Source: Saprospiraceae bacterium
Lineage (GTDB): Bacteria > Bacteroidota > Bacteroidia > Chitinophagales > Saprospiraceae
Reading direction: 5' to 3'
Length of the DNA stretch: 33,347 bases
Assembly: GCA_031373015.1 (NCBI GenBank)
Contig: JANMME010001047.1
Location: forward strand, 1 to 33,347
Shown here: in pieces, positions 1 through 33,347 of the stretch
Layout: each line of letters starts with the position of its first letter
How positions within the stretch are numbered: the first letter of the stretch is position 1
Notes under the pieces: generated by a model
The model's database searches: none
Told to the model about the DNA's origin: nothing
Seen by the model: the letters and a program-made list of their open reading frames with translations, nothing else
Position numbers and translations under genes: made by a program

Positions 1-143
1 ATCGCCTCCGGGAAGTGCAGCCAATGTTCGGCAATATCAACCCCGCCCAACAGTGCCGAAAGCGCAGGCCAATCTTCATCCGCGATGGCTTCGAGCATGG
101 GCAAATTTGCGGGGACGAGAAAAAGTCGTTCGGTTTGTAACAT
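1..143 (-). CDS. N-terminal fragment of a probable GNAT-family N-acetyltransferase (gene runs off the window start)
   Basis: A minus-strand ATG at 141-143 opens a frame that stays open to position 1 (MLQTERLFLVPANLPMLEAIADEDWPALSALLGGVDIAEHWLHFPEA). The TERLxLxP opening is typical of RimJ/RimL-like acetyltransferases. Only 47 codons are visible. Confidence 0.35.
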   Translation of the reverse strand, partial: MLQTERLFLVPANLPMLEAIADEDWPALSALLGGVDIAEHWLHFPEA

Positions 144-179
144 GATGCAGCAAGTTTCAGGAAGTTTTTTCAAATAATA

Positions 180-761
180 ATGAAGGACCTAATTCAAAAT
201 TCCATTCGCGAGAGCATTGCTGTCAAACAGGCCATCCTGGCTGACGAGGGCTTTTTGCAAAAAATAGAACAGGCCGCACAAATGCTGGTCAACGCCTTTC
301 AAAAAAATGGCAAAGCCCTTTTCTGCGGAAACGGCGGCAGCGCAGCCGATGCCCAGCATATCGCCGCAGAACTGTCAGGGCGTTTTTATACCGACCGCGC
401 GCCGCTCTATGCAGAAGCCCTTCACGTCAACTCATCCTTCGTCACCGCCGTTGCCAACGATTATGGCTATGATGCTGTGTACGCCAGAATGGTGCAAGCC
501 GCTGGTCAAGCGGGCGACATCCTTGTGGCACTCAGCACTTCAGGAAATTCACCTAACATCTTGAAAGCCATTGAGATGGCGAAAGCAAAAGATATGGCCA
601 TTATTGGTTTCACCGGAGCGCCTGGGGGTAAAATGGCCAATCTTTGCGATGTGCTTTTGAACGTCCCTTCCACTGATACGCCGCGTATTCAGGAATCGCA
701 TATTCTGCTGGGGCATGTCCTGTGTCAATGGGTAGAGGAAGTGATGTTTGGCGAGCGTTGA
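180..761 (+). CDS. gmhA: D-sedoheptulose-7-phosphate isomerase (SIS domain, GmhA/DiaA family)
   Basis: 193-aa ORF with the signatures FCGNGGSAADAQHIAAEL and LSTSGNSPN, and the length typical of GmhA. Confidence 0.9.
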   Translation: MKDLIQNSIRESIAVKQAILADEGFLQKIEQAAQMLVNAFQKNGKALFCGNGGSAADAQHIAAELSGRFYTDRAPLYAEALHVNSSFVTAVANDYGYDAVYARMVQAAGQAGDILVALSTSGNSPNILKAIEMAKAKDMAIIGFTGAPGGKMANLCDVLLNVPSTDTPRIQESHILLGHVLCQWVEEVMFGER

Positions 762-835
762 ACTTCCTGAAAGTTCCAAACTTTCGGGAAGTCAGATCAG
801 TACGTAGAAGTGACACTTTTTTAAAAAGTGTCACT
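762..835. terminator. Hairpin pair between convergent gmhA and the GT2 gene
   Basis: First hairpin: ACTTCCTGAAAGTT-CCA-AACTTTCGGGAAGT (762-792), a 14-bp stem with one G-U. Second: palindrome AGTGACACTTTTT/AAAAAGTGTCACT (809-835), overlapping the GT2 stop. There is no clean U-tract after the first hairpin. Confidence 0.45.
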
Positions 836-2120
836 CCTGTTTCCACCCAACGCTCTTTTTCCTGATCAAAAACCAAGGCACTACCGCTCCATAGTAAACC
901 GCCATTAGCGGGTCGAACAAAAATATTCGCCACCGCAGGCCCGGCTCGCGCAGCACACGCAAGACTTTCCCAAAAACAAAAAGGATGGAAAAAAGCCGCA
1001 GGAGAAAAATTGCTCCTACAATCTTTAGGTTGAACCCTGCCAAAACCAGCACAATAAATAGGAAATAGAACCCAACCTGTGAAAGCGCCAGCATTCCAAG
1101 CACCATTTTATGCTGCCAGCGGTAAGCAGAGCCTGCGGCCAAATGCCGCTGTTTCTGCCGAAGCCAATCCGACCAATTCTCCGGGGGATCAGAATATACA
1201 AATGATTCAGGAGCAAGGCAAATAGCCGTATTGTGAGCATTTGCAGCTGCATTCACCAGCAGGTCGTCGTCGCCGGAAGGGATGTGGATATGGGCAGAAA
1301 AGCCCCCTACCCTATCAAAAATTTGCCGTTTGAAAGCCAGATTGCGCCCAACACCCATGTAAGGCATGCTCACCAGCGCAAATGAAAAATACTGGGCTGC
1401 TACAAAGGCGGTTTCAAAGCGCGACCAATTGCTGGCCGCGAAAAAATTTGACAAATTTTTAAAAGTTGTCAAATTTGACTCGTTGCCAAGAACATCTCTC
1501 ATCGGCCCATACCCCAGCACGATTTCAGTTTCGGGTTTCACCGTCAGCGACCCCGACATATGCAAAAGCCAATACGGGCTGGCAGGTTGGCAATCGGCAT
1601 CAGTAAGCAGAAGATGATCGTACCTGGCTACAGCAATGCCCTGAGAAAGGGCGTACTTTTTCCCGGGCGAAGTTTTTTCCGCAAGTCGAACCACCCGCAT
1701 TCTATTAGGATTTTTTTCCTGAAAAAATTGGAGCACAAGGGGCGTTTCGTCTTCAGAAGCATCGTCCACCAGGAGCAATTCCCAAGGGGCATCAAACTGT
1801 TGCGCCAAAACATCAGGCAAATAGCGGCGCAGGTTTTCTGCTTCGTTCCGGGCGCAAATGATGATGCTGGTTGGCGCCCCTCCTTCGCCTCCACTTCTGT
1901 TTAAACTATGGGGGATGGATTGGTGGAATGGTGATTGGTGATTGGTTTTTTCCAACATCCAACTTTCAATGTTCAATTTCCAAGGTCCAACGTCCAATTT
2001 CCAACGTCCTAATTTTCCAAAAACACCCCACCACACCGTCAATTGCACAAGTGCAGTCACAATATAAAGCCACAGGAGGATTTGCCCGAAACCGGGGCAT
2101 GAGTCAAAAAAAATTACCAA
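831..2120 (-). CDS. Family-2 glycosyltransferase, membrane-anchored
   Basis: N-terminal TM helix (ILLWLYIVTALVQLTVWWGVF), then a GT2 core (IIICARNEAENL, LLLVDDASEDET, LLLTDADC) and C-terminal TM helices. The listed start is TTG and is uncertain. The linker between the TM helix and the catalytic core is encoded by tandem heptamers (see findings). Confidence 0.8.
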   Translation of the reverse strand: MVIFFDSCPGFGQILLWLYIVTALVQLTVWWGVFGKLGRWKLDVGPWKLNIESWMLEKTNHQSPFHQSIPHSLNRSGGEGGAPTSIIICARNEAENLRRYLPDVLAQQFDAPWELLLVDDASEDETPLVLQFFQEKNPNRMRVVRLAEKTSPGKKYALSQGIAVARYDHLLLTDADCQPASPYWLLHMSGSLTVKPETEIVLGYGPMRDVLGNESNLTTFKNLSNFFAASNWSRFETAFVAAQYFSFALVSMPYMGVGRNLAFKRQIFDRVGGFSAHIHIPSGDDDLLVNAAANAHNTAICLAPESFVYSDPPENWSDWLRQKQRHLAAGSAYRWQHKMVLGMLALSQVGFYFLFIVLVLAGFNLKIVGAIFLLRLFSILFVFGKVLRVLREPGLRWRIFLFDPLMAVYYGAVVPWFLIRKKSVGWKQE

Positions 2121-2198
2121 AACAAGTGAAAAGAAAAATGACTGTGCCTGCTCAAATTGGAAGTGAGCAAGCCTAGTTAGGAATATGCCGTGGAGTTT

Positions 2199-5100
2199 TC
2201 AAATTTTAACAAAAGGCACCACCTGATTTTGATCATCGGATCGAACATGAAGCCAATAGGTGCCTGATGGCAAGGTTCCAAGATCCTGTGCCCACGAATG
2301 TTCGCCAGCCTTGACCCATTGGTTTTTCACCAAGGTTTGCACTTGTTTGCCACTCCCGTCGACCACAAAGGCCGTCAGATTTGCATCTGTGTCCGATTTT
2401 AAGGTCCATTGCAAAATTTGTCGCATTGGATTGGGTGATACGGTTGCCGCAAACAACTGCGGCGCATTTTCCAATGGCGTATCGCGATAAATAGTGGCCC
2501 GGCGCACCACGCGGGTCTGGGTTTGGTTGGTGATTACCGGATAGTTAAAATCAAAATAGATGGCGGCATCATTTTTTAGCGTATCCCCCACAGTCGTGCT
2601 TTCTTTGGCGCTAATGGAGAATAGCACAAACCCATGAGAGGCTTGCTGGTTTGTTGTGCTGTCGGGCAATAAAATATTATCAAATTCCCAAGACACCACG
2701 CCGGGGTCATGGGCATTCATTTTATAAGGATGGCTGGCGGTGATGGTTCTAAGCGAAGCCCAATTCAACAAGGGCGAAAGCGTGTCGACAACCACGACGC
2801 GAAAAGCGGTATCGGTGCCTGTATTTTGGAAACGTATCAGGTAACGAAGTTCCTTGTTTGCCAAAGGCAACTCGCCATTTGGAGCTATGGTGTAGGCCGT
2901 TTTATCATTGGGATCTAGACTGTTCCTGATGGTGGAGACCAATCTGGTTATATGGTTTTCTTCGTTGACATCCGTATAAGGCCCTTGGAGGCCTGCCCCT
3001 GTTACCACCAATTGACCGGTTACGGATGGATCAGGCGGCAAGTGCATGGTAATTTTAATAACCGTCTCGGTGAAGGGATGCATTTCAGGCAATACAAACT
3101 GCAACTGACCCGATTGTACGCTGGAAGGATTGGGGGCCGCATTCAGGTAAGCGATCAAATTATCTGGATAATTGAAATACAGGGTCGTTCCTGCTGCTAC
3201 TGTTACCGTACCAAGATTTTTCACTGTGATGGTGTAGAAGGCGTCGAAGCCCGGGCGAAGGTTGGTGCTTGTCACCGTGACCGCCAAATCTTTGGTAGGC
3301 ACGGACACAAAGCCAACATTGAAAGTACTTGGAACAAGGGCATTCGATGTCACCGTTGGCGGTTGAAAGCAGGCTCCTGCCAAGGTGTAGGTGGGGGGTG
3401 TAAATTCAACGGTGTAATTGCCCGGCGGAAGAATCTTCTTAAGGTTGCCATTGTCGTCAGAGATGTCCAAATAATTACCCGGCTGGAAGACAAATGACTT
3501 GCCTGCAATCGGGAACTCTCCGACATCATGAACACAATTTTGGTTTTCATCCAGGAAGCTATGCCCTTCGACCACACTGTATTGTGCACTCCCGAGCGAG
3601 TCGAGGAATGGCGTCAAGCCCAAACGCCTCGGGGGGTATAAGATGGCATTTGACTCGGTTTCGACCATGCCGGAATACAAATAGCCATCCTTAATGACGT
3701 AGGTTTCCCGAAATCTCCAGTCAGTGTTGTAAAATTTGACTCCGTTCATTCCCAAATTTTTGGACAAAAAGGTTTGTCCTCCAGCCGATATTACCAACAA
3801 GGAATCAAATTGTTGGAAATAAAGATCGAATGTGGGGAACTTGAATAAAGATAGAAAAGAATTTCCAGCATCCAAGCTGATATAGCCTGCTCCAGTATTT
3901 TTATTGGTCAACAAGAGTCTCCCATCCTGATAAAAGATATTGAAGACCTCATTTTGAACATGCACTACCGGGAAAGTGAGTTCTGTCGTATGCCAGCTCT
4001 GCCCCAAATCATAAGTATAATACAAACGTTTGTCACGAACTATAAAAAGGCTGTCTCCTTTAGCCACCAAAGTTGTCGATGCTGGGGCTCCTGGCACTTG
4101 CGTCCAGGTTATGCCAGCATCCGCAGAGCGAAAAAGGCCCGCTGGTGCAGATTCTCTGACATTGTACAGATGCTGCCCCTCTATATCTGCCTTTACTTGA
4201 ATCAGTGCGTTGGATGTCAAAATTTCTGCCCAGGAGTCGCCTCCATCGGCAGAGCGGTAGAGTTTGTAGTCGCAACAGTTGTTATTACTCACAAAAAGAT
4301 ATCCCTGTAAATCAGCCACGGCGTCCCATCGATAAGTGTTCACCGGCAATCCTTGCGGCAAATAAGGTACCCAGGAATTGTTTTTCAACTGGCCCAAAAA
4401 ACCTTGCTGCATCCAAAATTTACCTCCATAATCATAAATCGAACCAGAAGCTGGCGGGTATGCCCCCTGCGGGAATTGCCAGGTAGCTCCGTCATCGTCA
4501 GACCGAACAGGCGTTTTTGACAACAAGAACAAACTGGCGCCTGTTGGAGCAAAATTTCGAATTGGATAATGGGAGTAATAATTATAGGGCCAATAAGTAC
4601 TTGGGCAAAACATCATCAGCGTAGCATCGGTGGGTGTACTAACCGGGGCACGATAAAGTGCTCCCTGATTGTTGTAATAATGAAAGTACCCATTGTGCGA
4701 GATCGCTGCACTTAATGTGAATGGCAATACAGAGGATTGGAAATTGCCAGATGTCAAAGGATTGGCCTTGGAGAATACCTTTCCCGACTTGGCGATAAGG
4801 TTGAGTTTGGCGCCGTCATAATGTCCGGCTACCAAATCCTCGGTTACATTTCCACCCAGATTAATTGAAGTCACGTTTGCAAAATCAGGCGTTTGCGAGG
4901 CATAAACTTTCAATGCATCCTCACATAACATTAGAAACCAGCCATTTGCAAACATTATTTTGTTGGATTGCTTGTCCGTAAGCAAGGCCTGTGTACAGGC
5001 CTGCCAACTGGCTCCTTTGTCCGCAGAGTAAAACCGTTTGTATCTTTTATGTTGCGAGGAAACTTCCAAACGGTAATTAAAAAACAACACGCCTCCGGCC

Positions 5101-5552
5101 TCTTCCAGATGTTCCTGATAAAAGAGTTCGGCATTAGGTTCATTAATATCATAAGGCTCTGCCTGAGAGAATACTTTCGTAAACGTTAAGCCCCCATTAA
5201 TGGAGTAATACCCCGAGATCATTTGCGTAGAGCTGACCTGTTTTTCTGTAAAAGCAAAAAGCGTATCGCCTTTGGCCGCAATGTTGACTACTTTTAGGGA
5301 GTAAAAATAAACCATCGTCCAGTGCGCACCGTTGTCGGCACTTTTGAACAACTTAATCTGTGCATTTTGATCCGCCACGTCGGGAAAAAGGGCAAAAAGG
5401 GTGTTGCCAACCTTTACGATCTCATTGATGTGCTGAGAAAAAGCGGGTAAGGGTTCTGAGCTAACTGTGATTTCAGGAAAAGGGCTACTTTGAGCAGTAA
5501 TTTTGCCAAAAATGGATAAAACGCAGAGCAGGACAGGTAGAAATTGGCGCAT
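2199..5552 (-). CDS. Large secreted BNR/Asp-box repeat protein with a T9SS C-terminal sorting domain
   Basis: An ATG at 5550-5552 gives the signal peptide MRQFLPVLLCVLSIFGKITAQ; the listed start at 5582 is TTG. Asp-box motifs are present (SADNGAHW, SADKGASW, SDDDGATW, SADGGDSW, SADAGITW, YDLGQSW). The tail (VSPNP...SGTYWLHV...VPFVKI) resembles a type A T9SS sorting domain. Confidence 0.8.
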   Translation of the reverse strand: MRQFLPVLLCVLSIFGKITAQSSPFPEITVSSEPLPAFSQHINEIVKVGNTLFALFPDVADQNAQIKLFKSADNGAHWTMVYFYSLKVVNIAAKGDTLFAFTEKQVSSTQMISGYYSINGGLTFTKVFSQAEPYDINEPNAELFYQEHLEEAGGVLFFNYRLEVSSQHKRYKRFYSADKGASWQACTQALLTDKQSNKIMFANGWFLMLCEDALKVYASQTPDFANVTSINLGGNVTEDLVAGHYDGAKLNLIAKSGKVFSKANPLTSGNFQSSVLPFTLSAAISHNGYFHYYNNQGALYRAPVSTPTDATLMMFCPSTYWPYNYYSHYPIRNFAPTGASLFLLSKTPVRSDDDGATWQFPQGAYPPASGSIYDYGGKFWMQQGFLGQLKNNSWVPYLPQGLPVNTYRWDAVADLQGYLFVSNNNCCDYKLYRSADGGDSWAEILTSNALIQVKADIEGQHLYNVRESAPAGLFRSADAGITWTQVPGAPASTTLVAKGDSLFIVRDKRLYYTYDLGQSWHTTELTFPVVHVQNEVFNIFYQDGRLLLTNKNTGAGYISLDAGNSFLSLFKFPTFDLYFQQFDSLLVISAGGQTFLSKNLGMNGVKFYNTDWRFRETYVIKDGYLYSGMVETESNAILYPPRRLGLTPFLDSLGSAQYSVVEGHSFLDENQNCVHDVGEFPIAGKSFVFQPGNYLDISDDNGNLKKILPPGNYTVEFTPPTYTLAGACFQPPTVTSNALVPSTFNVGFVSVPTKDLAVTVTSTNLRPGFDAFYTITVKNLGTVTVAAGTTLYFNYPDNLIAYLNAAPNPSSVQSGQLQFVLPEMHPFTETVIKITMHLPPDPSVTGQLVVTGAGLQGPYTDVNEENHITRLVSTIRNSLDPNDKTAYTIAPNGELPLANKELRYLIRFQNTGTDTAFRVVVVDTLSPLLNWASLRTITASHPYKMNAHDPGVVSWEFDNILLPDSTTNQQASHGFVLFSISAKESTTVGDTLKNDAAIYFDFNYPVITNQTQTRVVRRATIYRDTPLENAPQLFAATVSPNPMRQILQWTLKSDTDANLTAFVVDGSGKQVQTLVKNQWVKAGEHSWAQDLGTLPSGTYWLHVRSDDQNQVVPFVKI

Positions 5553-5621
5553 ATAAGTTATTGTTTTTGAAAGAGATGCCAAGACACAACATTCTGCTGC
5601 ATTGTGCTTGATTTTTTTCCA

Positions 5622-6992
5622 TTACAATTTTACGACTTCTATCTTTCCCGTCTTTCTACTTTTTTCCGCCATGAACCCCATTACATGGCTTTCGATAGAG
5701 GCATCAATGGTGGAAGTTAGCAATTCGGGTTTGCGCTGGGAAACAGCCTGAAGCCAGTTGCGCACCAAGCGCCAGTCGCCGCCGCCATGGCCATCGCCGC
5801 TGGAGTTGTCGTAAACAGTGCTTTTCCCCGTCCGAAAATCCGTCAGCGTGAACGTTTCCATATCGCCCACAATGTCGCCCATACTGCCCATCACGCGGGT
5901 GCGGCGCCCGTCGTAAGAAGTGAATGCTTCCATGGAGAAATTAGCCGTCGCGCCGCCTTCGAATTCCATCGAAGCAATGTAGTGGTCTTCTTGGTTATTG
6001 TCACTATGGTACACACAACGACCGTAGTTGGTCGTTCGGAGTTTTTCCAAAATGTAATCCCCCTGCTTTTCCTTCTCCTCCGGTAGGTCAAAAACGTATG
6101 TGCGCTGACGATTCCGGTAGTAAATTTTCATGGCAGAATACGGGCAGGTGCTCTCCACCGCACAGCCATTCATGCAACGATCCGTGCTTCCATCCGGGGC
6201 GTTTTCTTTTCTGAACCATTTGATCCCTCCCATCGCAACAATTTTTTTACAAGGCTTTCCAATGAGCCAACGGAGGATGTCGAGGTCGTGGCAACTTTTG
6301 GCCAGGATGATAGGCGTGGTGGCATAGCGGTCGTGCCAGTTGCCGCGCACATAACTGTGGCTCATGTGGATATGCTCAATAGGCTCTATATGCTGCACGC
6401 TCACAATTTCGCCGATAGCCCTACCCTGCATCAGTTCGCGGAGTTTTTCAAAATAAGGCGAATAGCGCAGCACATGGCACACCGCCACGATGCGCCCGGT
6501 TTTCTTCGCCAACGCAAGAATATCCCTGCACTCTTTTTCAGAAGGAGATATGGGTTTTTCCAGCAATACATCGTAACCCAACTTGAGGGCCGCCATGCAT
6601 GGGCCGTAATGCAGGTTGTCGGGCGTGGTGATCAGCACAGCATCGGCGAACTTGGGTCGCTGAAAAACGTGTTCCCAGGTGACAAATCTGTTAGCCTCCC
6701 CGATCTTGTGCTTTTGCGCATACCGATCGTTGCGTAATTGAATCGGCTCGGCCACGCCCACCACATCCATTTCATCCGGGTAGGAAAGGGCGTAGTTGCC
6801 ATACACATTGCCCCGGTTGCCCGCGCCAATGGTGACAACGGTGATCGGCTTTGCAGGCTTTTGGTAAAGCGGATTTTCCTCCGAAAGCAAGGGAATTTGA
6901 AAAACCTCTTCTTCTTTGGAAAAGCCTGTCAGGACGGCGGCACCGGCGGCGGCACCCAGGGTTTTTAAAAGTTGGCGGCGAGAGATAGGCAT
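5622..6992 (-). CDS. Gfo/Idh/MocA-family oxidoreductase with a twin-arginine signal
   Basis: Tat motif in MPISRRQLLKTLGAAAGAAVL. Rossmann start VVTIGAGNRGNVY and the EKP motif (LLEKPISPS) are typical of Gfo/Idh/MocA. Confidence 0.8.
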   Translation of the reverse strand: MPISRRQLLKTLGAAAGAAVLTGFSKEEEVFQIPLLSEENPLYQKPAKPITVVTIGAGNRGNVYGNYALSYPDEMDVVGVAEPIQLRNDRYAQKHKIGEANRFVTWEHVFQRPKFADAVLITTPDNLHYGPCMAALKLGYDVLLEKPISPSEKECRDILALAKKTGRIVAVCHVLRYSPYFEKLRELMQGRAIGEIVSVQHIEPIEHIHMSHSYVRGNWHDRYATTPIILAKSCHDLDILRWLIGKPCKKIVAMGGIKWFRKENAPDGSTDRCMNGCAVESTCPYSAMKIYYRNRQRTYVFDLPEEKEKQGDYILEKLRTTNYGRCVYHSDNNQEDHYIASMEFEGGATANFSMEAFTSYDGRRTRVMGSMGDIVGDMETFTLTDFRTGKSTVYDNSSGDGHGGGDWRLVRNWLQAVSQRKPELLTSTIDASIESHVMGFMAEKSRKTGKIEVVKL

Positions 6993-6998
6993 GGTTAT

Positions 6999-7092
6999 GA
7001 AGTGATAGAGTGATGAAGTGATGGGGTGATGGGGTGATAGAGTGATCCCCTCCTTCGCCTGTGGCTATGGCGGGTAAAAGTGATGAAGTGAT
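6999..7092. repeat. Octamer tandem repeat (RRRGTGAT): 6 copies, a 30-nt spacer, then 2 more copies
   Basis: gaagtgat agagtgat gaagtgat ggggtgat ggggtgat agagtgat (6999-7046), then cccctccttcgcctgtggctatggcgggta, then aaagtgat gaagtgat (7077-7092). The array starts 7 nt upstream of the oxidoreductase start codon (minus strand). Confidence 0.9.
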
Positions 7093-7172
7093 CCCTGCTT
7101 TGGGATCCTGGTGTAGTGGCTTAAAGAAACCACCTGATGGCCAAAAACAGCCCGAAAGGTAATCATTCAAAT

Positions 7173-7209
7173 AAAAAAAACGCCTCTCAGGAAAAACCTG
7201 AAAAGCGTT
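7173..7209 (-). terminator. Rho-independent terminator downstream of tonB (7357..8181)
   Basis: The minus strand reads ACGCUUUUCAGG-UUUUU-CCUGAGAGGCGU, a 12-bp stem with two G-U pairs, followed by a U8 run. Confidence 0.7.
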
Positions 7210-7248
7210 TGAAAACATCTTTTGGGGATCATAGAATCAGGGGTATAG

Positions 7249-7354
7249 CAGTCAAGGGTCAACAGTCAATGGTCAACAGTCAATGGTCAACAGTCAATGG
7301 TCAACAGTCAAGGGTCAACAGTCAATGGTCAACAGTCAATGGTCAACAGTCAAT
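7249..7354. repeat. Tandem repeat, 14-nt unit GTCAACAGTCAATG (two GTCAAnn heptamers), about 7.5 units
   Basis: Read directly at 7249-7354. It lies between the tonB stop (7357) and its terminator (7209), so it is predicted to be in the 3' UTR. Confidence 0.95.
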
Positions 7355-7356
7355 CT

Positions 7357-8181
7357 TTACTTCAGCGCAAACCGTATGGGCAGCGTGAAGCGCACTTTCA
7401 CCGGATGCCCATTGGCTTCTCCAGGACTCCATTTAGGCATAGTCTTTACCACCCGAGTGGCTTCATTGCCCAAGATATTGCCACCTGCTGGAGTTTTTAC
7501 GACCGTGATATCGCTGATATTGCCGTCTTTCCCAACTACAAATGTGAGTACCACCTGGCCTTGAGTCCCTGCCTCTTTTGCCATTTCCGGGTAAGTCATG
7601 TGTTTGTAGATCCACTTGAACATCTCTGCCTCGCCGCCCGGGAAGCTGGGCATCTTGTTCACGGCGAACGGATCAAGGGGGTCATCATCCGCAGGTTTTG
7701 GCGTTTCGACGATACCCAATCCTGCATTCGGCGGGTCCAACGAGGGTGGGCCTTCATTCGGCCCTTCAACGGTCTGTGTGCCCACATTACGGGGGTCTTC
7801 CAGCACGGTTTGTACGTCTACCGGCTTTTCCTCTGGCACAAGGTCGTCTGGGGCGACTACGGGCGGGGTGTAGGCAATAACAGCTTTGGGCGGCGGTGGC
7901 GGCGTGTTTAGCACCGGTGGGGGAACTGGCTTTTCGATGGTAATCATGGTTGTGGTGGCAATCACTTCAGTTATGGGTTCTTCTGGCAAAAGGCTATAAA
8001 AAGAAGCCAAAATGCGCGGCAACAGCAACAAAAGCGCAATCAGCAAAAGGCCGATTCCAAAGGCACGAGCCAAAGTGGTCGGATATTCGCGGCGAAGTTG
8101 ATACGCGCCGTAAGCGCGGTTGCGGTTGGCAAAGACGATGTCCAGTGCGTCGCGTTGCGACACAGAATCATGGGTAGTCAT
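7357..8181 (-). CDS. tonB: Energy transducer TonB (paralogue 1)
   Basis: N-terminal anchor (RNRAYGAYQLRREYP plus a TM helix), Pro-rich spacer, and a C-terminal TonB domain (PSFPGGEAEMFKWIYKHMTYPEMAKEAGTQGQVVLTFVVGKDG...WSPGEANGHPVKVRFTLPIRF). Confidence 0.9.
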   Translation of the reverse strand: MTTHDSVSQRDALDIVFANRNRAYGAYQLRREYPTTLARAFGIGLLLIALLLLLPRILASFYSLLPEEPITEVIATTTMITIEKPVPPPVLNTPPPPPKAVIAYTPPVVAPDDLVPEEKPVDVQTVLEDPRNVGTQTVEGPNEGPPSLDPPNAGLGIVETPKPADDDPLDPFAVNKMPSFPGGEAEMFKWIYKHMTYPEMAKEAGTQGQVVLTFVVGKDGNISDITVVKTPAGGNILGNEATRVVKTMPKWSPGEANGHPVKVRFTLPIRFALK

Positions 8182-8292
8182 GGCACAAAATTTTAAGTGT
8201 GAAACGAGAGGCTTTGAGGCTTTGGTTGGCCGACCGTTTGAATGTAAGATGTTGGTGATGAGGGTTTTGGTGGGTGGAGATTAGATTTTATT

Positions 8293-8841
8293 TTAAAAAT
8301 GCTTCGCCTCTTCCTCCGAAACATCCATCACGCAATAGTAGCGAACCTGGCAAATAGCCATCTCATCCAGCGCATCTACCAAATTTTTGTACCGGGAATT
8401 TTTGGCTGGCTTGATGATAATGTTGAGTTGCGAGCCTTGCAATTCCTCGCCTGTTTTCGAGTCTGTGTACTTTTGAAGGCCGAACTGTGCTTCTACTTTT
8501 TCTTTTTTGTGCAAAATCACCTGCCGCAAGCCGACTGCATCGAAAGTGGTGGAATCCATTTTATCAAGATCCAAACCTTCGTACCAGTAAACCTTGTCGC
8601 CAGCACCAAACAGAAGGGTGAGCACTTTGGACTGCTTTATCGGCTCGGCCACCCCTTCGTCTTTTGGCATCACAAGAGGCATGATGCTGGGCTTGGCCAG
8701 TGCTGTGGTGAGCATAAAAAAGGTGATGAGCAAAAACCCCAAATCAACCATTGGGGTGAAGTCAATGCGCGTAGACATTCGGTGGGAGCGCGGTTTGCCG
8801 GTTGCGGCAATGGGGCGGGCGGAAGCTTGGAAATCAGCCAT
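8293..8841 (-). CDS. exbD: Biopolymer transporter ExbD/TolR (paralogue)
   Basis: MSTRIDFTPMVDLGFLLITFFMLTT signature. Paralogous to 9959..10591. Confidence 0.9.
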   Translation of the reverse strand: MADFQASARPIAATGKPRSHRMSTRIDFTPMVDLGFLLITFFMLTTALAKPSIMPLVMPKDEGVAEPIKQSKVLTLLFGAGDKVYWYEGLDLDKMDSTTFDAVGLRQVILHKKEKVEAQFGLQKYTDSKTGEELQGSQLNIIIKPAKNSRYKNLVDALDEMAICQVRYYCVMDVSEEEAKHF

Positions 8842-9008
8842 GGTGAGGGAATTTAGAATGTGATCGTTTGAAGGTAAGATGCTGACAATGAGTATTTTGG
8901 CGTACCTAGCTTAATGTTTTTTTGAAAATTATTTGTGGTTGTCTCACATTGCGGCAACGACCATTAATTCGCTAACGAGGCAACTACTTTCGAAAAGTTA
9001 AAATGCCC

Positions 9009-9048
9009 AAAAAAGAAAAAGCGGCATCCCGAACCTCGGAATACCGCT
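9009..9048 (-). terminator. Rho-independent terminator after tonB paralogue 2
   Basis: Minus-strand 13-bp stem AGCGGUAUUCCGA/UCGGGAUGCCGCU (two G-U pairs) followed by UUUUCUUUUUU. Confidence 0.7.
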
Positions 9049-9076
9049 TTTGAAAAAGATTTAAAATGAGCCTTTG

Positions 9077-9910
9077 CTACTCAAGTTTGAACTTGAACGG
9101 AAGCGTATAGCGTACTTTCACAGGGTGGCCGTTGGCTTCGCCGGGGCTCCACTTGGGCATTTTTTCCACTGTGGCTTTTACAGATTTTCCGCAGCCTCCG
9201 CCGATGTCTTTTACGATATTGACATCGCTGATGCCGCCGTCTTTGCCCACCACAAAAGTGAGCACGACCTGACCTGAAATACCACTTTCTTTGGCCATTT
9301 CAGGGTAATCCACGTTTTTGTTGAGCCATTTGTACATCTCTTGCAAACCTCCGGGGAAGCTCGGCTCTTTTTGGATGTCGAACATCTCGTAGGTCTTTTC
9401 CTCCACCTTAGGTGCTTCGATCACCGGGTCTAAGCTCGGGTTCTCATCAACCGTTGGTGGTGCCTCGTCGTTGCCTTTTTTATCCTCCGTACCTACATCC
9501 TCCTTCTTTTCGAGGATTTCCTCCACCGCTTTTTGCTCTTCTTCTTGCACTTCCTCGTCCTTTTTGATGACGGGCGGCACGAATTTCACAGTCGAGCGCG
9601 TGGGCGGCGGCGGTGTTGGCGGCGGCGGCGGCGGCGGCGGCGGCGGGTTGTTCGGGTCAATATCCGGTGGTGGGCCGAGTTCTGCCACTACGTCCACGGG
9701 TTTGTCCTTTGGAAGCATCCCACTCACGGCCTGCATGATGATCGGGAGCGCGAAAAAGAGGATGATCAATCCCAGACCAATTGCCAGTGCGCGTGCCAAA
9801 TATCTTGGGTAGTCGCGACGGAGCTGATAGGCCCCGTAAGCCTTATTTCGGTCGGCAAAGATGATGTCCAGCATATCCCGATAAACCGTTGTGCTTTTTT
9901 CGTCTGCCAT
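9077..9910 (-). CDS. tonB: Energy transducer TonB (paralogue 2, poly-Pro spacer)
   Basis: Same architecture as 7357..8181. The PPPPPPPPPPTPPPP spacer is partly encoded by a perfect (CCG)8 tract. C-terminal TonB domain: PSFPGGLQEMYKWLNKNVDYPEMAKESGISGQVVLTFVVGKDG. Confidence 0.9.
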   Translation of the reverse strand: MADEKSTTVYRDMLDIIFADRNKAYGAYQLRRDYPRYLARALAIGLGLIILFFALPIIMQAVSGMLPKDKPVDVVAELGPPPDIDPNNPPPPPPPPPPTPPPPTRSTVKFVPPVIKKDEEVQEEEQKAVEEILEKKEDVGTEDKKGNDEAPPTVDENPSLDPVIEAPKVEEKTYEMFDIQKEPSFPGGLQEMYKWLNKNVDYPEMAKESGISGQVVLTFVVGKDGGISDVNIVKDIGGGCGKSVKATVEKMPKWSPGEANGHPVKVRYTLPFKFKLE

Positions 9911-9958
9911 AGTTTTTTTATTTTTCCTTTAAAATTTTGACTTTAGGCGGATTCAGGC

Positions 9959-10591
9959 TCACTTAGTAGCCGCTTCAACTTGTTCTTCTACATTGAATTT
10001 AAGACCAGCAGCAGGGTTTTTGATAAAGGCCACTTCGAGTGGCGATATATCAAGGATCACATAGTAACGCACCTTACAAATGGCCATTTCGTCGAGGGCA
10101 TCTACAAGGTTTTTGTAGCGTGCCTCCTTCGTTGCTTTTATAATGACGTTGATGTACGAGCCATCGGTATGCTCCTCTTCTACCCCTTCCTTGTTCTTCT
10201 TCTTGTATGTTTCCGTTTGAAACTGCGCTTTCACTTTGTCCATCTTGTTCAAGATGACTTGGCGTACGCCCTCAGCGGAATAGTCGGTCGAATCAAGTTT
10301 TGCATCGGTGATGCCTTCATACCAGTAAACCTTGTCATTGGCGCCCAACAAAAGCGTGAGCACCTTTGATTCCTTTACCGGTTCGATATCCTCCTTCTTG
10401 ATGTCCTTTTCAGGCATCACGAGCGCCATAATTTGCGGTTTGGCGAGTGTCGTGGTGAGCATGAAGAACGTGATGAGCAGGAAACCCAAGTCCACCATCG
10501 GCGTAAAATCTATACGCGTGGACATTTTTTTGGATCTGACCTTCCCACCTTTCTTATGACCACCGCCACTGTCTTGAGCTATTTCAGCCAT
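9959..10591 (-). CDS. exbD: Biopolymer transporter ExbD/TolR
   Basis: MSTRIDFTPMVDLGFLLITFFMLTT signature and a C-terminal ExbD fold region (YKNLVDALDEMAICKVRYY). Confidence 0.9.
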   Translation of the reverse strand: MAEIAQDSGGGHKKGGKVRSKKMSTRIDFTPMVDLGFLLITFFMLTTTLAKPQIMALVMPEKDIKKEDIEPVKESKVLTLLLGANDKVYWYEGITDAKLDSTDYSAEGVRQVILNKMDKVKAQFQTETYKKKNKEGVEEEHTDGSYINVIIKATKEARYKNLVDALDEMAICKVRYYVILDISPLEVAFIKNPAAGLKFNVEEQVEAATK

Positions 10592-10631
10592 GTCGCTGTT
10601 GCTTTTTTTGAGTGAACGAAAATGGTTAGTT

Positions 10632-11270
10632 CTACTTGGCCTTGCCTTCCATGCTGGTGATCAGGTTGAACTTGTTGACATTGATGTCTGTCAGCGTATT
10701 GATCACCTTTTGCACTGCGGGGTAAGGAGTGTCCTGGTCGGCCTTTACAATCATCACGTACTCGTCCTTCACTTTCCCTTCTTGCTTCATGCGGAATTGA
10801 GCGAGACGGGCATTGTGGATCCAGTCCGCCAGTTCGCTCTTGTTGATGTCCGCAGTATCCACAGGGATACCAGGCTGGGGGAACGTTGCACGCTCAGTAG
10901 GTGTGAGGTCTATGTACTTTTTGAGTTGGCTGTGCGATAGCCCGAAACTGCCCATATTGCCAAACTTGAGTTTTTCCTCGTCGTTGAGGCCAAGTTGGTA
11001 ACGGTTGTTGATGTCATCAATCAAGCTCATCCGCGTATGCTGACCCGTCATGTCGAGAAAGATTTTGCCATCCTTCGCAATCAATATGGTAAGCGTACCC
11101 GCATCGGGCAATTTTGTTTCGGATATGGACGAGGGTGTGTCAATCACCACGGTCTCCTGCGGCTTCGTCTTTGCGGTGAGCATGAAGAAGGTGAGCAAGA
11201 GAAACGCCACGTCGCACATGGCCGTCATATCAATGGTTGGCGCTTTTCGCGCCGGTTTGTGCTTAGGCAT
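10632..11270 (-). CDS. exbD: Biopolymer transporter ExbD/TolR (distinct subtype)
   Basis: IDMTAMCDVAFLLLTFFML signature; lies directly downstream of exbB. Confidence 0.85.
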   Translation of the reverse strand: MPKHKPARKAPTIDMTAMCDVAFLLLTFFMLTAKTKPQETVVIDTPSSISETKLPDAGTLTILIAKDGKIFLDMTGQHTRMSLIDDINNRYQLGLNDEEKLKFGNMGSFGLSHSQLKKYIDLTPTERATFPQPGIPVDTADINKSELADWIHNARLAQFRMKQEGKVKDEYVMIVKADQDTPYPAVQKVINTLTDINVNKFNLITSMEGKAK

Positions 11271-11281
11271 ATTTCTTTAGT

Positions 11282-12103
11282 TTAGTGTCCTTTTGCTGCA
11301 AACGTCTGTGTGAGGCTGTAGCCTGCTTCGTCAATACGGTAGGTCAGGGTGTCAATACGTGCGGTGAAAAAGTTGTAGGCAATAATAGCCAAAGCCGAAG
11401 TGCCAATACCCAACGCCGTATTGATAAGTGCCTCAGAAATACCTGTTGCAAGGGCAGTTGAGTCCGGGGCGCCCGCATTTGCAAGTGCTGCGAACGAACG
11501 AATCATACCCAATACCGTACCCAAAAGACCCAGCAATGTAGCAATAGACGCGATCGTAGCCAGAATGTTGAGGTTCTTTTCCAACATCGGCAGTTCTAGC
11601 GTTGTGGCTTCTTCCACCTCTTTTTGGATGGCAATCACCTTCTCATCTTTTTCCATGCCGGTTACCTTTTCCATTTCGGCATACTTCTGAAGGCCCGCGC
11701 GCACGACATTAGCCACGGCACCTTTTTGTTTGTCACAAGCAGCGGTAGCGCCACTGATGTCACCACGGTCTAGGAAGCCCTTGATGCCGCGCACAAATGC
11801 GTCAATATTTCCAGCGCCACTTGCTTTGCCAAGGGTAATGAAACGCTCGATGACGAACACAACCACCGTAAACAAGGCAGTGAGGAGCAAAGGCACGATA
11901 AAGCCGCCCTTGTAGATGGTACCTCCGATATTCCCATTTATCGGGTCTTTGGTATTATCGCCGTCGACAAAGTTGCCGGCTGCGCCGAACACGAATTTCC
12001 AGATGCAATAAGAGACAATTAACAATGCGAGGATCACAAGGTACGGAAACCATACGCCAAGGCCGCTTTGTTGTTTTGCTTGAGTGGGTTTTGCTGCTGA
12101 CAT
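11282..12103 (-). CDS. exbB: MotA/TolQ/ExbB proton-channel protein
   Basis: Three TM helices, the LLGLLGTVLGMIRSF motif, and first position in the Ton operon. Confidence 0.9.
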   Translation of the reverse strand: MSAAKPTQAKQQSGLGVWFPYLVILALLIVSYCIWKFVFGAAGNFVDGDNTKDPINGNIGGTIYKGGFIVPLLLTALFTVVVFVIERFITLGKASGAGNIDAFVRGIKGFLDRGDISGATAACDKQKGAVANVVRAGLQKYAEMEKVTGMEKDEKVIAIQKEVEEATTLELPMLEKNLNILATIASIATLLGLLGTVLGMIRSFAALANAGAPDSTALATGISEALINTALGIGTSALAIIAYNFFTARIDTLTYRIDEAGYSLTQTFAAKGH

Positions 12104-12534
12104 GCTGCTTTTAAATTTTGTGAATGAATGATTTAAGTTTGAGATGCTTTAAAATTTCGGGCGCAGCGCAATCCCATTTGCAAGCTAATTTTCTTGTCTC
12201 CCAAAGTCGTCAGCTGCATAGATGCGCGAACGGTAAAAGTTGGTGTGAGCAAGGCAAAAAAAACTTTGCAGTGTCTAAGGAAACGCTTCGCCCCAAACAT
12301 TAGGCGAATTTTCGAGGGGTGAAAATAGTGTAAGGAGTACAATTACAACCAAGACCTTTTTAAAATTCCGCTTTGTACCGTTCTCAATGTTCCGTTTTTA
12401 CTTTAAAAATGTCCGCTTTTTGCAAAAATTTAACCCAAAAACAAAGATTTCACCGCTATTTCAGGGGATGAGGTATATTTTTGAACCCATATAAAATTAA
12501 GTATAAAATACTCAAAGCGCCTGATTTTACGGCG

Positions 12535-12903
12535 CTAAACTGAAAAACAGGCCAAGATTTTGGGCAAAAAAACCAAGGCGCCCACCACGACGGCTCCCAT
12601 TGCTGCCAGTAAAACCGCTGCCGCTGCCACATCTTTGGCCCTTCCAGCCAAAGGATGAAACCCAGGCGACGCTAAATCCGTAAGGTGCTCGATAGCAGTA
12701 TTCACAGCCTCAAAGCTCAACACCAAAGCCACACAAAGCACCACGGCTATCCATTCCAGTTGCGAGATTTGGAAATAAAAACCTGCCGCTACGACGGCCG
12801 CCAGGGCCACAATATGAATGCGTGCATTGGGTTGGCTTTTGAACAAATGGATCAGCCCTTGAAAAGCATAACGAAAACTGGCGGCTCTTTTTTGTAGGCT
12901 CAT
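12535..12903 (-). CDS. dgkA: Diacylglycerol/undecaprenol kinase (DgkA family)
   Basis: SFRYAFQGL, RIH, and VLSFEAVNTAIEHLTDL motifs with three TM helices. The ATG at 12901-12903 is preferred over the longer listed ORF. Confidence 0.8.
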   Translation of the reverse strand: MSLQKRAASFRYAFQGLIHLFKSQPNARIHIVALAAVVAAGFYFQISQLEWIAVVLCVALVLSFEAVNTAIEHLTDLASPGFHPLAGRAKDVAAAAVLLAAMGAVVVGALVFLPKILACFSV

Positions 12904-13011
12904 TTCTTGAAAATGTTGTGAGGCAAAGATAAAACGGTGGCACTTGAAAATTTCTGTTTCCAAGCAGGCTTGTATTTTGTGGAAGGTATTTTTACCTTTG
13001 CGACCCGCTTG

Positions 13012-13151
13012 CCCGCCATAGCCCGTTTAGGGCGACGGCGGGTTGACAAATGGAAGAAAAAAACAAACCCGCCTACGCCCTTGCAATGGTGGGTTCGAAA
13101 ACAAACCCGCCTACGCCCTTGCCCTTCGGGCTGCGGGCTTCGGCGGGTAAA
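13012..13151. repeat. GC-rich palindromic (REP-like) units upstream of tRNA-Ser(GGA)
   Basis: CCCGCCATAGCCCGTTTAGGGCGACGGCGGG (13012-13042). AAACAAACCCGCCTACGCCCTTGC occurs twice (13061-13084 and about 13099-13122). Then GCCCTTCGGGCTGCGGGCTTCGGCGGGT abuts the tRNA. Confidence 0.85.
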
Positions 13152-13239
13152 GGAGAGATGTCCGAGTGGTTTAAGGAGCACGCCTGGAAAGTGTGTATAC
13201 GCCAAAAGTGTATCCGGGGTTCGAATCCCCGTCTCTCCG
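13152..13239 (+). tRNA. tRNA-Ser (anticodon GGA)
   Basis: Acceptor GGAGAGA/TCTCTCC, anticodon stem CACGC/GTGTG with loop CTGGAAA, long variable arm, T-arm CGGGG-TTCGAAT-CCCCG, discriminator G. Confidence 0.9.
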
Positions 13240-13243
13240 CTTT

Positions 13244-13484
13244 AACCGCCATAGCCCGTTTAGGGCGACGGCGGCAGGTTCAAACCAACTGATTTAACCG
13301 CCATAGCCCGTTTAGGGCGAAGGCGGTTCAACCCCAGCCCAAGGCCCAAAGGGCAACGGCGAAGGCGGTTCAACCCCAGCCCAAGGCCCGAAGGGCAACG
13401 GCGAAGGCGGTTCAACCCCAGCCCAAAGCCCGAAGGGCAACGGCGAAGGCGGTTCGCCACAGCCCGAAGGGCAAAGACGACGGC
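13244..13484. repeat. REP-like units plus a 42-bp tandem array (about 4 units)
   Basis: AACCGCCATAGCCCGTTTAGGGCGAnGGCGG occurs at 13244-13274 and 13296-13326. The 42-bp unit GGCGAAGGCGGTTCAACCCCAGCCCAAGGCCCGAAGGGCAAC occurs at 13316-13357, 13358-13399 and 13400-13441, with a degenerate fourth unit running to about 13484. Confidence 0.9.
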
Positions 13485-13531
13485 AATTTGTTTCATTAAC
13501 CAATAACCTAAAGCCCCATGAAACAACCAAC

Positions 13532-13759
13532 ATGTCTGCCAATGAAAACACAACAGAAAACCCATTTGCTCAGTATTACTATGTTTACGTCTTGGTTTGC
13601 AACGATAACCAACTGTACACAGGATGCACAAGCAATTTGAAAGAACGCTTTACTCGACACCAAAAAGGCTGGGTGCCCATAACAAAGGATAGACTTCCTG
13701 TAAAATTGGCTTGGTGTTGTTCTTTTCCGGATCGAGGTAGGGCTTTTGAATTTGAATAA
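13532..13759 (+). CDS. GIY-YIG nuclease family protein, ended by an in-frame TAA (possible pseudogene; frame continues to 13816)
   Basis: YYVYVLVCNDNQLYTGCTSNLKERFTRHQKG is a GIY-YIG/URI core. After the TAA at 13757-13759 the same frame reads YLKTGSGRAFLKKHLLSK, which looks like the family's normal C-terminus. Confidence 0.7.
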   Translation: MSANENTTENPFAQYYYVYVLVCNDNQLYTGCTSNLKERFTRHQKGWVPITKDRLPVKLAWCCSFPDRGRAFEFE

Positions 13760-13852
13760 TATTTAAAAACGGGGTCTGGGAGGGCGTTTTTGAAGAAGCA
13801 TTTGTTGTCAAAATAGACCGGCTTGCGGTGAAAATTTGAACTAAAGTAACGA

Positions 13853-13898
13853 ACCCGCCTTCGCACCTGGCCCTTCGGGCTGCGGCGCTTCGGCGGGT
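13853..13898. repeat. REP-like palindromic unit immediately upstream of tRNA-Ser(CGA)
   Basis: ACCCGCCTTCGCACCTGGCCCTTCGGGCTGCGGCGCTTCGGCGGGT, with outer stem ACCCGCC/GGCGGGT and inner GCCC-TTCG-GGC. It is the inverted counterpart of the units at 30294-30377. Confidence 0.8.
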
Positions 13899-13901
13899 AA
13901 A

Positions 13902-13989
13902 GGAGAGATGGCAGAGTTGGTTTAATGCACCTGATTCGAAATCAGACGTACTGTCAAAGGTACCGGGGGTTCGAATCCCTCTCTCTCCG
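13902..13989 (+). tRNA. tRNA-Ser (anticodon CGA); integration target of the island
   Basis: Acceptor GGAGAGA/TCTCTCC, anticodon loop TTCGAAA, long variable arm, T-arm GGGGG-TTCGAAT-CCCTC, discriminator G. Confidence 0.9.
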
Positions 13990-13990
13990 C
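13976..13990 (+). repeat. attL core (3' end of the intact tRNA-Ser)
   Basis: TCCCTCTCTCTCCGC, identical to 30265-30279. Confidence 0.8.
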
Positions 13991-14114
13991 AATCCATTGT
14001 TTTGAGTTAGTTTAGGTTAGTTTTGATTTGCTGATAATCAACGATTTAGAGTTAATCAAAACCCTAAACTAACCGAAACAAAACGAACCGAGCGCAAAAA
14101 AAACTTCACCACTT

Positions 14115-14145
14115 TTTGCACCACCGGATAAAAGGTTTACTTTTG
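14115..14145 (+). promoter_or_regulatory. Bacteroidota-type promoter for the integrase gene
   Basis: TTTG (14115-14118), 19 nt, then TACTTTTG (14138-14145). This matches the TTTG/TAnnTTTG consensus about 40 nt upstream of the int ATG. Confidence 0.5.
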
Positions 14146-14185
14146 TAGTGACGGTTCAACTTTCACACTACAAAAGAATGACACT

Positions 14186-15439
14186 ATGCGCAAACCTCGT
14201 TTCGCGCCAAAGCCCGATCCCCGCTTTCCACATTTTCAGATTTACTTGCAGTACACCTACTCGAAAGGGCAATTCCTTCGCTACTATACAGGTGTCACCG
14301 TTCCAAAGGAGTTTTGGGACAAAGAGAAAGAAAGGGCAAAGCCCGACCGCAAGTTTCCAGACTACACCGAAATCAACGCGCAACTAAATCGGATTGAAAC
14401 CGAAGCCGCCCAAATTGCCCTTCGCAGCCAGTACAACAAATCCCACCTTACAAACGAGTTCTTTAAAAAGGAACTGGATACCTTTTTGGGCAAGCGGGAA
14501 GCGTCGGACGAAACCCTAACCTTTTTTCGATATTTCCAGCGATTCATCGAAGAACGGAGGGCTAACCCTAACTACTCAAAAGGTAGTATTCAGGTTTACG
14601 TTTCTACGTTCAACCATTTGAAAGCGTATGCGGACGGCGTTTTACAGCGCGACCTATTATTTGGAGATTTCAACCATGCCTTTTTCAGCAACTTCTCAAA
14701 CCACCTTTTCGGCAAAGGCTTCGGGAACAACTACGTTCATAAATTAACGTCCACGCTCAAAACCGTTTTGAGAGAAGCCGACCAACGTGAAATTTCCCCC
14801 GACCTAAAAATACGGGATGGATGGTTAGTAGCAGTGAGGGAAGAGCCGCCCGCTATTTACCTGACAGAAGATGAACTTGCCCAACTGCTCAACATTGACC
14901 TTTCCGGCAACCCTCGCCTTTGTCGTGTACGCGACCTGTTCCTGATTGGATGCCATACCGGGTTGCGCTTTTCGGATTTTACCGTACTGAAACAGGGCAA
15001 TTTTAAAAAAGCCGCCAACGGCAAAGAGTATATAGATATGCTGACCCAAAAGACCGGGGCAAAAGTCACCATCCCTGTTAAATCCGAAGTCCGGGAAATC
15101 CTGACCCGCTACGGCTACCAACTGCCCAAAGCGATTTCCAACCAAAATTTCAACGAGTATTTAAAAGAGGTCGGTCAAATGGCAGGGTTGACAGAACCGA
15201 CCACGCTAACCCATTTCCGCAACGGAAAACGGATTGAACAAACTTGCCCTAAGTATGAATTAATGACCACCCACACGGCGCGGCGTTCGTTTGCAACCAA
15301 CGCCTATAAAGCGGGCGTACCCCTGAAATATATTATGACCATAACAGGCCACACCACCGAGCGGATGTTTTACAAGTATGTCCGCATCAGCCCCGACGAA
15401 CACGCTTTGCTCGTTTCTGACAATCCATTTTTCAAATAA
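14186..15439 (+). CDS. int: Tyrosine site-specific integrase (Bacteroidota phage-integrase type)
   Basis: 417 aa with catalytic-region motifs GLRFSDF, HTARRSFATNAY and GHTTERMFYKYVR, adjacent to the tRNA. Confidence 0.9.
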   Translation: MRKPRFAPKPDPRFPHFQIYLQYTYSKGQFLRYYTGVTVPKEFWDKEKERAKPDRKFPDYTEINAQLNRIETEAAQIALRSQYNKSHLTNEFFKKELDTFLGKREASDETLTFFRYFQRFIEERRANPNYSKGSIQVYVSTFNHLKAYADGVLQRDLLFGDFNHAFFSNFSNHLFGKGFGNNYVHKLTSTLKTVLREADQREISPDLKIRDGWLVAVREEPPAIYLTEDELAQLLNIDLSGNPRLCRVRDLFLIGCHTGLRFSDFTVLKQGNFKKAANGKEYIDMLTQKTGAKVTIPVKSEVREILTRYGYQLPKAISNQNFNEYLKEVGQMAGLTEPTTLTHFRNGKRIEQTCPKYELMTTHTARRSFATNAYKAGVPLKYIMTITGHTTERMFYKYVRISPDEHALLVSDNPFFK

Positions 15440-15455
15440 CTAACCATCTAAAATC

Positions 15456-16340
15456 ATGGCAAGACTTCGCAAACGCCTTACCGACCACCAAGAGTATGAA
15501 GATTTGGTCATGGAAATAATTCAAAGCACAGACCCCGATGCCGAATTACAAGACTGCATCAATGCTTACTTGCAGCCAAATCCAAAATTCTACCTAATGA
15601 TGTTTCAGGCCGTTAGTAAAATTCGAGATGCGGCAACCCTATCGAGTGATGGAGGCCAGATTTCCGAAAGTGAAAATTTAGAAGCCAATCTTTACGAATT
15701 GGAAAATAGGTTGAAGGAAAACTCCAATATCATCCCGGCAGATTTGCCTGATTCAATTCTTTTTGATAGTGATTTAGTGGGCTGGCATCTTGCAGATAAT
15801 TCCAAAATGGGCTATCAAAAGGATGGCTGGAGGGGCTTCCAAAATTACATAGGTGAAAAGGCAAGCTCGATTTCAAGAAATTTGGAACTCCCATTTTTGG
15901 AATGGTGCAATAAAATGCTAAAAAGGAACTACGCAAAGCATAATGAAATTTGCAAAAACCCAAGTACTTGTCCCACCAATCAAGGATACGATAAACGGAT
16001 ACAATACATAACGAGGCTCATTGAAGACGCTACACCCATTCCCATCGAACCAGCATCTTTTTTCAACATTGAAATCCCACAAAGCAAAGGCAACAAAATC
16101 CAATGGTTAGGCACACAAAAAGAGTTAGCGGAACTGTTCATTCGATTGAGGGCAAAAGGATGGATTACAGATTTTGAGCCTGAAACGATTAAGGATTGCT
16201 TCACCAATTCAAACACCATTGACCAAATTTTAAAACCGGGTGAATACACCGAAGATTTAGGTGGAACATTTGAACAAGTATTCACACCTGAATATGTTTC
16301 AAAATTTCACGGAGTTCTACCCAACCCCAAACGGAGGTAA
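15456..16340 (+). CDS. Hypothetical protein; the C-terminus weakly resembles an RteC-like winged-helix region
   Basis: 294-aa ORF starting 16 nt after int. IQWLGTQKELAELFIRLRAKGWI recalls the W-x-G-(S/T)-x-x-(E/D)-L-x-E-L motif of the RteC C-termini of Bacteroides mobile elements; this is from memory only. Confidence 0.4.
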   Translation: MARLRKRLTDHQEYEDLVMEIIQSTDPDAELQDCINAYLQPNPKFYLMMFQAVSKIRDAATLSSDGGQISESENLEANLYELENRLKENSNIIPADLPDSILFDSDLVGWHLADNSKMGYQKDGWRGFQNYIGEKASSISRNLELPFLEWCNKMLKRNYAKHNEICKNPSTCPTNQGYDKRIQYITRLIEDATPIPIEPASFFNIEIPQSKGNKIQWLGTQKELAELFIRLRAKGWITDFEPETIKDCFTNSNTIDQILKPGEYTEDLGGTFEQVFTPEYVSKFHGVLPNPKRR

Positions 16341-16357
16341 ATAACTGAAAATCAATA

Positions 16358-16382
16358 CCAAGTCATTACGGTAATGACTTGG
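16358..16382. promoter_or_regulatory. Perfect 12-bp-arm palindrome (candidate operator or replication-origin element)
   Basis: CCAAGTCATTAC-G-GTAATGACTTGG, between orf294 and the HTH-Rep pair. Confidence 0.4.
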
Positions 16383-16438
16383 TAATTGCACAGGGGAAAA
16401 GTACACCTGCACTTTCGCATCAACAAAACTCATGCGAT

Positions 16439-16759
16439 ATGCAAGACATAGTGCTTATTTCCATCCCTGAATCAACGATCCGAAACATCGTTGAGCAAGC
16501 GTTGCGCAAGGTCATTTCTGAATGCCCACCCGCCGCCGCAACTGCTGACAATCAAAAACTACTCACCCGAAAAGAAGCCGCCGACCTTGCGGGCGTGTGC
16601 ATTGCCACGCTGGACAACAAGGTAAAAAGCGGCGTTCTCAAAAAGTACCGAACGGGTGGCATTGTCCGCTTCCGGCATCAGGAAGTCGTTGAGGCTTTTA
16701 CACAATCTCTTTTCGATAACAACAAACGAGCGGCTCCCGCTCGCAACAAAAACGCTTAG
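16439..16759 (+). CDS. Excisionase-family helix-turn-helix DNA-binding protein
   Basis: LLTRKEAADLAGVCIATLDNKVKSGVLKKYRTGGIVRFRHQEV is an HTH_17/MerR-like excisionase motif. The ATG at 16439 is preferred over the listed start at 16379, which lies inside the palindrome. Confidence 0.7.
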   Translation: MQDIVLISIPESTIRNIVEQALRKVISECPPAAATADNQKLLTRKEAADLAGVCIATLDNKVKSGVLKKYRTGGIVRFRHQEVVEAFTQSLFDNNKRAAPARNKNA

Positions 16760-16762
16760 GCT

Positions 16763-17824
16763 ATGAAAAAGAACAACTCAACACCTTCCGAAAAGGCCAT
16801 CTATACGTTAGCAGACAGTGAGACAGCCAAAACGGAGCGTACCACAGAAATGCCAATACGAACGCTCTTAGGGAAAGGGACAGATTTGACCGACAAACGG
16901 GCTTTGAAAGGCCGCGCAAAACGAAAACTCACAGCCCAGGCATTGTGCGTGTGGGTTGCTTCCGAGTTGGAAAGGAGAGGGGAAGACGAACTTGCCCGCA
17001 CTTTTTGGAACACCTTTCATTGCCAGCGCGTGTTGGTCGGCTACAAAGGACGCATCTACGGGAAATACTGCAAAAACCGATTCTGCCCACTTTGTGCCAG
17101 CATCCGAAAAGCGGAAATCATCAATCGTTACTTACCCGTTATTCAAACTTGGGAAGACCCGCACTTTGTCACGCTAACCCAAAAGTCCGTCCCTGCCAAA
17201 AAATTGGAGCTGTGGTTTTTAGGAGTAAATAAGGCATTCCGGCAAATCAAGAATAAGTATAGAAAGCAAAGTCAACGGGGCGGGGAAATCAAATTCATGG
17301 GTATAAAATGCTTGGAATGCAACTTCAATCCAAGCCGAAGAACATACAATCCGCACCTACATTTGATAGTGCCTAACAAAGCAATGGCCGACCTTTTGAT
17401 AAAGGAATGGCAAATGAAATGGACGGAAAAATATACTTCCCCTTTGGCCCAATACTACCGTCCCGTGGGAAACCTCGAAAGGGATTTAGTGGAGATCATC
17501 AAATACGGCAGCAAGATTTTTACCGACTTCGACAAAAGGGATAAAGGAAAAATGCCTCCAAAGATTTACGTCAAAGCACTGATTAACATTTACAAGGCAA
17601 TGAAGCCTTACCGCCTCTTTGAACGATTCGGATTTGACCTTCCGAAACAGGAAAAAAACGGTGTAAAAACGGTGATACCAGCCGATCAATGTAAAGATTT
17701 TGTCTATGCCCCGGAGGTGTACGATTGGGTGGATACCAAGAACGGGGAAGGGCTAACGGGTTATGCCCCGTCTGCCCTTTTGGAGTGGCTTTTGACGGAA
17801 AACGTGGACACTGAATTGCAATAG
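16763..17824 (+). CDS. rep: Rolling-circle replication initiator, HUH endonuclease (Rep_1 / pC194-pUB110-like)
   Basis: CKNRFCPLCASIRK (Cys motif), HFVTLTQ (motif I, FLTLT-like), NPHLHLIV (HUH motif II), EIIKYGSK (motif III Tyr). Starts 3 nt after the HTH stop. Confidence 0.7.
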   Translation: MKKNNSTPSEKAIYTLADSETAKTERTTEMPIRTLLGKGTDLTDKRALKGRAKRKLTAQALCVWVASELERRGEDELARTFWNTFHCQRVLVGYKGRIYGKYCKNRFCPLCASIRKAEIINRYLPVIQTWEDPHFVTLTQKSVPAKKLELWFLGVNKAFRQIKNKYRKQSQRGGEIKFMGIKCLECNFNPSRRTYNPHLHLIVPNKAMADLLIKEWQMKWTEKYTSPLAQYYRPVGNLERDLVEIIKYGSKIFTDFDKRDKGKMPPKIYVKALINIYKAMKPYRLFERFGFDLPKQEKNGVKTVIPADQCKDFVYAPEVYDWVDTKNGEGLTGYAPSALLEWLLTENVDTELQ

Positions 17825-17836
17825 CAAAGACATGGA

Positions 17837-17912
17837 CGCGGGTTTGGAACTGGAATTTCAGAAATTTCATATTTCTTTGCTGCCCAATGGCGCGAATCCA
17901 ACCAAACCCGCG
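17837..17912. promoter_or_regulatory. 11-bp inverted repeat bracketing the rep-hsdR spacer
   Basis: CGCGGGTTTGG (17837-17847) and CCAAACCCGCG (17902-17912). The right arm ends 2 nt before the hsdR ATG. The interior contains GAAATTTC palindromes. Confidence 0.3.
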
Positions 17913-17914
17913 AA

Positions 17915-20299
17915 ATGGAACTAAAGAAAGTAATCATCCCGCTAAACAGCGACAGCGAAGCCGATACCTGCCGAAAGGAGGTAACGCCCAAACTTTATGC
18001 GAGCGAATGGACGGATGAACACATACTGGAGCAACGGACTTTCACCGACGGCAAAATCGTGGTGTTGGGCAAGGTAGCCAAAAGGCAAAAGCCCAAAAAG
18101 GCAGACTACATTTTGCGCATTGGTCAAAATTTTCCCATTGCAGTTATTGAGGCAAAGAAGAAATATTCGACCGCATCCGCCGGGCTGCAACAGGCAAAGG
18201 ACTATGCCGAAACGCTGGATTGTCGGTTTGCCTACGCAACCAACGGCGCGGAAATTGTAGAGTTTGATTTCATTACCGGGTTAGAAACCATCATTACCCA
18301 ATACCCTACCCCACAGGAACTTTGGAACAGACTACACGCAACCGATCCAATAAGTGAAAACACAAAGGAAATCCTACTGAAACCTTTGTTCCCCAACCCC
18401 GACAAGCCCCCCCGCTACTATCAAGAAATTGCCGTTAACCGGGCAATCCAAGCTATTTTGGAAGGCAAAAACAGGCTCTTGCTTACGCTGGCAACAGGTA
18501 CGGGCAAAACCTCCATAGCCTTTCAAATCATCTACAAACTTTGGAACAACCGTTGGAACAACACAGGCGAATACCGCCGCCCAAAAGTATTGTTTCTGGC
18601 AGATCGAAAGATTTTAGTGGATGACCCCTATGCCAAAGACTTTGCCATTTTTGCGGATGCACGGGCTTCGATTTTTGATGACGGCGCGACTACAAGCCGC
18701 GAAATCTACTTTTCCACTTATCAGTCATTGGCCGAAAGTGAAAGCCGTGAAGGGTTATTCCGACAGTTCCCGCGCAACTTTTTTGACTTGGTTGTGGTGG
18801 ATGAATGTCACCGGGGAAGCGCGACCGATGACAGCAATTGGCGCATGATTTTGGACTATTTTTTACCCGCCGCCAAATTGGGTTTGACGGCTACACCCTT
18901 GCGGGAAGACAACAAAGACACATACGCCTACTTTGGCAACCCGCTCTACATTTACAGTTTGCGGCAAGGCATTGAAGATGGTTTCTTAGCACCCTACATC
19001 GTGCGCCGTATTGTGACCGAAGCCGATGCAACAGGGTGGCGACCACAAGCCGGGCAAACCGACGCACATGGCAACGTCATTCCCGATGACGTTTACCTGA
19101 CCCCTGATTTTGAACACACACTTTCCCTGTTACCGCGTACAAAAGCCGTTGCCCGTCACCTGACCGAGCATTTGAAAAAGTACGGGCGATTGGATAAAAC
19201 CATCATCTTTTGTCACGACCAGGAACACGCCGACCAAATGCGCCGGGAGTTGAGCAACCTTAATGCCGACTTGGTAAAGCAAAACCAAAATTACGTTGTC
19301 CGCATCGTGTCCGATGAAGGCGATTGGGGCAAAGGGCTATTGGGCAAATTCATGGATATTGAGCAGGATTTCCCCGTCATTGTCACTACCTCCAAACTGC
19401 TGAGTACCGGGGTAGACGTGCCGACCTGCAAAAACATCGTGCTTTTCCGAATGGTCAATTCGATGACTGAATTCAAACAAATCATCGGGCGCGGCACACG
19501 GGTTAAGGAGGATAAAGACAAACTGTTTTTCACCATTTTGGATTACACCGGGAGCGCAACCCGAAATTTTGCCGACCCTGATTTTGACGGTGAACCGCCG
19601 TTAATCACTTCGGAAGAAATGGATGAAAACGGCGAAGTCGTGGAAGGAACTTTCGTAGAAGAACGCACCGAAACACCGCCCGCCGATTGGACAGACGAAC
19701 AAATCGAAGGCTTTACCGATGAAGGCGAACAACGCCGCAAATACTACGTCACCGAGGGAGAAGTGACCATCGTGGCCGAAAGTGTGCAAGTATTGGACGC
19801 AAGCGGCAAACTGCGCACGGTGCAATATACCCAATACGCCAAAGAGCAAGTTTCCACGCTTTTCACCGATGCCAAAGCCTTTCAAACGGCATGGGCTGAC
19901 CCGGAACAACGGGAAAACATCGTGGCTGAATTGGAAGGCCGGGGTATTTCTTTGGAGCAACTTTCCGACATTACGAAACTAACAGATGCCGACCCTTTTG
20001 ATATGCTTTGCTTTGTGGCCTTTGACCTCAAACCCATGACCCGCCGCGAACGCGCCGAACGGGTACGCAAAGCCGCAACATTGGCGGCTTACACCAACGG
20101 GGCGCGGGAAATCATTGATTTGATTTTGGACAAGTACGTTCAATTTGGCCTGACCGAATTGAACGCCGGGGTTTTGGAAGTGAAACCCATTTCCGACAAA
20201 GGGAACATTACAGAAATAGCCGCCCTGTTTGGCGGTGCGCCCAATTTGCGAAGGGCATTGGATGACATTCAAAAACTACTCTACGCCGAAGCTGCGTAA
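17915..20299 (+). CDS. hsdR: Type I restriction enzyme R subunit (EcoEI/EcoAI-like C-terminal domain)
   Basis: N-terminal nuclease region (SEADTCRKEVTPKLYASEW, IEAKK), helicase motifs (LATGTGKT, VVDECHR, TATP, QIIGRGTR), and a C-terminal DPFDMLCFVAFDLKPMTRRERAERV block. Confidence 0.92.
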   Translation: MELKKVIIPLNSDSEADTCRKEVTPKLYASEWTDEHILEQRTFTDGKIVVLGKVAKRQKPKKADYILRIGQNFPIAVIEAKKKYSTASAGLQQAKDYAETLDCRFAYATNGAEIVEFDFITGLETIITQYPTPQELWNRLHATDPISENTKEILLKPLFPNPDKPPRYYQEIAVNRAIQAILEGKNRLLLTLATGTGKTSIAFQIIYKLWNNRWNNTGEYRRPKVLFLADRKILVDDPYAKDFAIFADARASIFDDGATTSREIYFSTYQSLAESESREGLFRQFPRNFFDLVVVDECHRGSATDDSNWRMILDYFLPAAKLGLTATPLREDNKDTYAYFGNPLYIYSLRQGIEDGFLAPYIVRRIVTEADATGWRPQAGQTDAHGNVIPDDVYLTPDFEHTLSLLPRTKAVARHLTEHLKKYGRLDKTIIFCHDQEHADQMRRELSNLNADLVKQNQNYVVRIVSDEGDWGKGLLGKFMDIEQDFPVIVTTSKLLSTGVDVPTCKNIVLFRMVNSMTEFKQIIGRGTRVKEDKDKLFFTILDYTGSATRNFADPDFDGEPPLITSEEMDENGEVVEGTFVEERTETPPADWTDEQIEGFTDEGEQRRKYYVTEGEVTIVAESVQVLDASGKLRTVQYTQYAKEQVSTLFTDAKAFQTAWADPEQRENIVAELEGRGISLEQLSDITKLTDADPFDMLCFVAFDLKPMTRRERAERVRKAATLAAYTNGAREIIDLILDKYVQFGLTELNAGVLEVKPISDKGNITEIAALFGGAPNLRRALDDIQKLLYAEAA

Positions 20300-20308
20300 A
20301 ATGACCTT

Positions 20309-21883
20309 ATGGCAAAACGAGAAAAAGAAGTAAAAACGGAAACCACCGCCCAACGCTTGTCCGGCCTGATTAAATCGTGCCGTGACATCATGCGCAAAGA
20401 CAAAGGCATGAATGGCGATGCCGACCGCCTTCCCATGCTGACTTGGATAATGTTCCTGAAATTTTTGGATGACGTGGAAATGGAACAGGAAACCCGCGCA
20501 TTGTTGAAACGCCAAACTTACCGCCCCGCCATTGCTTCACCATACCGTTGGCGCGATTGGGCAAAAAACCAAAATCTGACAGGGGATGACCTGCTGGCCT
20601 TCATAAACAACGAAAAATGCACTTTGCCCGATGGTACGGACGGCGCGGGTTTGTTTTACCACCTGCGCAGCCTGCAAAGCGAAACGGGCAAAGAGCGTAA
20701 AGACGTGGTGGCGACCGTGTTCCGAGGCGTGACCAATCGCATGATAAACGGCTACCTCTTACGCGACGTGGTAAACAAGATAGATAGCATCCACTTTACC
20801 AGCACAGAGGAAATCTACACCCTTTCGCACCTTTACGAAAGTATCCTGAAAGAAATGCGCGACGCATCGGGCGATGCGGGTGAATTTTACACACCCCGCC
20901 CCGTCGTGAAATTCATGGTGCAAATGCTCGACCCACAATTGGGGGAAAGCATCCTCGACCCCGCCGCCGGGACGGGTGGTTTTTTGGTAGAAGCCTTTGA
21001 ACACCTGCGCAAACAAGCCCAAAACGTAGAGCAGTACGACACCCTCCAACAAAGCAGCATCTACGGCGGCGAAGCCAAGCCCCTGCCCTACCTGCTTTGC
21101 CAAATGAACTTGCTTTTGCACGGCCTCGAATATCCGAATATTGATAGCGGCAATTCGCTCCGAACGCCGTTACGCGACATAGGCGACCGCGAACGGGTAG
21201 ACATCATTGTGACCAATCCCCCTTTTGGTGGCGAAGAAGAACGCGGCATCCTCAATAATTTCCCCGATGATATGCGGACGGCTGAGACGGCCATGCTGTT
21301 TTTGCAATTGATTATGCGCCGACTGAAACGCGCCAAACCGGGCGCAAGGGGTGGACGCGCCGCCGTGGTTGTGCCGAATGGGACACTATTTGCCGACGGC
21401 ATTGCCGCCCGTATCAAAGAGCAAATGTTGAAGGAATACAACCTGCATACTGTGGTGCGCTTGCCCGATGGGGTTTTTGAACCTTACACCATGATACCTT
21501 CCAACCTGCTTTTTTTCGAGCAAGGAAGGCCAGCCCATGACGTGTGGTTTTACGAAATCCAGCCGCCCGCCGAACGAAAGAAATACTCCAAAACCAAGCC
21601 TATTCAATTTGAAGAATTTGCCGGGTGCATTGCTTGGTGGAATGACCGACAGGAAAATGAAAACGCTTGGCGCATACCCGCCGCCGAAATCCTGCAATAC
21701 GACAAAGGTGGCAAACTGCTTTCTGCCAACCTTGACCGCAAAAATCCTACCCGCCGCAATGAAATCGAGTATGCCGAACCCTCCGAAGCCATTGCCGCCA
21801 TACTCGAAAAAGAGCGGCAAATCATGGAACTGATGACCGACATACAAAACCTGATTGATTCAGGAAAGGAGGTAGCGGTATGA
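20309..21883 (+). CDS. hsdM: Type I R-M N6-adenine DNA methyltransferase subunit
   Basis: HsdM N-terminal region (LKSCRDIMRKD...MFLKFLDD), the AdoMet motif DPAAGTGGF, and the catalytic NPPFG. Confidence 0.92.
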   Translation: MAKREKEVKTETTAQRLSGLIKSCRDIMRKDKGMNGDADRLPMLTWIMFLKFLDDVEMEQETRALLKRQTYRPAIASPYRWRDWAKNQNLTGDDLLAFINNEKCTLPDGTDGAGLFYHLRSLQSETGKERKDVVATVFRGVTNRMINGYLLRDVVNKIDSIHFTSTEEIYTLSHLYESILKEMRDASGDAGEFYTPRPVVKFMVQMLDPQLGESILDPAAGTGGFLVEAFEHLRKQAQNVEQYDTLQQSSIYGGEAKPLPYLLCQMNLLLHGLEYPNIDSGNSLRTPLRDIGDRERVDIIVTNPPFGGEEERGILNNFPDDMRTAETAMLFLQLIMRRLKRAKPGARGGRAAVVVPNGTLFADGIAARIKEQMLKEYNLHTVVRLPDGVFEPYTMIPSNLLFFEQGRPAHDVWFYEIQPPAERKKYSKTKPIQFEEFAGCIAWWNDRQENENAWRIPAAEILQYDKGGKLLSANLDRKNPTRRNEIEYAEPSEAIAAILEKERQIMELMTDIQNLIDSGKEVAV

Positions 21884-23031
21884 AACAAGGTTGGACAAAA
21901 GTCAAAATGGGAGAGCTGTTGAAACTTTCGGATAATACCGTTTCAGTAACACCTTTGGAAAATTACCCTCAGATTGGGATTAGGCTTTGGGGAGAAGGCG
22001 CGTATGCCAGAGAAGATATTTTGGGCAGCCAAACCCAATATAAATTTTTCTACAAAGCCCAAAAAGGGGATCTGACATTCAACAAAATTTGGGTTAGAAA
22101 TGGAGCAGTTGCGGTTATTAATGAAAGGCTAAATGGCTTTTATGTGTCGCCCGAATTTCCGGTTTATCATCCCAAAAACGAGATTGTTTCACCTGATTGG
22201 CTCAATTTCCTTACCAAAGCCAAGTTTTTTTGGGAGAGTTGTAATGAAAAAGCCTTCGGCACAAGCGGCAAAAATCGGGTCAAACCCAGCGAGTTTCTTC
22301 AAATAGAAATCTTCCTCCCTCCCTTATCCGAACAACAGCGCATCGCTGGGAGATTGGTGGCTTTGAAAGGTAAAGTAGATGCGGTGAAGGGATTAAGGGT
22401 GGAGCAGGAAAAAGAAATGAAAGGGCTGCTTTTGATACAATACCAAAAAATGATTGAGGGCGCGGATTGGAAACCGATGGAGAAAGTTGCGCCGATTGTG
22501 CGCCGCGAAGTTGCTATTTCTGAGGATGGTATTTATCCAGAATTGGGTATCCGAAGTTTTGGGAAAGGGACATTTCACAAACCTGCCCTTACTGGGTTTG
22601 AAGTCGGTACGAAACGCCTGTATAAGATAGAAGCGGGGGATTTGATGTTTAGCAATGTCTTTGCATGGGAAGGAGCAATGGCAGTTGCCCAAAAAGAGGA
22701 TGACGGGCGTTTTGGCTCACATCGGTTTATTTCATGCGTTTGTGAAGAAGGGGTTGCCTTACCTGAATTTTTGTGCTTTCATTTTCTGACCCGCAAAGGA
22801 ATGGAAGACATCAATGCCGCCTCACCGGGTGGTGCTGGCAGAAACAAAACTTTGTGTTTGAACAAACTTGAAAAAACACTTGTCCCTGTTCCTGACCCTG
22901 ATTTGCAAAAAGGCTTTCTTCAACTACTATCCAAAATAGATGCCCTGAAAGCGGCGCAAGCGGGTCAGTTGTCGGCGTTGGAGGGGTTGTTTCCGGGGGT
23001 GTTGGAGAAGGCGTTTCGGGGGGAGTGGTGA
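21880..23031 (+). CDS. hsdS: Type I R-M specificity subunit (two TRDs)
   Basis: ATGA overlap with hsdM. Two target-recognition halves are separated by the conserved helix LPPLSEQQRIAGRL, and the C-terminal conserved region is LKAAQAGQLSALEGLFPGVLEKAFRGEW. Confidence 0.88.
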   Translation: MKQGWTKVKMGELLKLSDNTVSVTPLENYPQIGIRLWGEGAYAREDILGSQTQYKFFYKAQKGDLTFNKIWVRNGAVAVINERLNGFYVSPEFPVYHPKNEIVSPDWLNFLTKAKFFWESCNEKAFGTSGKNRVKPSEFLQIEIFLPPLSEQQRIAGRLVALKGKVDAVKGLRVEQEKEMKGLLLIQYQKMIEGADWKPMEKVAPIVRREVAISEDGIYPELGIRSFGKGTFHKPALTGFEVGTKRLYKIEAGDLMFSNVFAWEGAMAVAQKEDDGRFGSHRFISCVCEEGVALPEFLCFHFLTRKGMEDINAASPGGAGRNKTLCLNKLEKTLVPVPDPDLQKGFLQLLSKIDALKAAQAGQLSALEGLFPGVLEKAFRGEW

Positions 23032-23050
23032 GGTTAAAAATCATATCATT

Positions 23051-24016
23051 ATGAAAATATCTTACAAGAGCATTTCGACAGCCGCCTTAATTTTAGGGTT
23101 TGCATCACTTATCATTTTTAGTTTATTGTTCTGGATAAAATCGCTCCCCTTCGATTTTTTGCCTCCACTTGACACAGATAGATTAGACCATTTTGGGTCT
23201 TTAATTGGGGGTTTGGTTGGGGCATTGTTTTCCTTGGCAAGTATTCTTTTGCTGATTCATACTATTCGAGAGCAAGAACTTGATAGTCGAAAGCAAAAAA
23301 TCGAAAGCCGTTTCTTTGAATTACTGAAAATACACCGTGAAAACTGTTCAGAAATTGCCCTTTCCGACAGAACGGGAAGGATAGCGATACCTCGTTTAGT
23401 TCGTGAAGTGAGAGTTTGTTTAAAATTAGCGGAAGAGTTGAATGTTAAGATGAATATGGCTTATAACGAAGAAAAGGTTATAAATTTTTCGTATCTATTT
23501 TTTTGGTTTGGTTGTCGAGGCCCTCAATCTCAACTTAAAATTGACACATTCAAGCGGTATATCAATGATTACGACCCACAATTCACCGATGAATTTGTAA
23601 AAAACTGTTTGGAAAATTATGAGCAGCTTAAAAATGAAGGAAATTTTGATGACAGATTTATGTTAGGGCATCAGATTAGGTTGGGGCACTATTTCAGACA
23701 TTTGTTTCAAATGGTGACATACATTAACAACCAAACGATTATCTCATTTGGCGATAAATATAATTATATTAAAACTCTTCGTGCTCAATTATCTTCCCAT
23801 GAACAGATTTTACTTTATTTTAATGTATTATCAGTATTGGGATACGAATGGGAAAAGAATTATCCAAATGAACCTAACAAACAACTAATCACGAAATACA
23901 ATTTAATAAAAAATATACTATATGTAGGAACGATTGAGAAACATTTTCCATGTATCGAGTTTGAAAACAAACCAACACCTTTGTGCAGAGAGGCCCTACA
24001 AAAGATATATACTTAG
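23051..24016 (+). CDS. Membrane protein resembling the putative abortive-infection family putAbiC
   Basis: Two N-terminal TM helices, then RFFELLKIHRENCSEI, GHQIRLGHYFRHLFQMV and LRAQLSSHEQILLYFNVLS. From memory I associate these motifs with Pfam putAbiC. Starts 19 nt after hsdS and is AT-rich. Confidence 0.55.
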   Translation: MKISYKSISTAALILGFASLIIFSLLFWIKSLPFDFLPPLDTDRLDHFGSLIGGLVGALFSLASILLLIHTIREQELDSRKQKIESRFFELLKIHRENCSEIALSDRTGRIAIPRLVREVRVCLKLAEELNVKMNMAYNEEKVINFSYLFFWFGCRGPQSQLKIDTFKRYINDYDPQFTDEFVKNCLENYEQLKNEGNFDDRFMLGHQIRLGHYFRHLFQMVTYINNQTIISFGDKYNYIKTLRAQLSSHEQILLYFNVLSVLGYEWEKNYPNEPNKQLITKYNLIKNILYVGTIEKHFPCIEFENKPTPLCREALQKIYT

Positions 24017-24023
24017 CAATTCC

Positions 24024-24629
24024 ATGATGACAAATGAACAGATTTTATCCGTTGGGTATATGCTTTCCACTTACGAAAGTGACTTGAATTACTTTGCCAA
24101 GTTCATCAGCTTTTCAAAAAAGGAAATCAGTCTCAATGATTATGCACAAAAGGCTAAAGGAACTTTCAAAAACTTCATTGATGAATACCGGGTAGCCCGG
24201 AACACGAAGAAGGATTTGACCTCAAAACTGCTCACTTGTGCTTTGGAATGGCATGAACAAGGGAGGACAAATGATGTGGATGATTTTGCACGGATGATTC
24301 AGGGAATGGATTTGACACATGGCAAAATGGCAACTTCGCTTTCCTCAAAAATCATGTATTTGATGAACCCTTGGGAAGTGATGCCTTTAGATATTCGTGC
24401 AAAGGAGGCATTGAAGCATCGCACTAATATTTACAAGGACTACTTTGCCAAAATTGAACGGTTTAGGATGGAGCATGAAAACGAAATCCGCCAAACACTG
24501 GCAAGTATTTCGGAGATGTTGGACATCATCGAACGCCCATTTGTTGGCACGGTAAACAACTTGGAAAGAATTAGGGAAAACCGTTTTGTGGATAAGTGGC
24601 TTTGGGTTAAAGGAGGCAAAATGAAATGA
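24024..24629 (+). CDS. Hypothetical protein (201 aa), cassette gene 2
   Basis: The in-frame ATG at 24024 lies 7 nt after the previous stop; the listed ORF start at 23934 overlaps gene 1. No domain I can name with confidence. SKIMYLMNPWEVMPLD weakly recalls an ASKxLxxxxPxxxPxxD motif. Confidence 0.6.
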   Translation: MMTNEQILSVGYMLSTYESDLNYFAKFISFSKKEISLNDYAQKAKGTFKNFIDEYRVARNTKKDLTSKLLTCALEWHEQGRTNDVDDFARMIQGMDLTHGKMATSLSSKIMYLMNPWEVMPLDIRAKEALKHRTNIYKDYFAKIERFRMEHENEIRQTLASISEMLDIIERPFVGTVNNLERIRENRFVDKWLWVKGGKMK

Positions 24630-24671
24630 ATCTGAGCAAAAAATAAGACTGTAAAACTTATCTATTCATTC

Positions 24672-25088
24672 ATGTCTGAAAACACCAACGCATCTAAGCC
24701 AGAATTTCCCAAAGGCAAGCGGCCCACGCCCAATCCAAGACAGTTACGGCGAATTGCACCCACGTCGCAACGGACGGCGTTAGGGCGTTTTTTTACTTGG
24801 TTGCGGACACCAGAGCATAAATGGGAGTTTGGAATTAAAGTCCTGACCTTGATCGTGGCAGTAGCAGGTACTTGGCTGCTGCTAAGTCAGAATGGATTAC
24901 TAAAAAGCCAAAATGACCTTTTAGGAAATCAGAATGGCTTTATCAAACAACAAATGTCGCTCGAAGAAGCCAGCCGCCGTGGAGCTTTGGTGATGCTAAT
25001 GAGCAACATTATGGACAAAGTAGATGATGAGATAAAAGAGCAAAAAAAACGAATTGCGAAGCAAAGGGATTTCAAAGGCGGCAGTTGA
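24672..25088 (+). CDS. Basic N-terminus, single TM helix and Q/N-rich coiled segment; possibly the N-terminal part of the next ORF
   Basis: GIKVLTLIVAVAGTWLLL is the TM helix. SQNGLLKSQNDLLGNQNGFIKQQ is heptad-like. The ORF ends 4 nt before the next ATG, and an A8 tract lies in the overlap of the open frames. Confidence 0.55.
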   Translation: MSENTNASKPEFPKGKRPTPNPRQLRRIAPTSQRTALGRFFTWLRTPEHKWEFGIKVLTLIVAVAGTWLLLSQNGLLKSQNDLLGNQNGFIKQQMSLEEASRRGALVMLMSNIMDKVDDEIKEQKKRIAKQRDFKGGS

Positions 25089-25092
25089 CACA

Positions 25093-26073
25093 ATGAAGTA
25101 TTCATTGAGTCAGTCCTTGATTGGGCAAATTGCGGCATTAAGTCATTCTTTTAAACCTTACCGATATTTAGAAGGAGATACTTTAATTTCTTGGCCTTTA
25201 AGCCCAGAGCGGGGGCAGTTGTTGATAACTTTAACTTTGTTACCTTTGGATACCGCCACATTTAATAGAATTTTTAAGTCTTCAACTTTTAAGACAGCAG
25301 ATTTAGAATATGCAATTCTTAATGGTGCTTATCTAAGTCGGGCAAATTTAGCTGGAGCAGATTTACGTGGAGCGAATTTAAGCGGAGCAGATTTAAGTAG
25401 TGCGAATTTAGGCGAAGCAGATTTGCGTCGAGCGAATTTAAGTAAAGCGGATTTACATAGTGCGAATTTAGAGGACGCAAATTTATGTAAGGCAGATTTA
25501 TGGGGAGTGAATTTTAGCGAGGTGATTTTGGCCAGAAGGGATTTCCGTCAAGTAAATTTGAATAATACAATACTTCGAAAGGCAAATCTAATACTATGTG
25601 ATTTAAGTGAGGCATACTTGGATTCTACAGACCTGAGCGATGCAAATTTGAGTGGGGCGAATCTCTCCGAAGCGTATTTAACAAAAGCAAAATTGAGTGG
25701 GGCAACTTTATTTGGGGCGAATTTTAGTCATGCTATACTAACGCAGGCGGATTTGACTAAAGCCAATTTTCTTTATAGTAGCGGTGATGATGATTTACTA
25801 ATATGGAGCTATTTTAACCAGAAACAAGGCGACATGAAAGATGAGAAAAGAATTAAGGATGCAGCATTGCTTGGCGCTTATTTGGATGAAGCTAATTTGA
25901 CTGGGACCATTTTGAGCCTTAAACAAATTTCTGAAGCCAAGACGCTTTACAAATGCGTTGGGCTTCACGATTCCCTAAATTCCAACCTTTTGAAAACCCA
26001 CCTATACCTTTTTGAAAAACCAAAAAATGATCACCACAAGCTAACCCGGCCACCATTCGATTATTGTAATTAA
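25093..26073 (+). CDS. Pentapeptide-repeat protein
   Basis: Roughly 30 consecutive A(D/N)LxX pentapeptides (ANLAGADLRGANLSGADLSSANLGEADLRRANLSKADLHSANLEDANL...). The ATG at 25093 is preferred; the listed start at 25054 is TTG. Confidence 0.85.
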   Translation: MKYSLSQSLIGQIAALSHSFKPYRYLEGDTLISWPLSPERGQLLITLTLLPLDTATFNRIFKSSTFKTADLEYAILNGAYLSRANLAGADLRGANLSGADLSSANLGEADLRRANLSKADLHSANLEDANLCKADLWGVNFSEVILARRDFRQVNLNNTILRKANLILCDLSEAYLDSTDLSDANLSGANLSEAYLTKAKLSGATLFGANFSHAILTQADLTKANFLYSSGDDDLLIWSYFNQKQGDMKDEKRIKDAALLGAYLDEANLTGTILSLKQISEAKTLYKCVGLHDSLNSNLLKTHLYLFEKPKNDHHKLTRPPFDYCN

Positions 26074-26367
26074 TGGGCGTTTGAAAGCAAGAAGGTTGGA
26101 TATAGTATCACAAATGGCCTAATACCTTTGTTTTGCTTAGGGTGGGCCTTTTGTTCGTTCGCTCTCCTAAGCCAAGGCAACTCAAAGTACTCGAATTCAA
26201 AACACGGCCCCTGCCGATGGTTGGTAAGCAGACAAAATTGACAATTTAATTCTGCATTTTGAGGGCACAGTAACAACCTAAACCCTCCCCATTTCTCCTA
26301 TTTGAACCACCTTTGTATGCAATTTCGCCCTTATCCTCTTTGATGGAGAGTTGACAAAGTAAGCGGT

Positions 26368-26838
26368 TTAGCTTGTTAACGCGGCTGAAATGTCAGCGGG
26401 TGATGCAATGAGTGCGCCAAGTAGTTCAAAATACCCAGTACGGATTTCATCGGAGAGGCGGCAACCGCTATACTTCCCAACGGCAAGCAATGCCCACAAA
26501 GTCGTATCCATGCCCTCGAAAGTGGCTACCTGCAATCTGAGAACCAAGCCGCCCGGCGTAAAATAATACCCTCCGTTTTCATGCACATCGGGCGGGGTGT
26601 CGAGTGCCATAACACCCGCTTTCATTTGAGCGGGCAAGGGATGAAGCGAGCAAAGCAACCCGACCGCGTGGCTTTGTAAGTACGAGACATCGGGGGGAAG
26701 TGGCTCATGGAAACAGTCGAGCAGGGAAATAAAAGAATGGCGCACGGACGTAATCCAATCAAGTGGCGCGGAGGTACAGATATGGATTTCAGCAAATGAA
26801 GGTTTGCCGGGATGAAATGAAATTCGAGGCGCGGGCAT
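26368..26838 (-). CDS. Hypothetical protein (156 aa)
   Basis: ATG-initiated ORF with no recognisable motif. It lies directly downstream of a terminator with no room for a promoter, so expression is uncertain. Confidence 0.4.
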   Translation of the reverse strand: MPAPRISFHPGKPSFAEIHICTSAPLDWITSVRHSFISLLDCFHEPLPPDVSYLQSHAVGLLCSLHPLPAQMKAGVMALDTPPDVHENGGYYFTPGGLVLRLQVATFEGMDTTLWALLAVGKYSGCRLSDEIRTGYFELLGALIASPADISAALTS

Positions 26839-26861
26839 AAGAAAGTAGTTTTGACGGTTGG

Positions 26862-26894
26862 AAAAAACAGAAGCGGCCTACTGATTAGGCCGCT
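26862..26894 (-). terminator. Rho-independent terminator of the SH3-like gene
   Basis: Minus strand: AGCGGCCUA-AUCAG-UAGGCCGCU followed by UCUGUUUUUU. Overlaps the stop at 26885-26887. Confidence 0.7.
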
Positions 26895-27217
26895 ACTTTT
26901 AAAATGCGTTCGGCACGGAAAGAACGCCATGCGTTTTTGTCGAGGTCGAAATACTTAATGGCGGTTGGGTTTTCGGCGCGGTCGCTGCCTTTGTGCTCGT
27001 ACTGGAAAAGGGTTGGGTTGAGTGTGCCGTAGGCTTCCCGCACTTCGCCGTCTTGCTTTTGGAAAACGAAACGGGTAGCACCAAGGCGAAGGGCAACACG
27101 GAGGCGAACAATTTGCCACGCTTGCGCCTGACATTGCCCCCATGTAAGGAACTGGTTTTGGCGGCGGATTTGGTGAGCGAGGGTAAGGATTTCGGAGCGG
27201 TTGAATTGCTGTTTCAT
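26885..27217 (-). CDS. Small SH3 beta-barrel-like protein (DUF2693/WYL_2-like)
   Basis: GATRFVFQKQDGEVREAYGTLNP...IKYFDLDKNAWRSFRAERIL matches my recollection of the Bacteroidota SH3-fold DUF2693 pattern. The ATG at 27215-27217 sits correctly behind a consensus promoter. Confidence 0.5.
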   Translation of the reverse strand: MKQQFNRSEILTLAHQIRRQNQFLTWGQCQAQAWQIVRLRVALRLGATRFVFQKQDGEVREAYGTLNPTLFQYEHKGSDRAENPTAIKYFDLDKNAWRSFRAERILKVAA

Positions 27218-27239
27218 ATTCTGTTTGCGTTTGATGGTA

Positions 27240-27272
27240 CAAATATACGCACGAATATTTGTCAATTACAAA
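27240..27272 (-). promoter_or_regulatory. Bacteroidota-type promoter for the SH3-like gene
   Basis: The minus strand reads TTTG (27272-27269), 21 nt, then TATATTTG (27247-27240), about 22 nt upstream of the ATG. Confidence 0.55.
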
Positions 27273-27334
27273 TAAACGTGCGAAAATTTGCAGACTATTT
27301 TCGCAGAGGACAGAAAAGCCTATATTTTTACAGC

Positions 27335-27571
27335 ATGAAAAGCAGGGACTACAAAAAAGAACACATCGAAAGGCGAATCAGCATATTAAATGGCGACGGC
27401 GAACTGATAGGCGTTTGGGGCAACCTGAAAAAGTTGTGCGAAGACATGAAAGAACAGGACGGCGAGTTTCTGAGTTACTCCACCCTATCCCATCGGCGAG
27501 CCGACGAAAACCCGATTCGATTTAAGACCGGGCAAAAGGAGTATGCGGTTTATATTGAGAAAATAAGGTGA
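27335..27571 (+). CDS. Hypothetical small protein (78 aa)
   Basis: ATG at 27335. The upstream part of the listed ORF 26993..27571 is antisense to the SH3-like gene and is discounted. Confidence 0.45.
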   Translation: MKSRDYKKEHIERRISILNGDGELIGVWGNLKKLCEDMKEQDGEFLSYSTLSHRRADENPIRFKTGQKEYAVYIEKIR

Positions 27572-27648
27572 GCCAAAAATAGAATGCAGCACTTAGTACG
27601 CTAAGTCTTCAACTGTCGGAAGGAAACTCCTGTATTTAGCGGAACTAT

Positions 27649-28341
27649 TTGTCATTCTCAAAGATTAATTACTCCATGAGCGAGAAACTAATGTCCTCGA
27701 ATGAAGCAATAAAACTTCATCTAATGGAAATCGAAGAAATAAATGGGAGGGTAAGAGCGTCCGCCTACAGAAGAGCGTTAAGAGATGCCAGGATAGCAAC
27801 AGGTCGAAATCCAGCCGATGGTGAAAAAACAAATGAATTCTTGCATGGGAATTGGCTTGGAGCACTTGGCTATTTATCGCTTTTAGATCAAATAGGCACT
27901 TGTTTTAAACCCATTAATATGGTAAAATCAGAGGGTCGTAACTCAATCATTAAGGCATTGAATTGTTTTTCTGATTTGGACAAACAAGAGTCATTTGCTT
28001 TATTCGCTTTGCGATGTTCGTTTGCGCATGATTTCAGTTTATTTAATATCCCAAGTGAAAAAGATAGAGACAAAGAATTACTGACTCACCATTTTACAGT
28101 GGGTATTGGCAACGAATTCCCACTCGTTTATCTTCCTTTCAGATTATGGAGTGGGAAACATGAAGATAGAAACAAATATAACAAAACTTTTGTAAATCTT
28201 GAAAAGCTTGGAGATTTAGTGGAAGAAATATGTGGGAAAATCCAAGCCCTTGCAGACTCAGGACAATTAGGCTTTGTCTTAAAAGGTGAGTCGGATGAAC
28301 TGATTTACCGATATAATGCCATTTGGTCTGAAAAAAGGTAA
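27649..28341 (+). CDS. Hypothetical protein with an R-x4-H (HEPN-like) motif
   Basis: 230 aa and AT-rich. Predicted helical N-terminal half (LHGNWLGALGYLSLLDQIG), and ALRCSFAHD (R122-x4-H127) fits the minimal HEPN active-site motif. Confidence 0.5.
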   Translation: MSFSKINYSMSEKLMSSNEAIKLHLMEIEEINGRVRASAYRRALRDARIATGRNPADGEKTNEFLHGNWLGALGYLSLLDQIGTCFKPINMVKSEGRNSIIKALNCFSDLDKQESFALFALRCSFAHDFSLFNIPSEKDRDKELLTHHFTVGIGNEFPLVYLPFRLWSGKHEDRNKYNKTFVNLEKLGDLVEEICGKIQALADSGQLGFVLKGESDELIYRYNAIWSEKR

Positions 28342-28342
28342 A

Positions 28343-28377
28343 ACCGTGTTGCCCGGTGTTTGACCGTCAATCATTCT
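28343..28377 (+). repeat. Element X, truncated copy (left arm and loop of a terminator hairpin)
   Basis: ACCGTGTTGCCCGGTGTTTGACCGTCAATCATTCT is identical to 30074-30108. Here the right hairpin arm is replaced by the hsdS remnant. Confidence 0.9.
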
Positions 28378-28456
28378 GGCGCAAGCGGGTCAATTTGCAG
28401 CTTTGGAGGGTTTGTTTCCGGTGGTGTTAGAGAATGCGTTTCGTGCGGAGTGGTGA
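28378..28456 (+). pseudogene. hsdS: Remnant of a second hsdS gene (last ~26 codons plus stop)
   Basis: 81-bp alignment to 22953-23033 with about 11 mismatches. Reads in frame as AQAGQFAALEGLFPVVLENAFRAEW* against AQAGQLSALEGLFPGVLEKAFRGEW*. Confidence 0.85.
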
Positions 28457-28534
28457 GGCTACTTTTTTCGTGCTTTTTTTGTAGTTTTTTGGTGGCTTTT
28501 TGCTGGATTATTGCTACCTAATAAATCCTAACCC

Positions 28535-29572
28535 ATGTCAAAATCGCTGAAATTTGTCCCCTACGAAAACCACTCCGGGTTTGACCCTGATTTGCGGACG
28601 CATTTGCCAACCCTTCCAAAAAGGTACACGCTGATTTTGGATGAAGCCATTTCAGGCGAAGCACCCAAAGATTTTATTCGTGTGTACGAGTACGGACGAA
28701 GCCCGCGCAAAAGCAATCCAAAAACATGGACACCCTACATTGCCAAAGTCGCCCGGAAATGGTATCCCAATGAAAGCATCACGGAACATTTGCTCAATCG
28801 TTTGGGTTTTGCTTTGGGCGTGACGGTCGCCAACTCCCGGTTGGCCGTGGATGATGAATTTGGACGGCTTCGGTTTTTAAGCGAGTATTTTTTGAGGCCG
28901 GGCGAAAGGCTCGAACACGGTGCAGAAATTTACGCGGGTTATCTCTCCGATGAATCGTTGGTGGAAGAAATTGAGAAGGACAGGCGAACCGTTCGGAACT
29001 TTTTTACGTTTCAGTTTTCGGAATGTGCCATTCAGCACCGCTTTGGGCATGGCGACATTTCCCAAAAGATTACGGAAGACTTGGTGCGAATGCTCTGTTT
29101 TGATGCCGTTACAGGCAATAATGACCGACATATTTACAATTGGGGGATCATTTGTCATGTTAAAGGAGAACGTGCACCACGTTTTTCTCCCGTTTATGAT
29201 TCAGCACGGGGGCTGTTCTGGAATGAGCATGAAGAAAAATTAGTGCGTTTTCAGGAAAAAACATCCGATGGGGTAACGAACCTCGAAAGATATGCCGTAA
29301 GTTCGATGCCTCGAATCGGCTGGGAGGGGGTACAAAATCCCAACCATTTTGAATTGGCTCGTTTAATATATCAAAACCGCCCTGAATTTCGTTTCGTATT
29401 TGATGACATGGTTAACCCCGCTTGCGAAGCAAATGCGAATGTTTTACTGGAAAAAGAATTTGAAAAATTGTTCTCCCCAACCCGTTACGATTTGATTAGG
29501 AAGTGTCTTAATTTGCGCTTCCAAATGCTCACCAAAATTATTCACCAAATAAAAAAGGAGGAACGCACATGA
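28535..29572 (+). CDS. HipA-family Ser/Thr kinase, C-terminal (kinase) domain only (HipT-like)
   Basis: DAVTGNNDRHIYNWGII (catalytic D-x-H-x-x-N) and RFSPVYDSARGL (Mg-binding xPxYD). The YIAKV...ESITEHLLNRLGFALGV region resembles the HipA ATP-site/helix region. The HipA N-terminal subdomain is absent. Confidence 0.75.
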   Translation: MSKSLKFVPYENHSGFDPDLRTHLPTLPKRYTLILDEAISGEAPKDFIRVYEYGRSPRKSNPKTWTPYIAKVARKWYPNESITEHLLNRLGFALGVTVANSRLAVDDEFGRLRFLSEYFLRPGERLEHGAEIYAGYLSDESLVEEIEKDRRTVRNFFTFQFSECAIQHRFGHGDISQKITEDLVRMLCFDAVTGNNDRHIYNWGIICHVKGERAPRFSPVYDSARGLFWNEHEEKLVRFQEKTSDGVTNLERYAVSSMPRIGWEGVQNPNHFELARLIYQNRPEFRFVFDDMVNPACEANANVLLEKEFEKLFSPTRYDLIRKCLNLRFQMLTKIIHQIKKEERT

Positions 29573-29982
29573 AAATCACATGGCTACGCCGCTGGCAGCG
29601 TTCCGAAAATGCCAGCGTACAAGACGCGGAAAAGCCGATGAAATCCGCCCCCCGACTTGTTTTCCGGCTCATTTACGAAAACAATGAGATCGGAACACTT
29701 GAATTTAGTGACAGCCAATGGCGGTTTGTTTACTCTGACTGGTTCAAAAACCAATCGGACATTCAGCCATTTGCCAATTTCCCAGAGGTAAACCGTGAGT
29801 ATATTTCCGATGACTTGCCCCCATTTTTTGAAAGTCGTTTGCCCGGAATTTCTCAACCACAGGTAGAGGCTTTTTTGAAAGAAAAAGTACAAGTCAGCGA
29901 AGGCGAAACAAAGGCGGCTCTGTTAAAGCAATTTGGTCGGCGCACCATTACCAACCCGTTTGAGTTGGCCCCGGCTTTTTAA
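29569..29982 (+). CDS. HipA N-terminal-subdomain-like protein (HipS-like)
   Basis: IGTLEFSDSQWRFVYSDWF...LPPFFESRLPG...LLKQFGRRTITNPFEL follows the HipA N-terminal coupling-domain pattern. ATGA overlap with the kinase gene. An alternative start is M24 at 29638. Confidence 0.6.
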   Translation: MKITWLRRWQRSENASVQDAEKPMKSAPRLVFRLIYENNEIGTLEFSDSQWRFVYSDWFKNQSDIQPFANFPEVNREYISDDLPPFFESRLPGISQPQVEAFLKEKVQVSEGETKAALLKQFGRRTITNPFELAPAF

Positions 29983-30005
29983 ACTTTTCCGCGTTGATAG
30001 AAATC

Positions 30006-30041
30006 GAAAGACCTTTTGCTTTTAGTGGCAAAGGGTCTTTC
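30006..30041 (+). terminator. Hairpin after the HipS-like gene
   Basis: GAAAGACCTTTTGC / GCAAAGGGTCTTTC, a 14-bp stem with one G-U; the U-tract is weak. Confidence 0.5.
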
Positions 30042-30073
30042 TGATTTGAGGGCTACCCCTTAACTTTGTCCCG

Positions 30074-30131
30074 ACCGTGTTGCCCGGTGTTTGACCGTCA
30101 ATCATTCTTTGCAGGGGCAACACGGTTTTTT
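30074..30131 (+). terminator. Element X, complete copy: large-loop hairpin plus T6
   Basis: CCGTGTTGCCC (30075-30085), a 29-nt loop, GGGCAACACGG (30115-30125), then TTTTTT. Confidence 0.6.
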
Positions 30132-30160
30132 CACTTAGGATTAGGGGTTCGTCTTAAAGC

Positions 30161-30214
30161 AAGTGGTGTAAAAAGTGGGTTATTTTACACCACTTTTTAC
30201 ACCACTTGTTTTTT
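30161..30214 (+). terminator. 18-bp-stem hairpin plus T-run near the island right end (also a candidate recombinase-binding inverted repeat)
   Basis: AAGTGGTGTAAAAAGTGG (30161-30178), an 11-nt loop, CCACTTTTTACACCACTT (30190-30207), then GTTTTTT. Confidence 0.6.
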
Positions 30215-30264
30215 ATAGCGACTTAAATAATTGATTATTAGTGCTTTGTGCGAAAGGGTTAAAG

Positions 30265-30279
30265 TCCCTCTCTCTCCGC
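30265..30279 (+). repeat. attR core (duplicated tRNA-Ser 3' end)
   Basis: TCCCTCTCTCTCCGC with no tRNA body upstream. Confidence 0.8.
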
Positions 30280-30377
30280 TTTAACCGCCGAAGCACCGCC
30301 GCCCGAAGGGCAAGGTGCGTAGGCGGTGCGCCAAGCCACACCGCCGCCCGAAGGGCAAGGTGCGTAGGCGGTGCGCC
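30280..30377. repeat. REP-like palindromic units (two 39-nt copies) downstream of attR
   Basis: TTTAACCGCC followed by CACCGCCGCCCGAAGGGCAAGGTGCGTAGGCGGTGCGCC at 30294-30332 and 30339-30377. Confidence 0.85.
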
Positions 30378-30381
30378 ATTA

Positions 30382-30417
30382 AAAAGCCTGATCTTTTTAG
30401 ATCGGGCTTTTGTTTTT
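30382..30417 (+). terminator. Rho-independent terminator (probably the original tRNA-Ser terminator)
   Basis: AAAAGCCTGATCT / AGATCGGGCTTTT stem with one G-U, followed by TGTTTTT. Confidence 0.65.
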
Positions 30418-30679
30418 GGAATGGCCCTGCGCTTTTTTTCATTTGCACCAAGATACTTTTTCATCTTTAAAAATTCCCCGTTGGGAGGAGAATCATCCTC
30501 GTTGAGTGACCTTGGTCATCCATTAAATGGCCATCAACCCCACTTTTGCCTTCAACAAGCCTAAAGAGTTCGGAAATCTTTTAGGCCCAAAAAACAAACT
30601 GGAAGCAACCCTCTACCCAAAATGCTCGTTTCACCGACGGAACTTCACACGCTTCTGACTAATTCCAATCTTGATCTAT

Positions 30680-31045
30680 ATGCAAAAACTGCTTCTATCG
30701 GCTGTGCTCCTGGTGTGCATGGCCCAATCATGCACTACTATCACCGTAGAGCCCGATGCACCTGTCCCTACGGTCAGTTATCAAAGCGACATAGCCCCGA
30801 TCATCGCCGCCAATTGCGCCCAACCAGGTTGCCACGGCACGGAAAGGCCAGAAAAATTCAACTTGCTTTCCTACGCGGAGCTCTCCAGCCTGGTGGTGCC
30901 AAACAAACCTCACAGCAGCAAACTGTACGATGTCATCCGACTCTACGATGGTGGCGTCATGCCGCCCGCGCCTAACGCCCCGCTTACAGATGTCCAAATT
31001 GGGCAGATTTATGTCTGGATCTTACAAGGGGCGACCGAAAACTAA
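30680..31045 (+). CDS. Small lipoprotein with a cytochrome-c-like (PSCyt1-like) domain, C-x4-CH variant
   Basis: Lipobox LVCMAQSC and the motif IAPIIAANCAQPGCHG...MPP...IYVWILQGA. The ATG at 30680 is preferred; the listed start at 30671 is TTG. Confidence 0.6.
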   Translation: MQKLLLSAVLLVCMAQSCTTITVEPDAPVPTVSYQSDIAPIIAANCAQPGCHGTERPEKFNLLSYAELSSLVVPNKPHSSKLYDVIRLYDGGVMPPAPNAPLTDVQIGQIYVWILQGATEN

Positions 31046-31076
31046 CTTACAATAATTCGCTGATTTCCAATTTTTT

Positions 31077-31481
31077 ATGAAAAAAATAGCCAGATTCGTT
31101 CCCATCCTGGTCTTGATGGTGGGCTTGTTTTATCAAAGTAGCTGCTACTTTGACAATTTGCAGGAACTGCACCCTGAACTTTTGCTGAATGACAATTGCG
31201 ACACCACTGTTACCATGAGTTATCAAACGCACATAAAGCCCATTTTGAGCAATTCCTGTGGGGCTAACAATACCTGCCACAACGCACAGTCCGCCAGTGG
31301 CAGCATCGTGCTGGAAAACTACGCAGGCGTGAAGTCGGCGATCAGCAGCGGCAAATTCCTCAGCTCGATCCTTTGGGACGGCAGCTCCATACAGATGCCT
31401 AAAGACAGCCCCAGCAAACTAAACGATTGTGCCATTACCAAAATCCAAAAATGGATTGATGCCGGATCTTTGGACAATTAA
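31077..31481 (+). CDS. Small secreted or lipoprotein with a cytochrome-c-like domain, C-x5-CH variant
   Basis: Signal peptide and IKPILSNSCGANNTCHN...MPK...IQKWIDAGS. Paralogous to 30680..31045. Confidence 0.6.
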   Translation: MKKIARFVPILVLMVGLFYQSSCYFDNLQELHPELLLNDNCDTTVTMSYQTHIKPILSNSCGANNTCHNAQSASGSIVLENYAGVKSAISSGKFLSSILWDGSSIQMPKDSPSKLNDCAITKIQKWIDAGSLDN

Positions 31482-31506
31482 TTTTATTGATTTTCAACAT
31501 CTTACG

Positions 31507-32385
31507 ATGAAACTTAGACATCTAATATATTGCATCCTGTTGTCACCGCTCAGTCTTTTTGCCCAGGGAGACGACCTGCTCGCAGATATGGATCTGAAAG
31601 ACAACAGCCCTGTACTGGCCACCTTCAAAGGGACTCGACTCATCAATTTGCATACCGTAGAAGTACCAGGCCGCCGCACCCTTGATTTTCGCATTGCCCA
31701 CCGGTTTGGGCCTTTCAATGGAGGTTGGTACGATTTCTATGGCCTGGACGGAGGCGCCAGTATCCGCATGGGATTGGAATATAGTTATGATGGGCGGCTT
31801 GAGTTTGGCATTGGCCGTACTTCGGTAGAGAAAATGGCAGACGCCTTCCTAAAATATCGCCTTTTGCGTCAGCATTCGCAGGGCTGGAAACAAGTGAGCG
31901 TCACCTTGTTCTCTTCCGCATACTATACCATGCTGCGCGATCCGGACAAGGCAACGAATGGTTTTGACAAATATGCCCGCTGGACCAGCCGCATGTCGTT
32001 CGCGCACCAAGTTATTATCGGGCGCAAATTCAGCGAGCGTTTTTCGGTGCAAGTATCTCCGACGTTGGTGCATATCAACCAGGTGGAGCGTATTTCCGAC
32101 CTCAATGAAGCATTTGTGCTGGCAGGCGCCACGCGTTTCAAGATCACCAAACGCAGCGCCATTACGCTTGAATATGGTTGGCGGGCCACTGGTTACACCC
32201 GTACCAAATATTACGACACGCTTGGCGTTGGTTGGGAGGTCGAGACCGGCGGACACGTTTTTTCGATGTTTGTGACCAACTCCATGGGGCTGACCGAGCC
32301 GCAGTTCTTACTTCGCACCAACAATAAGTGGTCGAATGGCGGAATTCGCCTTGGCTTCAACATCTCACGGGTTTTCACCATTTGA
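31507..32385 (+). CDS. Outer-membrane beta-barrel protein (DUF5777-like)
   Basis: The ATG at 31507 gives the signal peptide MKLRHLIYCILLSPLSLFAQ. Motifs TRLINLHTVE, LDFRIAHRFG, GLDGGASIRMGLEY, GGHVFSMFVTNS, and a terminal aromatic residue (ISRVFTI). Confidence 0.6.
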   Translation: MKLRHLIYCILLSPLSLFAQGDDLLADMDLKDNSPVLATFKGTRLINLHTVEVPGRRTLDFRIAHRFGPFNGGWYDFYGLDGGASIRMGLEYSYDGRLEFGIGRTSVEKMADAFLKYRLLRQHSQGWKQVSVTLFSSAYYTMLRDPDKATNGFDKYARWTSRMSFAHQVIIGRKFSERFSVQVSPTLVHINQVERISDLNEAFVLAGATRFKITKRSAITLEYGWRATGYTRTKYYDTLGVGWEVETGGHVFSMFVTNSMGLTEPQFLLRTNNKWSNGGIRLGFNISRVFTI

Positions 32386-32423
32386 TTTTTTAACCACCTG
32401 TTATCTTAAGATTTATTTTTTGC

Positions 32424-33170
32424 ATGAAAAACGTGCTTTTTGTTTTCATCGTTGGAGCTGTTTTGTTGGGTCTGTTTTTGCCCTCTTGCCGACACGAATT
32501 AGGCCCGCTTCCGATCATGCCGATTGACCCGAATGACACCACTGTGGTGGTGATACCTTCTGACCCGATTGATACCACTGGCGTACCCTGCGACCCAGAC
32601 ACTGTCTATTTCCAAAACCAGATACTGCCACTGCTGGCCTCCAATTGTGCCATGTCGGGTTGTCACGATGAAATAACACATAAAGAGGGTATCATTATGA
32701 CCGATTACACGAACATCCGGCAAAAAGTAGTCCCGTTCAACCCAAATCAAAGCAAGATATACAAATCCATCATTGATACCGACCCTAACGATCGGATGCC
32801 GCGCCCGCCTGCTCCAGCGTTTACAACAGAACAGAAGAATCTGGTGAAAAAATGGATCGAACAAGGTGCCCTAAACAATGTCTGCAACGAAAGTTACGGC
32901 AAATGCGACACCACCAACGTGAGCTACACAACTTATGTACAGCCATTGGTGGCCGGAAAATGTCAGGGCTGTCATGGCATCAACAACCCAGGTGGCGGGA
33001 TCAAATTGACCAACTACGATGAAGTGAAGGCCAGTGCCCAAACGGGCAAATTTTATGGCGCCATCACTTGGTCGCCCGGCTTTAAGAAAATGCCTCAAAG
33101 CGGCCCGCAACTTTCAAGTTGTCAGACCTCGAAAGTGAAGGCTTGGATAGATGCGGGGATGCCACAATAG
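32424..33170 (+). CDS. Secreted or lipoprotein with two cytochrome-c-like domains (one C-x4-CH, one canonical CxxCH)
   Basis: LPLLASNCAMSGCHD...KKWIEQGA and VQPLVAGKCQGCHG...VKAWIDAGM. Confidence 0.65.
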   Translation: MKNVLFVFIVGAVLLGLFLPSCRHELGPLPIMPIDPNDTTVVVIPSDPIDTTGVPCDPDTVYFQNQILPLLASNCAMSGCHDEITHKEGIIMTDYTNIRQKVVPFNPNQSKIYKSIIDTDPNDRMPRPPAPAFTTEQKNLVKKWIEQGALNNVCNESYGKCDTTNVSYTTYVQPLVAGKCQGCHGINNPGGGIKLTNYDEVKASAQTGKFYGAITWSPGFKKMPQSGPQLSSCQTSKVKAWIDAGMPQ

Positions 33171-33347
33171 CCGGGGGAGACGGCATATTAAATCTATCTT
33201 AAACCTACATGAGTCATCCCGAATTTTAAAAAACCGCAAAACAGGAGAACCGCAAAATATAAAACCGCAAAACCAAGAAATTCAAGCGCTCGAGTGAGCC
33301 AAAATTTGCCCTTTTTGAGATCAATACGTTTGGTTTTGAATTTTCCG

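Follow-up and report, generated by a model that had tools for sequence, protein, structure and literature searches.

Two overlapping genes on the forward strand lie near the right end of a roughly 16.3-kb integrative island in the window, by which we mean the whole 33,347-nucleotide stretch of Saprospiraceae DNA that was analyzed (contig JANMME010001047.1, assembly GCA_031373015.1) and whose source is a freshwater-sediment metagenome. The first gene encodes a 345-aa kinase of the HipA superfamily and the second a 137-aa HipS-like protein, and the stop codon of the former overlaps the start codon of the latter in the sequence ATGA (29569-29572). Relatives of both proteins begin likewise, with MSKSLKF in the kinase and MKITWLRRW in the partner, which supports the start codon assigned to each gene. 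The two genes and the features that surround them are collected in Table 1.

Table 1. Genes and sequence features at the kinase-HipS locus and its flanks, in window coordinates.
Feature	Position	Strand	Basis
Repeat X copy 1, perfect 35-nt direct repeat, left edge of the cassette	28343..28377	+	Two exact copies, 0 expected by chance
Remnant (81 nt) of hsdS from a type I R-M system, 3' end, upstream of the kinase gene	28378..28458	+	Aligns to the true hsdS end at 22953-23033
T-rich spacer upstream of the kinase start	28459..28534	+	Conserved in L004 and L005
Gene for HipJ-type core Ser/Thr kinase, 345 aa	28535..29572	+	Pfam HipA_C, PADLOC PDC-M03A, AF2 model, Foldseek, invariant residues
Gene for HipS-like protein, 137 aa, putative antitoxin/regulator of the kinase	29569..29982	+	Pfam Couple_hipA, PADLOC PDC-M03B (N-terminal half), profile, AF2/Foldseek
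Terminator-like hairpin, 18 nt past the HipS stop codon	30001..30047	+	Fold of -26.4 kcal/mol, z = -5.06
Repeat X copy 2, which supplies the 5' arm and the loop of a complete hairpin	30074..30108	+	Hairpin 30073-30127, followed by UUUUUU, z = -2.74

The 345-aa protein had been described from its sequence as carrying the HipA catalytic motifs while lacking the HipA N-terminal subdomain, and this description holds. The motifs GNNDRHIYNWG and SPVYDSARG are found at residues 194-204 and 218-226, respectively. Pfam HipA_C (PF07804) matches with 45.9 bits against a gathering score of 30.5 (E=6.7e-12), and a Pfam scan of the same protein finds no Couple_hipA domain. In addition, the PADLOC model PDC-M03A matches over the full length of the protein (E=1.3e-25, 88.5 bits). 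Thus, the product is a HipA-superfamily core kinase without HipA N-subdomain 1. Its Gly-rich loop spans residues 38-45 (A38-I-S40-G41-E-A-P-K45), followed by K71 and K75, by a catalytic loop of the form D197-R-H199-x-Y-N202, and by the Mg-binding residue D222. In an alignment of 76 related kinases, G41, P44, K45, K71, K75, D197, R198, H199 and N202 are invariant, and D222 is retained in 75. With all catalytic residues intact, the kinase looks active.

Residue S40 occupies the position that aligns with the autophosphorylation sites of HipT (Ser59) and HipA (Ser150). Among the related kinases this position is Gly in 26, Ser in 23, Ala in 19 and Thr in 6, so that the serine is not conserved and autophosphorylation control is not a family-wide property.

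An AlphaFold2 model of the kinase, built from the 76-sequence alignment, has a pLDDT of 93.9 and a pTM of 0.92. When this model is compared with the PDB by Foldseek, CtkA of Helicobacter pylori is the top match (TMq 0.69-0.71, TMt 0.79-0.83), and HipA and HipT rank after it with TM scores of about 0.5. The family profile gives the same order, with E=9.8e-11 for CtkA and E=0.009 (18.6 bits) for HipT of Legionella pneumophila. Family profiles were needed for such comparisons because PDB searches with single sequences gave just marginal matches for both proteins (HipT at E=0.015 for the kinase and HipS of L. pneumophila at E=0.72 for its partner). By predicted fold, the kinase resembles H. pylori CtkA more closely than any other solved structure, HipT and HipA included.

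The 137-aa partner had been proposed to carry a pattern like that of the HipA N-terminal coupling region, and the motifs IGTLEF, WRFVYSDWF, LPPFFESRLPG and FGRRTITNPFEL are all present. The sequence-only reading had allowed that HMMs might show this ORF to be unrelated to the HipA N-terminal domain; instead, Pfam Couple_hipA matches it above cutoff (30.8 bits, cutoff 22.5, E=4.3e-7). The NCBIfam model of the same coupling domain also matches, with a score below its own cutoff. PADLOC PDC-M03B matches with E=1e-13 through its N-terminal part only, at profile positions of about 21-117 of about 245. The region that this match leaves uncovered is where related systems have a HIRAN domain. Pfam finds no HIRAN domain in the 137-aa protein, and the roughly 90 nt between its stop codon and repeat X are too few to hold a HIRAN remnant.

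The AlphaFold2 model of the partner (pLDDT 79.6) has a disordered segment at residues 1-29 and is confidently folded from residue 30 to residue 137. Foldseek places the HipS proteins of Legionella, Escherichia coli O127 and Haemophilus influenzae (HI_0666) first and the HipA N-terminus next, with TMt values of 0.67-0.75. When the PDB is searched with the family profile of the partner, the HipS proteins of the same three organisms are the only significant matches (0.0017-0.0067). Residues 30-137 are therefore predicted to adopt the HipS / HipA N-subdomain-1 fold. The residues invariant in this HipS family are F32, G42, W51, Y55, P85-F86-F87, R90 and P92.

One well-described residue of HipS is missing from this set. 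Trp65 of E. coli HipS wedges under the Gly-rich loop of the kinase in HipBST (PMC10627512). By HMM alignment it maps to position 95 of the partner, an approximate mapping at the weak end of a local alignment, where the 62 sequences carry Ser, Gly, Thr or Ala. Because the aligned residue is small, the published inhibitory contact is not conserved in the family, and without an equivalent of the wedge the details of inhibition probably differ from those of E. coli HipS.

The gene pair belongs to a large family. Kinase homologues number 725 by shared words in a set of 5.8 billion proteins, and in an exhaustive search of representatives the number of clusters rises from 291 at E<=1e-30 to 906 at E<=1e-10 and 2,963 at E<=1e-3. 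There are 269 kinase relatives in species-representative genomes, of which 80 form the basis of the synteny counts given here (72 for counts of the upstream gene). The family spans at least five phyla, and the 80 loci come from Saprospiraceae, Chitinophagales, other Bacteroidota, Verrucomicrobiota, Latescibacterota, Rhodothermota (Rhodothermales), Balneolales and a few gut taxa. A HipS-like coding region follows the kinase at every one of the 80 loci, and at 79 it is directly adjacent, the two genes overlapping or being set apart by only a few bases. The sole non-adjacent case (L060) has its HipS-like ORF 1.7 kb 3' of the kinase. Since the same pairing recurs at 80 of 80 related loci, the association of the two genes is far beyond chance. 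Most of the kinases are 328-345 aa long, and the HipS partners, which range from 123 to 164 aa, carry extra domains in no case.

No other gene is tied to the pair in this way. A third gene is not conserved among the 80 loci; the largest neighbor cluster is present at 8. The sequence-only reading had reported that no HipB-like HTH gene is adjacent, and none occurs in the window; a Pfam scan of the 230-aa ORF upstream of the pair is likewise empty. Furthermore, no conserved HTH partner was found across the 80 loci, where HTH_3 occurs upstream in just 2 of 72. Taken together, the HMMs, PDB profiles, predicted folds and family synteny bear out the proposed two-gene, kinase-first layout, and the description of the pair as a split HipA is correct at the level of sequence and fold. 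A family with the hipJS layout that is this large and this tightly conserved as a pair over several phyla is new relative to the two modules that have been published.

Some loci carry only part of the pair in intact form. The kinase is broken at three loci (L011, L036 and L049), two of which retain an intact HipS, and a second, orphan HipS is present at another (L039). At none of the 80 loci does an intact kinase occur without HipS. This asymmetry of decay is the pattern that would be expected of a toxin and its antidote, with the qualification that few loci are involved and that frameshifts in MAGs, from which these loci come, may be assembly errors.

The module has no match in a plasmid collection, only a distant HipL-type match in a phage collection, and two loci in IMG/VR. 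It is almost absent from such collections, and plasmids and phages are not typical carriers of the family. Outside the close clade, the association of neighboring genes with defense is modest.

The island that holds the module in the window is integrated at tRNA-Ser(CGA). Its bounds are marked by the 15-mer TCCCTCTCTCTCCGC, which lies at the 3' end of the tRNA gene (13976-13990) and recurs at 30265-30279. Its cargo includes a tyrosine integrase, a Rep_1 protein, hsdR/M/S, and a gene with a putAbiC domain (AbiC-like). Upstream of the kinase gene, the sequence-only reading had recognized nothing but an hsdS remnant and a T-rich spacer. Both of these are present, but a copy of the 35-nt repeat X is located there as well.

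The hsdS remnant is informative about the history of the pair. It also aligns to hsdS ends or remnants upstream of the module at three related loci. In one of these (L008), a complete hsdS gene is located directly upstream of the module; in another (L009), a complete hsdS is followed first by other cargo, next by a second remnant of the hsdS 3' end, and finally by the module; and the third (L004) has an hsdS remnant upstream of the module. In this clade (Saprospiraceae/Chitinophagales), the pair is thus physically linked with the hsdS 3' end, and since hsdS or its remnants precede the pair at these three loci, we infer that the kinase and HipS genes originally sat behind hsdS. The pair has since moved between islands via recombination in the conserved hsdS 3' end. 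Across the wider family, the gene upstream of the pair encodes a type I specificity subunit at 4 of 72 loci.

The two copies of repeat X, which bracket the cassette, are not equivalent, in that the upstream copy lacks the 3' arm of the hairpin and folds no better than shuffled sequences. The segment that comprises the 230-aa ORF and this upstream copy (window 27574-28396) is absent from L004. In an independent MAG (L005), a diverged X-like sequence lies upstream of the module and X itself lies downstream. That the X-flanked layout might be an assembly artefact was considered, as the unitigs of run X1 are interrupted at X; this explanation was rejected given the arrangement in L005 and the similar depth on both sides.

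The T-rich spacer may hold a promoter, and a scan of it found no match to the sigma-70 consensus or to the Bacteroidota-type consensus (TTTG/TAnnTTTG). A metatranscriptome contig from a relative of about 95% identity, which could contain DNA, runs from the 3' end of the kinase gene through the junction and the whole of the HipS gene, and offers a weak hint that the two genes are co-transcribed.

The layout seen here has been named before. Gerdes, Baerentsen & Brodersen (2021, mBio) sorted Hip kinases into families according to their genetic context (PMC8262856), and among these is hipJS, a short kinase with a downstream HipS-only protein and no DNA-binding partner, which accounted for 2 of 1,239 modules (PMC8262856). 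The sequence-only reading left it uncertain whether the organization had a published name. Because hipJS had already been named in 2021, the novelty of the finding is smaller than that reading implied. By genetic context the module is hipJS, the comparison with published HipJ being one of descriptions only. The shared traits are a core kinase that lacks N-subdomain 1 and carries its Gly-rich loop close to the N-terminus, a downstream HipS-only gene, and the absence of an HTH gene. At 345 aa, however, the kinase is outside the descriptive range of 279-321 aa given for the published HipG/I/J/M kinases. The families hipIN, hipL and hipJS of clade XI were named without experiments (PMC8262856), and a full-text literature search found no later paper on hipJS.

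Two other families of clade XI are close in design (PMC8262856). In hipIN, with 14 modules, a short kinase is followed by a HipS-HIRAN protein, HipN, whereas in hipL the kinase, HipS-like and HIRAN domains are fused in one protein. These families correspond to the PADLOC candidate defense system PDC-M03, with which the module shares the kinase match, the match of the partner to the HipS half, and the gene order; unlike the partner of hipIN / PDC-M03, the 137-aa protein has no C-terminal HIRAN domain. A HipL-type protein of the P2-like Escherichia phage 899 (519 aa, with HipA_C, Couple_hipA and HIRAN) scores against PDC-M03A about as well as the window kinase does, and the kinase profile matches this phage protein with 38 bits, compared with 18.6 bits for HipT of L. 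pneumophila. Indirect as they are, these scores are consistent with clade XI. The HMM of the HipS family, on the other hand, misses the HipS-like domain of the phage 899 protein but matches the HipS proteins of hipBST. That test therefore gives no support to direct descent of the partner from a HipN/HipL-type domain, even though the PADLOC PDC-M03B models do match it. The published analysis groups the HipS of hipJS with the HipS of hipBST (PMC8262856), which is mirrored by our profile matches.

With the hipBST systems of E. coli O127:H6, H. influenzae and Legionella pneumophila, the module shares a kinase that is split from its N-subdomain as well as the HipS fold, and the kinase resembles HipT in having an N-terminal extension before the Gly-rich loop. 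However, hipBST is tricistronic, in the order hipB-hipS-hipT with the HTH protein HipB, whereas the module has two genes, places the kinase first, and has no hipB. The relationship of the kinase to HipT is remote (E about 0.01), and the partner differs from the HipS of hipBST both in the small residue at the Trp65 position and in its additional disordered N-terminal tail of about 29 aa. The kinase-first order and the translational coupling provide for no obvious excess of antitoxin, an observation that counts against a toxin-antitoxin reading. With canonical hipBA of E. coli K-12, the module has in common the kinase superfamily and the catalytic motifs, and the N-subdomain-1 fold is present in trans. 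It differs from hipBA in having no HipB, no fused N-subdomain, and a structural similarity of only about TM 0.5.

CtkA (JHP0940; PDB 3AKJ/3AKK/3AKL) is the best match of the kinase by structure and by profile, with a sequence identity of only 12-14%. CtkA has been described as a proinflammatory, cell-translocating kinase, and we know of no report of it as a toxin of a TA system. Its rank as the closest solved relative, along with the lack of conservation of the Trp65 contact and of S40, also counts against a toxin-antitoxin reading, as do the modest link of neighbors with defense beyond the close clade and the near absence of the module from plasmid and phage collections.

By analogy with characterized Hip systems, we favor, somewhat above even chance, the view that the pair is a hipJS-type toxin-antitoxin or abortive-infection module in which the HipS-like protein restrains a toxin kinase. 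The intact catalytic residues, the strict pairing, the asymmetric decay and the defense genes of the island speak for this view, and both the layout and a role of this kind for HipS have precedent in print (PMC8262856). The kinase would arrest growth by phosphorylating an essential component of translation, most likely an aminoacyl-tRNA synthetase as in HipBST and HipBA. The HipS-like protein might bind beside the Gly-rich loop and thereby hold the kinase in an inactive state. Should HipS be lost or displaced, for example upon phage infection or loss of the island, the kinase would be freed and would bring about dormancy or abortive infection. Given that there is no DNA-binding partner, expression would not be autoregulated by HipB. 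Rather, it probably depends on read-through from an upstream operon (originally that of hsdS) or on a promoter within the T-rich stretch ahead of the kinase gene. The disordered N-terminal tail of the HipS-like protein is a candidate for a labile element or for one that occludes the active site.

Among the alternatives, we give most weight to the possibility, itself unlikely, that the HipS-like protein, instead of inhibiting the kinase, is a subunit that it cannot do without, needed for structure, activation or substrate selection in a split HipA, with the kinase controlled elsewhere, perhaps by autophosphorylation or by a host factor. In HipA, the homologous N-subdomain 1 belongs to the active toxin (PMC8262856). 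The inhibitory wedge of E. coli HipS is without an equivalent here, the kinase-first, translationally coupled order suggests stoichiometric co-production, and strict co-occurrence at 80 of 80 loci suits an obligate heterodimer equally well. However, all three of the free-standing HipS proteins that have been characterized are antitoxins. Moreover, broken kinases occur beside intact HipS and one HipS is an orphan, but an intact kinase never stands alone, although such cases are few and come from MAGs.

Less likely than a non-inhibitory subunit, and improbable in our estimation, is that the pair comprises a non-toxic, CtkA-like signaling or effector kinase and an accessory protein, with a role in neither toxin-antitoxin function nor defense. 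The profile and structural matches to CtkA (TM 0.69-0.83), which are clearly above those to HipA and HipT, speak for such a role. It is harder to reconcile with the position of the module as cargo of an integrative island that also carries R-M and Abi genes, with its patchy distribution across phyla among variable neighbors, with the similarity of the kinase to a phage-borne HipL-type kinase and to PDC-M03A, or with the fact that the partner is a HipS homologue. Finally, the flanking fragment of the hsdS 3' end and the duplicated 35-nt repeats are signs of rearrangement, and perhaps the genes are merely a decaying, non-functional remnant of recombination in the island. This is again less likely than the subunit explanation, and indeed very improbable, because both ORFs are full length and retain every invariant residue of their families, protein identity to relatives (89% for the kinase and 88% for HipS) exceeds DNA identity (81% in L001), and a close relative is represented in the metatranscriptome.

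If a restrained toxin kinase is indeed encoded here, its control might follow a logic different from that of HipBST. The disordered, family-specific HipS tail could serve as a pseudo-substrate or as a latch sensitive to a protease or a phage, and in Saprospiraceae/Chitinophagales the pair could be transcriptionally slaved to hsdS, either as an abortive-infection back-up or as an addiction module of the R-M island. We regard this specific scheme as speculative and, on present evidence, rather doubtful. If it is true, interference with the R-M operon or its loss would unleash the kinase.

Hip kinases are textbook persistence toxins, and to our knowledge every Hip system that has been studied experimentally (hipBA and hipBST) has an HTH partner. 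The hipJS layout, with its kinase-first order and no DNA-binding component, previously amounted to two database entries. The module described here belongs to a larger, new clade of that layout rather than to a new kind of system, and the clade has its own features, namely a CtkA-like kinase, no Trp wedge, an N-terminal HipS tail and linkage to hsdS. It would thus offer a tractable model for how a HipS fold controls a Hip kinase without HipB, and for whether such kinases take part in phage defense.

The remnant that precedes the kinase gene is a duplicate of the 3′ end of hsdS (table below). Among the loci of kinase relatives in species-representative genomes, L008 has a complete hsdS gene followed by the kinase/HipS pair, and L009 carries both a complete hsdS and an hsdS remnant. 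The duplication in the window, together with the arrangements at these two loci, suggests that cargo has been swapped via recombination inside the conserved 3′ end of hsdS.

The cassette is also flanked on both sides by a perfect 35-nt direct repeat. The window segment that includes the first repeat copy and a 230-aa ORF is absent from the related locus L004, and at L005 the repeat is present upstream as a diverged copy and downstream as a 94% copy. The repeat has the appearance of a terminator hairpin that recurs as the 3′ boundary of cargo cassettes located behind hsdS. Logan unitigs from run X1, the likely source metagenome, end exactly at this repeat, with similar depths for the two unitigs (6.9 for the upstream unitig vs 5.9 for that spanning the cassette).

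Several other features of the island and its right edge are included in the table. Part of the island cargo is a gene for a 126-aa protein in which a WYL_2 (Sm-like SH3) domain is recognised at E=2.4e-21; this protein is also kept beside the kinase/HipS module in L004. An inverted repeat with 23-nt arms (96% complementary) and an 11-nt loop resides ~60 nt inward of the right island boundary. Just beyond that boundary, a GC-rich 40-nt sequence occurs twice in tandem as perfect copies at a spacing of 45 nt.

Features of the window and of related loci
Sequence	Positions	Feature
Window	22953-23033	hsdS 3′ end
Window	26885-27265 (-)	WYL_2 protein
Window	27574-28396	Segment absent from L004
Window	27665-28372	X1 unitig
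Window	28343-28377	35-nt repeat, copy 1
Window	28343-30103	X1 unitig
Window	28378-28458	hsdS remnant
Window	30074-30108	35-nt repeat, copy 2
Window	30156-30212	Inverted repeat
Window	30294-30333, 30339-30378	Tandem copies
L008	5539-5700	hsdS 3′ end (complete gene, followed by kinase/HipS pair)
L009	4717-4827, 5839-5906	hsdS 3′ ends (complete gene and remnant)
L039	10026-10463	Orphan HipS
L060	6933-8656	Kinase-HipS spacer
L060	7690-7821	Kinase-like fragment
L081	2453-4012	519-aa protein

The related locus L039 has a second HipS-like ORF, an orphan with no kinase detectable upstream, that lies 3 kb away from a complete kinase/HipS pair. In L060, the two genes are held apart by ~1.7 kb of mostly non-coding sequence that includes a short kinase-like fragment, and this spacer may have arisen by insertion or by partial duplication.

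In the P2-like Escherichia phage 899 (L081, PV533660.1), a 519-aa protein annotated as 'hypothetical protein' is a HipL-type fusion (HipA_C + Couple_hipA + HIRAN) matched by both PADLOC candidate-defence models PDC-M03A and PDC-M03B. Its gene has the replication endonuclease gene on one side and the portal gene on the other, and Yersinia phage GMG73 has a match of identical length. Only 2 of the 2.9 million viral contigs in IMG/VR (L082 and L083, 43-44% identity) encode a relative of the kinase; phage carriage of this family is rare.
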